Part shown: piece after piece, positions 1-64,000 of the stretch
Layout of the letters: every line of letters starts with the position of its first letter
How positions within the stretch are numbered: position 1 is the stretch's first letter
IMG/VR virus record: IMGVR_UViG_3300030372_002245
Span: 568 to 64,567 of that record
From: a virus
Taxonomy: Duplodnaviria; Caudoviricetes
DNA: 64,000 nucleotides
Reading direction: 5' to 3' (one strand)
The notes under the pieces: model-generated
The model's input: the letters and a program-made list of their open reading frames with translations, nothing else
Told to the model about the DNA's origin: nothing
Database searches by the model: none
Made by a program: the position numbers and the translations under genes

Positions 1-495
1 ACTGGTTCTGGTCAGTTTTATTACAATCACGATGGAAACACGATGTATTGGATAACAGGTGGCACAGAGAACATGACACTCGACAGCTCTGGTAATTTAA
101 CCATTCAAGGCTCGTATTCACCATCAGACGGAAGATTGAAAGAAAACATTGAAGATTTCTCATACGACATTGAAAAATTTAAAGCGTATTCTCCTAAAAC
201 TTTTGACTGGATAAACCCAGAAGAACATGGCGGAAGAACACAGCAAATCGGATTCATTGCTCAAGAACAAGAAGTAATCGATGAGCGTTTTGTTGAAGAA
301 GTCGAGACCGATGCAGACAGAAAAGATACACTTCTGCTTGATCAGATTACTAAACAAGATGGCGATGTAAAAGGCATCTCAAAAACATCTGAATTTGTGC
401 AGAAGGATGCCATGTATATCTCAGTCATACAGCAATTAATCGACAGACTAGAAGTTGCTGAAGAAAAAATTACAGCATTAGAAGGAGGCAAATAG
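1..495 (+). CDS. Tail fibre/spike C-terminus with intramolecular chaperone (peptidase S74-like) domain, 5'-partial
   Basis: Frame is open from base 1 (TGSGQFYYNHDGNTMYW...). SDGRLKENI matches the S-D-x-R-L-K chaperone motif and the protein ends in a coiled coil (LIDRLEVAEEKITALE). Confidence 0.85.
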   Translation, partial: TGSGQFYYNHDGNTMYWITGGTENMTLDSSGNLTIQGSYSPSDGRLKENIEDFSYDIEKFKAYSPKTFDWINPEEHGGRTQQIGFIAQEQEVIDERFVEEVETDADRKDTLLLDQITKQDGDVKGISKTSEFVQKDAMYISVIQQLIDRLEVAEEKITALEGGK

Positions 496-840
496 ATGGC
501 TATTTCATATACATGGGATGTTTCTCAGTGCGATGTTTACCCCCAAAAAAGCGGTAAATCAAATGTAGTCCATGCAGTAAATTGGAAATTAACAGCCACA
601 GACGATGCACATCAAGACAAGGATGGCGTAGATATATCATCTACTGTTATTTCTGTGCAAAATATTGATACTTCGGATTTATCTAGTTTTATTAATTGGT
701 CTGATTTAACAGCGAGTGATGTTCAAGGATGGGTTGAAACTGCAATGGGTAGCACTGAAGTAGCTAGATTAAAATCTTCTTTAGATGGAATGATAACCCA
801 ACAAATATCACCCAGTAGTGTAACTAAAACTTTAACATAG
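496..840 (+). CDS. Conserved tail-fibre-associated hypothetical protein
   Basis: MAISYTWDVSQCDVYP...VHAVNWKLTATD type, recalled next to marine phage fibres; abuts the upstream stop. Confidence 0.6.
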   Translation: MAISYTWDVSQCDVYPQKSGKSNVVHAVNWKLTATDDAHQDKDGVDISSTVISVQNIDTSDLSSFINWSDLTASDVQGWVETAMGSTEVARLKSSLDGMITQQISPSSVTKTLT

Positions 841-841
841 T

Positions 842-1039
842 ATGGATAAAGAAAAGTTATTTTTGCATGTTTTGCAGATCATTGATCTAGCCACAAAAAG
901 AGGAGCTTGGAATGGAAACGAGCTTCAAGCAGTAGCAACAATTAGGCAGAGCATCGTTGATGAAATAAATGAATCAAAAGATGCTGTAGAGGAAAACCTT
1001 GAGACAATCACAAAAGACATCGAAGATAAAGATGACTAA
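842..1039 (+). CDS. Small hypothetical protein
   Basis: 65-aa ORF tightly packed in the operon. Confidence 0.6.
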   Translation: MDKEKLFLHVLQIIDLATKRGAWNGNELQAVATIRQSIVDEINESKDAVEENLETITKDIEDKDD

Positions 1040-1229
1040 AATATCTGATGTTGAGTTCGAGTTAAACAATCGAATATCAAATGTGCATACAAGAATAGAA
1101 AGGCATGAGTCTGTTTGCGCAGAACGTTGGTTAGAAATATTAAATCGTGTTAAAAGAATCGAACATTTTATTGTAGTTACCTTAATTACATTAGTTGCGG
1201 GAATGGCTGGAATAATATTCGGTGGGTAA
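1032..1229 (+). CDS. Small coiled-coil protein with C-terminal TM helix (possible lysis/holin-like)
   Basis: ATG at 1032 overlaps the previous gene; HESVCAERW motif, then hydrophobic FIVVTLITLVAGMAGIIF. Confidence 0.55.
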   Translation: MTKISDVEFELNNRISNVHTRIERHESVCAERWLEILNRVKRIEHFIVVTLITLVAGMAGIIFGG

Positions 1230-1245
1230 CGAAAGGAGAAGATAA

Positions 1246-3150
1246 TTGGCTTTACAAAAAATTATTTTCAAACCAGGAATTAATAGAGAAGGAACTGATT
1301 ATTCTAATGAGGGAGGTTGGTTTAACTCTAATTTAGTTCGTTTTCGTAAAGGTTTGCCAGAAAAAATAGGTGGTTGGACAAAAAATACCACAAATACTTT
1401 TAAATCAACGGGCAGAGCACTTCACGCTTGGGTAAGTTTAGCGGGCACTAAATTTATTGGATTAGGCGCAACATGGAAATATTACATATTAGAAGGCGCT
1501 AATTTTTATGATATAACTCCTATTAGAGTAACTACAGGAGCTAATGAAATTTCTTTTGCTAAAGTTGCAAATGGGGATGCGACTCTTACTGTCACGGATA
1601 CTGCCCATGGAGCGGTTCAAAACGACTTTGTAACTTATAGTGGTTGTGTAAGTTTGGGAGGCAATATTACAGCAAATGTTTTAAATCAAGAATATCAGAT
1701 TGCCACGATTGTAAACTCTAACAGCTACACAATAGAGGCTAAAGACACTAATGGCGATGAAGTAACAGCAGCAGCTGGTGATTCTGGTGATGGACAGGGC
1801 ACTATAATTGGCGCTTATCAAATTAACGTAGGGTTAGATGTTTATGCCCCCTCTACAGGTTGGGGTGTAGGTACATGGGGTTCTGGAACTTTTGGAAGTA
1901 GTTCCGCACTAGATTTTTCTAACCAGTTAAGACTTTGGTCTCATGATAATTTTGGTGAAGATTTAGTTATTAATCCTAGAATGGGAGGTGTTTATTATTG
2001 GGACACTAGTGCAAAAACATTAGGGACAGATAGAGCCGTAGCTTTAAGTGATTTATCAGGGGCTAATTTAGCTCCTACAAAAGCACTTCAAGTATTAGTT
2101 AGTGATATTGATCGCCACGTTATTTGTTTTGGAGCAGATCCTTTAAATGACGGAGGAACAGCAAGAACAGGAACGTTTGATCCTATGTTTATCGCTTGGT
2201 CTGACCAAGAAAACATTACCGAATGGGAACCAAAAGCAACAAATACCGCAGGGTCTTTTAGACTTTCAGCGGGTTCGGCTATCGTTGGGGCAACTCGTGC
2301 TAGACAAGAAACATTGATTTGGACAGATACTTCTTTATATTCTATGAGTTTTGTTGGTCAGCCTTTTACTTTTAGTGTTAATTTAGTAAATGAGGGTGTT
2401 GGGTTAGTTGGACCAAACGCTATGATTAATACTCCGAAAGGAATTTTTTGGATGGATAAAAAAGGCTTTTATACTTACGGTGGAAATATTCAACAGTTGC
2501 AATGTAGTGTAGATGCTTATGTTTTTGGTGATTTAAACCAAACTCAAAATTATCAAATTTTTGGTTTTGTAAATAAGGCTTTTGATGAGGTCGGTTGGTT
2601 TTATTGTTCAGGAGAGAGCACGGTATTAGACCGTTATGTTGTTTATAATTATGAAGAAGGCACGTGGGTTATAGGAAACCTTACAAGAACGTGTTGGTTA
2701 GATGAAGGTATTTACCCAGATCCCAAAGCAACTTATTCTAGTTCAGATGTAGGTTATTTATACGACCATGAAACAGGAAACGACGCAGATGGTTCTGCAA
2801 TGACTGACGTATTTATTGAATCTAGTGATTTCGATATCGATCCTGCAGGAGATCAATTTCAATTTATTAGTAAAATAATTCCTGATATAAAATTTACAGG
2901 TTCTGGTTCAACAGGAACAGGAGGACAAACTGCGGAAATTGTTTTGAAAAAACGTAACTATCCAGGAGAAGATTTAACAACAGCTGTTACAGGAAGCTGT
3001 ACTTCTAACACCACTAAGATCGACACTCGAGTAAGAGGTCGACAAGCGGTATTGAGAATACAATCTAACGATGATAATACGTCAAAAACAGGAATGAGTT
3101 TTAGAGTAGGGGCTATGCGACTAGACATCAAACCAGATGGTATGCGCTAG
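1246..3150 (+). CDS. Tail stabilisation/nozzle protein (P22 gp10-like)
   Basis: 634 aa; N-terminus FKPGINREGTDY...WF...VRFRKGLPEKIGGW and beta-propeller-like repeats; AAGGAG RBS. Confidence 0.7.
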   Translation: MALQKIIFKPGINREGTDYSNEGGWFNSNLVRFRKGLPEKIGGWTKNTTNTFKSTGRALHAWVSLAGTKFIGLGATWKYYILEGANFYDITPIRVTTGANEISFAKVANGDATLTVTDTAHGAVQNDFVTYSGCVSLGGNITANVLNQEYQIATIVNSNSYTIEAKDTNGDEVTAAAGDSGDGQGTIIGAYQINVGLDVYAPSTGWGVGTWGSGTFGSSSALDFSNQLRLWSHDNFGEDLVINPRMGGVYYWDTSAKTLGTDRAVALSDLSGANLAPTKALQVLVSDIDRHVICFGADPLNDGGTARTGTFDPMFIAWSDQENITEWEPKATNTAGSFRLSAGSAIVGATRARQETLIWTDTSLYSMSFVGQPFTFSVNLVNEGVGLVGPNAMINTPKGIFWMDKKGFYTYGGNIQQLQCSVDAYVFGDLNQTQNYQIFGFVNKAFDEVGWFYCSGESTVLDRYVVYNYEEGTWVIGNLTRTCWLDEGIYPDPKATYSSSDVGYLYDHETGNDADGSAMTDVFIESSDFDIDPAGDQFQFISKIIPDIKFTGSGSTGTGGQTAEIVLKKRNYPGEDLTTAVTGSCTSNTTKIDTRVRGRQAVLRIQSNDDNTSKTGMSFRVGAMRLDIKPDGMR

Positions 3151-3473
3151 TGGGGAAACTTTTAGAAACAAAACTTCCTGTAGCTTACGGAGAAATTTCT
3201 CCAGATATATTTAATCGTTTAGTTAGAGTCTTAGAACTTAGTTTAAACACAAAAGATATAAATGCGACTTTAAATGTTAATGAAACACAAAGAAACGAAA
3301 ATAAATTTAATTCAGGCGATTTAATTTGGAATTTATCTACAAGTCAGTTACAGCTATGGACAGGAGAAAAATGGGTTGATATTTACACAGGAACAGAAAA
3401 AGGACTTGAAGCCTCTGGTGAGATAGGAACCTTAACTGTTTCAAATAAGGGAGCAACCACAATATCTTTATAG
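3150..3473 (+). CDS. Hypothetical virion protein
   Basis: GTG start overlaps the previous stop; follows the tail gene. Confidence 0.55.
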   Translation: MGKLLETKLPVAYGEISPDIFNRLVRVLELSLNTKDINATLNVNETQRNENKFNSGDLIWNLSTSQLQLWTGEKWVDIYTGTEKGLEASGEIGTLTVSNKGATTISL

Positions 3474-3482
3474 GGAGATAAT

Positions 3483-3683
3483 ATGCCAAAGAAAAAGAAA
3501 AAAAGCAGTAAGAAGTATCACACCACTAAAGACGGCAGACGGGCTAAAAAGGGTCTTTATTATAATATAAATAAAAAGAGGAAGTCTGGTAAGAAAATGC
3601 GTAAAAAAGGCGCTAAAGGCGCTCCTACGGCGGCTGCTTTTAGAAAATCCGCTAAGACAGCTAAGAAAAAGAAAAAGAAGTAA
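3483..3683 (+). CDS. Small highly basic (Lys/Arg-rich) protein
   Basis: GGGAG RBS; MPKKKKKSSKK...KKGLYYNINKKRK...KGAPTAAAFRKSAKT. Confidence 0.7.
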   Translation: MPKKKKKSSKKYHTTKDGRRAKKGLYYNINKKRKSGKKMRKKGAKGAPTAAAFRKSAKTAKKKKKK

Positions 3684-3955
3684 TGCCAGCAAAAAAGCGC
3701 AAAAAGACTAAAGCGATACGAAGAACTACTGGCAAAGGTGGAAACTACCGTCCTACTAAAAAGGGCGCAGGCATGACTAAAAAAGGAGTCAAAGCCTATA
3801 GAAAAAAGAATCCTGGATCAAAATTAAAAACAGCGGTTACAGGAAAAGTTAAAAGAGGTAGCAAAGCCGCAAAAAGACGTAAGTCTTTTTGTGCTCGGTC
3901 AAAAGGATGGACGGGCAAAAGAGGCAAAGCTGCTAGAAGAAGATGGAAATGTTAA
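3683..3955 (+). CDS. Small basic protein (DUF6321-like)
   Basis: NPGSKLKTAVTG...KRRKSFCARSKG...ARRRWKC motif; coupled start. Confidence 0.7.
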   Translation: MPAKKRKKTKAIRRTTGKGGNYRPTKKGAGMTKKGVKAYRKKNPGSKLKTAVTGKVKRGSKAAKRRKSFCARSKGWTGKRGKAARRRWKC

Positions 3956-4384
3956 ATGTACGAATATAATTGTGAAATTAAACGAGTAGTTGACGGCGAT
4001 ACTGTTGATGTAATTATTGATCTGGGTTTTGATATATTTTACAAAAGTCGAGTTCGTTTATATGGTATAGATACACCTGAATCTAGGACTAGAAACAAAG
4101 ATGAAAAAGTTAGAGGACTGATGAGTAAACAGTATTTGATAGATGAATTAGAAAAAGGACAAGTTGTTATAAAAACTCATAAAGATAAAAAAGGAAAATT
4201 TGGTAGAGTTCTTGGTGAAATGTACGTTGGCGATAAAAACATAAATTTAATGATGGTTGATGATCATTTAGCAGTAAAATATAAGGGACAAAATAAAAAA
4301 GAAATTGAAAAAGAACATATTGTTAATAGAGACATATTAATAGCAAAAGGTTCTTTTGATCCAAAAACTGTAGAAAAGGAGTAA
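3956..4384 (+). CDS. Thermonuclease (SNase-like) family nuclease
   Basis: RVVDGDTVDV, VRLYGIDTPE and GKFGRVLG are the staphylococcal nuclease motifs. Confidence 0.9.
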   Translation: MYEYNCEIKRVVDGDTVDVIIDLGFDIFYKSRVRLYGIDTPESRTRNKDEKVRGLMSKQYLIDELEKGQVVIKTHKDKKGKFGRVLGEMYVGDKNINLMMVDDHLAVKYKGQNKKEIEKEHIVNRDILIAKGSFDPKTVEKE

Positions 4385-4387
4385 CTT

Positions 4388-4768
4388 ATGAGTGATGAAA
4401 GAGATTACCACCCTAGCGGAAGGTTCGGAGGCGATATGGATCGCAATGAAGTCGAAATGGATCTCAGTAAATTTATGGCTATGGTTGAAGAGATCGGCGC
4501 TTTAAAAGATAAAATTCGAGATTTAGAAGACGAGAAAAATAATAACCCTTTTCAAAAATTTATTTTTGTTGCACAAGCTGTGGATAGTTGGCGGATTATT
4601 CCTAGAGCCTTTTTAGCCGTGTATATGTATCTTTTGTATTATACAACGTTTTGGTTTATGGATTTAACAGATCCTAGCTTTGAACAATCGGGTTTAATTT
4701 CTATTGTTGTTGGCGCAGGTGCCGCATGGTTCGGACTCTATACCAACAGCCATAAGGATAAAAAATGA
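4388..4768 (+). CDS. Membrane protein with 2 TM helices (holin-like)
   Basis: DSWRIIPRAFLAVYMYLLYY and SGLISIVVGAGAAWFGLY hydrophobic segments. Confidence 0.65.
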   Translation: MSDERDYHPSGRFGGDMDRNEVEMDLSKFMAMVEEIGALKDKIRDLEDEKNNNPFQKFIFVAQAVDSWRIIPRAFLAVYMYLLYYTTFWFMDLTDPSFEQSGLISIVVGAGAAWFGLYTNSHKDKK

Positions 4769-4947
4769 AAATATTTTTAACCGAATACAAAATAGGACAA
4801 GAAATAGTTGACGGTCCAGTAATTGCTGCAGATTCTTTTGAGGAAGCAGAACAAGAGGCACAAGTTTATAACTTGATTGTTGTTGGTATGTTAGATGTTC
4901 ACGTTTTAGACCCTTACGAAAGTGTAATTGACAGGGTGCTTCATTGA
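4765..4947 (+). CDS. Hypothetical protein
   Basis: 60 aa; 4-nt overlaps with both neighbours. Confidence 0.55.
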   Translation: MKIFLTEYKIGQEIVDGPVIAADSFEEAEQEAQVYNLIVVGMLDVHVLDPYESVIDRVLH

Positions 4948-6074
4948 TTAAATATATTAAATATCTTCCTTTTTTATTTTTTGCAACTTTGACGCAACCG
5001 TCTTATGCTGATCAAACAGGTGATTGCACGGCGGGTTCTCAGTATTGTGAACAAAACTCGATGACTACGACATCGGCTACGACTACAACAAACACCAACA
5101 CAAATACGAACACGAACACTAACACGAACACTAACACGAACACCAACACGAATAACAACACGAACACTACCACAGCGACAAACACGAACACCAACACGAA
5201 CACCAACAATAACACGAATAACAACACTTCGACATCGACTGCAACGAACACAAACACAAACACGAATACTTCAAATTCAACAGCAACGAACACGAATACC
5301 AGTACGTCAACTGCAACGAACACAAACACGAACACGAATAACAATAACAACACTTCGACATCGACTGCAACAAGTACAAACACGAATAACAATAACAACA
5401 CTTCGACGTCTAATAATACAAACACGAACACGAACACTTCGAATAATACAAACAGCAACACAAACATAAACACTTCAACATCAAATAACACAAATAAAAA
5501 CGTCAATGAGTCAACGTCTACATCAAATGTTCAAACTAACAATAAAAATGTTAATGAAAATAACAATACTTCGAACAACACGAATCGAAATATAAATGAG
5601 TCAAAATCTGAACAAACTATTAATCAGAACATTAAAACAGAAGCACCGCCTGCTTCTGCAATAGCGCCGTCAATCATGTCTTATTCACAAGATTTGTGTA
5701 CAGTTGGTCGTTCTGGAGCTTTCCAGGGGCAAGTTTTTGGTATTTCTACTGGCAGAACTGTTAGAGACGAGAATTGTGAACGATTAAAGTTAGGTAAATA
5801 TTTATACGACATGGGTATGAAAGTAGCCGCTGTCGCTATTATGTGCCAAGATGTTAGAGTGTTTAGTGCAATGTATATGGCGGGCACTCCTTGTCCATAC
5901 GAAGGCAAGATAGGCGAAGAAGCAAGAGTGGCATGGGCAGAAAACCCTAAAGATCGACCAGATTATAAAGAAGCAAAATCGGCTTATGTTGCTAAATGCT
6001 ATAATTCACTAAATAGTGCGGGGCAGAAAAAATCAAGGATGACGTGTAGACGTGAATTTGATAAGGGCAGTTAG
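4944..6074 (+). CDS. Exported protein with long Asn/Thr repeat and Cys-rich C-terminal domain
   Basis: Signal-peptide-like N-terminus (KYIKYLPFLFFATLTQPSYA), ~170-aa N/T/S tract, then APPASAIAP...DLC...CERLK...CQD...PCP. Confidence 0.8.
   Translation: MIKYIKYLPFLFFATLTQPSYADQTGDCTAGSQYCEQNSMTTTSATTTTNTNTNTNTNTNTNTNTNTNTNNNTNTTTATNTNTNTNTNNNTNNNTSTSTATNTNTNTNTSNSTATNTNTSTSTATNTNTNTNNNNNTSTSTATSTNTNNNNNTSTSNNTNTNTNTSNNTNSNTNINTSTSNNTNKNVNESTSTSNVQTNNKNVNENNNTSNNTNRNINESKSEQTINQNIKTEAPPASAIAPSIMSYSQDLCTVGRSGAFQGQVFGISTGRTVRDENCERLKLGKYLYDMGMKVAAVAIMCQDVRVFSAMYMAGTPCPYEGKIGEEARVAWAENPKDRPDYKEAKSAYVAKCYNSLNSAGQKKSRMTCRREFDKGS
5085..5600 (+). repeat. Imperfect 6-nt tandem repeat (AACACN) encoding (Asn-Thr)n
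   Basis: aacacg/aacact/aacaca/aacacc units read directly. Confidence 0.95.
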
Positions 6075-8346
6075 TTTATCTGCATTATTTTTTGTTTTTA
6101 CGCTTAATGCTGGGTATATATACGAAGCAAACCAGTCTCTTATTGATTTAAAAACAAACTATATAGCTACTTCTTATAATCTAAATTCTGGGGATGACCA
6201 AGTATCTTCTGCTTTTAATTTAGATTTTACCTTCACGTTTTATGGTGAAGATTTTACATCTGCTCGAATGGCAACAAACGGTTGTTTACATTTTAAAACA
6301 AGCGGTGCGTACTGTAACGATTACACTCCTGATCCTTTAACAGGACAACACACATACACTTTATATCCTTTTTGGACAGATTTGATAAGAGATAACGGTT
6401 CAAGTGTTTTAGCTAGAAATTTTACGGATAAAACTGTATTCGGTTGGTATAACTTACGAGAATACAATAGAGGTAATACAGACAATTCTTTTGAAGTTAT
6501 ATTATGGAAGTCTGACGATAGTTTTGAATTTCGTTATGGCGGTTTAAATATTATTAATCACGATGTATTAATTGGCGAACAAGGCAGTTCAAGTGAGTCT
6601 TATACTTATTTATATCATGACGAATGTAGTACAGGAACAACAAATGTTGCAGGCACCTGTGTAAATACGAACTGGAACAGTACGTCTTTTAATACTTTAT
6701 TGGAAAATGGTGGAAGTCTATACGGTGTTGGGTCTGGGAACGGATTAGACTGTAGTAATCCGTTAAACGATACCGCATGTACTGGATATCAAGCAGCTTT
6801 TTTAAATCAACAATGTGACTTAGATGGACTATATTCTACTCAATGTCCTAATTATTGGGACGATTTATTTGATTATGAATGTGCTTTGGACTCGCAGTAT
6901 TCGCCAGCTTGTGCTGGATATATGGTCGAAACTTTTGTTGAAAACACCTATTACGAAGAAGACATGTATGGTTACGAAAGTTACGAAGACGATCAATACG
7001 GATATTATGATCCCTTTCAAGAAGAAGATTATTACTTTGAAGAAGACTCTGTATATATTACTGAGTTACAGGGGATAGACGAATTTCAAGAAGAATTATA
7101 TTTTGAAGAAACTTTATTTTTTGAAGAAGAATATTTTGATCCTTTTATAGAAGAATTTGATTTACTTCCTGAAGAAGAACTTATTCCGTTAAGTTATATT
7201 GAAGAAGAACTTTATATCGAACAGATATATGAAGAAATTGTTTTAAGAGAAGAAATTTTTGTTCTTAATTATGATTTACCTATATTAGATGATGTTTTAT
7301 TAAATCATTTTGAACATGAAGAATTAATTGAAGATTATTTTGAAGAAGAAACGATTGAATATTTAGAATTTGAAACAATAGAAGACTTGGAGGAATGGAT
7401 TGAACAAGAAGAAACAGAAGAAATACTTGAGGAACTTGCTGTTTTGTCTGATGATGAAGATGGAGACTTGGAGGATTCGGAGACAGTTGAGGAAGAAATA
7501 CAAGACCGAAATGAAGATATCGAACTTGTTGTCGCGGAGAGCGAAGAAAAGAAAGATAACAAAAGAGCGGAACAATTAAACGTTGTAGCTAACAGTATTC
7601 TTGCGGCAAGCAATAGTGTAAGCGGAACAACAGCTGGAACGTCGGCACAAGCAACAGGAATGTCTGCATCTTCAGGCGGTTCTTTTTCTACAACAAGCGC
7701 CTCCCAAACATCTGCGGTTAGTTCTTCAGTATCGGGAGGAACGATAAGTATTAGCAACTCACCTAGTATTTCGGCTCAAGTAGCGAGTTCTGCTGCACAA
7801 ACACAACAAGTTTTATCAATGAGTGTTAGTAATACCAATATAGGTAACAATAATACCGCAGTTGGTGGGACAACTACTGTTGCTTCTAATACCTCAACAA
7901 ATACAGGGGGTTCAGGAAATACTAGCGGTACTCAAAACGTAGCAGTTGGTCAAAACACAGACACAAGTGGTTCTCAAAATACCGCAGTAGGTTCGATGGA
8001 GTTAGAGATTGATACAGCAATGTCTGAGATGTCTGCATCTGAAGCCGATTTAATTGCCGATCAGATCGTTGCTCAAAATATAGAAGATCAACAAGAAGAA
8101 CTAGAACAACAGCAACAAGAAACAGGTGAGTATGGCGATGAAGCACAACTGATCGCTTATATGGGTTTTGTTCCTGGGTTTAGTGCTTATAGTCAAGTAG
8201 AGGTGCCACAGCCTAGTGTTTGGTATGAGCCTGAGTTAATATATACTAATGTTAATATTCCAGATAATAACTCAGCGTTTAGTGGATTATACGGGGAGAG
8301 TTTAACTGGGATGAATGATTTAATGAATATGCAACCTAACTTATAG
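6052..8346 (+). CDS. Large exported protein: nidogen (NIDO)-like domain, Cys-rich, Glu-rich and Ser/Thr-rich segments
   Basis: Signal-like N-terminus; F.F.FYGE.F....ATNGCL.F, LYPFWTDL and NSFEVILW motifs; several Cys pairs; long acidic tract. Confidence 0.7.
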   Translation: MNLIRAVSLSALFFVFTLNAGYIYEANQSLIDLKTNYIATSYNLNSGDDQVSSAFNLDFTFTFYGEDFTSARMATNGCLHFKTSGAYCNDYTPDPLTGQHTYTLYPFWTDLIRDNGSSVLARNFTDKTVFGWYNLREYNRGNTDNSFEVILWKSDDSFEFRYGGLNIINHDVLIGEQGSSSESYTYLYHDECSTGTTNVAGTCVNTNWNSTSFNTLLENGGSLYGVGSGNGLDCSNPLNDTACTGYQAAFLNQQCDLDGLYSTQCPNYWDDLFDYECALDSQYSPACAGYMVETFVENTYYEEDMYGYESYEDDQYGYYDPFQEEDYYFEEDSVYITELQGIDEFQEELYFEETLFFEEEYFDPFIEEFDLLPEEELIPLSYIEEELYIEQIYEEIVLREEIFVLNYDLPILDDVLLNHFEHEELIEDYFEEETIEYLEFETIEDLEEWIEQEETEEILEELAVLSDDEDGDLEDSETVEEEIQDRNEDIELVVAESEEKKDNKRAEQLNVVANSILAASNSVSGTTAGTSAQATGMSASSGGSFSTTSASQTSAVSSSVSGGTISISNSPSISAQVASSAAQTQQVLSMSVSNTNIGNNNTAVGGTTTVASNTSTNTGGSGNTSGTQNVAVGQNTDTSGSQNTAVGSMELEIDTAMSEMSASEADLIADQIVAQNIEDQQEELEQQQQETGEYGDEAQLIAYMGFVPGFSAYSQVEVPQPSVWYEPELIYTNVNIPDNNSAFSGLYGESLTGMNDLMNMQPNL

Positions 8347-8355
8347 AGGAATAAT

Positions 8356-8721
8356 ATGGACTGGTTTCAGAATAAAACAACACAACTTATCGCCCTTGCG
8401 GGTATTGTCAGCACTTTAGCTGGATTTGGTTATACAGGTGCAACGTATGTTAATCGCATCGAAAACCTTGAGTCTAAAATGACTCGTTATATTAACGAGA
8501 TAGACGCTTTAGCAGACCAAGTAACGGCTTTAGATAAAAATGTCGTTGCCGTAGGCGAACAAATTAAGTCTTTAAATATCGAAACGGAAGATTTAAGCCC
8601 GATAAAAGCAGATATTGTCGCTATTCAAACAAGCGTTGCGGGCATAAATTCGAGTATTGATTCGATGTACGACGACGTACAAGCCCTGAAAAACAAGAAT
8701 GATAACCCTTTAGCTAACTGA
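8356..8721 (+). CDS. N-terminally anchored coiled-coil membrane protein
   Basis: GAGGA RBS; TM LIALAGIVSTLAGFGY followed by heptads. Confidence 0.7.
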   Translation: MDWFQNKTTQLIALAGIVSTLAGFGYTGATYVNRIENLESKMTRYINEIDALADQVTALDKNVVAVGEQIKSLNIETEDLSPIKADIVAIQTSVAGINSSIDSMYDDVQALKNKNDNPLAN

Positions 8722-8737
8722 TATTTTGTTATATAAT
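8709..8737 (+). promoter_or_regulatory. Sigma70-like promoter
   Basis: TTTAGC-17 bp-TATAAT. Confidence 0.5.
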
Positions 8738-8755
8738 CAAGAAATCAGGCATGTA

Positions 8756-8813
8756 CTGCAGCTTACGGGAAGGGCTTTAACTCGCAAAAACGTTTATATA
8801 TACGCTGTAGGAG
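8756..8813 (+). promoter_or_regulatory. Structured 5' leader overlapping an RBS
   Basis: CTGCAGC (8756-62) pairs with GCTGTAG (8804-10), overlapping AGGAG (8809-13). Confidence 0.4.
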
Positions 8814-8817
8814 ACTC

Positions 8818-8925
8818 ATGTTTGGAGTAGATAAAAAAGCATATTCTAAAAAAGCGGAACGTCGTTCTGCTTTTGTTCGTTATTTCGCCAACGGTAAAAA
8901 GCAAAAGACAAGGAGCCGATTTTAA
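8818..8925 (+). CDS. 35-aa basic leader ORF (not in ORF track)
   Basis: AGGAG RBS; MFGVDKKAYSKKAERRSAFVRYFANGKKQKTRSRF; TAA overlaps the next ATG. Confidence 0.55.
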   Translation: MFGVDKKAYSKKAERRSAFVRYFANGKKQKTRSRF

Positions 8926-9776
8926 TGTTGCCTTTTTTAGGAAAAGTTGCTGCAGCTGTTGCGAGTAATGTTCTTACTTCTAAAATTTTAGGTACCGACG
9001 AACAAAAATCCCCTATTGGTACAGGACAGTCTGCGGGTATTCAAGCAGGTCCTCCACTCGAAATAGACCCCATAGAAGGAAGTTCCGTAGACGAGTTTGG
9101 AGAATTTGATACAGAAAATTTTGCAGAAAGTGCTCAAAACGAACAAGATCGTTTAATGGAACTTGTTTTAATGGAGCAAATGAAAGACGATGAGGGCATT
9201 GCTTCATTGTATAGCGGAGGTTATGTACAAAAAGCAGCTTTTGGTGATCTAATCGGAGATATTGATTTATCTCTCGAAGGCATGGATATGCCAATCGAAG
9301 CGCCTGAAGCGCCTGAAGCTAATACTGTTTTGGCACAGATAAAAAATTGGTATAATTCTTTAGACGAAGAAACGCAAAAAGCCTTAATGGAAGGCGCTGA
9401 AGATGTAGGAATCGCAGCTTTTACAAGAATTGTAAGCGGCAAACAGCCTCGTCCTGGAGGTAAAGTACAAACTCCTCAGGCGGGAGGATTCCAAAATAAG
9501 CGAGAAATGCAAAAAATAAAACCGATTCAAGGTTCGAGCTTCGCTGACGGCGGTGCCGTATTAAACAGAAAAATGTTTGCTCAAAATTTTATGCCTGACG
9601 GCGGAAATATTACAGGTCCAGGAGGACCCAAAGATGATTTAATACCTGTTATGGCTAGTAACGGGGAGTATATGCTTTCTAAAGCAGCAGTAGACCAAGC
9701 GGGAGGAGGCAACCACGCGAAAGGAGTTGCAGCATTAGAGGCTTTTAACGCATTAGGAAATATGAGATATGGCTAG
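8925..9776 (+). CDS. Putative internal virion/ejection-associated protein
   Basis: GG.I.GPGGPKDDLIPVMASNGEYML motif; repeated xxGG motifs; first gene of a large-gene cluster. Confidence 0.55.
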   Translation: MLPFLGKVAAAVASNVLTSKILGTDEQKSPIGTGQSAGIQAGPPLEIDPIEGSSVDEFGEFDTENFAESAQNEQDRLMELVLMEQMKDDEGIASLYSGGYVQKAAFGDLIGDIDLSLEGMDMPIEAPEAPEANTVLAQIKNWYNSLDEETQKALMEGAEDVGIAAFTRIVSGKQPRPGGKVQTPQAGGFQNKREMQKIKPIQGSSFADGGAVLNRKMFAQNFMPDGGNITGPGGPKDDLIPVMASNGEYMLSKAAVDQAGGGNHAKGVAALEAFNALGNMRYG

Positions 9777-10752
9777 TAGAGAAGAATACGAATATTCCAG
9801 TCAGGCACCCGCGGGTTACATAGGATCGTTTTTACAACGAGATATTTTCCCACGTGCCCGTGATTTTTTAACTCAACAATTTGATGAAATGGGTCAAGCA
9901 GACTCGAGCCCTTTTACATATACAGGGCAAAGAGTTGCTGATTTTGATCCTCGTGAACGCTATGCAATGCAACTTTCCGATGCGGCTATTGGCAGTTACC
10001 GACCATATCTACGAGCACAAGCCGATACACTGGGGCAAGCACGACAAACTATTGGTCAAGGATTAGGACAATTTGATCCAGGATCGATTAGCGGTTTTTA
10101 CGATCCTTACGAAGATCAAGTTGTACAACAAACACTTCGGGATGTTAGTGAAGGGTTGGCTAAAAGTGATATTGGACTGCGTGATCAAGCAGTTCAAGGT
10201 GGAGCGTTTGGTTCTGCACGTTCTAGGCTTAGACGTGAAGATTTAGCCGCAGATACGGCTCGAGGAGCCGCAGAAGCGGTTGGCGGAATACGGTCTGCAG
10301 GTTATCAAGGCGCGAGAGGAGCAGCACAACAAGCATTTGAAGCACAACAAAATAGACGATTACAAGGCGGACAAATGTTTGGAGGTATCGGCGGTCTGTA
10401 CGGCGGTATGGCTCCAGCACTTCAAGGACTACAAGGACAAGATATTAATCGAATGATGGGCATGGGTGGACTCGGTCGAGGAAGAAGCCAGTCGCTTATG
10501 GATCTCGGTTATCAAAACTTTGTTGGTCAATATAATTTACCGATGCAAACATTACAAAACGTTGGTGCGATTACCGCGTCTCTCGGACCGCTTGCAGGTG
10601 GTTACGGGTATGCGGGCGCTACAGCCGCACCTTATGGAAGTGCTTACGCTCCCGCAGGTGGAGTTATGGGCGCTCCTAATGTAGGAATTCCTGGAGCTTA
10701 TAATATGGGTAACTTCAATTTTAATAGTATGACGGGAGGCTCGTTGTTCTAA
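9769..10752 (+). CDS. Putative DNA ejection protein (Gly/Gln/Ala-rich)
   Basis: NPY-like FYDPYEDQVVQQT...GAFGSAR motif; composition of podovirus pilot proteins. Confidence 0.55.
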   Translation: MASREEYEYSSQAPAGYIGSFLQRDIFPRARDFLTQQFDEMGQADSSPFTYTGQRVADFDPRERYAMQLSDAAIGSYRPYLRAQADTLGQARQTIGQGLGQFDPGSISGFYDPYEDQVVQQTLRDVSEGLAKSDIGLRDQAVQGGAFGSARSRLRREDLAADTARGAAEAVGGIRSAGYQGARGAAQQAFEAQQNRRLQGGQMFGGIGGLYGGMAPALQGLQGQDINRMMGMGGLGRGRSQSLMDLGYQNFVGQYNLPMQTLQNVGAITASLGPLAGGYGYAGATAAPYGSAYAPAGGVMGAPNVGIPGAYNMGNFNFNSMTGGSLF

Positions 10753-12377
10753 TGGCTAACGGTTTCTTACCTTTCCCAACTTTCGGTGGTGAAAAAAGTC
10801 CAGGAATAATGTCGGTAAAATTGCCGACTGTGCCTGTTCGTTTTCCGACAGCTCAAAGAACAAGGCGGACACCTGAGCCAACGACTAAAGAAAAATTAGC
10901 TGGTCTTGCTCCTTTTTTAGTACAAGGAATAGGCGGACTTTTTGGCGGAGAAGATACTCCACGCACCCCTGAACAATACGCTATGGAGCAACTTGGTTTA
11001 ACAGAACAGCAGCTTAAAGACGGAGATTTAAATAAATTTCAACAAGCTCAATTAGATGCTTATCGAATTTACGGTGAACCAGCTCCAAAAGATGATTTTG
11101 GTTTTGATGAAATTGCTAATATTGCCGCTGCTTCCATGATGGGTAGAGGTGCAGGTGATTACGTGAAAACTTATTTAGCCTTGAAAAAAGATGCAAAAGC
11201 TAAAGAAGCAACTAAAGAAATAAGCCGAGCAGATTTTATTAAATCACGAACAGATGCGAATTTACAAAACGAAACTTATATTGATTTTAATTCTTTAAAA
11301 CAAGGTATTTGGGATCCTCGTGATGCTAAATTTGATCCAGACACAGGGTCAACTTTAATTACTACGGACGATAAAGAAGATTATGCAGATATTTTAGATG
11401 AGCAATTTAAAGGAAGAAATTATGTAAGTCTTAGTAGTATTATAGCAAATGGGGTTGATCCTAGTTCGTTTATAGATAAAAATTACCAAACACTAGCCAC
11501 TATTGAAACAGAAATTTTAAATAAAGATAGGTCAGCAATGCAATTTGTAAATATTGCAGGGGAAGCTATCGAATTTTTAGATAATCCCGATTCAACGATA
11601 AGTACCGTTGCTAACGTAGAAAGAGCATTAGATAGTGTTTTAGTAAACGTTGATCAAATAATGAATAGGTTTGGAGTTCCTTTCGCAACCGAAGCCGATG
11701 TTAGACTAGGAATAGACTCTGGAACGGGAGCCTTATCTTCACAACTTTACGATGCTTTAAAATCAGGAAATGACGAAGAACAACAAGCGGCAATGGCAGC
11801 TTTTGAAAAAGAAAATGAAACAGTTAATTTTAGAAAAATTTTAGGTGATAGAGCTTATGAAAACGTAAGAGTTCGTTCTCTTATGTTGCAAATGGCATAT
11901 CTTGCCGCAGCTGCAAATGGTCAAACAGGTCGAACGCTTTCAGATAAAGATTTAGCCTACCATTTAGAAATGGTTGGTGTGGGAGCTTCAGATAATCCTC
12001 AAGTAGTTAAAAAGAATATAATCGGACTGGTTAATCAAATTCTTAAAGACACAGATACTTATGCACGATCTAGTCTTCCTATAAACACCATAGACGCTGG
12101 AAGGTATGGTTCTTTAGATACTTTGCAAAAAGATGAACAACTTCAAGGTTTTATAAACGTGCTTTATGATGTTGACGGAAAAAACTATAAAAACACAGAC
12201 GGTTATCAGTTTAAAAATATCTTAACCAGACATCGTCAAGATCCGAGTCTTACAAACTGGTACGCTACCTATGGAGAGATGCCCGCTTCCAAATCAGGAA
12301 CAAATGTTTCAGGTGATCAAGAAGGAACAGCTTCGCTAGATGAGACTATTTTAGAAAGAATAAATCGCATGAAATAA
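10752..12377 (+). CDS. Putative internal virion/ejection protein
   Basis: 541 aa, helical, coupled in the cluster. Confidence 0.5.
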   Translation: MANGFLPFPTFGGEKSPGIMSVKLPTVPVRFPTAQRTRRTPEPTTKEKLAGLAPFLVQGIGGLFGGEDTPRTPEQYAMEQLGLTEQQLKDGDLNKFQQAQLDAYRIYGEPAPKDDFGFDEIANIAAASMMGRGAGDYVKTYLALKKDAKAKEATKEISRADFIKSRTDANLQNETYIDFNSLKQGIWDPRDAKFDPDTGSTLITTDDKEDYADILDEQFKGRNYVSLSSIIANGVDPSSFIDKNYQTLATIETEILNKDRSAMQFVNIAGEAIEFLDNPDSTISTVANVERALDSVLVNVDQIMNRFGVPFATEADVRLGIDSGTGALSSQLYDALKSGNDEEQQAAMAAFEKENETVNFRKILGDRAYENVRVRSLMLQMAYLAAAANGQTGRTLSDKDLAYHLEMVGVGASDNPQVVKKNIIGLVNQILKDTDTYARSSLPINTIDAGRYGSLDTLQKDEQLQGFINVLYDVDGKNYKNTDGYQFKNILTRHRQDPSLTNWYATYGEMPASKSGTNVSGDQEGTASLDETILERINRMK

Positions 12378-15300
12378 TGGCGACTTCCAAAGACATATTT
12401 TTAGAACAACAGTCAGCTCTTGTTGATGAATTGTCAAAAAGAACTCTTACTGACAACAGTAATCGTACATACGGCAGTGTTTTAAACCAAGATGAGCTTG
12501 GTGTTTTAGCTGTTCTTTCCAGTCCAGAGCTAAATACAATAGCACAAAGAATGATGAGCCCTGACGTATATAACCAATACGTTAGCAGTTTTGATCCTAA
12601 AACACGGTTATCAAGGTATAATCTTCCTCCGATTGATTATAGTGATCCAGTTTTTGAAAAAGCTCGGGAAACGTACAAGGCAGAACAAGAAAGAATGAGG
12701 TCTGTTAAAGAGGAACTTGGACCAACTAGAGAAGCTATGTTGTCTGGTACTGCTGGTATGCCTATTCCTGAAAGAATCGAGCCTTTTAAATTTGGTTACG
12801 AAGATGCAAAAACAATAGCAAGTTTAGGTATCAACCCAGAAAAAGAATTAGATACAGAAAATATTGTTAATTTTAAAAATAGAATGGCTTTCGGAGCTCC
12901 AAGAAATCTAACACCTAAAGATTTAAATTACGCAAAAGAAAATTTAGGTTTAGGTCCTCTTGATCGGAAAAATCCTAATGTAAAAAGTAGTTTTTCAGAA
13001 GAACTTCCTGGAGAATTTGCTTATGTCGATCCGTCGAGACCAGAGCTCGGCATAGCTTATTTTGAAGAAGGTAAGGAACCTGTTATGTATGATTCTCCTT
13101 TGGTTGGGAGTATGGATGTAGCAGAACTTGCATTACAAGAAGGTCCTTTAATCGCCGCAGAAGTTTTAATAGGTGCAAAAGGGTTAAATAAATTCGATGA
13201 TTTCTTAAAAGCTATTCCAAGATCCGAAGTAACTAAGGGTAAAAGGATTCTGGACAGTGTTGCAGGTAACGTTTTATTATCAGGCGGTGCGGCTACTACA
13301 AATATGTTGCAAAGGTTTATAGGACTTGCTTATGGGGCTCACGATAGAGGGTTGCTCGATATGGTCAAAGAGTCTGGTTGGTTATTCCTTTTAGCTTACG
13401 CAGGCAATCAAACAGTAGATGCTTTTTTGAACGGAATTCCTAAACTATATCGAATTGCAAGAGGTCAAGACATCGAAGCTGCAGAATTAGCAGAAATAAG
13501 AGCAGCAATAGAACGAATACGAGAAAGTAAAGAAGGTGTAAAAGTTAAAGGTGTTGGTGGCAGAGAAGAAGCTGTTAGTTTATTAGATATAGATGAAGCG
13601 ATAACTCAACTTAGTGCTGAAATTGGAGAAAAAATACCCGCGTATAACCCTACAATGGCTCAAGCATCTAAAGATTCTAGGATTGCAGACATAGAAAGGT
13701 TACTTATTGAATCAGGAGCGAATCCTCAATACAAAAAGTTTTACGATGAACTGATGGCGGGAAATGAGGAAACGATTCAAAGATTTTTTAACGCTTTATA
13801 TGGTAATTTAGATACTGGTGTAACAGCTCAAACAGTTGGAAAAGAAATCACAAATTTATTTAATAGACAACGCGGTGATTTTGTTGCAGAAGGAGAAGCT
13901 ATTATTTCAAGACTTCGTGGTAATTTAGATGATTTTAAAAAAGCGGGTGATAAAGGTTTATTAGACGAAGTTGTGGATAAAAAAGCCTCATCAAATTTAT
14001 ACACTCGTTTTACTTCTCGAATTAATAATCTTTCACGAGAGTATAAAGAACAGTTAGGAAACGACATAGACGAAGCATTAAAAGATGAACGATTGCAAAA
14101 TTTGTTTAGTGGACGATTATTTAGAAAAAATCTTTTAAAATTTAAAAATGCTTCACAGGGTGAAGATTTAATAAACGTTGGCGGTAAAGAAGCTGCTGCT
14201 GAATTTAAAAAATTATTTAGTGAGGAAGCTCAAGAACGGTTGCTTAGATATTCAGAAGGCGATTTAACGCTTTCTGAAATAAACAAACTAAGAATGGATT
14301 TAAATTCATATGCGAGCAGTATAGACCCTTCGAAAGACGCAGCCTCTACTAAAATTTTTAACTTAGCTAGAGATTTACAAAACGATATCGAAAATCAAAT
14401 GATACAACAAGTTCGTAATCAGCTTCCTCGAAACGAAGCAGATGAGCTTGTTGATTTATTTATGGCTCAAAAATACGGTATGGAATTAGCAAACAATATT
14501 GTTATTAGAAATTTAGGCAGAGAACAGCCAGAGTCTATAATAAATTATTTGTTTTCTACTAATACACCTCGAGCAGCAAATAACACTAAAGTTGGTAACT
14601 TTATGAAGTTTTTAGAGGAATCAGGAGCACAACCTGAAATAAATACTCTTAGAAACGAAACAATAGACTATATAAAAAGAAATTATTTAGACGTTGAAGG
14701 AACATCGTCTTTAAAACTAGCTTCTGATTATAGAAAATTTTTACGAAATAATAGGGGCACTTTGCGAGAACTTTTTCCAGAAGAACAGTTTGGAAAAATA
14801 TTTGATAGTCCACAATCTTTTAATAAAAACGTTATAGAACCTTTAACAGGTTTAGAGAATAAAATTAATTTAATGGAAAGAGCTTTTGGAGAAAGCAACC
14901 CGTTCAATATTGTTACAAGAATATTGGGAACAGGTCAAACAAAGAAAGCGTCTGGGGAATTAATTGACGACTTAGATTTACTTGATGAAATTTTAAAAAC
15001 AGCAACAGATAAAGAAAGAAAAATTCTACAACAGCAACTTGGTGATGCAACTAAAAAATATTTAATTACTTTTTCTACAACAGATGGATTTTTTGATGTT
15101 AGAAAATTAAATCGAATAATGGATGAGGGTTTTGGACCTGAAGATTTAGTTGGAGCTGATCTTAGTTTTGCAGGAGTTTATAAACGTTTATTGGGCGATG
15201 ACGCAGATGCTTTTCTTAAAAACTTAAATGTTTTAAGGGACATGGGTTTACGACAAACAACAGACTTAACAACTTCTTCATTAACTCGTAGAGAACTAGA

Positions 15301-15676
15301 ACAACAAATAACAGATCCAGGAATTAATTATTTAAAACGTTTCTTTATTCCACCTTTAACTCAGTTTGGTAGACGAGTAACAGCTTTCGAAAAATTAATT
15401 GGCGAAAGAAATTTAAGTTTTGTTGGAAATATTTTAAAAGACGAAAAACTTTTTAATGATTACGTTGCTGCAATAACAGGAAGGAAAAAATTAAATAATT
15501 TTGCACGGACTTTAATCAGTACGGGCATTCCAATATATGTGGATGTTGGTAATACATTAAAAGATTACGATAAAAACAGAAAAGAATTTGTAGAAGAAGA
15601 TATTCCTTTTTATTCACCAAGAACAGTAGGAGAGTTAGTTCCTGGAATATTAGGAACTAATCAAGGAGCACCATAA
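12377..15676 (+). CDS. Large putative ejection protein (1099 aa)
   Basis: Largest complete ORF; helical composition; position in the cluster. Confidence 0.55.
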   Translation: MATSKDIFLEQQSALVDELSKRTLTDNSNRTYGSVLNQDELGVLAVLSSPELNTIAQRMMSPDVYNQYVSSFDPKTRLSRYNLPPIDYSDPVFEKARETYKAEQERMRSVKEELGPTREAMLSGTAGMPIPERIEPFKFGYEDAKTIASLGINPEKELDTENIVNFKNRMAFGAPRNLTPKDLNYAKENLGLGPLDRKNPNVKSSFSEELPGEFAYVDPSRPELGIAYFEEGKEPVMYDSPLVGSMDVAELALQEGPLIAAEVLIGAKGLNKFDDFLKAIPRSEVTKGKRILDSVAGNVLLSGGAATTNMLQRFIGLAYGAHDRGLLDMVKESGWLFLLAYAGNQTVDAFLNGIPKLYRIARGQDIEAAELAEIRAAIERIRESKEGVKVKGVGGREEAVSLLDIDEAITQLSAEIGEKIPAYNPTMAQASKDSRIADIERLLIESGANPQYKKFYDELMAGNEETIQRFFNALYGNLDTGVTAQTVGKEITNLFNRQRGDFVAEGEAIISRLRGNLDDFKKAGDKGLLDEVVDKKASSNLYTRFTSRINNLSREYKEQLGNDIDEALKDERLQNLFSGRLFRKNLLKFKNASQGEDLINVGGKEAAAEFKKLFSEEAQERLLRYSEGDLTLSEINKLRMDLNSYASSIDPSKDAASTKIFNLARDLQNDIENQMIQQVRNQLPRNEADELVDLFMAQKYGMELANNIVIRNLGREQPESIINYLFSTNTPRAANNTKVGNFMKFLEESGAQPEINTLRNETIDYIKRNYLDVEGTSSLKLASDYRKFLRNNRGTLRELFPEEQFGKIFDSPQSFNKNVIEPLTGLENKINLMERAFGESNPFNIVTRILGTGQTKKASGELIDDLDLLDEILKTATDKERKILQQQLGDATKKYLITFSTTDGFFDVRKLNRIMDEGFGPEDLVGADLSFAGVYKRLLGDDADAFLKNLNVLRDMGLRQTTDLTTSSLTRRELEQQITDPGINYLKRFFIPPLTQFGRRVTAFEKLIGERNLSFVGNILKDEKLFNDYVAAITGRKKLNNFARTLISTGIPIYVDVGNTLKDYDKNRKEFVEEDIPFYSPRTVGELVPGILGTNQGAP

Positions 15677-16758
15677 TGGCTAGAGGCAGAGGAGCACGAG
15701 GACCTAGATTTGAAGGAGCAGAGCGAACTTTTATAGGAGAACCTGCGCCAACTTATTCACCTGTTACAGCACCGCCTGTATCGGTTCCTAATTATTCGCC
15801 TGTTGCGGGGCTTACTCCTGAGATACTTGATGCCCTTAATTTACGAAAAGAAGCCGTAGACGCAACTAAAAACGCAACAGATCAGTACGAAGCAGACGTA
15901 GCTGATTTTAAAAATATAATGGCGAAAGAAGCGGAACAAGGTATTGCGTCGTTGCCTGCAACAACAAATAAAAATCCTGGAGTTAATTCAATTACATACG
16001 ATCCAAATATTTCACTTCCGTTTCAACGTTTTGACGATCCTAGAGATAATGAAATTCGTTATAATCCATTTTATGAAGATGATGAAGGCAATATACAACG
16101 CTATAAAGGTCCTGATCGCAAATTTATTGAAGAAAAAAGACCGTTTGATAAAACCGCTTTTGATTATCTTAACAGCGGTATGGGTAATCCAGATAATCTT
16201 TCGATTGAAGAACTCATAAGAATGGCTAATATAGAACCAGGAGATGTTCAAGTTCCATATAATACAGAACCAAAACAGTCAACTCCAGGAAATTTTTATC
16301 GAGGAGTTTTTCAAGGAGGTACTAAAACAGTTGGTCCAACAAGAGGTAGAGGCAGAGGTCCAGGAACAGGAGGACAAGGTCCGTATAATCCACCTCCAGT
16401 AGCTCCACCAGTAGCTCCACCAGTAGCTCCACCATCACAGCCCGCGCCTGAAATGTATAAAAGACCAACTTCTTTTGAAAGCGGAGCACCTACGCTTGTT
16501 AGAGCAATGACTCCGAAAAAATTTGGAACGGCTCCAGGATTTGAGCCTGTTTATACGCCACTTCCTCGTCCAACAGCTCCTCCACCTAAAAAACCTCCAA
16601 GGACATTTATAGATGATCAAACCCCTCCAGGAGCGAAAGGCGGAATGTATTTGGGAGACAGTTTTTTAAATAAAGGGCTATCGCAGTTGCCGATGAACGG
16701 ACAAAACGATACACTAACTACACAGGTATTCCAAGCGGGATTCCGACCAAGGAGATAA
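15676..16758 (+). CDS. Pro-rich hypothetical virion-associated protein
   Basis: PPVA x3 (12-nt tandem repeat near 16.39-16.43 kb); GIASL and AKGG motifs. Confidence 0.6.
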   Translation: MARGRGARGPRFEGAERTFIGEPAPTYSPVTAPPVSVPNYSPVAGLTPEILDALNLRKEAVDATKNATDQYEADVADFKNIMAKEAEQGIASLPATTNKNPGVNSITYDPNISLPFQRFDDPRDNEIRYNPFYEDDEGNIQRYKGPDRKFIEEKRPFDKTAFDYLNSGMGNPDNLSIEELIRMANIEPGDVQVPYNTEPKQSTPGNFYRGVFQGGTKTVGPTRGRGRGPGTGGQGPYNPPPVAPPVAPPVAPPSQPAPEMYKRPTSFESGAPTLVRAMTPKKFGTAPGFEPVYTPLPRPTAPPPKKPPRTFIDDQTPPGAKGGMYLGDSFLNKGLSQLPMNGQNDTLTTQVFQAGFRPRR

Positions 16759-16760
16759 TA

Positions 16761-17582
16761 ATGGCAAATGGCATACAAGATTTAACGAGCATAATGACGC
16801 AAGGCGGCAGAGAGGATATTCCTCAACCTATGATGGGTGGAGGTCTTGGAGCAATGATGCCTCCACAAACACCTCCTATGTCTCCTCCTGATATGGGCGG
16901 AATGCCTCCTGATATGATGATGGCTGAACAAATGCCTATGGAAGAAGAACCAATGTCTATTGAACAAGATGCTGGAGCTCTTGCTGAAGCGGTTGTTGGT
17001 CGAGCACAAGGCGATATTGGTGCGGCTGTAGCAATTTTAGACACTGCAAAAGCAATGTTAGTGGAAAGCACTCAACAAGACCCAATGATGATGGAACAAG
17101 ATCCTATGATGATGGCACACGGCGGTCCGATGTACGCGATGGGTGGCAAATATATGAAACCTAAATATGCTGCTGAAGGTGAGTATTTAGGTGAAGAAAG
17201 CGATACCTTACGTCAAATGATCATGGATAGAATACAAAATAGTCCAATTACAAGTATGGCTGACGTAACTCGTGGTCAAGGAATGATCCTTAACGAAGGC
17301 GATCTGATGGGTATGGGTAGAACTTTGTCTGATGAAGACATAGAAATGTTAATGAGAATGAATTCTCAGACGGGTAGAACTCTGTCTGATGAAGACATGG
17401 AAGCGATTAGAAGAGGCGCAGAAGCAGTAACTGGGGCTGATAAAGACCTTAGACTTGAAAAATTTTTTGAGGCTTATGAAAAAGACCCAGATGGTTTTAG
17501 TAAAGACGCTGAGTATTACAACATGCTTGAAGATGAGCGAAAGAAAGCAGCTGAACGAGCAAAATTATATCGTTCTAGGTAA
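16761..17582 (+). CDS. Met/Pro-rich hypothetical protein
   Basis: MAHGG and YAMGG motifs; duplicated GRTLSDED. Confidence 0.6.
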   Translation: MANGIQDLTSIMTQGGREDIPQPMMGGGLGAMMPPQTPPMSPPDMGGMPPDMMMAEQMPMEEEPMSIEQDAGALAEAVVGRAQGDIGAAVAILDTAKAMLVESTQQDPMMMEQDPMMMAHGGPMYAMGGKYMKPKYAAEGEYLGEESDTLRQMIMDRIQNSPITSMADVTRGQGMILNEGDLMGMGRTLSDEDIEMLMRMNSQTGRTLSDEDMEAIRRGAEAVTGADKDLRLEKFFEAYEKDPDGFSKDAEYYNMLEDERKKAAERAKLYRSR

Positions 17583-19017
17583 TCCAATCTTTCCACTTTT
17601 CATCCCCTAATACTTCTTGAGCGAGGTTTAGTTTCTTTCGTAACGCTTTTACGATCTTTTCATCTACCGTTCCCTTAGAAACAAGATCAATATACGTTAC
17701 TTTATTTGTTTGACCTATACGATGAGCACGGTCTTCAGATTGTAATCGTTTTTCAAGGTCATAATTATTGGAATAATAAACAACGGTATTTGCTTCAGTA
17801 AGTGTAATACCATAACCTCCTGTTTGTACGTTACTAATTAGATATTGTAGTTCTGAATTAGGGTCCTGGAATCGTCTGATAATTTCTTGTCGTTCTTCGT
17901 CAGGTGTTTCGCCATAATACGTCGCAACGCTATCGGTTCCTGTAATCTCTTGTAGTTTATTAAGGATTCTTTTTATATCGTACTGATAGTTCGCCCAGAT
18001 AATTGTTTTACCTCGTACTTCCTCTAAAATATTTACAAGTTCATCTAAACGATTGTTTTTAATCTCGACTTCTTCGCCGTTATCGTGTTTAACGAAACCA
18101 CAAACCACCTGATGTAGTCTTAAAATCTGTGTAAGAACTGAAGTAACGCTGACGATTTCGTGTGAATCAAGTTCAGCCATCGCGTATTCTTTTAATTCGT
18201 TATATATTTTCTTTTGTTCAGGTGTTAGTTCTACTTCTCTCCGCTGATATGTTTTATCAGGAAGGTCTAAACATTCTTTCTTTAATACGCGATACGAAAA
18301 CTTTCCTACGCTATCGGTTAGTTCCTCTAAGTTTTGATAGCCCACCACTTGTCTAAAAGATCGGGCACCCATCTTGCGGTTTAATAACTGAGCGTATCTG
18401 TTTTGAAAGGTGTAATAAGAAGTATAGCCCAACAAATCAGGAGACAAGAACGTGCATTGACTGTATAAATCAAGCGGAGATCGAGTAACGGGAAAACCTG
18501 TTAAAATCCTTCTGTATCTTGCATTGATAGAAAGTTTTAACAGGTTCTTGGTTCGTTGTGCTTTGGGATTTTTAATTGTTGTTGACTCATCTACGGCTAA
18601 GAGCACGTTGTGAGCTAAAATAAATCGTTCGACAAAAGCAACACCTTTTTTGGTGCTGAACGCTTCGACGTTTATAACAAGTATTTTTAAATCGTGATCG
18701 GGTTCGAATAATTTTACCAAATCTTTTTTCTGTTTACGGTTCGGTGCAGGGTTCCATACACCAACGTGTCGCAACACATGGTCTGGCATGTGTGCTGGTA
18801 TTTCTTTTTCTGACCAGTTGCGATAGACACCTTTAGGTGCAACAATAATCGCTCCGTTGATTCCTCCTTTATCGTAAAGGATAGCAATATTATCAATAAG
18901 AACTTTTGATTTACCTGTTCCCATTTCCATAAAATAAGCGTACTCTTTCTCTCTCCAAGAACGCTTTAATGCTTCTAACTGGTGTGTATAAGGCTTTGTC
19001 TTAAATTTATATTTCAT
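17575..19017 (-). CDS. SNF2-family (SF2) helicase
   Basis: The ORF track says +, but the protein reads from the reverse complement (CAT at 19015-17, CTA at 17575-77). Motifs MEMGTGKS, DESTTIKN, LTGFP, GGYGITL, QSEDRAHRIGQ. Confidence 0.92.
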   Translation of the reverse strand: MKYKFKTKPYTHQLEALKRSWREKEYAYFMEMGTGKSKVLIDNIAILYDKGGINGAIIVAPKGVYRNWSEKEIPAHMPDHVLRHVGVWNPAPNRKQKKDLVKLFEPDHDLKILVINVEAFSTKKGVAFVERFILAHNVLLAVDESTTIKNPKAQRTKNLLKLSINARYRRILTGFPVTRSPLDLYSQCTFLSPDLLGYTSYYTFQNRYAQLLNRKMGARSFRQVVGYQNLEELTDSVGKFSYRVLKKECLDLPDKTYQRREVELTPEQKKIYNELKEYAMAELDSHEIVSVTSVLTQILRLHQVVCGFVKHDNGEEVEIKNNRLDELVNILEEVRGKTIIWANYQYDIKRILNKLQEITGTDSVATYYGETPDEERQEIIRRFQDPNSELQYLISNVQTGGYGITLTEANTVVYYSNNYDLEKRLQSEDRAHRIGQTNKVTYIDLVSKGTVDEKIVKALRKKLNLAQEVLGDEKWKDWIT

Positions 19018-19044
19018 GGTTATACTTTCTAATTTCTAAACTCC

Positions 19045-19076
19045 ATTATATATTACAAAAGTATCTAAAATAAAGC
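19045..19076 (-). promoter_or_regulatory. Promoter for the SNF2 helicase
   Basis: Reverse strand GCTTTATT...TATAAT (17-18 bp spacer), same GCTTTA family as the + strand promoters. Confidence 0.55.
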
Positions 19077-19090
19077 CCAAAGTAATAAAT

Positions 19091-19255
19091 TCCTCGTGCC
19101 CTCTAATAGATTTAGCGATTTCTAATAGATTTTGTTTGAAAACTAATAGAGTACAATCCTCTAAAACATTGAGTTTTGTTAAAAATCTATTAGATTATTA
19201 GCGATATTAGTAGTTTTTGAAAAGTTTTTATTATAAAATTTTTATTTCTCAGAAA
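19091..19255 (-). repeat. Iteron-like element copy 1 (CTAATAGA boxes), inverted homolog of 43068-43245
   Basis: CTAATAGA at 19103, 19122 and 19143; inverted TCTATTAG at 19186; A/T tracts. Confidence 0.75.
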
Positions 19256-19284
19256 TACTATAGTTTTTAATAAATAAATAACCC

Positions 19285-19313
19285 TTTACTTTGACGTAAT
19301 TGGTAGATATCTT
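19285..19313 (+). promoter_or_regulatory. Sigma70-like promoter of the replication operon
   Basis: TTTACT-17-TATCTT. Confidence 0.6.
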
Positions 19314-19327
19314 TAAAAAACGCTAAC

Positions 19328-19372
19328 GAGATATAGCGCTTAGTAATCCCCCCTTCATAGGTGCTATATCTT
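19328..19372 (+). promoter_or_regulatory. 5' leader hairpin
   Basis: AGATATAGCGC (19329-39) pairs with GTGCTATATCT (19361-71); C-rich loop. Confidence 0.55.
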
Positions 19373-19394
19373 AGAAATCAGAAAGGAGAAAAAA

Positions 19395-19721
19395 GTGACA
19401 GTATATGTTGTACAAGAGGTTCCAGGACGCAATATCGCTTCTGCTAGACAGTATGGAGAGTTTGAGCTACTGCTTCCCTCTAACGCACAAATAATGCTAA
19501 GTGCTTCCCCGTCAGTTCGTAGAATGAAAAAACTTCTGCGAGGTTATACAGAGGAAGATTACTTACTATTAATTGGTGATCCCGCCGCAATAGGTGTTGC
19601 GTGTTCGATTGCCGCTCAATATAACAACGGTCGATATAACATCCTTAAATGGGATCGTCAGGAGGGTGTTTACTACCCTGTTGAAATTGACCTTTATCAG
19701 AAAGGAGAATTAGATGGGTAA
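19395..19721 (+). CDS. Conserved hypothetical protein of the replication module
   Basis: CAGAAAGGAG RBS; GTG start. Confidence 0.7.
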   Translation: MTVYVVQEVPGRNIASARQYGEFELLLPSNAQIMLSASPSVRRMKKLLRGYTEEDYLLLIGDPAAIGVACSIAAQYNNGRYNILKWDRQEGVYYPVEIDLYQKGELDG

Positions 19722-20289
19722 TAAACCTACATTCGAAGAGTTGGTCGGAGCAGATGACGTTCAGGAATGGACGAACGAAGTTTCCGATGGAGAACTCTCA
19801 AAAGTTTCTGTTTTAGCTAACAAACAACTTTTACTCGCGAACGAAGTCGCAGAGCTAGAAGCAAACTTGAAAGCTAAAAAAGAAGAACTTCGTTTGACTT
19901 CGGAGCAAGAACTACCTGATGCTATGCAAGAGGTAGGACTGACCGAGATAATACTCAGCACAGGAGAAAAAATTTCTGTGAAAGAGTTTTATAACGCTCA
20001 CATTTCGAAAGCAAACCAAGCAGTAGCGTACAAATGGCTAGTAGACAACGGACACGAGTCTCTTATAAAGAACGATGTTCTTTTAAAGTTTGACCGTGGA
20101 GAGGCAGAGAAGGTTGATCAAACCGTTTCAGCTTTGAAAGCCCGTGGACTCGCGCCAGAGGTACGTCAGAGTGTTCACCACAGTTCACTGAAAGCCTTCG
20201 TTAAGGAACAGTTTACTGCGGGGAACGATATTCCAACCGAGCCTTTTGGAATCTATATAGGTTCTAAAGCAATTATTAAAAAGGATTGA
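19714..20289 (+). CDS. Conserved hypothetical replication-module protein
   Basis: Coiled coil, then LPDAM...G.K.S, WL..NGH..LIKN and VHHSSLKAFVKE motifs. Confidence 0.65.
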   Translation: MGNKPTFEELVGADDVQEWTNEVSDGELSKVSVLANKQLLLANEVAELEANLKAKKEELRLTSEQELPDAMQEVGLTEIILSTGEKISVKEFYNAHISKANQAVAYKWLVDNGHESLIKNDVLLKFDRGEAEKVDQTVSALKARGLAPEVRQSVHHSSLKAFVKEQFTAGNDIPTEPFGIYIGSKAIIKKD

Positions 20290-20291
20290 TT

Positions 20292-21077
20292 ATGGCAGAA
20301 AAGAAAGAAGTGGCTGAAAAAGAAGCCACAGCAATAACTACGTTTGACGATAGTTTATTGACAGGAGGCACTGGGTTAGAAGATACTACAACTGAGGATT
20401 TCGCAATCCCTTTTATTAGAGTCTTACAACCTACGTCGCCACAACTACAAAAAGCAGATGGAAAACACATTCCTGGAGCAAGTGCAGGTGATCTGTATAA
20501 CACAGTTACCAACGAGCTTTACGATGGAGAGAAAGGTGTTTCTGTTGTTCCGTGCGCGTATAATAAGAAATACATAGAGTGGATTCCTAGAGAAAAAGGT
20601 GGAGGGTTAGTCAACCCTAATCACGACATCTCTATCCTTTCTAAGTGCACAAGAGATGACGAGAGCAGAAGGTTTTATACCCCTGATGGTAATGAGATCG
20701 TAGAAACTGCTCAGTTCTTCATTCTTCTCACAGATCCTTCACCACAACAAGCAGTAGTTGCGTTTACTTCTACTGGTCTTGGTGTGGCTAGAAAGTGGCT
20801 AACAATGTTGAGAATGGCTAGAGTGCAAAATAGCAAAGGAGAAGCAGTAGAAGCTCCTATGTTCGCTTACACTTACAGCCTCAGCACCGTTACGCAATCT
20901 AACGACAAGGGCACGTGGAACAGTTATTCTATTAACCAAGAAGGAGCTACAGACCTAGCTATTGCTAAAATCGCTAAAGATTTTATGTCAGCGGCTAGAT
21001 CGGGCGACGTTGAGGTTAGAGAAGAACAACAGCGTGATGACGCTTCAACTACGTTTGACACAGATGAAGTGATTTAG
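20292..21077 (+). CDS. Putative single-stranded DNA-binding protein
   Basis: DFAIPFIRVLQPTSPQ motif, beta-rich core, acidic C-terminal tail (TTFDTDEVI). Confidence 0.55.
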   Translation: MAEKKEVAEKEATAITTFDDSLLTGGTGLEDTTTEDFAIPFIRVLQPTSPQLQKADGKHIPGASAGDLYNTVTNELYDGEKGVSVVPCAYNKKYIEWIPREKGGGLVNPNHDISILSKCTRDDESRRFYTPDGNEIVETAQFFILLTDPSPQQAVVAFTSTGLGVARKWLTMLRMARVQNSKGEAVEAPMFAYTYSLSTVTQSNDKGTWNSYSINQEGATDLAIAKIAKDFMSAARSGDVEVREEQQRDDASTTFDTDEVI

Positions 21078-21081
21078 TTTC

Positions 21082-22605
21082 ATGTCGTTAGCGGAAAAAT
21101 TTTCTAAGCGATATGCTGGACTACGGAAAGCATACGGAACGTTTACAGCTAACAATGAAACTAGAGAAGATGGCAAGGCAAGTGGTAAAAACATAACGAT
21201 ATCTAAAGAACTTTCTGATAAAGATCTTTTGAAGTTATGGGAAGACCACTTGTCGGGTCAGCAGAGTGTAGGAATTGTTGCAATAGACGAAGACAACAAG
21301 TGTGTCTGGGGCGCTATAGACGTAGATGAGTATCATTTAGATTTAAAAGATTTAGCGATAAAGATCGCAAAACAGAAACTTCCTCTTGTTATTTGTAGGA
21401 GCAAAAGCGGAGGAGCACATATTTATATATTTTTAAAAGAACCTGTTGCAGCATCAATGCTACAAAGAAAGTTAAGACAACTTGCAGCAGCAATCGGGTA
21501 TGGACAGGCGGAGATATTTCCTAAACAAACTCAGCTGTTATTAGAACGAGGAGATCGAGGAAGCACTCTTAATATGCCTTATTTTGGCGGAGAAAATTCT
21601 ACTCGATACGCTTACGGGACAGATGGAAAGGCATTAACACCTGATGATTTTTTAGAGCATTGCGAGTCGATTGCCCTAGAGCCTAAAGCGCTAGAGTCAT
21701 TAGAGGCTAGTCCTTTAACAGAATCTGTACAGTGGCTAGATCAATCGCCGCCTTGTTTACAGCATTTAGTTGTGCAAGGTTTTCCTGAGGGCACTAGAAA
21801 CTCTGGATTATTTAATCTAGGTGTTTTTCTCAGGAAAAAGTTCCCAGACGATTGGGAAAAAAGGCTAGAGAACATGAATATAAAATACATGCAACCGCCT
21901 TTAGGTGCTCAAGAAGTGCTAACCGTTGGTAAACAAGTGCAGAGAAAAGACTATTTCTATAAATGTAATGATCAGCCGATCGCTAGTCATTGCAATAGTC
22001 CTCTATGTCGAACTCGTAAGTTTGGTATAGGAGCAAACGGGGGCACACCTTTGTTTAGTAATTTAACTAAACAGGACAGTGATCCTCCGATTTGGTTTTT
22101 AGATGTAGAGGGTGGTCGACTAGAGTTAGAGACCGACGACCTACTAAACCAAAACAGGTTTCAGCGTAAGTGTATGGACGCTCTAAATAAAATACCACCA
22201 AAGGTTAAAGAAAATGTTTGGCGACAAATTATTCAACAGTTACTTGATGCGCTTACGATTGTAGAGGTTCCTAAAGAAAGTTCTACAGAAGGACATTTTA
22301 TGGAACTGCTCGAGTCGTTCTGCACGGAGAGACCTGCTAGAGAGCGAGACGAGTTATTATTACATAAACCTTGGACAGATAACGGCAAGACTTATTTCAG
22401 ACTCGGTGATCTTATGGAGTATTTACATCGACATAATTTTAAAGAGTATCAAAGAAATAAACTAACGTCCAAGTTAAAACAACTACATGGAGAGCCACAC
22501 TTTTTCAATATAAAAGGTAAGGGTGTGAACGTTTGGTTTATAGAAGAATTTAAAGTTCAAGAAGAACCCCACGATCTCCCAGAATTTAAGGATAATTTAT
22601 TATGA
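21082..22605 (+). CDS. Archaeo-eukaryotic primase (prim-pol) with PriCT-like domain
   Basis: WGAIDVD (DxD), RSKSGGAHIY (motif II His), GTRNSGLFNLG, Cys cluster. Confidence 0.8.
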   Translation: MSLAEKFSKRYAGLRKAYGTFTANNETREDGKASGKNITISKELSDKDLLKLWEDHLSGQQSVGIVAIDEDNKCVWGAIDVDEYHLDLKDLAIKIAKQKLPLVICRSKSGGAHIYIFLKEPVAASMLQRKLRQLAAAIGYGQAEIFPKQTQLLLERGDRGSTLNMPYFGGENSTRYAYGTDGKALTPDDFLEHCESIALEPKALESLEASPLTESVQWLDQSPPCLQHLVVQGFPEGTRNSGLFNLGVFLRKKFPDDWEKRLENMNIKYMQPPLGAQEVLTVGKQVQRKDYFYKCNDQPIASHCNSPLCRTRKFGIGANGGTPLFSNLTKQDSDPPIWFLDVEGGRLELETDDLLNQNRFQRKCMDALNKIPPKVKENVWRQIIQQLLDALTIVEVPKESSTEGHFMELLESFCTERPARERDELLLHKPWTDNGKTYFRLGDLMEYLHRHNFKEYQRNKLTSKLKQLHGEPHFFNIKGKGVNVWFIEEFKVQEEPHDLPEFKDNLL

Positions 22606-23198
22606 GAGAGCTGTGGATTTTTAAGAACGTCTTCCCAGACCAAGCTCCCATTATTCATCAATGGGACGAACCTGAAGAAAGAGAGTTTGACGGAAAGAAA
22701 GTTATGGGTCGACCAACTAGAGGATTTGGTAATGCAACGTTTAAGTATGCAGGCAAAACCTATGAGCCTACTCCCTGGGAGCAGGCACCAGATGTATTAG
22801 ACCTAAAAGTTAAGTCTGAAAAACTTTTAAAAGAGAAGATGGGTAAAGAAATCGAATTTAGTTTTTGTTTATGTGGTTTATATTCTGACGGCGAAACAGC
22901 TATACCTCATCATTCCGACACCGTTCCAACTTTAGAAGACGTTGTAGTGGGTGTTTCTTTCGGCGCTCCTCGAATTTTAGAGTGGACAAAATACGAGTAT
23001 CAGATTAAAAAACACCCCAACACCAGTGAAGTAGATTTACTTTATGATGATAATTTTTTAAGAACGACACCGCATTTATTAGAAGATGGCGATGTATATG
23101 TATTTGATGGTTATTCTCAGATGTATAGCACCCATGCAATCCCCACAATGAAAAAGGTTGGTGCAAGAGTAAATTTCACATTTAGGAGTGGTGTATGA
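22602..23198 (+). CDS. AlkB-like 2OG-Fe(II) dioxygenase
   Basis: HSD (HxD), VSFGAPR, distal HAIP, terminal RVNFTFR. Confidence 0.85.
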   Translation: MRELWIFKNVFPDQAPIIHQWDEPEEREFDGKKVMGRPTRGFGNATFKYAGKTYEPTPWEQAPDVLDLKVKSEKLLKEKMGKEIEFSFCLCGLYSDGETAIPHHSDTVPTLEDVVVGVSFGAPRILEWTKYEYQIKKHPNTSEVDLLYDDNFLRTTPHLLEDGDVYVFDGYSQMYSTHAIPTMKKVGARVNFTFRSGV

Positions 23199-23368
23199 AC
23201 TGTTGGCATTGTAATAACGAACTAATTTGGGGCGGAGATCACGACATCGATGAAGAGGATGAGGAGTACAGAATGGTTACAAATTTATCTTGTCCTAAAT
23301 GTGCCTGTTTTGTATTAGTTTACTTACCTAAAGAAGATGAAATAAGAAGGGAAGGCATAAAAGAGTGA
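23195..23368 (+). CDS. 57-aa Zn-ribbon protein (not in ORF track)
   Basis: MNCWHC...WGGDHD...LSCPKC; 4-nt overlaps at both ends. Confidence 0.75.
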   Translation: MNCWHCNNELIWGGDHDIDEEDEEYRMVTNLSCPKCACFVLVYLPKEDEIRREGIKE

Positions 23369-24861
23369 CGCTACCCTCCCACACACAAGTTATTCTTGGA
23401 CCTCCAGGAACAGGCAAGACAAGTACGTTGTTGGGTTTGATCGAGGACGAACTTGAAAAAGGCACTTCTCCTGATCGTATAGGATTTTTTACGTTTACTA
23501 AAAAAGCGGTAAACGAGGGTAAGGAGAGAGCGATGGATAAGTTTAATATCGCAAATAAAGATTTACCGTTCTTTAGAACTCTACACTCCCTAGCGTTTAG
23601 ACAACTAGGTCTAACGAGGGAAAGCGTTATCAGTCGTTCCGATATAAGTGATTTAAACGAGAAACTAAACTTACGATTAACAGGTAGAACAACATCAGAT
23701 GATGGACATATATTTGCCATGACCCACGATGATCGTTTAGCGTTTATCGAAAACCTTGCTAGAATGCGAGACGTACCACTAGAAGAACAGTGGCACGAGG
23801 TTGATGATGCTGTTGGGTGGTTTGAACTTGAGCGTTTCGCTAGAGGATTAAAACTTTTTAAAGAGGACAGACTGTTAGTTGATTACACAGATATGTTATT
23901 AAATTTTGTAGAAAGCGGAACGATACCCAGACTAGATGTTATGTTTGTAGACGAAGCACAAGACTTGTCTCCTCTACAATGGAGAGTAGTTCGTAGGCTC
24001 GCAGAAAAAGCTGAAAGAATTTACGTTGCTGGTGATGATGACCAAGCAATATATAAATGGGCGGGAGCAGATGTTGACTATCTGATCCAAAACTCTAAAA
24101 ATGCACTTGTTTTAAAACAGTCGTATCGTGTTCCCGCCGCAGTACATAAAGTTGCCAGTCAGTGTATTGGTCAGGTTAGGTCTAGAGTGTTTAAAGAGTG
24201 GAATCCTAGAAAAGAACAAGGTGTTGTACAGTGGGAGCCAACTATAGAATCATTAGATATGGGAAAAGGTGAGTGGCTCGTGCTGGCTAGAACAAATTAT
24301 CTACTAGAGGAGATAGACGAGTATTGCAGAAACGAAGGGTGGTTTTTCGAGGTAAAAGGTAGGGCAAGTATTCCAGAAAAGAAAGTAAGAGCCGTTATAA
24401 ACTGGGAAAAACTACAAAAAGGACAATCAGTGTCGCTTGTAGAGTGCGCCAATATTTTAAAATATATCAAGGTAAAAGAAGCAAAGAAAATAGATTTATT
24501 AGAGACTGGACTAACTCTACAGTACCAAGACTTAAAAAGTCATTTCCCAGATTTGCCAGACGGACATTGGTATGACGTTTTTACTCTACTAAGCCCCAAA
24601 GAAATATCATACATTCGAGCGATGCTTCGTAGAGGAGAAAAGATAACAAAAGAGCCTAGAATAAAATTATCAACGATACATGCGGCGAAAGGAGGAGAGG
24701 CAACTAATGTTGTATTGCTCACAGATATTACCAACCGTGTGTATAAAAATTACCAACAGAACCCTGATGATGAGAACAGGGTGTTTTATGTTGGTGTAAC
24801 GAGAACTAAGGAAAACTTATATTTAATAGAACCAAAAACCACTCGCTGCTATCAGCTATAA
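23365..24861 (+). CDS. UvrD/Rep-like SF1 helicase
   Basis: GPPGTGKT, DEAQD, GDDDQAIY, STIHAAKGGEA, FYVGVTR. Confidence 0.92.
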   Translation: MTLPSHTQVILGPPGTGKTSTLLGLIEDELEKGTSPDRIGFFTFTKKAVNEGKERAMDKFNIANKDLPFFRTLHSLAFRQLGLTRESVISRSDISDLNEKLNLRLTGRTTSDDGHIFAMTHDDRLAFIENLARMRDVPLEEQWHEVDDAVGWFELERFARGLKLFKEDRLLVDYTDMLLNFVESGTIPRLDVMFVDEAQDLSPLQWRVVRRLAEKAERIYVAGDDDQAIYKWAGADVDYLIQNSKNALVLKQSYRVPAAVHKVASQCIGQVRSRVFKEWNPRKEQGVVQWEPTIESLDMGKGEWLVLARTNYLLEEIDEYCRNEGWFFEVKGRASIPEKKVRAVINWEKLQKGQSVSLVECANILKYIKVKEAKKIDLLETGLTLQYQDLKSHFPDLPDGHWYDVFTLLSPKEISYIRAMLRRGEKITKEPRIKLSTIHAAKGGEATNVVLLTDITNRVYKNYQQNPDDENRVFYVGVTRTKENLYLIEPKTTRCYQL

Positions 24862-24863
24862 AG

Positions 24864-24895
24864 TGCTTTACTTTGTACCCCGTTGTAAATAATAA
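24864..24895 (+). promoter_or_regulatory. Promoter of the modification/PolA operon
   Basis: TGC-TTTACT-17-TAATAA, followed by TAGAAAGGAG RBS. Confidence 0.6.
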
Positions 24896-24928
24896 TATAC
24901 GGGTAACTTGTTTTAGAAAGGAGAAATT

Positions 24929-25420
24929 ATGAACATTTTTTATTTAAGTAAGAGTCCTGACATAGCTGCACAACTACAACCAGATAAGATGTTAGTAAAA
25001 ATGATATTAGAAAGCGCACAGATGTTATGCACAGCGCACCGCGTATTAGATGGCGACGAGTATGCTGACGAGGTCGGTTTATATAAGATCGCATATAAAA
25101 ACCATCCGTGCACAATTTGGACTAGAGAGTGTAGTGGTAACTACTGGTGGCTTTACAAACACTTTTTGGCTCTCGGCAGAGAATACGAGTATCGTTATAA
25201 GAGAACACATCTTAGTATAGGAAAACTTGCAGACGCTCTATACACAATGCCAGAAAACATTACTAGGGGTCTAATGACTCCTGTCGCACAGGCAATGCCT
25301 GATGAATATAAACACGAAAACCCGATAACTGCTTATCGTAATTATGTAGTAAACGAAAAACATTACGCTAAGTGGAGCAACGGCAGAACTAAACCATCAT
25401 GGTGGGAGGCTTCACAATGA
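24929..25420 (+). CDS. Pyrimidine-dimer DNA glycosylase/endonuclease V-like family protein
   Basis: MNIFYL...DKMLVKMILESAQMLCTAH, HPCTIW, QAMPDEYK motifs. Confidence 0.65.
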   Translation: MNIFYLSKSPDIAAQLQPDKMLVKMILESAQMLCTAHRVLDGDEYADEVGLYKIAYKNHPCTIWTRECSGNYWWLYKHFLALGREYEYRYKRTHLSIGKLADALYTMPENITRGLMTPVAQAMPDEYKHENPITAYRNYVVNEKHYAKWSNGRTKPSWWEASQ

Positions 25421-26256
25421 GTTCTATAAGAAGAAAATTAACAGTTAATGAAAACGACAGTAAAAATACACGAATGGATATTGCCAGTGCTGGAGTGTTA
25501 GCCAACTGGCGACCCGATGAACTAGCTCATATGAGCCGTTTTGATAAGATAGCTACTCTTTGTATAGAAGAAGCAAAACGATTAGAGCGACCAATCGATG
25601 GTTTTGAGGTGGGTTGTGGTGAGTGCTGGACACTTCGTAATCTATATAAAGCCTATGTGATAAAGAAATCCGACGTTATACGCTCTTATTATGGCTACGA
25701 TATAGACCCTGCGTGCGAACTAGAAAACCCTTTCTGGTCTAATGCGGGTGGTTTATTAAAGGATTCTACATGGTTTAAGAACTTTAACGGAGAGATACGG
25801 ATCCAAGACCTTACAGTAAACCCTGTGTTCGACCTAGAGGATGAGAGCATAGATTTTTTCTGGTCAACAGAAGTAATAGAACACATGGGTAGAGAGTTTG
25901 TGCCTGCGTGGTTAGATGATGTCGCTAGAGTCATGCGAAAGGGTGCTCTAGGATATGTCTCCACACCTAACCACGACGGGTCTAATGATAAGTTACCAGA
26001 AGACCATGTATATGAGTGGGGCTTTCAGGAGTTAAAAGAAGAATTAGAAAGAAACTTCGTTATTGAGTCGGTAGTTGGTACGTTTATACAAATACCAAAA
26101 CTTCGTAAAGCGCTGAGAGAGGATCCTAACGGGTGGACTCCTGAACAGTATAAGATGATGGAGCAACGCTACGGTAGACAATTTTTAAGAATGACTTCTG
26201 CTGTATTTTATCCAGAAGTCGCTAATAATTGTGCTTGGGTTTTAAGGAAAAAATGA
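25417..26256 (+). CDS. Class I SAM-dependent methyltransferase (small-molecule type)
   Basis: FEVGCG (motif I), GYDID, TEVIEH, STPN; no DPPY/NPPY/PC DNA-methyltransferase motif. Confidence 0.85.
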   Translation: MSSIRRKLTVNENDSKNTRMDIASAGVLANWRPDELAHMSRFDKIATLCIEEAKRLERPIDGFEVGCGECWTLRNLYKAYVIKKSDVIRSYYGYDIDPACELENPFWSNAGGLLKDSTWFKNFNGEIRIQDLTVNPVFDLEDESIDFFWSTEVIEHMGREFVPAWLDDVARVMRKGALGYVSTPNHDGSNDKLPEDHVYEWGFQELKEELERNFVIESVVGTFIQIPKLRKALREDPNGWTPEQYKMMEQRYGRQFLRMTSAVFYPEVANNCAWVLRKK

Positions 26257-27158
26257 CCGAGTTTATAGAAGAAGAATTAGATCGCTACTGCTACTGGCAG
26301 ATAGAGCGAGAGATAATTCGTTGGAAGAAGGAGGAATTAAAAATGCCTGCTCCTTGGACGAAGGATCCTATACTTCAAGAGTTTAAATTCTGCCAAGTCT
26401 TTCGTGAAGATGATCGAACGACACGATGGTTTAAGGCTCATATAAGAGAGCCGATGAGAAATGATCCTAAAGTTTTAATGGCTACGGTTATTTTTAGATG
26501 GTTTAATCTAATAGAAACGGGCAGAACGTTAAAAGAACACGATTTACTTTTAAACTGGGATAGGAAAAAAGCCATAGAAGAAATTACTAAACAGCCCAAG
26601 TGGGTTACAGGAGCATATATTGTTAAAACTCCTAACGGTATGGACAAAGTTACAGGAGTAGCAGAGTGTGTTAGTCATATGTGGAAGGATCGTAATTATT
26701 TAATGGGTGTTTTATTAGAAGATGCTGCTAAAGAAGAAGCCTCGCTAGAAAAGACTTGGCATTTGCTAAGAGATTACCCGTATATGGGACCGTTTATGGC
26801 TTACGAAGTTGTTACAGACCTAAGACACACCTGTTTGTTAGAAAGCGCTACAGATATTATGACATGGGCTAATGCTGGACCAGGAGCGATGAGAGGACTC
26901 AATCGTTTAACAGGTAGAGAGTTAGATTTCGCAAGAAGAAGTCATGATTGGAATAAAGAAATGTGTGATCTTTATGAAGCCGCCGCAACTAGGATAGACT
27001 ACGGCATGTCATCAATAAGAGGACCACACGAGTATGAAATGAGAGAAATAGAGGGAGGGCTTTGTGAGTTCGATAAGTATTCTAGGATATTTAAAAAAGA
27101 AGGACGAACAAGGTCTATTTATAAACACAATGATCTTCCATTAGTAGAAGATTTATGA
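26253..27158 (+). CDS. 5-hmdU DNA kinase helical-domain family (formerly aGPT-Pplase1)
   Basis: WTKDPILQEFKFCQVFREDD, FRWFN, HhH-like GPFMAYEVVTDL, GPGAMRGLNRL, CEFDKY; adjacent to a TS-family gene. Confidence 0.75.
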   Translation: MTEFIEEELDRYCYWQIEREIIRWKKEELKMPAPWTKDPILQEFKFCQVFREDDRTTRWFKAHIREPMRNDPKVLMATVIFRWFNLIETGRTLKEHDLLLNWDRKKAIEEITKQPKWVTGAYIVKTPNGMDKVTGVAECVSHMWKDRNYLMGVLLEDAAKEEASLEKTWHLLRDYPYMGPFMAYEVVTDLRHTCLLESATDIMTWANAGPGAMRGLNRLTGRELDFARRSHDWNKEMCDLYEAAATRIDYGMSSIRGPHEYEMREIEGGLCEFDKYSRIFKKEGRTRSIYKHNDLPLVEDL

Positions 27159-27171
27159 AAGGAGAAAGAAC

Positions 27172-27414
27172 ATGGGTAAAATGAGTGATTATGCAATAGA
27201 ACAATTACAAAAAGAAGTCGGTCTTTTAGAGGATTACGGAGACACGGTTGACATGTATTACACACAATTTATAGAGGTTGCATTTTTTCTTAAAGTTGCT
27301 GCATCAGAAAAGATGGCAGTAGCTTTTATCAAAAGGAAACTGCCCCAACTGCATAAAGAAGATATTCTTTTTATAATAGACGAACTTACAAAAGCCTATC
27401 GAGAGGAGTTATGA
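27172..27414 (+). CDS. Hypothetical protein
   Basis: GAAAGGAG RBS; 80 aa. Confidence 0.65.
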   Translation: MGKMSDYAIEQLQKEVGLLEDYGDTVDMYYTQFIEVAFFLKVAASEKMAVAFIKRKLPQLHKEDILFIIDELTKAYREEL

Positions 27415-28439
27415 AAGTTATACAGGCTAGAAACGTAAACGATGCGTTACTACACGGTATTGATTTATTTAATCAAACGTCACATTATGACGTACAAGAA
27501 AGCCGTAACGGCACAACTTACGAGGCAAATGAACCTGTAACAACGTTTTATGTTCGTCCTTGGGAGCGTGTTTGTCTAATCGAGGAGCGAGACGCTAATC
27601 CGTTTTTTCATTTTATAGAAAGTTTATGGATGCTTTCAGGAAGTAATGAGCTTGAGCCAATAACTTATTATGTAAAATCTATGTCTGATTTTTCAGACGA
27701 TGGTAAAACTTTGTGGGGCGCATATGGTTGGCGGTGGTCTAAATATTTTAATAAAGATCAGTTAGCAATCATCATACAGTTGTTAAAAACTAACCCTGAT
27801 GACCGTAGAGCTGTTTTACAAATGTGGGATCCCATCGGAGATCTTGCCAAGGAGGGTAAGGATGTTCCTTGCAACACGAACATTTATTTCAAGGTTAGAA
27901 AAGGCAGATTAAACATGACGGTCTGTTGTCGTTCTAACGATATGTTATGGGGAGCATACGGAGCAAACGTAGTTCATATGTCGATTTTACAAGAATATGT
28001 GGCAACAATGATTGGAGTTGAGATTGGAGCCTATCGTCAAGTTAGCGATAGCTTTCATGTGTATACAGAAACAGAAGTTTGGCAAAAAGTTAAGCATCTA
28101 AAAATCGATCCGTACAACTACCACTCTTATAGAAACCCTTATGAAGGTTTTGCAGAGGAGTACACACCTACAAAACTTATAACAGACACAACATCATTTC
28201 ACTGGGAACTCGATAGGTTCTTTAGTATTCACCCTAGCGATATGGACATGAACGGTTGGGAAAATCCTGCGTTTAAAGATATCGCTGTACCAATGGCAAT
28301 AGCTTATGCACAACATAAAGAAAAAAATTATTCAGTTTATAAAACAATTCAAGATATCAGACCCGTTGATTGGAAGACAGCATGTTTTAATTGGGTCAAT
28401 AAAAGAGACCACACATACGAAGGAGAAAAAGATGAGTAA
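27411..28439 (+). CDS. Thymidylate synthase-family enzyme, probably dUMP hydroxymethylase
   Basis: Catalytic PC (DVPCN), RSNDMLWGAYGAN with Asn at the dUMP-specificity position, DSFHVY; neighbourhood. Confidence 0.8.
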   Translation: MKVIQARNVNDALLHGIDLFNQTSHYDVQESRNGTTYEANEPVTTFYVRPWERVCLIEERDANPFFHFIESLWMLSGSNELEPITYYVKSMSDFSDDGKTLWGAYGWRWSKYFNKDQLAIIIQLLKTNPDDRRAVLQMWDPIGDLAKEGKDVPCNTNIYFKVRKGRLNMTVCCRSNDMLWGAYGANVVHMSILQEYVATMIGVEIGAYRQVSDSFHVYTETEVWQKVKHLKIDPYNYHSYRNPYEGFAEEYTPTKLITDTTSFHWELDRFFSIHPSDMDMNGWENPAFKDIAVPMAIAYAQHKEKNYSVYKTIQDIRPVDWKTACFNWVNKRDHTYEGEKDE

Positions 28440-28746
28440 GTGGGAAGATATGAGACAGATTGCTCAAGGCGATTTAGAAGCACTTAAAATCGCAGAGGAG
28501 TCTTATGGAGATTCTTGGAAACGTCGTGGAGGTGTAGGTGCTTTCATGATGTTAGCTAGAAAGTTCGACAGAATAGAAAACCAAACTAAAGATCAAGAGT
28601 GGGACATCTTTAAAGCGGGTATCGAATACTCGGGAGAAGATGGTCTTTTAGACGACATTCGAGACTTACGAAGGTATCTACTTTTAGTCGAGCAACAAAT
28701 ATTAAATAAAATAAACCCACCTACAGATGACGAGGAGGACTTATGA
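28432..28746 (+). CDS. Nucleotide-modification-associated helical protein (Nmad1/DUF1599-like, MazG-like fold)
   Basis: SYGDSWKRRG...RKFDRI...LLDDIRDLRRY pattern; follows the TS-like gene. Confidence 0.55.
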   Translation: MSKWEDMRQIAQGDLEALKIAEESYGDSWKRRGGVGAFMMLARKFDRIENQTKDQEWDIFKAGIEYSGEDGLLDDIRDLRRYLLLVEQQILNKINPPTDDEEDL

Positions 28747-29066
28747 AAAGTTATTGGTCACAATTAATACAAGCGATATCAGAAGCAATCTACCCTGAGA
28801 GGAGAGAAGCTCGATTAGCTGAAGAAAGAAAAGAACTAAAAAAGCAACACGCTAAAGAAGCAGAGGTAAAGTTGAAAAAATTTACTCCAGAGGAAGAACC
28901 TGCTGGAGAGGTTTCACTGCCTGCGGATGAGCCTAAAAGAGCCAGAACAGCTAAAGGACGATATAAAGGAGACGATGACTCTACCCCTAACATCAATGAA
29001 GCATGGGTTGGTGGCAAGGCTCCTAAGAAAAAAGCTAAGAAGTCTAAGAAAAAGAAGAAAAAATAG
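28743..29066 (+). CDS. Hypothetical protein with Lys-rich tail
   Basis: RARTAKGRYKGDDDSTPNINEAW motif; poly-K C-terminus. Confidence 0.7.
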   Translation: MKSYWSQLIQAISEAIYPERREARLAEERKELKKQHAKEAEVKLKKFTPEEEPAGEVSLPADEPKRARTAKGRYKGDDDSTPNINEAWVGGKAPKKKAKKSKKKKKK

Positions 29067-30925
29067 TGCTACAACATTCTATGCTAAGTCCTGAGAGTTC
29101 TTGGTCAGTTCCTCCTGTTTTTCCTCAGTTTGGGGAGGATGAAACAGTTGCGGTTGACCTAGAAACCTATGACCCTTACCTCACGACCTGCGGTCCAGGA
29201 TGGGCTACAGGTCGGGGTCATGTGGTTGGCATAGGTGTAGCAACTAAAGACTGGTGCGGTTATTTTCCTATTCGACACGAGGGTGGAGGCAACTTAGATG
29301 AAGATGTTGTTTTACGTTGGTTGAAAAATTTACTTTCTTCTGAAAAGAGAAAGGTTATTTTTCACAACGCACTCTACGATGTTGGTTGGCTACGTCGGGA
29401 AGGGATCGAGATTAAAGGTACTGTATTAGACACCATTATCGCGGCTCCTCTACTCGATGAGAACCGTTTTTCATATTCTTTAGATTCTTTAGGTGAGTTT
29501 TATTGTAACGAAACTAAAGATGAATCGTTATTACAGGATGCAGCACTCGCTTACGGAATCAATCCTAAGTCAGAGATGTATAAATTACCTGCAAAATATG
29601 TTGGACCTTACGGTGAGCAAGACGCAGCACTCACTTTAAAACTTTGGCATAAACTTAAACTAGAAATCGACAGCCAAGACTTAAATAAGATTTTAGAAAT
29701 GGAGTCGAGACTTATTCCGTTGCTTTTAGAAATGCGGTGGAGAGGTGTTCGAGTTGACGAAGACAAAGCGGGTGAGGTAAGTGAAAAACTTTCTAAAGAA
29801 GAACAAAAGATTCAGGTAGAAATCAAACGTAAGTATGGTTCCGATGTAAACCTTTGGGCTAACGCTTCTTTACAGTCTATTTTTGACAACAACGATTTAT
29901 GGTATCCTCGAACAGAAAAAGGCATGGCTAGTTTCCAAAAAGACTGGCTCGAGTCTCACGAACACGAGTTGCCTCAATTAATCGTCAGGGCTCGCAAACT
30001 TAATAAAGCGAGAACGACGTTTATTGATAAGATGATCATGGAACATGCGTTTAATGGTCGCATACACGCAGAGGCACATCCTATGCGTAACGATCGTGGT
30101 GGAACAGTTAGTGGTCGATTTAGTTACAGCAATCCCAATCTACAACAGGTTCCTGCACGTGATCCAGAGATCGGTAATTTAATTCGTTCATTATTTATTC
30201 CAGAAGACAGTTGTCAGTGGGGGGTGTTTGATTATTCCCAACAAGAACCTAGACTTACGGTGCATTACGCTAACCGTATGAACTTATCTGGAGCTAAGTC
30301 AGCGGTTAAAGAATATACTGAAAAGAACGCAGACTTTCACCAGATCGTAGCAGACATGGCTAATATACCCCGTAAACAGGCTAAAATGATTAACTTAGGG
30401 CTTAGTTATGGGATGGGTAAGGAAAAGTTAATTAAAGAACTAGGTCTAGACGATACGGAAGCGGAAAAACTCTTTAAACAATACCACGAAAAGGTTCCGT
30501 TTATCCGTGCTCTGCAAGATCAATGTGCAAGGGTAGCGATGGATCGAGGATACATAAGAACTTTTGCAGGCAGACGCTGTCGGTTCGACCGATGGGAAAG
30601 CCGTTATGAAAAAAGCACACCGCTTCCACTCGAGGAAGCAAAACAAAAATATGGTGAAGACCTAAAAAGGTCATTTACTTATAAAGCGATGAATCGTTTA
30701 ATACAAGGCTCGGCGGCAGACATGACAAAGCTCGCGATGCTCGGACTGTGGGAGGAAGGAATTGTTCCTCATCTACAAGTGCACGATGAAGTTGATATCT
30801 CAGTAGAAAATACAGAACAAGCAAATAAAATAGTGCATATTATGGAGCACTGCGTAGAACTTGCCGTTCCTCTACTGGTTGATAAAGAGTTGGGTAAGTC
30901 GTGGGGTGAAATAGAGGAAGTATAA
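29066..30925 (+). CDS. polA: Family A DNA polymerase with 3'-5' exonuclease (Leu762 type)
   Basis: Exo DLET/HNALYD; motif A DYSQQEPR; motif B RKQAKMINLGLSYG; motif C VHDE. Confidence 0.95.
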   Translation: MLQHSMLSPESSWSVPPVFPQFGEDETVAVDLETYDPYLTTCGPGWATGRGHVVGIGVATKDWCGYFPIRHEGGGNLDEDVVLRWLKNLLSSEKRKVIFHNALYDVGWLRREGIEIKGTVLDTIIAAPLLDENRFSYSLDSLGEFYCNETKDESLLQDAALAYGINPKSEMYKLPAKYVGPYGEQDAALTLKLWHKLKLEIDSQDLNKILEMESRLIPLLLEMRWRGVRVDEDKAGEVSEKLSKEEQKIQVEIKRKYGSDVNLWANASLQSIFDNNDLWYPRTEKGMASFQKDWLESHEHELPQLIVRARKLNKARTTFIDKMIMEHAFNGRIHAEAHPMRNDRGGTVSGRFSYSNPNLQQVPARDPEIGNLIRSLFIPEDSCQWGVFDYSQQEPRLTVHYANRMNLSGAKSAVKEYTEKNADFHQIVADMANIPRKQAKMINLGLSYGMGKEKLIKELGLDDTEAEKLFKQYHEKVPFIRALQDQCARVAMDRGYIRTFAGRRCRFDRWESRYEKSTPLPLEEAKQKYGEDLKRSFTYKAMNRLIQGSAADMTKLAMLGLWEEGIVPHLQVHDEVDISVENTEQANKIVHIMEHCVELAVPLLVDKELGKSWGEIEEV

Positions 30926-30927
30926 TT

Positions 30928-31269
30928 ATGAAAGGAATTTCAGCAGAAAAAGCAAGAGAGAACTCTATCCGATACCGTGAGATTTTCGATCGATGGGTTG
31001 GGGAAGAGATTACACTCGAACAACTCGGAAACGAGTATGGAGTTACAAAACAAAGAATGTGGCAAATCGTTACTCGATGTAAACTTGCCGAGGGCGATTA
31101 TTATCGAGGAGTTAATCTAGCTCGGAACAAATGGACGGAACTCTACTCTACCTATCAAGATTCAGAACAGACTAAACGAGCTTTTAATGAATGGCTTGCG
31201 AGTAAAGAAATCAAAGTTGCCGTAGATAATAAGAAAGCTGCACCGCATACAGGCTGGGATTTAAGCTAA
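30928..31269 (+). CDS. HTH protein resembling sigma70 region 4
   Basis: TLEQLGNEYGVTKQRMWQI resembles sigma70 region 4.2 (TLEEVGKQFDVTRERIRQI). Confidence 0.6.
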   Translation: MKGISAEKARENSIRYREIFDRWVGEEITLEQLGNEYGVTKQRMWQIVTRCKLAEGDYYRGVNLARNKWTELYSTYQDSEQTKRAFNEWLASKEIKVAVDNKKAAPHTGWDLS

Positions 31270-31275
31270 TCGTAT

Positions 31276-31309
31276 ACTGCTTTACTTTGCCGTTTTTGGT
31301 ATATAGTAT
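31276..31309 (+). promoter_or_regulatory. Early-type promoter
   Basis: ACTGC-TTTACT-17-TAGTAT. Confidence 0.7.
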
Positions 31310-31315
31310 AGGGGT

Positions 31316-31957
31316 ATGTATTATTTTAGCAATTATTTAACAGACGAGCAACTTGAAGCGGTAGAAAGCAAGGGCACTTGTCCTGTATGTAAAAAGAATC
31401 AAATAAAGGGCAGACAAACAAAATATTGTAGTGCTGAGTGCAGAACAACTGCTAATAATGAAGCTAATAAATATCATCCAACTAATAGAGAACCTACAGA
31501 GCGAAACTGTCTTCAGTGTGGTGTTGTGTTTATAGGAACAGGGTTTTATTGTTCTAAAAAATGTAATGAACAAAACAAGCGTCAGAAACATCAAAATCCT
31601 ACAAGCACTTATGGAACTAAAGGTAGGAAAAAAGAAAAGAAAAAAGAATATAAGAAAGAAGTACGTTATGGTTTAGGCGATCCTACGTGGATGCACGGGA
31701 GTTTTGTAGGTAATATACCTGACAATGTTCGATACCTTGTTGCTTCGATACCTGACAAACCTTATACCGAAGAAGACATGCAAGAGATCGATAAAGTAAT
31801 AATCGAAGAACTCTCCCCCCTAAGAACAAAAAGACCTAGATATCGAAGATCAGAGAAACAGGCTACAGAGCAAAGAAAACAAAGAGCTCGGAAAGCCATA
31901 GGTTGGGAAAAAGGTTTAAAATTCGATTTTAAGAAAAGAAAGTTTGTAAGTGGATAA
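31316..31957 (+). CDS. Zn-finger protein, probably leaderless
   Basis: CPVC..YCSAEC and CLQC..YCSKKC; ATG 6 nt after the -10; no SD. Confidence 0.7.
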   Translation: MYYFSNYLTDEQLEAVESKGTCPVCKKNQIKGRQTKYCSAECRTTANNEANKYHPTNREPTERNCLQCGVVFIGTGFYCSKKCNEQNKRQKHQNPTSTYGTKGRKKEKKKEYKKEVRYGLGDPTWMHGSFVGNIPDNVRYLVASIPDKPYTEEDMQEIDKVIIEELSPLRTKRPRYRRSEKQATEQRKQRARKAIGWEKGLKFDFKKRKFVSG

Positions 31958-32123
31958 GGAATTACAGGACAACCCCCTTTTTTATAATTTTGTTAGAAAA
32001 ATGTATGACAGTAATTGCAGAGAAAGACGGGAACATGGACAAAGAGAGTTTGAAAATGTTTTTGAATATTATAGAAAATATCCTGAATGGCTTTATGAAA
32101 AATACACAAGCATAAATGGCTAA
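31950..32123 (+). CDS. 57-aa hypothetical protein (not in ORF track)
   Basis: GTG...TAA frame fills the gap and overlaps both neighbours. Confidence 0.5.
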   Translation: MDKELQDNPLFYNFVRKMYDSNCRERREHGQREFENVFEYYRKYPEWLYEKYTSING

Positions 32124-32505
32124 AGAAAAAAATTTATGGCTACTTATGAGGAAAAACCTACCTCATATACACCTACAACGGATCGAAACAGGACTTACGG
32201 GTTCGGGTGTTCCTGACGTAAACGGCTGTGCTAAAGGCAAAGAATTTTGGGTAGAACTAAAAGAGATCCACGGAGGCAACAAACTTACTCTACGACCTAT
32301 GCAAATATCCTGGATCGCTAAACGAGCAATGCATGGCGGACAAGTTTTTGTTTTAGCAAGGAAACACGGCGAGATTAAGTTGTTTCATGTTGATGGGTTA
32401 GAAGGGGCAAAACAGTTGGTAGAGGGTGGATATAAGTCTGATGCTCTGCTTACTCTTAATATTCCCTACGACTGGGAAGCTCTAACTACTGCTTTACTTT
32501 CGTAA
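32116..32505 (+). CDS. PD-(D/E)XK nuclease (VRR-NUC/Holliday-junction resolvase-like)
   Basis: RIE...GVPD...FWVELK, LRPMQISW. Confidence 0.8.
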   Translation: MAKEKNLWLLMRKNLPHIHLQRIETGLTGSGVPDVNGCAKGKEFWVELKEIHGGNKLTLRPMQISWIAKRAMHGGQVFVLARKHGEIKLFHVDGLEGAKQLVEGGYKSDALLTLNIPYDWEALTTALLS

Positions 32506-32521
32506 CTATCACGTTTACTAT
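32488..32521 (+). promoter_or_regulatory. Early-type promoter
   Basis: ACTGC-TTTACT-17-TACTAT. Confidence 0.7.
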
Positions 32522-32585
32522 AAGGGGGTAGTTAAAAAACTACGATCATTAAACAGTGCAAAATAACTTTAGAAAGGAGAATATT

Positions 32586-33617
32586 ATGGCACATCAAGTA
32601 GAAACAATGGCATGGGCTAACGATGAGCCTTGGCACGGATTAGGTGTCGAAGTTCCAGCAACCCTTACACCATTGGAAATGCAGGAGGCAGCAAGTCTTG
32701 ACTGGACAGTTAGTAAACGTCCCAGTTATACTATCGATGCCCCCGAATGGAGCGAAGATGTAGGTCTTATCCAAGCGGATAAAACTTTTCACATTGTTCG
32801 TGATAGTGATAACCAAATACTAAGTCATTGCGGTAGAGATTATATCCCTATTCAAAATGAGGACGTATTTAAATTCTTTAAGCGTTTTACTGAAGCGGGA
32901 CATATGACTATGGAAACCGCAGGTAGTTTAAAGAATGGTGGTGAGATCTGGGGTCTAGCTAAAATCTCGGAAGACTTCGAGCTTGTCGGCGAAGACCAGA
33001 TCAAAGGTTATCTCTTAATTAACCAACCCCACATCGTAGGCAAGTCTATGATTATTAAACTTACACCGATTCGTGTTGTTTGTAATAATACTCTTACATT
33101 TGCTCTAGGATCCGCAGGGGCTTCTTTCCGTATACCACACGTTAAAGCGTTCGGAGATGAAGCGATACGCGCCGCAGAAGAGGCTCTAGGGCTATCTGGA
33201 GAGCGTATGGCAGAGTTTAAAGAAGCCGCGACTTTCTTAACCAAGAAAAAGGCTAAACATTCTGACTTCTTAGAGTATGTCGGAGAAGTTTATCAGCCTA
33301 CTATGATAGCAGACTACCGTAGAGACCAAGAGCTAAAAGCTCAAGGTAAACTCATCGGTGAGCTACCGCCATTGGTTGAGAACTTTAACAAGTACCCCAA
33401 CTTAGCAGTTGAGGCTTTAAAACATGCTCCAGGAGCAAGTTTGAAGTCTTCCAGAGGTACTTGGTGGGGTGCACTTAACGCAGTTACCTATGTAGAGGAT
33501 CATTTACACGAGTCTGAGATTCCTGGAAATACCCTACACAGTGCGTGGTTCGGTGCAGCAGCAAACCGCAAGAGCAGAGCGCTTGACTTAGCTGTCAAGT
33601 ATGCAAAGGCGGCATAA
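32586..33617 (+). CDS. DUF932/DUF945-family phage protein
   Basis: MAHQVETMAW...PWHGLG, ETAGSLKNG, PIRVVCNNTL, GTWWGALNAVT. Confidence 0.85.
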   Translation: MAHQVETMAWANDEPWHGLGVEVPATLTPLEMQEAASLDWTVSKRPSYTIDAPEWSEDVGLIQADKTFHIVRDSDNQILSHCGRDYIPIQNEDVFKFFKRFTEAGHMTMETAGSLKNGGEIWGLAKISEDFELVGEDQIKGYLLINQPHIVGKSMIIKLTPIRVVCNNTLTFALGSAGASFRIPHVKAFGDEAIRAAEEALGLSGERMAEFKEAATFLTKKKAKHSDFLEYVGEVYQPTMIADYRRDQELKAQGKLIGELPPLVENFNKYPNLAVEALKHAPGASLKSSRGTWWGALNAVTYVEDHLHESEIPGNTLHSAWFGAAANRKSRALDLAVKYAKAA

Positions 33618-33862
33618 TGGCTGAAGAAAACCCTAAACAGTATTTCATCGATGATGAAACTTTAGCAAAAGTATGGGTTGCCTTATTTGAGTCGGAGCAT
33701 TACGCTCTGGCTCAAGAGGTTTCCGCCTACATGATTGCTCAAGGCTGTCAAGAAATAACGGGTGTCGACGACAACGTTTTGATCTTAAACTTTTGGCGAC
33801 ACTTTTTAGAAGAAAAAGGCTTAGTCCAATTCCATGATGAAGAACCAGAGGAGGTGCACTAA
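33617..33862 (+). CDS. Hypothetical protein
   Basis: Coupled TAATG start. Confidence 0.6.
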   Translation: MAEENPKQYFIDDETLAKVWVALFESEHYALAQEVSAYMIAQGCQEITGVDDNVLILNFWRHFLEEKGLVQFHDEEPEEVH

Positions 33863-34122
33863 TGGAATATAAAATCGAAAAGGGAATCCCTCTGCCTCCC
33901 GATACAAGAGCAGGGACAACAATGTATCCTTTTAAGGAAATGAATGTCGGTGATTCGGTATTCTTTCCTCTATCAGAAGGCGATAATGCAACACGGATGA
34001 AAAACCGTTTATCACAAGCTACTCGAACGTTTGGCAAAAAACAACAGCCTGAACGTCATTTTGTGATACGTTATCGGCTAGAGGATGAAGTATCAGGAGT
34101 GCGAGTGTGGCGGAAGGACTAA
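33862..34122 (+). CDS. Small putative DNA-binding protein
   Basis: KIEKGIPLP...YPFKEMNVGDS...GVRVWR pattern. Confidence 0.65.
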   Translation: MEYKIEKGIPLPPDTRAGTTMYPFKEMNVGDSVFFPLSEGDNATRMKNRLSQATRTFGKKQQPERHFVIRYRLEDEVSGVRVWRKD

Positions 34123-34385
34123 ACATTGCCGCATGGATTGCCGAAAAGTTTACCGAAAAAGAAGAACAGGTAAACGATCTACATCGGTATATCGCACAAC
34201 TGGAAGAACACTCTCAAATGCTTGGTGAGTTGGTGTCTCATATAGAAAAAACAGACTTACTTCACTCTACTAAGAAAGTGGGAAAAAGTGAAAGTTGGTT
34301 TGTAGATGAGAAACTATACGAATTGGTAGATAAAGCCAACAACTTGATCGCGGGTCCAACTCGTGCTTACGTTGACCAAGATTGA
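34107..34385 (+). CDS. Hypothetical coiled-coil protein
   Basis: GTG start after GGAG. Confidence 0.55.
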   Translation: MAEGLNIAAWIAEKFTEKEEQVNDLHRYIAQLEEHSQMLGELVSHIEKTDLLHSTKKVGKSESWFVDEKLYELVDKANNLIAGPTRAYVDQD

Positions 34386-34405
34386 GGTGTTCGCGTTATG
34401 TTTTT

Positions 34406-34439
34406 ACTGCTTTACTTTCGTAATAATCTAAGGCAGAAT
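34406..34439 (+). promoter_or_regulatory. Early-type promoter
   Basis: ACTGC-TTTACT-17-CAGAAT. Confidence 0.65.
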
Positions 34440-34497
34440 AAAACTTGGTTCGTTATAGTAATAACGGGAATATTAACAACACAGAAAGGAGAAAGCT

Positions 34498-34866
34498 ATG
34501 CAGACTCAAACTGTTGGCTCTACGAAAAGAGCACCTGCGAGGAAGGTTTCTAAGAAGCCTCTGAGCAAAGCAAAAGTCACTGCAGTGCCAAAACCTATGA
34601 GCAAAGGGCGAGGAGCCGCCAGAACTTTATACAAGTTCAACGGTAAGACCCCTGAGCAAAAAGGTTTTACACCGCAGATGTATGCGCTGATTCAAACTGC
34701 AGACGAAGCTAAAAAGAAGGAGCTTGACTCCTCTAGCTTCACTGCACAGGATCTAGTGGCATTAGCCGTGAAGAACGGTACTTTGACGACAGGTCAGGAT
34801 CCGCTAAGAATCTTTAGATTCTACGCGAAGAGACTTGTTGAAGAAGGCTACTTCAGCAAAGTGTGA
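34498..34866 (+). CDS. Basic putative DNA-binding protein, paralog family A copy 1
   Basis: Own promoter and RBS; PQM...L.T.Q.P.RI..FY.KRL..EG shared with 44067. Confidence 0.75.
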   Translation: MQTQTVGSTKRAPARKVSKKPLSKAKVTAVPKPMSKGRGAARTLYKFNGKTPEQKGFTPQMYALIQTADEAKKKELDSSSFTAQDLVALAVKNGTLTTGQDPLRIFRFYAKRLVEEGYFSKV

Positions 34867-34870
34867 CTTT

Positions 34871-35130
34871 GCACATTGATAAGGTGTGCTACTAAGCGAT
34901 TAGTACAGGATGGCACTTAAAGGAAAACTCCTGTTGGATGGGTTTATAAGCATCCTATAAACAACGCCTTATCGAGTCCAGAAGCTAAGTTGGACTATAA
35001 ATATAATAGCAAAGAAGCAGTTGGTAGTCTGCTATATCAAAACTACCAGTAGCCAGTGCGAGGGTTGATAGGGAAATTAGCAGTTAATGAACTATCCTTA
35101 AATGTTAATCCAACTGCCCACTGGCTACCA
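34871..35130 (+). ncRNA. Candidate large structured RNA (multi-stem, pseudoknotted)
   Basis: No ORF of 60 aa or more; two 10-bp long-range stems, a GNRA hairpin and two H-type pseudoknot pairings found by eye. Confidence 0.55.
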
Positions 35131-35160
35131 CTAAATCTCAGCTTCAATTAGGAGACCAAT

Positions 35161-35409
35161 ATGAAAGTATTAGGAGCAATAACATTTCTAGCAGGGATGT
35201 TCGTATTTATGAGCGGTTGGATCTTTTTAGATCTCGCCTCATTACCCCTTAAACAAGACCTTTATGCACTCGATGTGCTAGGTTTTTTCAACCATTTGTT
35301 TTCATTAAACCCAAGAACAGCAAGTTTTCAGTCTATATTGTCTGCAATATTTATATTGATGGGCTGTGCAATTTGTTATGCAGGCACTGTCATGGTTAGA
35401 GAACGATGA
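35161..35409 (+). CDS. Small membrane protein (2 TM)
   Basis: AGGAG RBS; two hydrophobic helices. Confidence 0.7.
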   Translation: MKVLGAITFLAGMFVFMSGWIFLDLASLPLKQDLYALDVLGFFNHLFSLNPRTASFQSILSAIFILMGCAICYAGTVMVRER

Positions 35410-35699
35410 AAACCAATATACAAATTATTATCGACGACGAGGAACGGCTCGATCTCGGTAGAAAATATCACGATACCAAAAATAAACATCTGATCACTCG
35501 AGACGAACTCAGAACGATTGTGCATGAGTTTATGCAAGAAATCCTGGATTCGGACCAAACGGTTAAGAAAACAACCAACGAAGTGGTCTCTACTGGATCG
35601 TGGAGAAAAATTTATTATTATGAAGGTCGCAAATATTCTAAAAAAGAATGGGAACAGTTGCCCGATAGTCCTCGCAAGTTCTATGGGCTTGACGACTAA
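35406..35699 (+). CDS. Hypothetical protein
   Basis: ATGA overlap. Confidence 0.6.
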   Translation: MKTNIQIIIDDEERLDLGRKYHDTKNKHLITRDELRTIVHEFMQEILDSDQTVKKTTNEVVSTGSWRKIYYYEGRKYSKKEWEQLPDSPRKFYGLDD

Positions 35700-35705
35700 A
35701 AGTTT

Positions 35706-35739
35706 ACTGCTTTATATTCGTTTTTATGGCTTTTATAAT
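35706..35739 (+). promoter_or_regulatory. Early-type promoter
   Basis: ACTGC-TTTATA-17-TATAAT. Confidence 0.8.
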
Positions 35740-35772
35740 ATTAGGTATAACTAAAACAGAAAGGAGAAAGTT

Positions 35773-35961
35773 ATGGACTACGTTGAGTGGAAAAAACAAA
35801 ACACCGACAGGTGGAACCAAATCTTAAATGACCTTAGAGAGTCAGGCGAAATAAATATGTTTGGCGCACCCCGATGGTTAATGGATAACTATGGTTTAGA
35901 AAAGTCCGAGGCGAATGAAATATTCACCGCTTGGACAAAAACTTTTGAAGAGAGGACTTGA
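35773..35961 (+). CDS. Small conserved phage protein
   Basis: LRESGEINMFGAPRWL motif; consensus RBS. Confidence 0.75.
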   Translation: MDYVEWKKQNTDRWNQILNDLRESGEINMFGAPRWLMDNYGLEKSEANEIFTAWTKTFEERT

Positions 35962-35963
35962 TC

Positions 35964-36335
35964 ATGGGAAAGAAAGTATATCGAGAAATAGAAATGGTTT
36001 CGGAACAGCTTGAAAAAGTAACATACCTTTGCGATATTTGTAACGGTCCGATAGAACACCACAAAGATGAAAACGGTCAGGTGTACTGGAACAAAGGTCA
36101 TAACGCAGAGCCTGTCGTAGAAGACGGTCAAGCGTGTGATACTTGTAATGACAGAGTAGTGATCCGTTCTCGAATGGGCGGTGATAATTTAACGGTTATG
36201 AAACAGTTTGTAGAGGTATTACAGATTATGGAGCCTGAGAACCGCAAAAATCTTATCAAATATTTTGATATTCAGTTTGCGGAAAATTTACAGCAAATGG
36301 TTTCTAGTGAAATTAAGAGAAGGGACGACGACTAA
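35964..36335 (+). CDS. Zn-binding hypothetical protein
   Basis: CDIC...GHNAEPV...ACDTCN. Confidence 0.7.
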   Translation: MGKKVYREIEMVSEQLEKVTYLCDICNGPIEHHKDENGQVYWNKGHNAEPVVEDGQACDTCNDRVVIRSRMGGDNLTVMKQFVEVLQIMEPENRKNLIKYFDIQFAENLQQMVSSEIKRRDDD

Positions 36336-36343
36336 TCGTTTAG

Positions 36344-36375
36344 TGCTTTACTTTCGCTTTTTTGTAGTTTAAGAT
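36344..36375 (+). promoter_or_regulatory. Early-type promoter
   Basis: TGC-TTTACT-17-TAAGAT. Confidence 0.65.
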
Positions 36376-36395
36376 TAAATTATAAGTTTTTATGG

Positions 36396-36493
36396 TAAGT
36401 CAGGATTTTTTGTATTATTGTTTGCCTGACTTATCGGTGCGGTCTGCTCCTATATATGTTAAATGTAGATGTTTGTTCATTCCAGATCGCACC
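36396..36493 (+). ncRNA. Candidate structured leader/sRNA (two long hairpins)
   Basis: TAAGTCAGG/CCTGACTTA (9 bp) and GGTGCGGTCTG/CAGATCGCACC (11 bp). Confidence 0.45.
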
Positions 36494-36521
36494 ACACCAG
36501 TTTTTTAGAAAGGAGAAAATT

Positions 36522-36719
36522 ATGGAAAAACCATTAAAGGATATAATAAGCATCCTCGATAGCTTAGTAAAAAGAAACCATGAACAGCAAGAGCTCAACA
36601 GCGAGATCTACAAAGCTGTTAAAACGCTACAAGATCGTGTCATCCTTCTCGAAGGACAGAACCACGTTATGGACACCGTAGCCCGTATTACAGGAAACCT
36701 CGATGAAAGCCGTGATTGA
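36522..36719 (+). CDS. Small coiled-coil protein
   Basis: Start moved to the ATG after TAGAAAGGAG. Confidence 0.7.
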   Translation: MEKPLKDIISILDSLVKRNHEQQELNSEIYKAVKTLQDRVILLEGQNHVMDTVARITGNLDESRD

Positions 36720-36888
36720 TTTTAAAAGATTTAAAATCAGTATGTATATGGACTATGTTTCTAGTCATATGCACAGGGAAGGAGATGGCAACCATCTTAC
36801 TCAAGAGGAGTATTACGAAAAATACGAAGATTTTTTGAAAAGAGAATATAAAGAACATTCTGTGCAAAAACAGGAGAATGTCTCATGA
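36703..36888 (+). CDS. Hypothetical protein
   Basis: 61 aa, overlapped; EYYEKYEDFLKREY. Confidence 0.55.
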   Translation: MKAVIDFKRFKISMYMDYVSSHMHREGDGNHLTQEEYYEKYEDFLKREYKEHSVQKQENVS

Positions 36889-37337
36889 TGGCACACGTTG
36901 AAATTATCGTTAAAGATCAACGACTTAAAGAGTACGGATTGCCGAAGTTTGCGACCACAGGTTCCGCAGGACTAGACCTGCGAGCACTCGAAAGGGTGGA
37001 GCTCGGATCGGGAGACCAACACGCATTTAATCTAGGTTTCGCGATTGCTCTACCTTTCGGGAGTTTTGCTCTACTCGCTCCCAGATCTAGTTTAGGTATT
37101 CGTGGCATTCATCTGGCAAATTTGGTGGGTATTATCGACAGCGATTATCAAGGCGAACTTATTGTTCATTTGAAAAACAACTCTAGGCATCCCGAACCCT
37201 ATATCGTTGAAGAAGGTCAGCGGATTGCTCAACTGCTCGTATTGCAATATCATCCTGTGGTTTGGGAAGTCGTTGATAAATTTAGTTATTCCTCTGAACG
37301 CGGTGAAGGTGGGTTCGGAAGTACGGGTACTCGCTAA
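36885..37337 (+). CDS. dut: Trimeric dUTPase
   Basis: All five motifs: AGLDL, PRSS, GIIDSDYQGE, RIAQL, RGEGGFGSTG. Confidence 0.95.
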   Translation: MMAHVEIIVKDQRLKEYGLPKFATTGSAGLDLRALERVELGSGDQHAFNLGFAIALPFGSFALLAPRSSLGIRGIHLANLVGIIDSDYQGELIVHLKNNSRHPEPYIVEEGQRIAQLLVLQYHPVVWEVVDKFSYSSERGEGGFGSTGTR

Positions 37338-37370
37338 CTGCTTTACACTCGTTTTGCTGTTACTTATAAT
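37337..37370 (+). promoter_or_regulatory. Early-type promoter
   Basis: ACTGC-TTTACA-17-TATAAT. Confidence 0.85.
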
Positions 37371-37410
37371 ATAAGGGTACTTAAAACAATAAATTAGAAA
37401 GGAGAAAGCC

Positions 37411-37659
37411 ATGTCGAAAGACAACGAAAAACAACCACTAACCCTACACGAGAGCGGATTCTTTGCAACTTATGATTCCCTGGACGAGGTCATGAAATTT
37501 ATGACTAGCTACGGAGGCAAGGAAAATGCTTACCTTTGTGCAATGACACAGGCATTTACCATAAACACGCTCGTCAAAATAATGGACGAACAGTGTGACG
37601 GTACTGCAATCGCTAAAAGAGCCAAGCCTATCCTCAACATACGGGAGGCAAAGTCATGA
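37411..37659 (+). CDS. Hypothetical protein
   Basis: Consensus RBS. Confidence 0.7.
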   Translation: MSKDNEKQPLTLHESGFFATYDSLDEVMKFMTSYGGKENAYLCAMTQAFTINTLVKIMDEQCDGTAIAKRAKPILNIREAKS

Positions 37660-37943
37660 GCGAATCTATAATAACTCAATTATTAAATGAATCACAACTT
37701 ACCGAACAAAAGAAAGATCTTTTGGTAGGCGAGATCTGTGCAGAATACGAGCGTTTAAGATATAACGGCACTGAAAAGCAAGTGATGCGTATATACGAGA
37801 GTGAGCGAAACGGGAACGAGGACAACTATATCCGAGAAAAAACACGAAAGTATTTTAGATCGGGCGAGGGGTTTGCCTCATATCTTGAAACAGCAAGGCT
37901 ATACACACTCGGTGAGATATTACGGGAGAACGTAGATGACTAA
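37656..37943 (+). CDS. Hypothetical protein
   Basis: ATGA overlap with GGAGG RBS. Confidence 0.65.
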   Translation: MSESIITQLLNESQLTEQKKDLLVGEICAEYERLRYNGTEKQVMRIYESERNGNEDNYIREKTRKYFRSGEGFASYLETARLYTLGEILRENVDD

Positions 37944-38196
37944 ATATAAACATATATATAGAGTATCTGAGCAGACTGTAGATGTGAGAAAATTCACTAT
38001 TGAAACCGATAAACCATTTACTGACAATGATGATGACGGACAACCTTATATTCTTGACGCTATATGTGAAGTTAGTATTACCAAAGAAGGAGATACGAAA
38101 ACAGGTACGACAGATGACGGAGTTAATTACAAAGTCACTTATGTTGATACAGATTATGGTGATGATGGACAAATAGATTGGGAGTATGAGGAATGA
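37936..38196 (+). CDS. Acidic hypothetical protein
   Basis: GGGAG RBS; coupled. Confidence 0.65.
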   Translation: MTKYKHIYRVSEQTVDVRKFTIETDKPFTDNDDDGQPYILDAICEVSITKEGDTKTGTTDDGVNYKVTYVDTDYGDDGQIDWEYEE

Positions 38197-38390
38197 CGAA
38201 TCAAGAAGAAATCAGTAATGCTTTGTTTAATTGTTTAGATATAAAAGGAACGCTTGAATCACACAACCTTATGAACACTACTAGAGTTCATGGTGGAACA
38301 GAGAATGAAGATACACTCGGAGATTTAATATCTGATGTCATTTTATTTTTAGAAAAACTAGAGGAGGTGTCCAATGAGCACACGAAGTAA
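38193..38390 (+). CDS. Hypothetical protein
   Basis: ATGA overlap. Confidence 0.6.
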   Translation: MTNQEEISNALFNCLDIKGTLESHNLMNTTRVHGGTENEDTLGDLISDVILFLEKLEEVSNEHTK

Positions 38391-38835
38391 TATCGTATAC
38401 AATACGGGCGACTCGGTCAGGGCTATCTACTGTCACCACGACGGTTATTTAGATCATAACGGACGAATTTTGTTCGAGCATTATAACAGCGAGGATAAAG
38501 TTGAGGCGCTTATCGAATTAGGCGACTTTAGCAGTTTAAAGCCTACCCTCGAAGAGACTCGCAAAAAACTGATGAACTGCGAACAAGAAACATATTACTC
38601 ACTCAACCACTATATGCACCAAGTCGACGGCTGTAATATCGAATATATCTACCTTTGGGATAAATATATGTGGTGGATCTCTCGGAGTGTTGCACTTAAT
38701 CTATGGGATCGTTCCGAATATGAGAAAGGCTACAAGGAATGGATCTTTTACCATTCTAAATTTGAGCCACTCGCCCAAGAACTCGCCCAGTGGGACTTAG
38801 ATAACCCTACAGACGAGCAGGGGCAGTATGTCTAG
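38374..38835 (+). CDS. Conserved phage hypothetical protein
   Basis: MSTRS.I...IYCHHDGY...GRIL..HY...LIELGD.SSL...EYIYL pattern; GGAGG RBS. Confidence 0.75.
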   Translation: MSTRSNIVYNTGDSVRAIYCHHDGYLDHNGRILFEHYNSEDKVEALIELGDFSSLKPTLEETRKKLMNCEQETYYSLNHYMHQVDGCNIEYIYLWDKYMWWISRSVALNLWDRSEYEKGYKEWIFYHSKFEPLAQELAQWDLDNPTDEQGQYV

Positions 38836-38843
38836 GCTCTTGT

Positions 38844-38877
38844 ACTGCTTTATAATCGGCTTGTTGTACCTTATAAT
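38844..38877 (+). promoter_or_regulatory. Early-type promoter
   Basis: ACTGC-TTTATA-17-TATAAT. Confidence 0.85.
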
Positions 38878-38917
38878 ATAGGGGTACTTAAACAAAATAC
38901 TAGAAAGGGAGAAAGTT

Positions 38918-39262
38918 ATGATAATGCCAAAAGATACCGAATGGTTGAGACGACGCAAAGCCGAGACTAAACGAATCGGTGAAATAGTCAGCGAGGTTAT
39001 CCACAGTGACGAAACAAAATGGGAATACGTGACTGGCGGCACCGACCGAACAAGTCTACATATACCGATTGACGAGATCGTTGTCAGTGGACGATGGGGT
39101 CATTTAAAGTTAGGTCATCCTCAAACAGGCACTCGCAGAAGTGACGATTACTATTACTGCACTCACCGATTTTATATTAATGATACGGGTCACTGGGTGG
39201 TTTACTACGATATCTACCGATACGAGCGATTCGTTAGAGGTATCGATGGTGAGAAAATTTAA
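38918..39262 (+). CDS. Hypothetical protein
   Basis: Consensus RBS. Confidence 0.7.
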   Translation: MIMPKDTEWLRRRKAETKRIGEIVSEVIHSDETKWEYVTGGTDRTSLHIPIDEIVVSGRWGHLKLGHPQTGTRRSDDYYYCTHRFYINDTGHWVVYYDIYRYERFVRGIDGEKI

Positions 39263-39288
39263 CTAAAACAATAATATAGGAGAAAGTT

Positions 39289-39546
39289 ATGTACTTTGAA
39301 TTAGTAGAAGAAGAAACAAAACAAGAACCGACCCTTGCCGAAATGGTCGAAACAATGTCTCAGGACAGAGGGTTGAAACCTTACGTCACTCGGAGCCGAT
39401 TTTACAATATGGAGATCGTTCTGAGGGAGGGTAAGCGACTCGCTCGAACGAAAAATCGCACTAAAAGCCCATACCACACATTCTGGGTCGACGACGAGCT
39501 CTACAAAGAATACCTTGCCGAGGGCAGAAAGCCCGTGGAGGTGTAG
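39289..39546 (+). CDS. Hypothetical protein
   Basis: TAGGAGAAAG RBS. Confidence 0.7.
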   Translation: MYFELVEEETKQEPTLAEMVETMSQDRGLKPYVTRSRFYNMEIVLREGKRLARTKNRTKSPYHTFWVDDELYKEYLAEGRKPVEV

Positions 39547-39547
39547 T

Positions 39548-40084
39548 ATGGAAGATTTAAAGAAAGTTGTTAATTTTTTACAGCCCGTAGTTAAGTCGAT
39601 TAATAAACACCACAATCAATTTTACGAGTGTGATTACTTCACTGTAGCACCTGAGGATTTATTATTGGATGAGGAGAGTTTATCACTGGTCGAATTTATG
39701 ACCGCAGATAAAAATCTACCCGAACATTTCAACGGAGAGATTCCTTTAATACACATGCGCTGGGGCGAAGAGACGGGCGCGAGTATAGTGCTCTTGCTCA
39801 CCCCAGAGCACCAAAAACTACTCGACTCTGTGACACATACGGCGCTTATGGGTACAGTATTTGAGGAGCGACTGACTGCAGTTTTACTCACCCACGAGTA
39901 TTATCAAACAACGGCAGGTTTCGGAGTGTTCGACCGTATACATGCGGAAGACTGGATGTACAACCATCACGATGCTACGGCGAGAGAAGAATACATTTTT
40001 TATAAGAGTCTCAACTTTATTCTTGAGGAACTTGGGCTGAGTTATATTAAAAACGATTGTGTTCACAAGCCGTGGGAGGTGTAG
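39548..40084 (+). CDS. Hypothetical protein, paralog family B copy 1
   Basis: Start at MEDLKK after GGAGG; aligns with 42421. Confidence 0.7.
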   Translation: MEDLKKVVNFLQPVVKSINKHHNQFYECDYFTVAPEDLLLDEESLSLVEFMTADKNLPEHFNGEIPLIHMRWGEETGASIVLLLTPEHQKLLDSVTHTALMGTVFEERLTAVLLTHEYYQTTAGFGVFDRIHAEDWMYNHHDATAREEYIFYKSLNFILEELGLSYIKNDCVHKPWEV

Positions 40085-40085
40085 A

Positions 40086-40430
40086 GTGAAAGAACCTAAA
40101 TTATACAAGCTCTACTTCGAATACAGGCACGAGGTTCAACCGAAAGATGAGGTCTTCGTTTGCATTTGCCGAGCCGAGCAAGTAGAAAAGATAATGAAAC
40201 ATTATTATGAACTCTGGGACGAAATTGTGGAGAGACAAATCTGCAGGACTTTGAACGAATACTCTATCGAAGAACTAACAAACGATCCAGTATTACAGGG
40301 TTGGGAATCGTTCGAGGGAGTGATACTTGAGGATCTCGAACCAGAACCAGGAAAGCGCTTTTATTATTGGGAAGACGGAGTAGATGGATACACGCTCGAG
40401 CCTATCCTAAACGTCGGTGGCGGTTCGTAG
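40086..40430 (+). CDS. Acidic hypothetical protein
   Basis: GTG start after GGAGG. Confidence 0.6.
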   Translation: MKEPKLYKLYFEYRHEVQPKDEVFVCICRAEQVEKIMKHYYELWDEIVERQICRTLNEYSIEELTNDPVLQGWESFEGVILEDLEPEPGKRFYYWEDGVDGYTLEPILNVGGGS

Positions 40431-40431
40431 G

Positions 40432-40464
40432 CTGCTTTATAATCGCTTTACTGTACCCTATAAT
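40432..40464 (+). promoter_or_regulatory. Early-type promoter
   Basis: CTGC-TTTATA-17-TATAAT, followed by a GC hairpin CCCGC/GCGGG. Confidence 0.85.
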
Positions 40465-40525
40465 AGGGGGGTACCCGCGCTAGGGCGGGATTTAAAACAA
40501 AAAATACATAGAAAGGGAGAAAGAA

Positions 40526-40777
40526 ATGTACGATTGGAAAAAACTAACCGATGCCATCGAATATCAGAAAAGTTGGAATACTCGGGATTGTATGGAAGAT
40601 AAGACCTTACGAGAATTTGCCGAAACTTGCGAGTATTTCGAGTTAGGCGATATGGTGGATGTAGCGATTGCTACGATAGAGGGAGATCTATACTTACTGA
40701 TAGATTGGGAAGAAGATGATGCAGCAGAAGAGACTGAAAAATCTGTAGCATTTAGAATCAAAACGATAAATAAATAG
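40526..40777 (+). CDS. Hypothetical protein
   Basis: Consensus RBS. Confidence 0.7.
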   Translation: MYDWKKLTDAIEYQKSWNTRDCMEDKTLREFAETCEYFELGDMVDVAIATIEGDLYLLIDWEEDDAAEETEKSVAFRIKTINK

Positions 40778-40790
40778 AAAGGAGAAAGAG

Positions 40791-41036
40791 ATGGAATTAT
40801 TTGAATTAAGGGTTTATCCCAAACCAGAAGACGCTTACGAAGACAACGGAGTGTTTATTACAGTAGCCGATAAGATTACTCTCGAAAAGGTAGACGAAAT
40901 ACTAGGTCATTATTTCAAACAGGAAGCCATAGAAAAAGCTGAGGTAGTCGCAGTCAGCCATACCGATGAAAAGAAATACTTCGCACCCAGAGACGGGTTC
41001 GATTGGATGGAAATTAACGAAACTAATAATATATAG
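40791..41036 (+). CDS. Hypothetical protein
   Basis: Consensus RBS. Confidence 0.7.
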   Translation: MELFELRVYPKPEDAYEDNGVFITVADKITLEKVDEILGHYFKQEAIEKAEVVAVSHTDEKKYFAPRDGFDWMEINETNNI

Positions 41037-41050
41037 AAAGGGAGAAAGAA

Positions 41051-41269
41051 ATGTTAGAAAACATCGAAACAATCAAAAAGGGGACCAAGCTGATTACAAA
41101 CCAGCTGTTCGGGATCCCGACTAGAGCCATAGCTATGGAAAGTATCAAGCAAGGACGCGGACTGAAACAGTATTTACTTTGCGATGTCAAGGGAGCCGAG
41201 AAAGGATTCTTCGACGAGTGCGGTAGCGTACCAGTAAGTAACATCATTGCAATCGTGGAGGAGGACTGA
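41051..41269 (+). CDS. Hypothetical protein
   Basis: Consensus RBS; GFFDECGSV motif. Confidence 0.7.
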   Translation: MLENIETIKKGTKLITNQLFGIPTRAIAMESIKQGRGLKQYLLCDVKGAEKGFFDECGSVPVSNIIAIVEED

Positions 41270-41270
41270 T

Positions 41271-41621
41271 ATGAAAATATACGAAATATATGCAAACGAC
41301 GAGCTTTGGGACGAGACCAGTTGCCCGTTTGGGACTCAGGTATTGAACCGTGAAACATACAAGCCGCTAGAAATGTCCGAGTTAGATATATACAAATTGT
41401 GCGAACAGTTGAGTGCTGCAAATATAAAGTTTACTGACTCAAAAGATAAGCTACATATAGACATGCAATGGGAAGACGAAGATTATCTTTCACATTACGA
41501 AATTTGGAATGTACTATACGCTTACGAAGGATATATTTACAGTATAAAGATGGCTTGGATTGACGGATGTTATGGATATACCATGACCAGAGAACCACAA
41601 TTTAACAAAAAGTATTTATAG
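41271..41621 (+). CDS. Hypothetical protein
   Basis: GGAGGAGG RBS before ATG 41271. Confidence 0.7.
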   Translation: MKIYEIYANDELWDETSCPFGTQVLNRETYKPLEMSELDIYKLCEQLSAANIKFTDSKDKLHIDMQWEDEDYLSHYEIWNVLYAYEGYIYSIKMAWIDGCYGYTMTREPQFNKKYL

Positions 41622-41635
41622 AAAGGGAGAAAGAT

Positions 41636-41860
41636 ATGGATAAAGTAGAATACTTAGAGGAACAGACGTTCTTCAACAACGGTCAGTTCACCGAAGCTGA
41701 GATGGACCTTATGAACGAGGCACTTAACCATTTTCTACAACACCTGAGTCGTAGACAAACTAGAGCTGTCGGATTACCTACAATTAGTGTAGCCATCAGG
41801 GAGTCCGTAAAGATCGAAGAAGTAGAAGATTTAATCCAAAAGCTCCAGGAGGGCAGTTGA
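41636..41860 (+). CDS. Hypothetical protein
   Basis: Consensus RBS. Confidence 0.7.
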   Translation: MDKVEYLEEQTFFNNGQFTEAEMDLMNEALNHFLQHLSRRQTRAVGLPTISVAIRESVKIEEVEDLIQKLQEGS

Positions 41861-41861
41861 T

Positions 41862-42392
41862 ATGAAATCACCTTACCAAACTTATGAACAGCTAGGAAAC
41901 AGAGTTCCGCGATACCTTGCGGATGAATTTGGAATAGATTCAATGTCGGCGACAGCAGCGGAGGACTACATTAGATTGGCAAAACTTGAGCCAGTGCCCG
42001 TTCCTACAAAACAACAGGCATCCTATCCAGGAGACCGAACGACATGGTATGTCGATCCGAAAAGAACGCAAGCATTCAAACTATTAATAACCGCAGGGAC
42101 AGCGGACAAGCTACTCCCAAAGAAAAATAAGCAAGTACCGAAATATGTTAACAATAAACTCAAGGAGGCAGTTGATATGTTACCACCAAAAGTAAAACTC
42201 GAGGAAGATGAGAGAAAAGAAATCACTCAACTAACTATAAACTCGAAGATATCACCAAACCATGCCGAAATAGTCGAAGACATCACCAATATCAGGGATA
42301 TGCTCGAGCAGCAGACAGGGATGTACATCAGCGCTCCAAATGTAATACGAGCGTGTATCAAAGCATGGTACGACCTTAACAATAATGGATAA
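41862..42392 (+). CDS. Hypothetical protein, possible C-terminal DNA-binding motif
   Basis: GGAGG RBS; 176 aa. Confidence 0.65.
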   Translation: MKSPYQTYEQLGNRVPRYLADEFGIDSMSATAAEDYIRLAKLEPVPVPTKQQASYPGDRTTWYVDPKRTQAFKLLITAGTADKLLPKKNKQVPKYVNNKLKEAVDMLPPKVKLEEDERKEITQLTINSKISPNHAEIVEDITNIRDMLEQQTGMYISAPNVIRACIKAWYDLNNNG

Positions 42393-42420
42393 CTTAACTA
42401 GCGCGTGGAGGCGCAGTATT

Positions 42421-42984
42421 ATGGAAGCAAGAGAAATAAAAACAGAAATGAATAACCTACAACAATATGTTGAATACGTTCAGCCAGTGGTCGGTGAGAT
42501 AAGAAGATATCACAATGTATACCACAGCATTCAATACCTGAACGTAAGAGCAGAGGACATATATGCGGAAGGCGGTTATATAGAGTTTCGCACCGAGAGC
42601 GATCTCAAAGAAGCTATTCCTATGATTTACGCTAATACGCGAGAAGAGAGTGGCGGTCATTTGATCATGGAAATAGCTCCCGAACAGCGAGAGTTACTCA
42701 GTTCAGAGGTGCTCAGCGTAATTCACGGAGACGGTTGGAACACCGATTGGAAACAGTGGTGGAACAAAACAGCTGACCAAACGGTTTATCTACTCATGGA
42801 TCACGGGGGTATCAGTGAAAGAGATTTTACGGGCTTTTATCCATCTGACGACTTTGCAGATACAGTAGATATCAACTCAGCCTTGAGATTTATCACTCAT
42901 AGATTAGGTCTCAACTATCTGATAGATATATCCGAGATATACAACGGAGGGATAGCAGAGTTTATAGACGACCAGAGTAAATAA
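42421..42984 (+). CDS. Hypothetical protein, paralog family B copy 2
   Basis: GGAGG upstream of ATG 42421; aligns with 39548. Confidence 0.7.
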   Translation: MEAREIKTEMNNLQQYVEYVQPVVGEIRRYHNVYHSIQYLNVRAEDIYAEGGYIEFRTESDLKEAIPMIYANTREESGGHLIMEIAPEQRELLSSEVLSVIHGDGWNTDWKQWWNKTADQTVYLLMDHGGISERDFTGFYPSDDFADTVDINSALRFITHRLGLNYLIDISEIYNGGIAEFIDDQSK

Positions 42985-43012
42985 ATCTCCCCCAAAGATC
43001 ACTCTGTGGTCG

Positions 43013-43044
43013 CCCCCGATTGTCTGACAGTCGGGGGTTTTTTC
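43013..43044 (+). terminator. Intrinsic terminator ending the early region
   Basis: CCCCCGA...TCGGGGG followed by T7. Confidence 0.9.
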
Positions 43045-43067
43045 GTTATTGAATCTATTGGTATTGT

Positions 43068-43245
43068 TTTTCTGGAAAATAAAAAAGTTTTTGAAAAAAG
43101 TTTTTCAAATGTACTAATATCTCTAATAGAGTAATAGATTCACTCTACAGTCCTCTTGTTCACTGGGTTCTTTCAAATGTCAAAAGTAATAGATTTTCTA
43201 TTAGTTATTAGAAACTATGGTAAGATTCACTAGAGGGCATGAGAA
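43068..43245 (+). repeat. Iteron-like element copy 2 upstream of terS
   Basis: TAATAGA/TCTATTAG boxes; blocks shared with the reverse complement of 19091-19255. Confidence 0.75.
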
Positions 43246-43300
43246 AAGTATATAAAATGAGTATTTTATAATAAGATTGTAATAGCATTTGGAGAACCTT

Positions 43301-43834
43301 ATGAAACAACTGACTTACACAAATTTGGTCCCTGCAGAGGATGGAAATGGCTTCGTTGATGAGAACGGTAAGATTTGGAAGCAACTCAACTCAAAACAAA
43401 AGAAATTTTGCCGTGAGTATATGAAAGGTCAAACCGCTACGCAAGCCGCGATAAAAGCGGGATATACCAAGGATCGCAAGGGTGCCAAGACTCAAGGGAG
43501 TGTATTACTAAACCATAACCCAGTTGTACGCAATTATTTGATTGAGTTGGAAATGGCACTCGCAGAGCGGGATGCAGTTTCCTTAGAGAGCCACTTATCC
43601 ACCCTCCACGATCTACGGGAGGAGGCAAGGGACCAAGGACAGGTGTCCGCGGCTATCACAGCCGAAGTCCATCGAGGGAAGGCGGGCGGACTGTACATCG
43701 ACCGACGCGAAATACTGACCGCAAAGATCGATATGATGTCCAAGGACGACATACTCACTCGACTCGAGGAGCTGATCAAGAAGCGAGCGACCGAGTCAAA
43801 CGTGATCGAGGGAGAGTTTGTACCCAAAAACTGA
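43301..43834 (+). CDS. terS: Terminase small subunit
   Basis: LNSKQKKFCREYMKGQTATQAAIKAGY HTH motif; GGAG RBS before ATG 43301. Confidence 0.85.
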   Translation: MKQLTYTNLVPAEDGNGFVDENGKIWKQLNSKQKKFCREYMKGQTATQAAIKAGYTKDRKGAKTQGSVLLNHNPVVRNYLIELEMALAERDAVSLESHLSTLHDLREEARDQGQVSAAITAEVHRGKAGGLYIDRREILTAKIDMMSKDDILTRLEELIKKRATESNVIEGEFVPKN

Positions 43835-43835
43835 T

Positions 43836-43935
43836 TGGATCCAATTGCTCTACTCTACTCTACTCCATACAATTGCATCCAATTGCTTGAGCCCAATCCC
43901 TTGCCCTGACTCTTTCCCTCGCTCTTTCGGTCCGT
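43836..43935. repeat. Pyrimidine-rich CTCTA/CAATTG repeat tract 1
   Basis: (CTCTA)3 at 43848, ATCCAATTGC x2, TTGAGCCCAATC at 43887. Confidence 0.85.
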
Positions 43936-43974
43936 GGCTCGCGGTCCAGGATCGGCGGTTCGTGGATTGATTAC

Positions 43975-44008
43975 ACTGCTTTACTTTGCAACAGTTCTTT
44001 AGTACAAT
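43975..44008 (+). promoter_or_regulatory. Early-type promoter
   Basis: ACTGC-TTTACT-17-TACAAT. Confidence 0.75.
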
Positions 44009-44066
44009 TCTTATATGGTAGCAAAAGGGTTGTTACCAAACCTAGAAAGTAGAAACGGAGAAAGAA

Positions 44067-44411
44067 ATGAACCAAACTACGAAAAAAGCGGATACTGCTT
44101 CAAAAGTATCAAAAATAGATTCGAATTACAAAGCACCGATTGGTCGCAGTACTTCGAGCAATGCAACGGTTGAATTACTTAGAACACCAGTCGCAACCGA
44201 TAAAGTTCCACCGCAAATGGGGAAAATTATCGAAGCGTTGGTTGTTTCCAAAAGTAATACACTGACTGTCAGAGAGTTGATTGGTGAGAACGAATCAGGT
44301 CTTAACAGTGCGCTGGATGCAATCGGACTAGAGACAGAGCAGACACCTGCTAGGATCTGGTCATTCTACCGCAAGCGATTGATTAAAGAAGGTTTCATCA
44401 ACATTAGTTGA
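44067..44411 (+). CDS. Paralog family A copy 2
   Basis: PPQM...LETEQTPARIWSFYRKRLIKEGF; own promoter and terminator. Confidence 0.75.
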   Translation: MNQTTKKADTASKVSKIDSNYKAPIGRSTSSNATVELLRTPVATDKVPPQMGKIIEALVVSKSNTLTVRELIGENESGLNSALDAIGLETEQTPARIWSFYRKRLIKEGFINIS

Positions 44412-44426
44412 TTGAGCCCAATCGCA

Positions 44427-44459
44427 AGGAGTCGATCGAAAGGTCGGCTCCTTTTTTTT
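44427..44459 (+). terminator. Intrinsic terminator
   Basis: AGGAGTCGAT-CGAAAG-GTCGGCTCCT followed by a T run. Confidence 0.85.
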
Positions 44460-44636
44460 GCTCTACTCTACTCTATCACTCTACTCTATCCATCACTCTA
44501 TCGCTCGCTCTATCCCTCGCCCTTTCACTCTATCCCTGACCCAATCACTCTACTCTATCGGTCTACTCTATCGATCCGTCTTTCGTTCCGTGCGTCCCTC
44601 GCTCCTTGGATCCTTCCGTGCGTCCGTCCGTCCTAA
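44460..44636. repeat. Pyrimidine-rich CTCTA/TCCG repeat tract 2
   Basis: Multiple CTCTACTCTATC and TCCGT units; strongly C/T-skewed + strand. Confidence 0.9.
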
Positions 44637-44688
44637 AATCTTAGTTGTTAGCCTAGTAGCCTAGTAGGTTAATTAATTAATATATATC

Positions 44689-44716
44689 TTGACATAGTCA
44701 GTCAGTAGTCCATACT
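44689..44716 (+). promoter_or_regulatory. Sigma70-like promoter
   Basis: TTGACA-16-CATACT. Confidence 0.55.
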
Positions 44717-44762
44717 GTGTATACCTTAGATAACTAAGGCAACGACATATAAAGGAATAATC

Positions 44763-45185
44763 ATGTCAAACAATAATACAAAGTCAGTTAAGACTCAAAA
44801 AACAAGTAAGTATGACTTTAACGCACTTAAGCAACAAGCCCGTAAGGGAAGCAAGGGTGGATCATTAAGCCCTACTACAAGGGTTAAAATTGACCCTGAG
44901 AAGTTTATAGCTTTTCATACTAGGCTACCTGCTCAACCGGCTATATGGTTTACTGAAGCGTTTGAACGTCAAGAAACTACAGGCATCTCACCTACTATTA
45001 AGGAGATGAATGACTGGTGGACTGATAGTGAAAACTATGATGAGTCAGGTAAGAACGGGTATAAGCAAGATACAGGTGAGTTTATGCCTACTTACTACAC
45101 ACCTAGCGGGGCAACTAAGCTACTAACTAAACGCCTATTAAAAGGTGAAGATGATGTAGCTAACTTCGTTAGATTCGTAAGCTAA
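44763..45185 (+). CDS. Basic hypothetical protein, possible distant member of family A
   Basis: Standalone unit; K-rich N-terminus, LPAQ, YKQD...YY...KRLL. Confidence 0.65.
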   Translation: MSNNNTKSVKTQKTSKYDFNALKQQARKGSKGGSLSPTTRVKIDPEKFIAFHTRLPAQPAIWFTEAFERQETTGISPTIKEMNDWWTDSENYDESGKNGYKQDTGEFMPTYYTPSGATKLLTKRLLKGEDDVANFVRFVS

Positions 45186-45206
45186 CCATTAACTATAACT
45201 ACAACG

Positions 45207-45235
45207 GGGCTAGGCTAATAACCTAGCCCTTTTTT
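45207..45235 (+). terminator. Intrinsic terminator
   Basis: GGGCTAGG-ctaataa-CCTAGCCC followed by T6. Confidence 0.9.
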
Positions 45236-45335
45236 CATGCCTATTCTATATCTACTCTATCCCTTAGACCTAGTCATTTAACCGCTAATCAATTCCTAAC
45301 ACTACTCTATACCTTACCCCTAAGTAAAGTAGTAA

Positions 45336-45470
45336 TGACCCCTATACCCCCTAAAAATGCGCTAGGCGCGGGTCCCACCCGCCCGACCTGGACCCAGACT
45401 CTTGGTTGCATGTACTTTTCAAACGGGACTCCTACCGAAAAAATATTTTGCAAAAAAATTTTTTGAGATT
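45336..45470. other. GC-rich palindromic patch followed by A/T tracts (candidate packaging/terminus site)
   Basis: GGGTCC/GGACCC inverted pair, C-runs, then AAAAAATATTTTGCAAAAAAATTTTTT; lies downstream of terS. Confidence 0.35.
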
Positions 45471-45475
45471 ATACT
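45447..45475 (+). promoter_or_regulatory. Promoter for a leaderless transcript
   Basis: TTTGCA-17-TATACT-6 nt-ATG. Confidence 0.55.
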
Positions 45476-45481
45476 TTAGAG

Positions 45482-46927
45482 ATGGCAACATCCCCTACAG
45501 AGCGTGAGTATTTTCCGCTGCCTGATCCCGAACCACCTAAGTGGTGGCAACTTCGCGAACAGCTTCGTGGAAAACTAAGAGAATCGGAAGTACCTGATTA
45601 TCGAATCGATCAGCTAATTGGTAAAAACCCTGAACAGTTTCAACGTATGAATGAACTTCGTAGAGAAGTCGCACTGCCTCAGGTTACTGGTGTTTCTGCT
45701 ATTCCTCATTCATTAGGCAGTTTAGATGCAGCATTAGGGATTACTTCGGTTCCAGCATTTACAAAAACAATGGGTCAAATGGCTTTGCCCTATGCAGCAA
45801 TGGGATTGGAGTCTGCAACGGGGTTCACAGACATATTAAAAGCAATAAAAGAAGAACCAGAAGATCAGCCAAAAGATTTTGGTTATTATGCTCGAAGAGT
45901 AGGGCTTCCGTTAAGTGGATTAGCTGGCGCGATGGCGATTAATCGTTTTACTCCTGGAAAAAATATAGCAAATAAACTTCCAGAAGAAATTGCAAATGTA
46001 GATAAAACTCGAAGGAATATACTTAAAACTGGCGCGATAGCGGGAGCACTTTCAACAATTCCTCGTCCGCTAACAAGTACCATAAAATACGGGAGTAAAG
46101 CGCCTATTTCCGCTGCTGCAACAAAAAATTATGCAAATATGTTTGGTCCTAATTTAACCAATTCCAGTATTGGTAACAGAATAACAGGTGCTTTTACAGG
46201 TGGTGGAGGCGATATGGCAGTTGCCCCAATATCGAGAAAAAGATTTTTAGATGATGATTTTAATTTAATTTCCGTCGAAGATTCAGTAAAAACAATGAGA
46301 AAACGTCCTGATGGTAGCAAAAGGGTTAGGGACCAAGCGGACCTAGATAACCACGTTAAAGAAATTACTAAAGCATTAGACGATGCTAGTGTTACAGGTG
46401 ATTTAAAGGCTATTTCTCAAAGCGGAAAAGATCATTTTAAAAATTACAATCTAGGTCCTGAAGAAATTCAAATAATTGATTATGAATCGTTTAATCGTCC
46501 AGGTCGTCCTAAGTATAGTCATATCGCAAGGCGATATGACTTAATGTTTGGAGATTATATCCCTATAGAAGACGTAAGAGGCTGGAAGGGGTCTGAAAAA
46601 GTTATTGCTGAAGGAGAAAACCTTAGACAGTTACCTAGAACATCTTCCGATTTTGATTATTGGGAGGAGCTTAATAAATATATCAGAACCAACGGAACGA
46701 AAATGGGTGAAGCAAAACCTCTGACTGATGCGGAAAAGTCTAATCCAGGAGGGGACATATACGATATGGAATATTACGAATTAGACGGAATTCCTGTAGC
46801 ATTAGGAATGTGGAGTAATTATGATGCCATGGTACCTGTAATAATCACTCCAAATACAAAAGGGATGGATACTCTTACGGGAGCTACCATTGACCGTTTA
46901 GCTGAAATTGAATTAGAGGGAATGTAA
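45482..46927 (+). CDS. Large orphan protein (481 aa), possibly virion-associated
   Basis: Long clean ORF; hydrophobic segments; internal TRRNILK motif. Confidence 0.7.
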   Translation: MATSPTEREYFPLPDPEPPKWWQLREQLRGKLRESEVPDYRIDQLIGKNPEQFQRMNELRREVALPQVTGVSAIPHSLGSLDAALGITSVPAFTKTMGQMALPYAAMGLESATGFTDILKAIKEEPEDQPKDFGYYARRVGLPLSGLAGAMAINRFTPGKNIANKLPEEIANVDKTRRNILKTGAIAGALSTIPRPLTSTIKYGSKAPISAAATKNYANMFGPNLTNSSIGNRITGAFTGGGGDMAVAPISRKRFLDDDFNLISVEDSVKTMRKRPDGSKRVRDQADLDNHVKEITKALDDASVTGDLKAISQSGKDHFKNYNLGPEEIQIIDYESFNRPGRPKYSHIARRYDLMFGDYIPIEDVRGWKGSEKVIAEGENLRQLPRTSSDFDYWEELNKYIRTNGTKMGEAKPLTDAEKSNPGGDIYDMEYYELDGIPVALGMWSNYDAMVPVIITPNTKGMDTLTGATIDRLAEIELEGM

Positions 46928-46928
46928 A

Positions 46929-47492
46929 ATGCCGTTAAAGTCAGGTTCGTCCAATAAAACCGTTTCCTCAAACATTTCCAAACTAAGAGGAGAAGGCTAC
47001 CCACAAGACCAAGCGATAGCTATTGCTCTTTCCAATGCTCAGAAAAAGTCTACTGGCGGCTCGATTGACCGCATAGATGAAATCGCTACAGAAACATTTG
47101 ATATGCCAACTGAGGACCCTGGATTACAGGAAGTCGATTTTATTTCTTGGCTCTTTCCAGAATTAAAATTACTTAAAGGTATTCCCGCCGCATTAGGCTT
47201 GGTCACCAAACCATGGACCAAGTACACTCGTAAGAAATTCACTAAAGCAGGAAACCCTAGTCAACGAACAACGCCAGGTTCCCGACTTTCCGATCCTAAG
47301 AAACAGCCCATGCTGGATTTTTTCAAAGAAACTGAGGGAGGATCTAATTTGTCAGGACTTAGTCCGAAAACTCTCGAAGCGGTTAAAGCAAATTTAAAAG
47401 CGTATGAAGCAGCCGCTTCTCGTACAGCACAATCAGATAAACAAGGGATTAATCGTATGTTACAAATTCTTCGCGATATCGGTGAAATTTAA
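46929..47492 (+). CDS. Protein with a conserved small N-terminal phage domain (MPLK.G.S..T.S.NI...QA.AIAL) plus extension
   Basis: MPLKSGSSNKTVSSNISKLRGEGYPQDQAIAIAL, then STGG and ~140 further aa. Confidence 0.7.
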   Translation: MPLKSGSSNKTVSSNISKLRGEGYPQDQAIAIALSNAQKKSTGGSIDRIDEIATETFDMPTEDPGLQEVDFISWLFPELKLLKGIPAALGLVTKPWTKYTRKKFTKAGNPSQRTTPGSRLSDPKKQPMLDFFKETEGGSNLSGLSPKTLEAVKANLKAYEAAASRTAQSDKQGINRMLQILRDIGEI

Positions 47493-47926
47493 TGGGCTTT
47501 CCGTTTGAAATAATAACTATGCTGGGCTCAACACTGCTCAGTAGTTTGTTAAGTATTTGGTCGCAAAGCCGTAAAGCAAAGGCTGAAGAACAAAAGCTCT
47601 TGATTACTAGAGGCGAGTTTGAGATGAAAGCGGTTCAACAGGCGAGGGAAGTAAAAGATAAAGGCTTTGCATGGACACGCAGAATTATCGCGTTAACTGC
47701 TATATTTGCAATCGTTTTGTTACCGAAACTGGTTGCGGTCTTCTATCCAACGGTCGATGTAACGGTAGGTTATACAAACTGGATGCCTGGATTCTGGTTC
47801 TTTAAAGAAGGCAGAGAAGTTTTCGAATGGGTTACGTTCCAAGGACTTGTAATCACGCAGCTCGATACGAACTTGGTCTCGGCTATCATTGGGATGTACT
47901 TTGGCGGCAGTTTAGTGAAAAAATGA
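47492..47926 (+). CDS. Holin-like membrane protein
   Basis: N-terminal hydrophobic helix, WTRRIIAL TM, C-terminal AIIGMYFGG motif. Confidence 0.6.
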   Translation: MGFPFEIITMLGSTLLSSLLSIWSQSRKAKAEEQKLLITRGEFEMKAVQQAREVKDKGFAWTRRIIALTAIFAIVLLPKLVAVFYPTVDVTVGYTNWMPGFWFFKEGREVFEWVTFQGLVITQLDTNLVSAIIGMYFGGSLVKK

Positions 47927-47984
47927 CCGCGAAACTTAGAAACCCATCCATGACCTTAACTGCTTTACTTATAAATTGAATTAT

Positions 47985-48013
47985 TTTAAAAACGTCAGCG
48001 TTTAACATATACT
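47985..48013 (+). promoter_or_regulatory. Promoter for a leaderless transcript
   Basis: TTTAAA-17-TATACT-6 nt-ATG; an ACTGCTTTACT motif also at 47959. Confidence 0.5.
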
Positions 48014-48019
48014 TGCAAG

Positions 48020-49618
48020 ATGGCAAAATTTAGAACACCACGAAGAAAAATAACTTCTCCTGATGACGATCCAACAATGGCTGACTTTCTTGCTACTGCG
48101 GCAGCAGGTATTGTTCCTGGAGGACTTCTTGTTTATGGAGCAGATAGATATGGTAAAAGGATGGATGCAACTGAAGAAACTCCTAGACCCGTTTCACCTC
48201 AGGATCAAGAACTTGTAAATCAGCGGATAGCTGAGTTGATGATGGAAGAACCCGTTAATGAAATGCGAGCGGTTACTCCTGATATGTTTGAACGTCAGAA
48301 ACTAGGCATCGAAAGACTTCTTTCTAATCTTTATGAACCGCGTCGGGCGAGAGATATTGCCGAAACCGTTTCTACAGCAGTTGATTTTAGCCCTGCAGGA
48401 ATTCCAACTTCCATAGCGGAAGGAATTCGAATGATGGGAGATGACCAACCGTTGATGGGAGCGGGCATGGTAGCATTAGGGATATCTCCGTTTAAAGGTC
48501 TGTCTAAAGTTCAATTACAAAAAGCCTATCAAAAGTTGCAAAAAGAATTAACCGAAACAATCGAAGATATAAAATATAGAGCACAATCTTATCGTAAAAG
48601 TTTTAATGAAACGGGTAATAAAGGCGACGGGTTCGATGCAGATCGTCTTGATGCTATGGCACGAAGGATGGAAAAAAGAAATTTGCGAGAACAGGATGAA
48701 GTTAAAGAATTATTAAAACAAGGAGAATTTGGTTTTGATGATGACGACTATGTGCTTGCGATCGATGAGATTATGGCTCGTGAAGGAATTGATGATCCTG
48801 CTGAGGCAGCATTGAGGTTAAAAACCCTACAACGGGGCTATGTGGATCGAGAAGCGCTTTATCAACACATGAGTAAACAAAGACGACTGGGAGTTCCAGC
48901 TTCTAAAGAACTTAAAGATACTTTCGATACTCTTCAGAAAATGACTGAGGAAAAGGCAAAAGATGGGGAACTGCTGGAACAGGTGCAGTTAGCGATTAAA
49001 AAAGGGCTTATTCCTCCCCTAACTCAAACGGGGAGAAAATTATCAGCTGTTCCTGAGTCAGGCACTAAAGAACCCGATTTTTTCCAAGGACTTGCAGAAA
49101 AGAATCCAAGTTTCAAAAAGATGTTGGTAGAAGGCAGAAAAGATGCGGGATATATTAAACCTGTTTCTTCGAAGAGTACAGAATTGCTCGAAAGAGAACT
49201 TTTTCAAAAAATAATGAACTTAAAAGTTTCTGACGCAAAAGTTACATTACTTGCTAACGATCCTATTTTCAGACAAAAGGCAGTAGAGTTTATTAGAGAA
49301 AACCCAAATATAACCCAATCACAACTTGATAACTTTATTAAAATACACGGAAATACAGCAAACGCATTTTTTGATTTATCAGCAAAAACTCCTAAAGAAG
49401 TCAAAGGCATTATCAATGCGACTCCTGAAACGCAAAAATTATACCAAGAACTTTTAGACAGTCCTTCTGCAATCAATACTCCTAGACATAATAAAGTTGG
49501 AAAAGATGCAAGCGAACAATTACGGGAAATTAAGAAACAAGTAGAGGAATCAGATTTAGAAGATAGAAACGAAGTCCTTCGTTTATTAGCGCAGCTAAGA
49601 GATAAAAAGCCTAAATGA
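48020..49618 (+). CDS. Large orphan helical protein (532 aa)
   Basis: Long clean ORF overlapping the terL start. Confidence 0.7.
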   Translation: MAKFRTPRRKITSPDDDPTMADFLATAAAGIVPGGLLVYGADRYGKRMDATEETPRPVSPQDQELVNQRIAELMMEEPVNEMRAVTPDMFERQKLGIERLLSNLYEPRRARDIAETVSTAVDFSPAGIPTSIAEGIRMMGDDQPLMGAGMVALGISPFKGLSKVQLQKAYQKLQKELTETIEDIKYRAQSYRKSFNETGNKGDGFDADRLDAMARRMEKRNLREQDEVKELLKQGEFGFDDDDYVLAIDEIMAREGIDDPAEAALRLKTLQRGYVDREALYQHMSKQRRLGVPASKELKDTFDTLQKMTEEKAKDGELLEQVQLAIKKGLIPPLTQTGRKLSAVPESGTKEPDFFQGLAEKNPSFKKMLVEGRKDAGYIKPVSSKSTELLERELFQKIMNLKVSDAKVTLLANDPIFRQKAVEFIRENPNITQSQLDNFIKIHGNTANAFFDLSAKTPKEVKGIINATPETQKLYQELLDSPSAINTPRHNKVGKDASEQLREIKKQVEESDLEDRNEVLRLLAQLRDKKPK

Positions 49619-51141
49619 CCTCAAATAAAGAAAAGCTCAGAGCTTTAAAAAACATCGATCTTTCTTATCTCAACAAAGCTGAAGCGAAAGAATTTACGAT
49701 TCTTTTAGAGGAACTCGAAAAGCGCGAGTTTCAAGAAAAAGCCACAGGAACTTTTTTAGATTTTGTAAAATCAATCTGGGGCGAGTTTATTTCAGGCGAT
49801 CACCATCAGAAGATGGCAAAGGCTTTTGACGATATAGCCAGTGGTAAGTTAAAACGGCTCATTATCAATATGCCGCCACGTCATACGAAGTCTGAATTTG
49901 CTTCGCATTTATTCCCCGCGTACCTTTTGGGAAAGAATCCGAAACTAAAAATCATCGAAGCAACACACACCGCCGACCTAGCAATTAACTTTGGTCGTAA
50001 GGTTAGGGATTTGATCGATGGAGAAGAGTATCACGAACTCTTTCCTGAAACAGAACTAAAAGCGGACAGCCGTTCGGCGGGTAAGTGGCTAACAAACAAA
50101 GGTGGGGAATACTATGCAGCAGGTATTGGGGGAGCACTTGCTGGTAGGGGAGCGGATTTGTTTATTATCGACGACCCGCATTCAGAGCAAGACGCGATGT
50201 CCGATAAAGCGATGGAAGAAGCATATGAGTGGTTTATGGCGGGTCCGCGACAAAGGCTACAACCAGGAGGTGCAATCGTAATCGTGATGACTCGTTGGTC
50301 TAAAAAAGATTTGACAGGCAGATTAATTAAGAAAATGGCACAAGATCAAGGCGCAGATCAGTGGGAAGTGATCGAATTTCCTGCGATACTCCCCAGCGGC
50401 AACCCTCTTTGGAAAGAGTATTGGAAATTAGAAGAACTTGAAAGCATAAAAGCCTCCGTTAGTCCTTCAAAATGGGCGGCGCAGTACATGCAAAGACCAA
50501 CAGGTGAGGGAATATCAATTATTCCAAAAGATTGGTTTATGGTTTGGGAAGAAGAAAAACCTCCAAAGTGCGACTACATCATTCAATCATACGATACGGC
50601 TTTCCTAAAAAGCGAAAGAGCCGACTTTACTGCAATCACAACGTGGGGAGTTTGGTACCCTGAAGGCAAAATTGGCGAAGAACTATATACAGGTAACGAA
50701 GCGCATCTGATTTTAATTGATTGCATAAAAGAACGATTCGATTTCCCCGAACTAAAAGCAGAAGCGTTAAGATTGTACGAATTTTGGGAACCTGATACAG
50801 TAATTGTCGAGGCAAAAGCCAGCGGTATACCGTTGGTCCAAGAATTACGGCGGGTAGGTATTCCCGTAAACACTTTTTCTCCAGGAAAAGGACAGGATAA
50901 AATAGCCAGACTAAATTCAGTGTCCCCAATATTCCAAGATGGACGTGTTTGGGTGCCTGATAATCGTTGGGGCGAAGAATTGATGGAAGAAGTCAGTGAT
51001 TTTCCTGGAGGCGAACACGACGATTTAGTAGATGCAACAACTTTAGCATTGGCAAGATTTAGAGAAGGTGGATTTTTACAACTTACAAGCGATTATTATG
51101 AGCCTGAAGAATATTATCCAACGGAAAGAGTTTATTATTAA
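49615..51141 (+). CDS. terL: Terminase large subunit
   Basis: INMPPRHTKS (Walker A), IIDDPH (Walker B), VMTRW, IQSYDTA, HDDLVD nuclease motifs. Confidence 0.95.
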   Translation: MTSNKEKLRALKNIDLSYLNKAEAKEFTILLEELEKREFQEKATGTFLDFVKSIWGEFISGDHHQKMAKAFDDIASGKLKRLIINMPPRHTKSEFASHLFPAYLLGKNPKLKIIEATHTADLAINFGRKVRDLIDGEEYHELFPETELKADSRSAGKWLTNKGGEYYAAGIGGALAGRGADLFIIDDPHSEQDAMSDKAMEEAYEWFMAGPRQRLQPGGAIVIVMTRWSKKDLTGRLIKKMAQDQGADQWEVIEFPAILPSGNPLWKEYWKLEELESIKASVSPSKWAAQYMQRPTGEGISIIPKDWFMVWEEEKPPKCDYIIQSYDTAFLKSERADFTAITTWGVWYPEGKIGEELYTGNEAHLILIDCIKERFDFPELKAEALRLYEFWEPDTVIVEAKASGIPLVQELRRVGIPVNTFSPGKGQDKIARLNSVSPIFQDGRVWVPDNRWGEELMEEVSDFPGGEHDDLVDATTLALARFREGGFLQLTSDYYEPEEYYPTERVYY

Positions 51142-51166
51142 TAAAATAAAGGTATGATTTACAGAC

Positions 51167-53599
51167 ATGGCTATTGAACAACAACCTTTATCCGTACTTT
51201 CTCCAATGGAGGAAGAAATTGAACTCGAGATTATAGATCAGCCTGAAGAAGAGACGGAAGTTTTTATTCAACCTGATGGAACGGTTGTTATGGGCAGCGA
51301 TATGCCCGATCAAACAACAAGTAAGTTTGGTGAAAACATAGCAGAATCCCTAGATGATCGTGAATTATTTACAATATCTAATGAATTAATTGCTTCTTTC
51401 GAAGATGACCTTGATTCTCGAGACGATTGGTTTCAAACATATACCGAAGGACTTGATTTATTAGGAATAAACGCAGATTCAAGATCACAACCGTTTATTG
51501 GTGCTTCAGGGGTTCATCATCCGATACTTGCTGAAGCGGTAACTCAGTTTCAAGCGCAGGCTTACAAAGAAATGTTGCCAGCAGGTGGACCTGTTGACAC
51601 AGAAGTTTTAGGAATGACAGACGACGCGAAGTTAGAAAAAGCAAATCGTGTCAAAAACTTCATGAATTATCAAATTACTTATAAAATGGAAGAATACGAT
51701 CCTGAAATGGATCAGCTTTTGTTTTATTTACCGCTATCGGGTTCCGCATTTAAGAAAATTTATTACGATCCTGCAGTTGGACGCGCTGTAGCACGCTTTG
51801 TTAAGTCAGAAGATTTAGTTGTTCCGTATTATGCGGTTGATTTACTAACTTCTCCACGAATAACCCACGTTATTCAAATGACTGAAAACGAATTACGCAA
51901 ATTACAAATGTCTGGGTTCTATCGAGACATAGATATGATGTCTCCTTCGGGATCCATAGAAGATACAGAGGTAGATGCGAAGATTGATGAGCTTCAAGGA
52001 CTAACTCGTACCGTTTCTGATGAAGAATACACACTTTTAGAAATGCATGTTGACTTAGATATCGCGGGTTACGAAGATACAGACGATAATGGCGAAGAAA
52101 CGGGTATTGGACTGCCTTATATCGTAACAATTTGCAAAGATAACAACGAAATACTCTCAATTCGTCCAAATTACGACGAAAACGACCCGATGCGCAAGAA
52201 AATTGAGCATTTTACACACTATAAGTTTCTTCCAGGACTTGGATTCTACGGATTTGGCTTAATTCACATGATGGGCGGACTAACTAAGTCTGTTACTGCG
52301 ATTTTACGTCAATTAATTGACGCAGGCACACTTTCTAACCTTCCAGCGGGTTTTAAATCACGAGGATTGAACATTCAACGTCATGATGATCCGTTACAGC
52401 CTGGAGAATGGCGAGATGTCGACGCTCCAGGAGGAAAACTTGCAGATTCGTTTTTACCGCTTCCGTATAAAGAGCCAAGCAACACTTTAACCGCGTTATT
52501 GGGTTCTTTAGTTGATTCAGGCAAAAGATTTGCCGCGACGATAGAAGATCCAACAGGAGATGGTAATTCCGAAGCGCCCGTAGGGACAACGGTTGCTTTG
52601 ATGGAAAAAGGACAGCGGGTAATGTCCGCAATTCATAAAAGACTGCATTACGCGCAACGTTGCGAGTTTAAAATTCTAAAAAGAGTATTTGGTGAATTTT
52701 TACCGCCTGAATATCCGTATCAAGTACAAGGCGCTTCTGAAAACGTATTTAAAGAAGATTTTGACAACAGTGTAGACGTTATTCCTGTAAGTGATCCAAA
52801 TATTTTCAGTATGACGCAAAGAATTACTTTAGCGCAAACACAACTACAAATGGCGCAATCTGCACCTGAATTACATGATTTACGAGAAGCGTATCGTAAA
52901 ATGTATATTGCTTTAAACATTAAAGACATTGATGCCGTTCTTCCACCTGAGGAAGAAGTACCGCCAAGAGATCCAATAAGTGAACAAACTTCAGCACTAA
53001 CAGGTGATCCGATAAAAGCCTATGATTTCCAAAATCAAGAAGCATATATCGCATCTCACTCCGCATTTTTACAAAATCCGATGGTACAGCAAAATCCAGC
53101 GGCGGCTCAAGCGATTAGTGCAAATATACAAGAACGACAAGCAATGTTGTACAAATTGCAAATTGAACAAGCACTTGGTCAACCATTGCCACCGTTAGAC
53201 GAGCCGATGCCACCAGAAATGATGAACGAAATTGCGATGGCAGCTGTTGCTGCAACACAACAAGTCACAGGTCAAGCTCAAGCAATGGCGCAAGCACAAA
53301 TGATGGCACAACAAGATCCGCAACGACAAATGTTCGAGCAACAGTTGCAATTAGAGCGTGATCAGTTAATGCAAAAAGAACAAGAAGATATGCGCGATAA
53401 AGAAGTCGAAATGGCGAAAGCCGAACTTGACGCACAAGTTAAACGTGAGAAAATCGAAGCAGATGCTAGAAAAGAAGACACGAAAGCGGCGATTGATTTA
53501 CAAGAACTTGAGCAGAAAACAAAAAGAGACGCGGAAAAGAATTATACTGAATTAGTTAAAACCGTTCGAGATACTCGAACTACAAATGGAGAAAAGTAA
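51167..53599 (+). CDS. Portal protein (P22-like)
   Basis: 810 aa after terL; HPILAEA..QFQA, GSAFKK, GLGFYGFG, LIDAG, PVGTTVAL; Gln-rich coiled C-terminus. Confidence 0.9.
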   Translation: MAIEQQPLSVLSPMEEEIELEIIDQPEEETEVFIQPDGTVVMGSDMPDQTTSKFGENIAESLDDRELFTISNELIASFEDDLDSRDDWFQTYTEGLDLLGINADSRSQPFIGASGVHHPILAEAVTQFQAQAYKEMLPAGGPVDTEVLGMTDDAKLEKANRVKNFMNYQITYKMEEYDPEMDQLLFYLPLSGSAFKKIYYDPAVGRAVARFVKSEDLVVPYYAVDLLTSPRITHVIQMTENELRKLQMSGFYRDIDMMSPSGSIEDTEVDAKIDELQGLTRTVSDEEYTLLEMHVDLDIAGYEDTDDNGEETGIGLPYIVTICKDNNEILSIRPNYDENDPMRKKIEHFTHYKFLPGLGFYGFGLIHMMGGLTKSVTAILRQLIDAGTLSNLPAGFKSRGLNIQRHDDPLQPGEWRDVDAPGGKLADSFLPLPYKEPSNTLTALLGSLVDSGKRFAATIEDPTGDGNSEAPVGTTVALMEKGQRVMSAIHKRLHYAQRCEFKILKRVFGEFLPPEYPYQVQGASENVFKEDFDNSVDVIPVSDPNIFSMTQRITLAQTQLQMAQSAPELHDLREAYRKMYIALNIKDIDAVLPPEEEVPPRDPISEQTSALTGDPIKAYDFQNQEAYIASHSAFLQNPMVQQNPAAAQAISANIQERQAMLYKLQIEQALGQPLPPLDEPMPPEMMNEIAMAAVAATQQVTGQAQAMAQAQMMAQQDPQRQMFEQQLQLERDQLMQKEQEDMRDKEVEMAKAELDAQVKREKIEADARKEDTKAAIDLQELEQKTKRDAEKNYTELVKTVRDTRTTNGEK

Positions 53600-53802
53600 T
53601 GCGTGATTATTACGATAATGACAAGTACCCTTCGCCTTCGCCTAAGAAAACAAAGCCTGCGCCAAGTTTTCCTAGTGTAGAAGATATGACTAAAATAGAG
53701 TCTGTAGAAGCGGGGGAGTGTCTTGATGAGCCTGAAAAAGCTAAAGTAAAAGCAGCTTACGGGCAGACTAAAGGTCTTCTTTGGTATCGTTCTATTAAGT
53801 AA
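53599..53802 (+). CDS. Small hypothetical protein
   Basis: Coupled start. Confidence 0.6.
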   Translation: MRDYYDNDKYPSPSPKKTKPAPSFPSVEDMTKIESVEAGECLDEPEKAKVKAAYGQTKGLLWYRSIK

Positions 53803-53805
53803 TTA

Positions 53806-54003
53806 ATGGACTATATCGTTGCAACGGAGCATTTGCTTCGTAAAATCCGAGAGAGGAAAGAAGCTCTCTCGCAAACGTTGGCTGGCGGTGGTGTTGAGAA
53901 TTTTGAGCAATACCAAAGAGTAGTTGGCGAAATCGCAGGTTTGACTTTCGTTGAACAGGAAATTCAAACCCTACATTCTAATATGGAGGATGCATATGAC
54001 TAA
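53806..54003 (+). CDS. Small conserved head-module protein
   Basis: L..GGV..FEQYQRVVGEIAGL pattern. Confidence 0.7.
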   Translation: MDYIVATEHLLRKIRERKEALSQTLAGGGVENFEQYQRVVGEIAGLTFVEQEIQTLHSNMEDAYD

Positions 54004-54433
54004 AACTGTTCCAGACCGAGTAGCTAATTTTGGCAGCACCGATGTTGACGAGATCCCTATTGATCCCGTTCAAGAAATCACAGTTGACAATTTAGACTCT
54101 CATGCAGACAAGTTACCCAAACCAACGGGTTATCGTGTCTTAATATTACCTTTTACTTTACCTGAGCAAACCAAAGGTGGAATTTACCTAGCTAAACAAA
54201 CTTTAGACAAAGAAAGAATTGCTACAGTTGTTGGCTATGTGGTTGCAATGGGCGCAGATGCCTATAGCGATCCACACAAGTTTCCTGAAGGTCCTTGGTG
54301 TAAAAAAGGTGATTGGGTTATTTTTGGCAGATATGCTGGAGCTCGTTTTCAAATTGAAGGTGGCGATATGCGACTTTTAAACGACGATGAGATTTTAGCA
54401 ACTATTGAAGATCCCGAAGCAATTTTATCATAA
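53996..54433 (+). CDS. groES: Co-chaperonin GroES-like protein
   Basis: PTGYRVLI, TKGGIYL mobile loop, GDWVIFGRYAG, RLLNDDEILA. Confidence 0.9.
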   Translation: MTKTVPDRVANFGSTDVDEIPIDPVQEITVDNLDSHADKLPKPTGYRVLILPFTLPEQTKGGIYLAKQTLDKERIATVVGYVVAMGADAYSDPHKFPEGPWCKKGDWVIFGRYAGARFQIEGGDMRLLNDDEILATIEDPEAILS

Positions 54434-54454
54434 TTTAACCACATGGAGGAAACC

Positions 54455-55324
54455 ATGCAACAAGAAGCAGAAAATCAAGACATCGAATTAGAACTTCCCG
54501 AAGGGGAAGGAGATGTCCCTGCTGTAGAAGTTGTAGAAGAAACAACCGCTCAGCAAGAATCTAAAAAAGACGAGTTAGACCAAATCAGCGATTCTGTACA
54601 GAAACGAATTGATAAGCTAACTTATAAAATGAGAGAGGCAGAAAGACAGCGAGATGAAGCTGTTAATTATGCTCAAAGTATGACCGAAAACAATACTACT
54701 TTGAAAGAAAAATTAAAGAATTCCGATTCTTCCCTTTTCAAAGAGTACGATAATAGAGTACAATCGGATATTGATAAATCGAAAATACTTTTAAAAGAGG
54801 CACAAGATGCAGGTGATGCGAACGCGATTGCAGACGCTACTGAAAAACTTTCAAGAGCTAGTGCTGAAGCTGAAAACCTTAGACGTTTGGCAGCTCAGCA
54901 GCAAATTAGGGAACAAAAACAAGCTCAAGAAGTTTCTGTTGAATCTTATCAGCCCTCTTTACAGCCTGAACAACCTCAAGTTGACCCTAAAGCAGAGGCT
55001 TGGGCTAAAAAGAACGAATGGTTCGGAGACGATCAAGCGATGACTTTTGCAGCTTTCGGAGTTCATAAAGAATTAGTAGAGCAAGGAGTTGATCCAACAT
55101 CTGATGAATATTACCAAATGGTTGACAATAAGATGAGAGATAATTTCCCCCATAAATTTTCACAAGAGCAGTCTGCCCCCGTGCAACAGGTTGCTGCCTC
55201 TAGCAGAGGTGCTAGTGGGAAGAAAAATGCGCGCAAAGTAAAGTTGACACCGAGTCAAGTAGCAATAGCGAAAAAACTCAACGTGCCGCTAGAAGAATAT
55301 GCTAAGCATATCGAAGGAGTATAA
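54455..55324 (+). CDS. Capsid scaffolding protein
   Basis: Acidic coiled coil; C-terminal VKLTPSQVAIAKKLNVPLEEYAK; upstream of the capsid genes; GGAGG RBS. Confidence 0.75.
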   Translation: MQQEAENQDIELELPEGEGDVPAVEVVEETTAQQESKKDELDQISDSVQKRIDKLTYKMREAERQRDEAVNYAQSMTENNTTLKEKLKNSDSSLFKEYDNRVQSDIDKSKILLKEAQDAGDANAIADATEKLSRASAEAENLRRLAAQQQIREQKQAQEVSVESYQPSLQPEQPQVDPKAEAWAKKNEWFGDDQAMTFAAFGVHKELVEQGVDPTSDEYYQMVDNKMRDNFPHKFSQEQSAPVQQVAASSRGASGKKNARKVKLTPSQVAIAKKLNVPLEEYAKHIEGV

Positions 55325-55325
55325 A

Positions 55326-55826
55326 ATGACAGAAGAAATAAAAAATTCAGAAGTCGCATCAGATCGAAACTCACGATCTGCCGAGACACGAGTCTCTCAA
55401 ACTCGCAGAAAACCTTGGCAACCCCCGTCCATGTTAGACGCACCCGAAGCTCCTCCTGGATATAAATTCAGGTGGATTCGTGAAGCCACTCGAGGCGAAG
55501 ATGATAAATCTAATATGTCTAAACGTATTAGAGAAGGATATGAACCTGTGAGAGCAGAAGATTATCCTGATTTTGAAGCGCCGACTATCGAAAATGGTTC
55601 TCACAAAGGAGTCATTGGGGTTGGAGGATTAATACTCGCTAAAGTTCCAGTAGAAACTGCAGCAGAGCGTAATGCTTATTTTCAAAAACAAGCACAAGAC
55701 GCAATGCAAGGAGTGGATCAGAACTATATGCGAGAAAGTGACCCTAGAATGCCTATTAAGGATAGTGATATCCAACGGTCTTCTAAGGTTGAATTTGGTA
55801 GTAGGAAAACTTCCGACGAATCGTAA
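55326..55826 (+). CDS. Conserved head-module protein
   Basis: LDAPEAPPGYKFRWIR...GYEPV...GGLILAKVP pattern. Confidence 0.7.
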   Translation: MTEEIKNSEVASDRNSRSAETRVSQTRRKPWQPPSMLDAPEAPPGYKFRWIREATRGEDDKSNMSKRIREGYEPVRAEDYPDFEAPTIENGSHKGVIGVGGLILAKVPVETAAERNAYFQKQAQDAMQGVDQNYMRESDPRMPIKDSDIQRSSKVEFGSRKTSDES

Positions 55827-55851
55827 CTTGTATTAATAATAGGAGATTATT

Positions 55852-56391
55852 ATGGCTAATACAGATAAACCTGATGGTTTTACACCCGCATACCACATGT
55901 ATGGTGGTGTCATTCGTCCTGCAGAGATGAGAATCGCTAGTGGTTACGGAACAGCTATTTATAGCGGTGACGTAGTTACTCTTTCTAGTGGTTATGTTCA
56001 ACAAGCAGGCGCGACAGACACTCCTATAGGGGTATTTTACGGTGTATTTTACACCGCGTCTGATGGGACACCTACGTTTTCTAAAGTATGGACAGCAAGT
56101 ACAGCCACACAAGGTAGTGCAGATGCTGAGGCTTTGGTTTATAACGATCCTGGTATCGTTTACGAAGCTCAATTTACCGCTGGAACTCCAGCAGTAAGTT
56201 TTATCGGCAATAAGTATACTCTTTCAACAACCGCAGGTTCTTCAACCAACGGTAGGTCGAAAGAGGGAGTTACTGCAACTACTTCGAGTGGTGTTGCTTT
56301 ATGTGTCGGTTTCGCGGACACTCCTAGTAACTCTATAGGAGCATATGCACGTGGACTCTTCACATTCCCAACTAATACATTCGCAGTCTAA
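55852..56391 (+). CDS. Capsid cement/decoration protein
   Basis: MAN.D.P.GF.P...I..GD.V...GVF.G motif immediately before the MCP. Confidence 0.65.
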   Translation: MANTDKPDGFTPAYHMYGGVIRPAEMRIASGYGTAIYSGDVVTLSSGYVQQAGATDTPIGVFYGVFYTASDGTPTFSKVWTASTATQGSADAEALVYNDPGIVYEAQFTAGTPAVSFIGNKYTLSTTAGSSTNGRSKEGVTATTSSGVALCVGFADTPSNSIGAYARGLFTFPTNTFAV

Positions 56392-56404
56392 TTAGGAGAA
56401 TAAC

Positions 56405-57313
56405 ATGGCTATAAACAGAGCACAACTCGTAAAAGAACTTGTCCCTGGACTTCATGCTCTCTTTGGATTAGAGTACGAAAGGTATAATAACGAACACGAA
56501 GACATCTTCGACACTGAAAGTTCTGAAAGAGCTTTTGAGGAAGAAGTAATGTTGACGGGTTTCGGGGAAGCACCTGTTAAAGGTGAAGGCGCTGCTGTCA
56601 TCTATGATACTGCACAGGAATCGTGGACTGCTCGTTATTCGCATGAAACAATCGCACTAGCGTTCGCGCTAACAGAAGAAGCAATCGAAGATAACCTCTA
56701 CGATACGCTTTCTTCTCGTTACACGAGAGCACTAGCACGTTCGATGCAACAAACAAAGCAAGTTAAAGCGGCTAACGTTCTTAACAATGCTTTTAGTTCA
56801 TCTTATGTTGGCGGTGATGGAAAAGAGCTTTGCGCTACAGACCATCCAACCGTTGCGAACGTGGATCTTGCGAATGAGCTGTCTACAGCTGCAGACCTTA
56901 ACGAAACCTCTCTTGAACAGTCTTTGATTGATATCGCAGGCTTTAAAGATGAGAGGAATCTCAAGGTCAACGCACAGGCTAGGAAACTTATTATTCCGCC
57001 TGCTTTGCAATTCGTAGCCGATAGGCTTATGGAAACTCCAGGAAGAGTTGGTACTTCAGATAATGACATCAATGCAATTCGCAACATGGGAATGATTGCG
57101 GAAGGCTACGTTGTTAATCATTATCTAACAGATACTGATGCTTTCTTTATCAAAACTGACGTTCCTAACGGACTTAAACATTTCGTTAGAACTGCCGTAT
57201 CTACCAGCATGGAAGGAGACTTCGAAACTGGTAACGTAAGATACAAGGCTAGAGAGCGTTACAGCTTTGGTTGGAGTGACTGGAGAGGCATTTTTGGCTC
57301 ACCAGGAGCGTAG
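56405..57313 (+). CDS. Major capsid protein (HK97 fold, Mu gpT-like family)
   Basis: MAINRAQLVKELVPGLHALFGLEY, EEAIEDNLY, DFETGNVRYKARERYSFG.SDWRG. Confidence 0.92.
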   Translation: MAINRAQLVKELVPGLHALFGLEYERYNNEHEDIFDTESSERAFEEEVMLTGFGEAPVKGEGAAVIYDTAQESWTARYSHETIALAFALTEEAIEDNLYDTLSSRYTRALARSMQQTKQVKAANVLNNAFSSSYVGGDGKELCATDHPTVANVDLANELSTAADLNETSLEQSLIDIAGFKDERNLKVNAQARKLIIPPALQFVADRLMETPGRVGTSDNDINAIRNMGMIAEGYVVNHYLTDTDAFFIKTDVPNGLKHFVRTAVSTSMEGDFETGNVRYKARERYSFGWSDWRGIFGSPGA

Positions 57314-57331
57314 TTCCATTTACGTGAACTT

Positions 57332-57361
57332 GAAAGGGAGCTTCGGCTCCCTTTCTTTTTT
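57332..57361 (+). terminator. Intrinsic terminator after the MCP
   Basis: GAAAGGGAGC-TTCG-GCTCCCTTTC followed by Ts. Confidence 0.92.
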
Positions 57362-57390
57362 GAACTTTATACTATAGAATAAAAAACGAA

Positions 57391-57445
57391 CTAGGAGTAA
57401 ATTGTCCTACAGACTGACCTAGCAGACTCGCCAAGACGGTAGGAC
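57391..57445 (+). ncRNA. Pseudoknotted RNA element downstream of the MCP (possibly the Mu-gpT-DE motif)
   Basis: GTCCTAC/GTAGGAC stem interleaved with CTAGG/CCTAG; located after a gpT-like gene. Confidence 0.6.
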
Positions 57446-57467
57446 TTATTTTTTCGGAGAAAAAATT

Positions 57468-57974
57468 ATGGCACAATCAACCTTTTCAGGTCCAGTAAAA
57501 TCATTAGCTGGTTTTATATCAGCGGGTAATGCTAATGTAGTTAGCCTTACTGCTGACACTTCACTTACGGTAGCTTCTCATGCAGGCAAAGTATTAACGT
57601 GTAATGACGCAGACGGTAAATTTACTTTACCTTCTATCGTTGCAACAGCCCCTGGACGAGATGACGATCCAAATCAAACTAACAATCTGGGAGCTACTTT
57701 TATATTTATCGTAGAAACTGCTGCAACAGATATGGACATACTAACTGACGGAACAGATAAGTTTGTTGGTGGTGTTTATACTGGTAAAGATGACGCAACA
57801 GGTAAAACGTTTATTTCAGGTGCGTCTAACGACGTTATCACTATGAACGGCACAACTAAAGGCGGACTTGTAGGCAGTATCGTAAAAGTAACTGCTATGG
57901 CTTCTGCGAAATACGCGGTAGAGGGAATTATACTTGGTTCAGGAACTATAGTAACTCCATTCGCTGACGCTTAA
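57468..57974 (+). CDS. Conserved virion protein (head fibre/decoration-like)
   Basis: MAQSTFSGPVKS..GF N-terminus; G/T/A-rich. Confidence 0.65.
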   Translation: MAQSTFSGPVKSLAGFISAGNANVVSLTADTSLTVASHAGKVLTCNDADGKFTLPSIVATAPGRDDDPNQTNNLGATFIFIVETAATDMDILTDGTDKFVGGVYTGKDDATGKTFISGASNDVITMNGTTKGGLVGSIVKVTAMASAKYAVEGIILGSGTIVTPFADA

Positions 57975-57989
57975 TATTAGGAGAACACT

Positions 57990-58316
57990 ATGAGTTCAGA
58001 TGTAAAAGCATCAGTTCCTTTAACAAGTTCAGGACGACTCCAAGGATATATTGGAGCATCAGGAGCAGGAACTGCTACAAATTTAGGTTCATTACGAATA
58101 CAATCTATACAGGCTCAGTCTAGTGATGCAGATGCAACTATCATTATTTATGATGGTACAAGCGCTAGTAGCACAAGAATAATAGCTCAGTTTAAATTTG
58201 GTTCAGCAGCGAACGAATCTTTTGATCACTACATACCAGGAAACGGCTGTTATTTTGGAAGCGGTGCTTATGTAGCTTTGACTAACTGCGACTTTTTTGT
58301 TGCTTATTATCAATAA
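57990..58316 (+). CDS. Small virion protein
   Basis: AGGAG RBS; beta-rich. Confidence 0.6.
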   Translation: MSSDVKASVPLTSSGRLQGYIGASGAGTATNLGSLRIQSIQAQSSDADATIIIYDGTSASSTRIIAQFKFGSAANESFDHYIPGNGCYFGSGAYVALTNCDFFVAYYQ

Positions 58317-58330
58317 GGGATAGTTAAGCT

Positions 58331-59002
58331 ATGGCAACTTCTGGCACTCGCGCATTTAATTTAGATGTAGCGACAGCGATAGAAGAAGCATACGAACTTG
58401 CGGGTTTAGAAGCCCGCACTTCGTATGACGCGGTTACAGCTCGTCGTTCTTTAAATATCATGTTTGCTGATTGGTCAAACAGAGGCATTCAAATGTGGGA
58501 GGTTTCTAAAGTAGAGCTAACACTTACTGAAGGAGACAACGATTATTCTATTAACGCTTACGACATAGATATTTTAGATGCGTATATTCAAAGAACTGTA
58601 AATGATGTTGTTACAGACTACACGCTAGACAGAGTGGATCGTAATGAATATGTCGGAATTCCTAATAAAGCAACAAAAGCAAGACCGACCGAATTTTGGC
58701 TAGAACGTTTAAAAACTCCCGTTATTCATCTTTATCCAACACCAGAGAACTCAACGGACAAACTCATTTACTATGCTTGGCAAAGAATTGAAGACGCTAG
58801 TGCGTCTACTCAAGACGTAGACATTCCAAGTCGGTTTATGCCTTGTTTAGCTTCAGGATTAGCTTATTATTTGTGTTTAAAAAAGAATACTCAGAAAATT
58901 CCAATTATTAAACAACAATATGAACAAGATTTAGCTAATGCTTTAAAGTATGATGAAGACCGTTCTTCTATAAGACTTGTTCCTAAACATGAGTATATAT
59001 AA
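58331..59002 (+). CDS. Head-tail adaptor/connector protein
   Basis: MATSGT..F.LD...IEEAYE..G...ARRSLN.MFA.W.NRG, P.RF.P.L..GLAY pattern. Confidence 0.7.
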   Translation: MATSGTRAFNLDVATAIEEAYELAGLEARTSYDAVTARRSLNIMFADWSNRGIQMWEVSKVELTLTEGDNDYSINAYDIDILDAYIQRTVNDVVTDYTLDRVDRNEYVGIPNKATKARPTEFWLERLKTPVIHLYPTPENSTDKLIYYAWQRIEDASASTQDVDIPSRFMPCLASGLAYYLCLKKNTQKIPIIKQQYEQDLANALKYDEDRSSIRLVPKHEYI

Positions 59003-59367
59003 TGAGTTATGCCAGTGGTAAATATGCGCAGTTTATATGTGATACTTGTGGATGGGCTTTTGCATATAAAACAGCAAAAACCACATGGGAAGGTAATAGA
59101 GTTTGTGGAGAATGTTACGAACCGAAACATCCTCAATTAGATCCTCCTCCAATTAGTGTAGATGCGGAAGCCTTATGGAAACCAAGACCAGAAGTGCCTA
59201 TGCCTCAATCTCAATTAGGTGCAGTAACTACAGAAGACCCTTCTTCTGCGGTTATTGATTCTAGAGGAACGAATGCAATGTCCTTTACAGATGATCGTAT
59301 AGGAAGTAAATTTGATGGAGAAGAAGGAACTGGTGAACTTGGCGATATAACAGTGAGTACAACATAA
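59002..59367 (+). CDS. Hypothetical protein with CxxC pairs
   Basis: ICDTCG...VCGECYEPKHPQL. Confidence 0.7.
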   Translation: MSYASGKYAQFICDTCGWAFAYKTAKTTWEGNRVCGECYEPKHPQLDPPPISVDAEALWKPRPEVPMPQSQLGAVTTEDPSSAVIDSRGTNAMSFTDDRIGSKFDGEEGTGELGDITVSTT

Positions 59368-60032
59368 TGGCAGGATTTACATACGGCACTTTAAAAACAG
59401 CAATTCAGGATTATTTAGATAATTCTGAAACAACTTTTACTAATAACTTAGATAATTTTATTCAAACAGCAGAGGAAAGAATTTTAAAAGCAGTTCAACT
59501 TCCTGTGTTTCGTAAAAACGTAACAGGAAGTGTTACAGCTTCCGACACCTATTTAGCGGCTCCTGACGATTTTCTAGCCCCTTATAGTCTAGCAGTACTC
59601 GATGGCAGTAATAATTACAGTTATTTATTACTAAAACACGTTTCCTGGATTCGAGACTATACTCCCGCCGTAGCCACAACTGGCGAACCCCTTTACTATG
59701 CTATTTTCGATAATGATAGTTTTATATTAGCGCCTACACCTAATTCTAATTACAGTGTAGAACTTCATTATTATTACCGACCTAACTCATTAACAACAGT
59801 TAGTTCTAGTAGTCAAACATGGTTATCAGAAAACGCACCAAATGCAATGTTGTATGGTTCACTAGTAGAGGGTGCGGTATTTATGAAATCTGATCCACAA
59901 ACGATTGCTTTATATGATAGTAAATTTCAAGAAGCGTTAGGAATGTTAAAACTTTTGGGGGAGTTTAAAGATGTCAGAGATGAAGCTAGAAACGACCAAA
60001 TAAAAATTTTAGCACAAACTCCTGATGTCTAA
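59367..60032 (+). CDS. Tail tubular/adaptor-like protein
   Basis: TY..LK.AIQDY....FI..AE.RI...PTP...LLYGSL.E pattern. Confidence 0.65.
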   Translation: MAGFTYGTLKTAIQDYLDNSETTFTNNLDNFIQTAEERILKAVQLPVFRKNVTGSVTASDTYLAAPDDFLAPYSLAVLDGSNNYSYLLLKHVSWIRDYTPAVATTGEPLYYAIFDNDSFILAPTPNSNYSVELHYYYRPNSLTTVSSSSQTWLSENAPNAMLYGSLVEGAVFMKSDPQTIALYDSKFQEALGMLKLLGEFKDVRDEARNDQIKILAQTPDV

Positions 60033-60738
60033 AGAACTTACGGGTAGAAAGATCGCTATTGTTGCGATGGGTAAAAGTCAAATAGACTATCATTTATCTA
60101 TAAGCCACAGTCAAGAATACGATGAAGTTTGGGCTATAGGCTCAATGTGCGCTGTTGTAAAAGCCGATAGAGCCTTTATTATGGATCCAGCAACTCGGTT
60201 TTTTGATACTTTCGATGCGGGACCACAAACTCAAGTTATGCGCAGAACTTTGCCTAAATTAGATATTCCTATTTATTCTTGCGTGGAAGATACCCGTGTT
60301 CCTGGAATAGTTCTATACCCTTTAGATAAAGTTATAAAAGAAACGGGTTGTTCTTATTTTAATAATTCTATTGCTTACGCTATTGCTTTTGCACTTTATA
60401 AAAAAGTTGGTTCTATAAATATTTTCGGTGCTGATTTTACATATAAAACTAATGTTCATTTTGGAGAAATGGGACGAGCTTGTTGCGAATTTTGGTTATC
60501 TAAATGCATAACTAAGGGAATTGATGTTGCAGTTGCTCCAAGTTCTTCATTGTTAGATACGAATGTTCCTATACAAGAAAAATTATACGGGTATCATAGA
60601 CTTGAAGATCCTCCTGTTGTTTATATAAACAAAGGAGAATTAACTATTGGAAAAACTTCTGAAGTTTTAGAAAATGCACCACTTATAGGAGTTTCAGGAA
60701 GAAAAGATATAGGACCACCAGAACCAGAGAAATATTAA
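60025..60738 (+). CDS. Rossmann-like transferase (MptE/DUF115 or glycosyltransferase-like)
   Basis: KIAIVAMGKS, EVWAIG, YFNNSIAYAIAFA...INIFGADF, CCEFWL. Confidence 0.5.
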   Translation: MSKELTGRKIAIVAMGKSQIDYHLSISHSQEYDEVWAIGSMCAVVKADRAFIMDPATRFFDTFDAGPQTQVMRRTLPKLDIPIYSCVEDTRVPGIVLYPLDKVIKETGCSYFNNSIAYAIAFALYKKVGSINIFGADFTYKTNVHFGEMGRACCEFWLSKCITKGIDVAVAPSSSLLDTNVPIQEKLYGYHRLEDPPVVYINKGELTIGKTSEVLENAPLIGVSGRKDIGPPEPEKY

Positions 60739-61028
60739 TGCAAACAGATAAATTCGAAATCTCGATAGGAAATCTTGGAGTTACGACAACAGATCGTCGA
60801 GGACATACGGTAGAAGAAGTTGCTGAAATGGCAACTAACAAATTAGTTTCAGTTGCAGATACTGCACCTGGACCAATAAAAGCACAGGCACACGCTTTTA
60901 AAAATTTGTGCCAACATATTATTGCTTATTATATGCAAGAGGCGATTAAAAACCATATGTGTACTATAGGTAATCAACTAGAACAGCAAGGTCATAAAGA
61001 TCTTGCGGAAATTATAAGGAGACTATAA
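60738..61028 (+). CDS. Conserved hypothetical protein
   Basis: V.TT..RGH..EEVAEMA..K...QA.AFK pattern. Confidence 0.65.
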   Translation: MQTDKFEISIGNLGVTTTDRRGHTVEEVAEMATNKLVSVADTAPGPIKAQAHAFKNLCQHIIAYYMQEAIKNHMCTIGNQLEQQGHKDLAEIIRRL

Positions 61029-61459
61029 TGGCTATAACTCAGGCAATGTGTACTTCTTTCAAAAGTGAGCTTTTGCAAGCGGTACATAACTTTAAAGCAT
61101 CTGGAGGAAACTCTTTTAAACTTGCTTTATACACTAGCTCCGCGACTATGAGTGCTGCTACTACAGCTTATAGCACAGGGCAAGAAGCCTCAGGAACGAA
61201 CTATACTGCAGGTGGAGCAGCTTTAACAAACGTTAATCCTACAACATCAGGAACAACTGCGTACACTGATTTTGCTGATTTGACTTTTGGAACAGCTACT
61301 ATCACTGCGAGAGGTTGTATGATTTATAATGATACAGCCAGTGGCGATCCAGCAGTTGCCGTTTTTGATTTTGGTGGAGACAAAACAAGTACAGCAGGTA
61401 GTTTTACAATATCTTTCCCAACCGCAGACGCAAGTAACGCTGTTATTAGAATAGCGTAA
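61028..61459 (+). CDS. Conserved virion structural protein
   Basis: MAITQAMCTSFKSELL...FKLALYTS...YTAGG...LDFGGDKT-like. Confidence 0.7.
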   Translation: MAITQAMCTSFKSELLQAVHNFKASGGNSFKLALYTSSATMSAATTAYSTGQEASGTNYTAGGAALTNVNPTTSGTTAYTDFADLTFGTATITARGCMIYNDTASGDPAVAVFDFGGDKTSTAGSFTISFPTADASNAVIRIA

Positions 61460-61465
61460 CCAATC

Positions 61466-62296
61466 ATGTCTGGTTGGGGTCGATCCACATGGGGTACTGG
61501 TCCGTGGGGTGAACCTGCAATCGTTAGTGTTACAGTTAATGTAACAGGTGTTGCGGGAACTACTGCCTTAGGAACAGAGACCGTTAGTTGTGATGCCAAT
61601 GTCGCAGAGACAGGTGTTGCAGCTACAGGGGGTATCGGCAGTCTAACTGTAACAGGTGTAGCTAATGTTACAGAGACAGGTGTAGCTGGAACAAGTGCAC
61701 TAGGATCGTTAAGCATCTCTGCTGATGCCAATGTCAGTGAAACAGGAGTAGCCGGCACAGGAGCTGTCAGCTCTCTTACTGTTACAGGGGTTGCTAATCT
61801 TTCTGTTACAGGACTAGCGGGAACCACCGCTTTAGGCACGGAATCGGTTAGCGCTGATGCGAATGTCAGTGAAACAGGAGTAGCTGGTACAGGTGCGGTT
61901 GGTACAGTTGTTGCGAATGGTGTAGCGATTGTAGGTGTTAGCGGTGCTGCTTCAACAATATCGCAAGGCGATGAAACAGTTACTTGTGATGCTAATGTTT
62001 ATCCAACAGGATTAGCTGGAACAAGTGCATTAGGTACACTAAGCCTTGTAACAAACAATATTATTTCTGTTACTCAAAGTGCTAGTACAGGACAAATTGG
62101 CGACCTTACTTCTCAAGCAAGTGCAGGAACTTCAGTTACAGGAGTTAGCGCAACAGGAGCAGTTAGTCAATTACAGGTTTGGGGAAAAATTGTTCCCTCT
62201 CAAACACCAAATTATACGGAAGTAACTGAAACTCAAAATCCGAGTTGGACAGAAGTAACGGAAACTCAAGACCCAGGATGGAAGGAAGTTGCTTAA
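61466..62296 (+). CDS. Gly/Thr/Val-rich repeat protein (fibre/collar-like)
   Basis: ~19-aa repeats (TGVAGT.A.G...V..DANV.E); near-identical DNA repeats at ~61721 and ~61853. Confidence 0.7.
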   Translation: MSGWGRSTWGTGPWGEPAIVSVTVNVTGVAGTTALGTETVSCDANVAETGVAATGGIGSLTVTGVANVTETGVAGTSALGSLSISADANVSETGVAGTGAVSSLTVTGVANLSVTGLAGTTALGTESVSADANVSETGVAGTGAVGTVVANGVAIVGVSGAASTISQGDETVTCDANVYPTGLAGTSALGTLSLVTNNIISVTQSASTGQIGDLTSQASAGTSVTGVSATGAVSQLQVWGKIVPSQTPNYTEVTETQNPSWTEVTETQDPGWKEVA

Positions 62297-62340
62297 TTTT
62301 TATAAAAAATGCGCTATAATCAATAAATTGGAGACAGAAT

Positions 62341-64000
62341 ATGGCAACTTATGTAAATAATTTAAGACTTAAAGAAATCACTACTGGAGATGAGTCGGGA
62401 ACGTGGGGGACAAGTACCAACACGAATCTCGAGTTGATTGGGGAAGCACTTGGTATAGGCACTGAAGCCATAACTACCAATGCAGATACACATTCAACTA
62501 TTGTAGCAGATGGTCAAGCTGATGCAGGCAGAGCCATGTATCTTAAATACACTGGTGCTTTGGATTCGGATTGTACGATTACAATTACTCCAAACACCAT
62601 GAAACGAGTCCAAATTATAGAAAATGCTACTACAGACTCAGGTAGCTCAGGACCATATAACATAATTATTTCACAAGGTTCTGGAGCAAATGTAACGATT
62701 GCCAATGGTAAGGTAGCAATAGTACAACTCGATGGTGCTGGTTCTGGAGCAGCAGTATTGGATGTTTTGACTGATCTACAAGTTACAGATACTTTATCGG
62801 TTAATGGAACAACCATAACACTTGGTGATGGAACAGCAGAAGATACAAAACTTGTATTCGATGGTAATGCACAAGATTTTTATGTTGGGTTGGATGATTC
62901 AGCCGATGATTTACTTATTGGTTTAGGTTCAACAGTGGGCACTACACCAATTATTTCTGTCGATGAGAACAAAGATGTAGCGATCCCAGATGGCGGATTA
63001 ACCATTACGACAAGCGATAATACCGATCAGCTTTCTCTTGTTTCAACGGATGCTGATGCAGCAGTTGGTCCAAACATTAGAATGTATAGAAACTCAGGCT
63101 CACCAGCAGATAACGATTACATAGGTGAAATACAGTTTGAAGGCAGAAACGATAACTCTCAAGATGTAATTTATGCTGGGATTGCATCGAGGATTGTCGA
63201 TGCTTCCGATGGCACAGAAGATGGTCGTTTCGAGCTTTACACCATTTTAGCTGGTGCGCAAAATTCTAGAGTTCTTGCTAATAGCACAGAAACAGTTCTA
63301 AACGAAGACTCAGTAGATTTAGATTTCAGAGTCGAGAGCAACGGCAATGCCAATATGCTTTTTGTTGATGGCGGTAATGATCGGCTTGGAATCGGTGGGA
63401 ATAGTCCTGATTGTTTAGTAGAAATAACTGGTGCGCATACTTCTAGTATCGGAATGTTGCATTTAGATTCAACAGACCACGCATTTATCGCTTTAGATGC
63501 TGCTGGTGCAACCAACGATAAAGGTATTTACTTTCAAGAAGCTGGAACTTCTCAAGTTATAATAGACCACGATGGTTCAGCCAATCAGTTAAGAATACAC
63601 GATGGTTCTTCTACTCATATGGTTATCACTGATGCTGGACTTGTTGGAATCGGCACTACAAGTCCGAGTACCAATCTACATGTTTATTCAACAGCAGACA
63701 ACGCACCACATCTTCTTTTAGAAAATTACCAAAACGCTGACACAGACGATGCTGCAGTTATTGAGTTGTACTTAAACGATCAAACAACAGGTGGCATTGG
63801 CGATGATACAGATGTTGGTGTTATCCGATTTACAGGTGATGAAAAAGATTCTGGAGGAAAAGAAACTTATGCAGAGATAAGAGGTGTTGCACACGATCCC
63901 GGAAGCGGTTCAAGTAATAAAGGTCATATATCTTTCTTTGTTCAAGCTGCTGGTGATTTAAATGAAACACTTACACTAGATGAAGCAAAAGTTGGCATAA
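62341..64000 (+). CDS. Tail fibre protein, 3'-partial (not in ORF track)
   Basis: GGAG RBS; MATYVNNLRLKEITTGDESGTWG N-terminal anchor; VGIG repeats; frame runs off the window end (...AKVGI). Confidence 0.85.
   Translation, partial: MATYVNNLRLKEITTGDESGTWGTSTNTNLELIGEALGIGTEAITTNADTHSTIVADGQADAGRAMYLKYTGALDSDCTITITPNTMKRVQIIENATTDSGSSGPYNIIISQGSGANVTIANGKVAIVQLDGAGSGAAVLDVLTDLQVTDTLSVNGTTITLGDGTAEDTKLVFDGNAQDFYVGLDDSADDLLIGLGSTVGTTPIISVDENKDVAIPDGGLTITTSDNTDQLSLVSTDADAAVGPNIRMYRNSGSPADNDYIGEIQFEGRNDNSQDVIYAGIASRIVDASDGTEDGRFELYTILAGAQNSRVLANSTETVLNEDSVDLDFRVESNGNANMLFVDGGNDRLGIGGNSPDCLVEITGAHTSSIGMLHLDSTDHAFIALDAAGATNDKGIYFQEAGTSQVIIDHDGSANQLRIHDGSSTHMVITDAGLVGIGTTSPSTNLHVYSTADNAPHLLLENYQNADTDDAAVIELYLNDQTTGGIGDDTDVGVIRFTGDEKDSGGKETYAEIRGVAHDPGSGSSNKGHISFFVQAAGDLNETLTLDEAKVGI

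Follow-up and report, generated by a model that had tools for sequence, protein, structure and literature searches.

The window, a 64,000-nucleotide stretch of a 100% complete record from an uncultured, abundant marine virus, carries a block of genes (25417-28746) between the helicase and PolA genes of an HTVC023P-type marine phage (Table 1). The genes are tightly packed and mostly overlapping, as the original prediction described, with GGAG-type ribosome-binding sites and ATGA-type overlaps, and the assignment of PolA at the downstream end also holds. The promoter placed at 24864 fared less well: the site matches just 9 of 12 consensus positions, and such matches are no commoner in the region than in shuffled sequence, so the promoter is plausible but unproven.

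Table 1. Features of the modification locus and the phage dUTPase gene (window positions)
Feature	Position	Strand	Basis and remarks
Promoter-like site	24867..24896	+	TTTACT, 18 nt, AATAAT; in the 67-nt gap 3' of the helicase gene; 9/12 consensus matches
Pyrimidine-dimer glycosylase-like protein, 163 aa	24929..25420	+	PF03013 (Pyr_excise) E 5.6e-8; phrog_624 E 1.6e-54
Hen1-like class I SAM-dependent methyltransferase (P0004), 279 aa	25417..26256	+	PF13489/PF08241
aGPT-Pplase clade-1 / "HMUDK_hel" protein, 301 aa	26253..27158	+	PF18723 E 2.4e-42, whole length
Small protein, 80 aa	27172..27414	+	ORF; about 60% of related loci have one
TS-family enzyme, predicted dUMP 5-hydroxymethylase, 342 aa	27411..28439	+	PF00303 E 6e-22; phrog_5131 E 5e-113
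Conserved small protein, 104 aa from ATG 28432	28432..28746	+	Conservation among related loci
Small protein, 107 aa, lysine-rich tail, poorly conserved	28743..29066	+	ORF
Family A DNA polymerase with 3'-5' exonuclease domain (PolA)	29066..30925	+	PF00476 E 1.5e-62; PF01612 E 3e-13
dUTPase	36885..37337	+	PF00692 E 1e-23

A survey of related IMG/VR loci found the methyltransferase beside the PF18723 and TS-like genes in 80 of 80, at 64-100% identity, and the order methyltransferase, PF18723, TS-like, small protein and PolA is syntenic in all of them. Of 15 related loci checked, 14 have overlapping methyltransferase and PF18723 genes, the overlap being 1-31 nt; in the window the PF18723 start overlaps the methyltransferase stop codon (ATGA). 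The ORF lister began the PF18723 gene at TTG 26229, upstream of the ATG at 26253. The cassette was seen in more than 100 marine viral contigs. The cultured relatives HTVC023P and 023Pt_psg01 have, in this order, a primase, a helicase, small ORFs and PolA, and none of the cassette genes, and the window PolA shares 48-55% identity with HTVC023P-type pelagiphage polymerases. The block is best read as a self-contained DNA-modification cassette, and the thymidine-modification character proposed for it is supported.

The remaining small genes contribute less. For the glycosylase-like gene the family match stands (PF03013, phrog_624), but about half of the 80 related loci lack it, so it is not a core part of the cassette. 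The 80-aa protein has no match in Pfam, PHROG or NCBIfam, and the 107-aa protein matches no Pfam or PHROG family. The 104-aa protein occurs in every related locus that reaches its position (50-96% identity). It had been called Nmad1-like, Nmad1 being another name for DUF1599 (PF07659). Its nearest ESM Atlas cluster (score 0.97) includes DUF1599 in 11% of its members, whereas HMM searches of Pfam and directly with PF07659 gave no match; the label thus comes down to a language-model lead, and the protein is possibly a distant DUF1599 relative.

The TS-family enzyme shares 44% full-length identity with the M6/YuA TS homolog and 41-44% with those of PaMx11 and PhiJL001. Its best solved relative is the CMP hydroxymethylase MilA (E 3e-26), true TS matching at about 1e-13, and it fails every NCBIfam TS equivalog, reaching 95 bits where the cut-off is 174 bits, or doing worse. 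Cys154 aligns with the TS catalytic Cys. The dUMP-specifying Asn claimed at the outset lies in the RSNDMLWGAYGAN motif and aligns with the TS Asn, at a position held by Asp in MilA and AXL3-type enzymes. A catalytic Cys combined with Asn rather than Asp at the specificity position marks the uracil type, and the enzyme is predicted to be a uracil-specific hydroxymethylase rather than a thymidylate synthase. The modified bases of M6 derive from 5-hmdU (PMC8989533), and the hydroxymethylase assignment of M6-type TS homologs comes from phage chemistry. The phage dUTPase is the likely supplier of dUMP for this enzyme.

The protein starting at 26253 matches PF18723 over profile positions 4-277 of 281 and is 37% identical to M6 gp55 and 42% to PaMx11 gp50, a range that also includes PhiJL001 gp19. 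PWT, GPG and Cys-Glu..Lys-Tyr (C-E..K-Y) motifs are invariant in the family, including SP10 and bacterial fusions, and the full-length match together with these residues assigns the protein to aGPT-Pplase clade 1 (HMUDK_hel). The predicted fold is DNA-glycosylase-like, and the Cys-Glu pair is invariant. Pfam names the family "5-hmdU DNA kinase, helical domain". The original prediction took this protein for a kinase that activates hmU, a reading that is rejected here: the proven 5-hmdU DNA kinase is the P-loop protein M6 gp54/PaMx11 gp49 (PF18748; PMC8989533, Table 1), and M6 gp55 and PaMx11 gp50 were dispensable in the reconstitution, with no in vitro step needing M6 gp55 (PMC8989533). The 26253 protein belongs to this non-kinase helical/aGPT-Pplase clade-1 family, as a homolog of M6 gp55 and PaMx11 gp50.

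No P-loop 5-hmdU kinase was found elsewhere: searching the entire record with PF18748 gave no match at E <= 10, M6 gp54 and PaMx11 gp49 had no significant tblastn match in the genome, and the genome has no Walker A motif outside the helicase. The amino-acid:DNA transferase (AADT) is likewise missing (PF18724, no match at E <= 10; tblastn with M6 gp51 and PaMx11 gp46 negative). The predicted lack of known tailoring enzymes extends across the 100%-complete record, which encodes no PLP, radical SAM, FAD, acetyltransferase or glycosyltransferase tailoring enzyme and no Nmad5. A route through phospho-hmU is therefore unsupported. Since the 26253 protein is the gp55/gp50 homolog and not a kinase, the methyltransferase, described earlier as standing upstream of a kinase where an AADT is expected, actually occupies the kinase position of M6, PaMx11 and SP10, coupled to PF18723. 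The genome also lacks a dTTP- or dTMP-degrading enzyme (no HD and no MazG match), so the replacement of T may be partial.

The methyltransferase is a class I SAM-dependent enzyme, as first proposed, with a confident AF2 model (pLDDT 94) and a VGCG motif I for SAM binding. By family profile, E152, E155, H156 and H197 correspond to the metal-binding residues E132, E135, H136 and H181 of HENMT1 (numbering of PMC10781085); all 42 family members compared have E155, H156 and H197, and at least 90% have E152. Motif I and the four metal ligands (ExxEH following strand 4 and a His following strand 5) mark it as Hen1-like. The ExxEH...H motif is partly present in UbiG-type enzymes as well. The protein is a single 279-aa domain with no RNA-binding or Pnkp-interacting N-terminal domain, and neither Pnkp nor an RNA ligase is encoded in the genome. 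A single-sequence search gave no PDB match at E 0.01, and fold searches put it among class I methyltransferases of the generic small-molecule and RNA kinds, none of them standing out as the best match (CmoM Z 17.9, HEN1 Z 15.8). A restriction-modification-type DNA amino- or C5-methyltransferase was considered and rejected: the motif IV position reads STEVIEH rather than the (D/N/S)PP(Y/F/W) or P-C-Q catalytic motif of such enzymes, no DNA methyltransferase Pfam family matches, the structural neighbours are small-molecule and RNA enzymes, and the family has no amino- or C5-methyltransferase motifs. The family is small and mostly viral: a search of 1.84 billion proteins yielded only 219 cluster representatives at E <= 1e-3.

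Members of this family adjoin TS-family hydroxymethylases, both uracil-type and cytosine-type, in three unrelated cluster architectures comprising more than 140 loci. The first is that of the window. The second consists of the methyltransferase, MazG, a dNMP kinase, an Asp-type TS homolog, dCMP deaminase and PolA, and 61 of 80 loci have a TS gene close by; it includes the cultured phage AXL3, whose DNA is refractory to 35 restriction enzymes that have G/C in their recognition sites (PMC7504290). The third comprises full hypermodification clusters with ADDT, PF18748 kinase, PF18723 and phosphatase. The predicted hydroxymethylpyrimidine is the sole element common to all three. The methyltransferase, conserved in every related locus, is thus supported as a genuine pathway component pointing to an undescribed base, as had been anticipated, and it probably serves as a tailoring enzyme that acts in the modification of DNA through a 5-hydroxymethylpyrimidine, giving a product not yet described.

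The partners of PF18723 point the same way. The domain is fused to a 5-hmdU kinase in SP10 gp186 and to a TylF-type O-methyltransferase in the actinobacterium Actinacidiphila. In PhiJL001 it lies beside a glucosyltransferase, with no kinase among the neighbouring genes scanned, and RP13, of the SP15-like phage group, has PF18723 without a kinase, the group member YerA41 having glycosylated T (PMC13697223). Judged from these gene contexts, PF18723 pairs with predicted O-group transferases.

To our knowledge, all thymidine hypermodification pathways elucidated to date begin with a DNA kinase and an amino-acid:DNA transferase. Because the cassette lacks both, its DNA base would be undescribed. 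The best explanation overall, with a probability of roughly 40%, is that hmU is incorporated and then O-methylated on the DNA by the PF18723-partnered methyltransferase. By homology, the dUTPase would supply dUMP, the TS-family enzyme would convert it to 5-hydroxymethyl-dUMP, host kinases would raise this to the triphosphate, and PolA would incorporate 5-hmdU, replacing some or all of the thymidine. Context and motifs suggest that the Hen1-like, divalent-metal-dependent methyltransferase would then use SAM to methylate the oxygen of the 5-hydroxymethyl group; 5-methoxymethyl-2'-deoxyuridine is the product deduced for this step. The likely role of the PF18723 protein is to recognise hmU or to flip the base out for a partner enzyme. 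M6, PaMx11 and SP10 have a P-loop kinase as that partner, and in the window cassette it would be the methyltransferase; neither a kinase nor an amino-acid:DNA transferase would take part. The presence of 5-methoxymethyl-dU itself in the DNA is a tentative assignment. The original prediction of an undescribed T modification offered methylated hmU or a phospho-hmU derivative: the former is still the best guess, whereas methylated phospho-hmU has no enzymatic basis in the genome. More speculatively, Hen1-derived metal-dependent O-methyltransferases could make new natural bases, 5-methoxymethyluracil here and 5-methoxymethylcytosine in AXL3-type phages, with PF18723 as a general module presenting hydroxymethyl bases to a kinase, glycosyltransferase or methyltransferase.

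Methylation could instead precede replication, the methyltransferase converting 5-hydroxymethyl-dUMP to 5-methoxymethyl-dUMP, which would then be phosphorylated and incorporated, with a separate role for PF18723. The fold is of the small-molecule methyltransferase type, some proteins join PF18723 to a nucleotide pyrophosphohydrolase of the MazG type, and the AXL3/Manatee clade operon (MazG, dNMP kinase, TS-like, dCMP deaminase) is headed by the methyltransferase with no DNA-level enzyme and no PF18723 partner, an arrangement that fits action on free nucleotides. The window genome, however, lacks a dNMP kinase, and phosphorylation would therefore depend on host enzymes accepting the bulkier nucleotide, and all characterised hmU and hmC tailoring is post-replicative (PMC8989533), which makes this route unlikely in the window phage.

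Quite unlikely, too, is that PF18723 is itself a group-transfer enzyme, its invariant Cys attacking C6 and installing a nucleophile on unphosphorylated hmU for the methyltransferase to methylate, or that it reduces hmU to thymine. The window genome has no donor-making enzyme or kinase, M6 gp55 was unneeded for every step reconstituted in vitro, and the AXL3-type clade has the methyltransferase without any Pplase. The invariance of Cys-Glu..Lys-Tyr throughout PF18723 proteins nevertheless favours catalysis, as does a local alignment to the ExE..LC stretch of M6 gp51, whose Cys and a nearby Glu are essential (PMC8989533), although this resemblance to the catalytic pair of the clade-2 transferase is a statistically weak alignment (hhalign E 0.087). 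Should the likeness be genuine, PF18723 may carry out chemistry of its own instead of serving as an adaptor. Clade-B clusters also join the methyltransferase with ADDT and sugar or amino-group enzymes; in clusters with ADDT and sugar or amino-acid enzymes the methyltransferase may methylate the appended group rather than hmU, so its substrate may differ between clades.

An incidental linkage, with a TS homolog that yields dTMP or just hmU DNA and a methyltransferase that is a Hen1-like RNA 3'-end 2'-O-methyltransferase (RNA repair/anti-ribotoxin) or acts on another cell component, is very unlikely. The four Hen1 metal ligands are kept, and the clade-B gene order of methyltransferase, phosphatase and kinase recalls bacterial Hen1 with its kinase-phosphatase partner Pnkp, but the clade-B kinases pass the 5-hmdU kinase family cut-off and lie amid ADDT, PF18723 and TS genes, the window has no RNA ligase, Pnkp or Hen1 N-terminal domain, and the association with TS recurs across the three architectures. 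Most improbable of all is the earlier proposal that hmU is phosphorylated and the methyltransferase acts on the phosphate or a phospho-derivative: despite the Pfam label of the neighbouring protein, and although other phages have a 39%-identical methyltransferase alongside a phosphatase and a PF18748 kinase, kinase activity resides in the P-loop domain that this genome lacks, and the SP10 kinase domain is active alone, PF18723 being its other domain.

If O-methylation of hmU on the DNA is correct, a new simple DNA base, an O-methylated hydroxymethylpyrimidine, would join the phage repertoire, and the orphan clade-1 aGPT-Pplase protein of M6, PaMx11 and ViI would gain a role. A small SAM-dependent enzyme for chemistry at 5hmU/5hmC sites would also interest makers of epigenetic sequencing tools. 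The database label needs correction as well, the annotation of "HMUDK_hel" proteins as nucleotide kinases being misleading.

The cassette can be set against five groups of known systems. M6/YuA and PaMx11 (PMC8989533) share the TS-family enzyme (41-44% identity, full length) and the clade-1 protein (37-42%), both encoded just upstream of PolA, and the scheme of 5-hmdU incorporation followed by tailoring on DNA. The window differs from them in lacking the P-loop kinase, AADT, PLP, radical SAM, FAD and acetyltransferase enzymes, Nmad5 and HD hydrolase, and in having the Hen1-like methyltransferase directly upstream of the clade-1 protein, where they have the kinase. In Bacillus phage SP10 gp186, PF18723 is physically joined to an enzyme that derivatises hmU at its hydroxymethyl oxygen. 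That enzyme is a PF18748 kinase domain, whereas the partner in the window is a separate, translationally coupled methyltransferase. With the RNA 3'-terminal 2'-O-methyltransferases HEN1, HENMT1 and bacterial Hen1, the window enzyme shares the class I SAM fold, the ExxEH and H-x-[YF]-E-W metal-ligand motifs and an STPN motif, but the match is at profile level only (E about 1e-9), the context is DNA base modification, and the Hen1 N-terminal domain, dsRNA-binding domain and Pnkp partner are missing. Stenotrophomonas phage AXL3 gp31, PW916 and the Manatee Spring podovirus have the same methyltransferase family (26-28% identity, all signature residues) beside a TS-family enzyme, which is there the Asp (cytosine-type) homolog in a nucleotide-level operon (MazG, dNMP kinase, dCMP deaminase) without PF18723. 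RP13 (grouped with YerA41 and SP-15; O-glycosylated thymidine) and PhiJL001 (glucosyltransferase) combine the clade-1 protein and a TS homolog with a candidate hydroxyl-acting transferase, with no 5-hmdU kinase detected among the genes examined; theirs is a glycosyltransferase with a sugar-based product, whereas the window encodes a SAM methyltransferase.

The MTase cassette lies in a nearly complete phage genome: the source record (64,567 bp) was rated 100% complete by CheckV, and the window covers almost all of it, with nearly all genes on the + strand. Its closest cultured relatives are HTVC023P-type pelagiphages, as measured by DNA polymerase identity (55% to 023Pt_psg01, 48% to HTVC023P and HTVC027P). 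Among 50,697 phage records, the region had no megablast match and the 481-aa protein encoded at 45482-46927 had no tblastn match. All ORFs named in the original prediction were found in the window, and start codons at 25417, 26253 and 28432 are most likely, because each combines a GGAG-type ribosome-binding site with an ATGA-type overlap with the previous stop.

Predicted features of the cassette and its surroundings (window coordinates, + strand)
Feature	Coordinates	Match or family
Two proteins	19714-21077	Pfam families named for cyanophage Pam3 gp33 and gp34
AlkB-like 2OG-Fe(II) oxygenase, between primase and helicase genes	22602-23198	PF13532, E 1.4e-16
Glycosylase-like gene	24929-25420	Pyr_excise and phrog_624
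MTase gene	25399 or 25417-26256	Class I MTase families PF13489 and PF08241
PF18723 gene	26229 or 26253-27158	PF18723, whole-length match, E 2.4e-42
TS homolog gene	27411-28439	Thymidylate synthase family
107-aa protein	28743-29066	
PolA gene	29066-30925	Family A polymerase and proofreading domain
Small protein directly after PolA	30928-31269	Mor/sigma-70 region 4-like

Two details of the predicted operon were not confirmed. The single promoter proposed for it matches 9 of 12 consensus positions, in a 67-nt gap past the helicase gene, and shuffled sequence gives no fewer such matches. The "Nmad1-like" label for the 104-aa protein found no HMM support (the genome search for PF07659/DUF1599 was negative); the closest language-model neighbour of this protein is a viral cluster with DUF1599 in 11% of its members. 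No NCBIfam model matched the small proteins of the cassette, the MTase or the PF18723 protein. The 107-aa protein, which is weakly conserved among relatives, ends in a C-terminal lysine run (KKKAKKSKKKKKK) and may bind nucleic acid. The majority of related loci, though not every one, retain the AlkB-like gene (identity mostly 45-55%, 94% in the closest), and its product could repair stray methylation or join the base chemistry, while the Mor/sigma-70 region 4-like protein may be a late-transcription activator. Elsewhere in the window, a third ORF matches the Pam3 gp32 family, and other ORFs match the SU10 adaptor and Cpn10 (GroES) families.

The protein encoded at 26253 had been taken for a 5-hmdU DNA kinase, and the current Pfam name of PF18723, "5-hmdU DNA kinase, helical domain", carries the same label. 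However, this assignment is wrong, because PF18723 is not the kinase domain and the genome lacks PF18748, a kinase homolog and any Walker A motif outside the helicase. In Lee et al. 2021 (PMC8989533, Table 1 and text), 5-hmdU kinase activity was shown to belong to a P-loop protein, M6 gp54 / PaMx11 gp49. N-alpha-glycinylthymidine formed without any need for M6 gp55, and SP10 gp186 retained kinase activity after a C-terminal deletion that left "the kinase domain alone". Domain checks matched M6 gp54 to PF18748 and placed PF18748 at residues 35-193 and PF18723 at residues 313-598 of SP10 gp186. The window protein is of the M6 gp55 type, with 37-42% identity to its homologs M6 gp55, PaMx11 gp50 and PhiJL001 gp19. 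In the window genome, PF18748 had no match even at E 10, neither proven kinase (M6 gp54, PaMx11 gp49) gave a tblastn match, and no Walker A motif was found except in the helicase. The reported absence of known tailoring enzymes was upheld: the amino acid:DNA transferase family PF18724 had no match in the genome, the search for Nmad5 was also negative, and a Pfam scan of the other 73 ORFs returned dUTPase, SNF2 helicase, nuclease, GroES and structural proteins, with no PLP, radical SAM, FAD, acetyl- or glycosyl-transferase enzyme among them.

By homology, the TS homolog is best read as a dUMP hydroxymethylase. Over its full length it is 41-44% identical to its counterparts in M6/YuA, PaMx11 and PhiJL001, with which it shares a C-terminal extension of ~110 residues. 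Among proteins of solved structure, MilA, a CMP hydroxymethylase, is its best match (E 3e-26), with genuine thymidylate synthases at ~1e-13. It keeps the catalytic Cys and scores far under all NCBIfam TS equivalog cut-offs. The specificity residue is Asn, like TS, whereas MilA and the AXL3-type homologs carry Asp.

The MTase is among the best-conserved genes of the lineage (64-100% identity in 119 IMG/VR stretches) and belongs to a small family: when 1.84 billion cluster representatives were searched exhaustively with phmmer, only 219 relatives reached E <= 1e-3. In an alignment of 42 diverse members, G66, E155, H156, H197 and G221 are invariant, and H38, C67, G68, Y91, D95, D131, D146, E152, T183, P184 and E200 are near-invariant. 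An AF2 model built from the single sequence (pLDDT 35) was discarded and an alignment-based model (pLDDT 94) was used. Fold searches with this model (Foldseek, VIA-align) returned CmoM, cap N7-MTase, METTL6, RebM and HEN1 at nearly equal scores, so the substrate cannot be named from the fold alone. The single sequence had no phmmer match in the PDB at E 0.01, but the family profile matched phosphoethanolamine N-MTase, human HENMT1 and bacterial Hen1 at E 1e-9 to 1e-10. In the profile alignment, the EVIEH, STPN and H-x-Y-E-W motifs align with the corresponding Hen1 motifs, and the aligned HENMT1 residues E132, E135, H136 and H181 (4xcx chain count) are its four metal ligands, equivalent to E796, E799, H800 and H860 of plant HEN1 (PMC10781085). 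The two short helices bearing these ligands are described as HEN1 features absent from other RNA and DNA MTases (PMC10781085). The alignment with the four HEN1/HENMT1 metal ligands argues for a putative metal-dependent O-methyltransferase, in which the substrate hydroxyl would be held by the metal. A canonical anti-restriction DNA MTase was rejected because the protein lacks the catalytic motifs of that class.

The cassette is real and conserved, and the MTase family occurs in three settings. Clade A is the window type: as far as the contigs reach, 80/80 loci keep MTase, PF18723, TS, small protein and PolA in this order. The glycosylase-like gene is found in about half of these loci and the AlkB-like gene in the majority, and an overlap between the MTase and PF18723 genes was seen in 14 of the 15 loci checked. 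Clade B MTases (32-58% identity to one another, about 35-39% to the window MTase) lie within full hypermodification clusters. An alignment of mid-distance homologs (A2) was too diverse for a locus scan, and a narrower set (A4) yielded only 5 loci; the P0127 contig was read from its gene table, and that of P0143 was too short to give context. In gene order, these clusters run PF18723, TS (Asn), ADDT, MTase, DSP-type phosphatase and PF18748 kinase; PF18723, an inositol-1-phosphate-synthase-like protein, MTase, phosphatase and kinase; ADDT, GFO/IDH/MocA oxidoreductase, DegT aminotransferase and MTase (viral locus L171:2442-6759), which looks like an amino-sugar-type donor pathway supplying a DNA transferase; and ADDT, MTase and TS (Asp) (viral locus L172:4453-8127), which hints at amino-acid-type hypermodification of cytosine, not thymine. 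In viral loci L169:2666-7894 and L170:3944-8862, PF18723, this MTase family, a dual-specificity-type phosphatase and a PF18748 kinase occur together with either ADDT or the inositol-1-phosphate-synthase-like enzyme, kinase and phosphatase sharing one hypermodification cluster. Clade C (26-28% identity) is represented in only four GenBank phage records (AXL3 twice, PW916 and Manatee Spring podovirus), in all of which a TS-family gene adjoins the MTase relative; in IMG/VR, a TS homolog is nearby in 61/80 loci. Most often the genes run MTase, MazG-like pyrophosphatase, dNMP kinase, TS, dCMP deaminase, PolA, and the TS homologs have Asp at the specificity position. AXL3 DNA resists 35 restriction enzymes whose sites contain G/C, while TasI and Tru1I, with A/T-only sites, cut it (PMC7504290). 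The sole element found in all three settings is a TS-family hydroxymethylase, which may have either base specificity.

PF18723 also occurs in other genomic contexts. RP13, of the SP15-like phage group, encodes aGPT-Pplase I without a detectable kinase, and YerA41 of the same group has glycosylated T (PMC13697223, a 2026 paper). In PhiJL001, a glucosyltransferase adjoins PF18723, and no kinase was found among the scanned neighbours. A search among longer proteins recovered an Actinacidiphila chromosomal fusion (P0394, L174:8001-10055) of a TylF-type O-methyltransferase domain (residues 143-294) with PF18723 (residues 344-623). Its NCBI name, 'nucleotide kinase domain-containing protein', apparently stems from the Pfam label of PF18723, and a MazG_C gene adjoins the fusion gene. 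Other fusions (P0393, P0395, P0396) join PF18723 to family A DNA polymerase or to MazG and MazG_C nucleotide pyrophosphohydrolase domains. Together with the SP10 kinase fusion, the TylF, MazG and polymerase fusions show that the PF18723 domain acts beside enzymes derivatising the hydroxymethyl group. Instead of a passive adaptor, the protein itself may be an enzyme, since the C-E..K-Y motif, invariant in all members examined, shows a weak local alignment (hhalign E 0.087) to the ExE..LC region of M6 gp51, a clade-2 transferase that requires this Cys and a Glu close to it. In the window protein, the Cys and Glu of the motif are residues 279 and 280, counting from the 26229 start. No solved relative of the PF18723 protein was found at E 1. 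Its possible catalysis is the main uncertainty of the proposed model, and the corresponding rival explanation is that PF18723 is a real transferase whose product is decorated by the MTase.

By homology with M6-type phages, dUMP from dUTPase would most likely be converted to hm-dUMP by the TS homolog, raised to hm-dUTP by host kinases and incorporated by the phage PolA. On DNA, we infer that the PF18723 protein would engage 5-hmdU and the coupled Hen1-like MTase would methylate the hydroxymethyl oxygen, giving 5-methoxymethyl-dU; motif conservation, gene coupling, the fusions and the three-way context point to this step. Rival explanations of it are a methyl-phosphate derivative as the product, set against the negative kinase searches, and a free nucleotide as the MTase substrate. 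A further rival, an unrelated Hen1-like RNA function, would fit the motifs; against it stands the linkage of MTase and TS-family genes in all three settings. The original prediction of an MTase-dependent T modification was right in spirit, although based on a mis-assigned kinase. No report of natural methoxymethyl-uracil, -cytosine or -uridine in DNA was found, which is weak evidence of novelty given partial literature coverage, and no paper was found that describes this MTase family as part of hypermodification clusters. The clade C phages AXL3 and PW916 exist in culture, making a direct test possible.

The system is read as a new kinase-less, AADT-less form of hydroxymethylpyrimidine hypermodification, defined by a Hen1-like MTase family. 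In HTVC023P (L176) and 023Pt_psg01 (L177), the replication module consists of primase, helicase, one or two small ORFs and PolA, whereas in the window lineage ~4 kb of additional genes separate helicase from PolA (24862-29065). The precise position of this block, absent from both phages, fits acquisition of MTase, PF18723 and hydroxymethylase together, as a single functional unit, and it sets the window lineage apart from the cultured HTVC023P-type pelagiphages, which are without the entire modification block.

Follow-up and report, generated by a model that had tools for sequence, protein, structure and literature searches.

What kind of RNA, one molecule or several, is carried by the 294-nt structured gap (34867-35160) that lies between two plus-strand genes of an uncultured marine phage? 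The window analyzed here, a stretch of 64,000 nt, is nearly the whole of a 64.6-kb IMG/VR virus record, and contains tailed-phage genes for portal, major head protein, DNA polymerase, primase and helicases. An initial annotation, made from the letters alone, had described in this gap a single functional RNA of ~260 nt with long-range stems and two pseudoknots, belonging to no class that it could name, and possibly a scaffold, a ribozyme or a switch. All the pairings that it listed are present where it had placed them; it is their grouping into one molecule that does not hold.

Genomic setting of the spacer

The gap is bordered by the following genes, both taken from the list of open reading frames:

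34498-34866, plus strand: upstream gene, 122 aa, conserved; the modules described below begin after its stop codon
35161-35409, plus strand: downstream gene, 82 aa, hydrophobic, conserved, with its own ribosome-binding site ahead

Neither gene matched any Pfam or PHROG family. Homologues of the upstream gene were found in 72 viral loci at 57-97% identity, and those of the downstream gene in 7 loci. The gap that follows the homologue of the 122-aa gene is short (~50-80 nt) in 47 of these 72 relatives; in the others it spans 135-411 nt. The only reading frames listed within the gap are two of 31 and 34 codons over its last segment (module D, see below), and we rejected a coding role because both are gone in relatives that do not have this segment. 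A scan of the plus strand of the gap for promoters and terminators returned nothing convincing.

A probable tandem of independent modules

The comparison with related loci indicates that the spacer is very probably a tandem of four self-contained RNA modules, which we call A, B, C and D. Each is closed by its own stem or is itself a knot, and would therefore fold independently of its neighbours:

34878-34973, plus strand: module A (covariance model R1, 83 bits at the window copy)
34975-34996, plus strand: module B, a hairpin with a 6-bp stem (34975-80/34991-96) and a 10-nt loop
35016-35048, plus strand: module C, a compact H-type pseudoknot of 32 nt (covariance model R2, 60 bits)
35049-35128, plus strand: module D (covariance model R3, 82 bits)

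On comparative sequence grounds, A, C and D are three separate covarying and sequence-conserved families, placed in sense orientation between genes of uncultured marine phages. Compensatory changes in stems and pseudoknots are seen in all three, and the substitution patterns indicate that the structure is under selection at the RNA level on the plus strand, the only strand on which G.U pairs are kept. The functional RNA initially proposed is borne out in the sense of a selected structure, with homologues and covariation on the plus strand.

The modular organization is apparent from the way in which different parts of the gap match different relatives. Gap bases 13-106 match L024/L025, and also L066/L067 at another location; bases 107-277 match L003; and bases 183-262 match L030, L050, L071 and L072. 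When the gaps are set side by side they appear as bead-like units between constant flanks: A alone (L048), D alone (L050), A and then D (L071), or another A followed by B, C and then a different unit (L049). Modules are exchanged exactly at their closing stems, as in L002/L003, where an unrelated unit (E) replaces A with identical borders, and as in the presence or absence of D. The D-less site was found in L049 and in RNA-library contigs, and comparison of the empty site of L049 with the filled site of the window reveals an 82-nt insert with the 6-nt word CTACCA on both sides. In the window, the models of A, C and D each give a single copy.

Contigs from four RNA libraries also carry sequence of the gap, as assemblies that preserve neither ends nor strand and in which DNA carry-over is possible. 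Regions that these contigs leave uncovered carry no information. In three of them, from three runs, module C has different neighbours, and each breaks at 35048, immediately before D. One contig shows no difference from the window over a stretch that starts within the upstream gene and covers A and B, with A uncut, which would be weakly compatible with co-transcription of the gene and these two modules.

We rejected the reading of the gap as one large RNA because its parts also occur separately or differently ordered, at other loci as well as in other phage lineages, and because relatives and RNA-library contigs break at the borders of the modules. The alternative folds that had been suggested from the repeated words AGCAGTT and CTACCA are likewise not conserved and reflect a chance juxtaposition of modules in this genome: CTACCA is repeated because it is the microhomology at the insertion point of D, and AGCAGTT because the word belongs to two different modules. 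Folding energy, which had been proposed as a check, is lower for the whole gap than in dinucleotide shuffles (z = -2.58), but nearly equally so on the opposite strand (-2.40). Calculated by module, z is -2.76 for A, -2.51 for B, -1.12 for C (nested fold only, the knot not being modelled) and -3.47 for D. The predicted energies thus lend moderate support to structure.

Module A

Module A is a branched fold with a pseudoknot, and comprises the following elements:

34878-85/34966-73, plus strand: P1, 8 bp, ending in a U.G wobble
34886-89/34913-16, plus strand: pseudoknot of the strand after P1 with the P2 loop
34890-34905, plus strand: GNRA-capped hairpin in the linker
34906-10/34929-33, plus strand: P2, covaries
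34936-40/34951-55, plus strand: P3, covaries
34917-22 and 34956-65, plus strand: conserved single strands

The long stem initially drawn at 34878-87/34964-73 is kept by the family in its outer 8 pairs, whereas its inner two bases belong to the pseudoknot, which had been overlooked. Among the hairpins placed inside this stem, P2 and P3 covary, but the GNRA hairpin is only an optional insert of one subfamily, found only in the window, L024, L138, L118, L091 and L066-type copies.

Covariance model R1, built from 11 copies of A, matches 71 copies in viral contigs, representing 51 distinct sequences, and further, more divergent copies are present in loci that were retrieved for other purposes. Over the 51 distinct sequences and the 21 pairs of the model, 95% of cells are paired, against 36-45% with slid partners, and double changes occur at 16 of the 21 pairs. 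The covariation score is 0.50 versus 0.135 in shuffled alignments, none of 500 shuffles reaching 0.50. The pseudoknot is paired in 100% of the distinct sequences and all four of its pairs covary. P1 varies freely in sequence (26 octamers), and its inner end in the family is always G-C, G-C, U.G, with U.G in 50 of 51 copies. Since this U.G and many other G.U pairs are kept, the structure fits the plus strand only. P3 ranges from 17 to more than 140 nt. The window copy has the G-C, G-C, U.G end of P1, the 4-bp pseudoknot and UUAAA in the P2 loop, as well as the conserved strand of AUAUGAACAAC type that precedes the 3' half of P1 in the family.

All copies of A are intergenic and nearly all are co-oriented with the flanking genes. 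A ribosome-binding site and start codon lie within 50 nt past A in 47 of 56 distinct contexts, at a median of 23 nt, and the distance from the end of P1 to the start codon is 15-46 nt in most contexts. A U-run begins within 4 nt after P1 in half of the contexts (28/56), compared with 5% at random positions; the window copy has neither a U-run nor a ribosome-binding site directly after it. Pairing of P1 with the next ribosome-binding site in the manner of an anti-Shine-Dalgarno, judged by eye, is not consistent across the copies. A search for the A pattern in the genomes of 185,579 prokaryote species, with one genome per species, returned 7 hits, about as many as expected by chance, and none of these matched the covariance model.

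In L130 (10547-10788, minus strand), and also in L082, L096 and L137, two copies of A stand in tandem with a 60-nt unit (H) between them. Tandem A arrays lie ~50 nt downstream of sigma-70-like promoters and would thus form the 5' end of the transcripts.

Modules B and C

Module B, the hairpin AGTCCA/TGGACT of the initial annotation, is present as drawn. Apart from a few close relatives, only L180/L183 carry it, and the copies differ by a single U.G change and one altered loop; with so few relatives and so few changes it is weakly supported.

Module C is composed of two interlocked stems and a long third loop:

35017-20/35029-32, plus strand: S1, 4 bp
35023-27/35043-47, plus strand: S2, 5 bp
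35033-42, plus strand: third loop, A-rich, 10 nt

The family has a constant layout, with a 4-bp S1, UU, a 5-bp S2, U, and an A-rich third loop of 7-19 nt, to which the window copy conforms. The exact pattern was found in 39 viral loci, and a pattern in which the three middle bases of S2 and their partners were left free was found in 47. Exact complementarity is kept in 11 of the 12 non-canonical hits, which bring three new pair sets, and a fourth S2 pair set occurs in L131. Because the complementarity of S2 is kept in alternative pair sets, the pseudoknot of C is real, and the H-type fold initially proposed here is confirmed by covariation. A ribosome-binding site and start codon are present within 77 nt past C in 25 of 46 distinct contexts, and in 23 of these 25 the distance is 18-35 nt. 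The genes that follow are unrelated to each other, and the spacer in between is usually AU-rich.

The core of the window copy (35018-35027) consists of the 10 bases CAGTTGGTAG, and most copies of C end in ...CTACCA. We take CAGTTGGTAG to be a common tRNA D-arm sequence, and an origin of module C from a tRNA fragment is possible; ARAGORN reported no tRNA at this module. Elsewhere in the window, at 63056-63074, the model of C gives a weak match (14.9 bits, E = 0.7) that is most likely due to chance.

Module D

The elements of module D are the following:

35049-58/35119-28, plus strand: P1, 10 bp, covaries
35062-66/35107-11, plus strand: P2, with one G.U, covaries
35067-71/35092-96, plus strand: P3, covaries
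35080-85/35112-17, plus strand: pseudoknot of the P3 loop (20 nt) with the strand after P2

We found D in 21 distinct contexts in viral and metagenome contigs, with an invariant core of ~60 nt. P1 occurs in at least seven sequences, all of which stay complementary. P2 is G-C in 14 copies, A-U in 4, and in the G.U intermediate state in 3, the window among these, while P3 has two compensatory states. A further arm, P4, takes the form of one of four unrelated hairpins; it is missing in the window, L003 and the divergent L178/L153. The window copy thus has the features of the family, namely P1, P2, P3, a 20-nt loop pairing past P2, and a variable P4.

The pseudoknot is invariant in all 21 contexts, and a wider pattern with the knot bases left free gave only invariant copies. 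A covariance-model search retrieved the divergent lineage L178/L153, in which two of the six pseudoknot pairs are changed on both sides; these double changes, from one lineage only, support the pseudoknot of D. The 10-bp stem with the inner helix and loop pairing proposed in the initial annotation is supported, P1, P2 and P3 by covariation and the knot by these changes in one lineage. In L178/L153, D lies directly before C, the opposite of the order in the window.

Two further features of D copies are worth recording. The 3' strand of the knot in the window (35110-35117) is complementary to 8 bases of module C (35017-35024), against 6 in D's own loop; such pairing between modules is possible only where C and D adjoin, and is not conserved elsewhere. 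The D copy of L198 (minus strand, ~579-659) is a chimera whose 5' and 3' flanks are of different P1 types, so that P1 cannot form, and this suggests recombination inside the conserved core of D.

Swapping, stacking and nesting in other phages

Besides these modules, diverse marine phages carry at least five further types, in varying combinations, in the space that separates a stop codon from the following ribosome-binding site. Units E, F, G and H (60 nt), a mini-module K (28 nt) and one common P3 arm recur elsewhere, often beside A, C or D; H recurs in 13 loci adjoining A or D. Modules are swapped at identical borders, added side by side, or nested in hairpin loops. Nesting is seen in L208, in which a complete D core lies within the P3 arm of A, the same arm being empty in L142. 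K is found at the tip of D's P4 (L030, L071, L140-L145) and also alone in a hairpin of the primase slot (L216, L217, L236, L287), which means that even sub-arms are exchanged.

This primase slot, upstream of the primase gene of podoviruses, offered 57 distinct versions for comparison; the primase of these uncultured podoviruses shares 45-50% identity with its counterparts in Pelagibacter and Roseobacter phages. The same closing stem is occupied there by a plain 12-bp hairpin, by a hairpin with K, or by A with at least six different P3 arms, and distant podovirus relatives have a GC hairpin with a U-run. In two A copies at this slot, those of L227 and L238, the P2 loop holds an additional hairpin of ~30 nt after the conserved UUAAAG, and the remaining fold is intact.

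A motif (T)ATCTCC(A/T) is present ~20-45 nt before the primase slot in L213-L291 (locus positions ~1050-1180). It is kept in most podovirus lineages, including the distant ones with a terminator-like hairpin, and could be where a phage promoter ends, or else a processing signal.

Searches against known RNA classes and elements

None of the 4227 covariance models of Rfam 15 had a hit above its gathering threshold in the window or in 20 related loci, in agreement with the initial annotation, which could assign the RNA to no class. Relaxing the threshold to E values up to 10 gave only chance-level hits, and none for module C searched alone (49 nt). Among these, a Y RNA (RF00019), a class with a long terminal stem and the Ro-binding helix, was rejected, as the match has 15.7 bits (E = 2.6) against a threshold of 38 bits and lies on the minus strand over D, the RNA of which is on the plus strand. 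Models of pistol, twister, hammerhead, hatchet and HDV-like ribozymes match neither A nor D, even at E up to 10, and no known ribozyme was found in the 20 related loci. ARAGORN reported 0 tRNA, tmRNA or tRNA-like genes in the window.

Two further candidates could be discarded. For module C, a preQ1-I aptamer was rejected because the 49 nt have no Rfam PreQ1 match at E up to 10, and because starts lie 18-35 nt past the knot and before unrelated genes. A MITE-like DNA transposon was also rejected, given that the closing stems covary, the orientation is always sense, there is a single copy per genome, and only one 6-nt microhomology is present. As to an intrinsic terminator, the scanner reported none on the plus strand of the gap; half of the A copies at other loci have a U-run right after P1, but P1 closes a branched fold, and in the window no U-run comes after it. 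Finally, blastn of the locus and of A plus D against 50,697 cultured phage records gave no match. We regard A, C and D as new, uncatalogued RNA families, as defined by their alignments, which match no Rfam 15 model; they may be among 8,495 unnamed candidates from IMG/VR (PMC10690425).

Possible functions

As to the scaffold, ribozyme or switch suggested at first, we found in the modules no expression platform, no gene-specific association and no sign of cleavage. We tentatively favour, at somewhat less than even odds, a role of the modules as portable cis-acting boundary or leader elements that stabilise or punctuate polycistronic early phage mRNA. Compact triplex-rich folds would take the place of the ordinary intercistronic hairpin, would shield from host RNases the 3' terminus of the preceding message as well as the 5' terminus of the following one, might attenuate transcription in some contexts, and would spread between phages by recombination. 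We infer this role because the modules occupy the slots of intercistronic hairpins, near a stop codon and the next ribosome-binding site, and because unrelated folds interchange there without being tied to a gene family. Compact knots with A-rich strands would moreover be of the kind of fold that resists nucleases, by analogy with xrRNAs (PMC11702639). Several considerations temper the boundary or leader role. In the window, neither a U-run nor a ribosome-binding site comes after A. As a plain hairpin suffices for protection, the invariant unpaired bases of A and D point rather to catalysis or to the binding of a ligand or protein; and as the modules are single-copy, most gene boundaries of this genome manage without them. 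That close relatives carry them only sporadically would suit neutral or selfish passengers as well.

The invariant unpaired bases of A and D, which a boundary role does not explain, keep three other readings alive. Selfish passengers of no benefit to the phage, whose compact fold lets the host hairpin still close after loop insertion or recombination, are in our view somewhat unlikely: the strictly sense and intergenic placement, the compensatory changes in internal stems and pseudoknots together with G.U pairs on one strand, which amount to selection at the RNA level, and the single copy per genome with no transposase, terminal-repeat signature or consistent target duplication all speak against them, even though presence or absence differs between near-identical genomes, cores are near-identical across very different phages while closing stems are local, one loop of A harbours D and other inserts lie in A's P2 loop, the insertion of D in the window is marked by the 6-nt CTACCA microhomology, and the chimeric D of L198 persists without P1. 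Rather unlikely, to our mind, is that A, D or both represent novel classes of small ribozymes, self-cleaving (or cleaving-ligating), which process the polycistronic message at gene boundaries. Their compact P1-closed folds with a pseudoknot and ~25-60 invariant core bases, around which peripheral stems vary or are replaced, are those expected of such RNAs, and pistol likewise pairs a hairpin loop with a junction strand; A and D have, however, a strand order unlike that of pistol, HDV-like and twister ribozymes, which we count against this reading together with the negative Rfam searches (E up to 10), the lack of known ribozymes in the 20 related loci and, weakly, as it is an assembly, the RNA-library contig that passes uncut through A. 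The clustering of several unrelated motif classes in one phage spacer would again suit ribozymes, since hammerhead, twister and pistol have been reported in association with phage genes and with each other (PMC4604425).

A sensor or operator function, in which the modules would be small-molecule aptamers or sites for phage or host proteins that control translation or termination of the next gene, we likewise hold to be rather improbable. P1 sequences differ freely (26 octamers), downstream genes are unrelated, other modules separate A and C of the window from the next gene, there is no conserved alternative pairing with a ribosome-binding site or terminator, and no Rfam riboswitch matches; against this stand the aptamer-like P1 that closes a conserved junction and pseudoknot, its end at 15-46 nt before the start in most A contexts, half of which have a U-run right after, and the design of C, which is like those of preQ1-I and of the T4 gene 32 leader (PMC10690425). 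It is quite unlikely that A and D, and perhaps others, are new catalytic RNAs that both process messages and insert themselves into hairpin loops of RNAs or genomes, although a chemistry of cleavage and ligation would account at once for portability, nesting and invariant cores. Very unlikely, lastly, is an action in trans of excised modules, which might for instance serve as decoys for host RNases, for toxins or for defence proteins that sense RNA: they are stable scaffolds that display highly conserved loops, but neither a promoter nor a terminator belongs to them, they lack the tandem repeats of type III antitoxins, and no protein gene is associated with them.

Whichever function applies, A, C and D are candidates for new ribozyme, aptamer or nuclease-resistant folds, two of them with covarying pseudoknots and large invariant cores. 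The more unusual part is their behaviour, as unrelated folds interchange at one slot, stack in any order and nest in loops, which suggests that marine phages draw gene-boundary parts from a common pool of plug-in RNAs. If this is true, a layer of phage gene control and of genome mosaicism would have been overlooked by protein-centred annotation, and synthetic biology would find in the pool a natural supply of RNA insulators that work independently of context.

Comparison with known systems

Bacterial BOX, REP/BIME and Correia elements are transcribed, hairpin-forming modular intergenic elements, and some insertion sequences target their loops; they are high-copy per genome and consist of simple palindromes or terminal inverted repeats, without covarying pseudoknot cores. 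The modules resemble them in being modular, intergenic and hairpin-forming, but differ by their covarying pseudoknot cores and by their single copy in this genome.

Module C is similar to the preQ1-I aptamer and to luteovirus-type frameshift knots, as an H-type knot of ~32 nt with a 2-nt first loop and with an A-rich third loop that could occupy the S1 groove. Unlike these, C has a 1-nt second loop, the ribosome-binding site is outside the knot, and it is not within a reading frame. In most of its contexts C also recalls the T4 gene 32 operator (PMC10690425), with a 5' pseudoknot, an AU-rich unstructured spacer and a ribosome-binding site; however, that operator is tied to one gene, coding for the single-strand DNA-binding protein, whereas C precedes unrelated genes and has no sequence likeness to it. 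With the xrRNAs of RNA viruses (PMC11702639), the modules share a compact junction with a pseudoknot, nuclease resistance being the role that we propose for the modules as well. The xrRNAs block eukaryotic 5'-3' exonucleases, while bacterial hosts use other RNases, and the likeness would be one of general fold.

Similar in setting are the twister, hammerhead, pistol and hatchet ribozymes clustered with phage genes (PMC4604425), which also have 50-100 nt, a closing stem, pseudoknots and tens of invariant bases, and of which different classes likewise adjoin each other in spacers of phages and metagenomes; the modules nevertheless match no Rfam ribozyme model and differ from these ribozymes in strand order. 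A survey of IMG/VR has described 8,495 covarying csRNAs, many of them no more than 25 nt upstream of phage genes (PMC10690425). These are of the same source and the same kind of object as A, C and D, but modular stacking, swapping and nesting are not described there.

In behaviour, the closest described system is that of the PeSL cassettes of T4-type phages, which consist of a sigma-70 promoter and a plain terminator hairpin and are present in many copies per genome (PMC2839356). Like PeSL, the modules are small conserved non-coding phage cassettes located between small early genes, common to several genomes and marking modular exchange (PMC2839356). They differ in being promoterless and in having complex pseudoknots and invariant cores, and in belonging to several unrelated families, each single-copy here. 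What is new here is the set of three uncatalogued covarying RNA families, together with their capacity to be stacked, swapped and nested.
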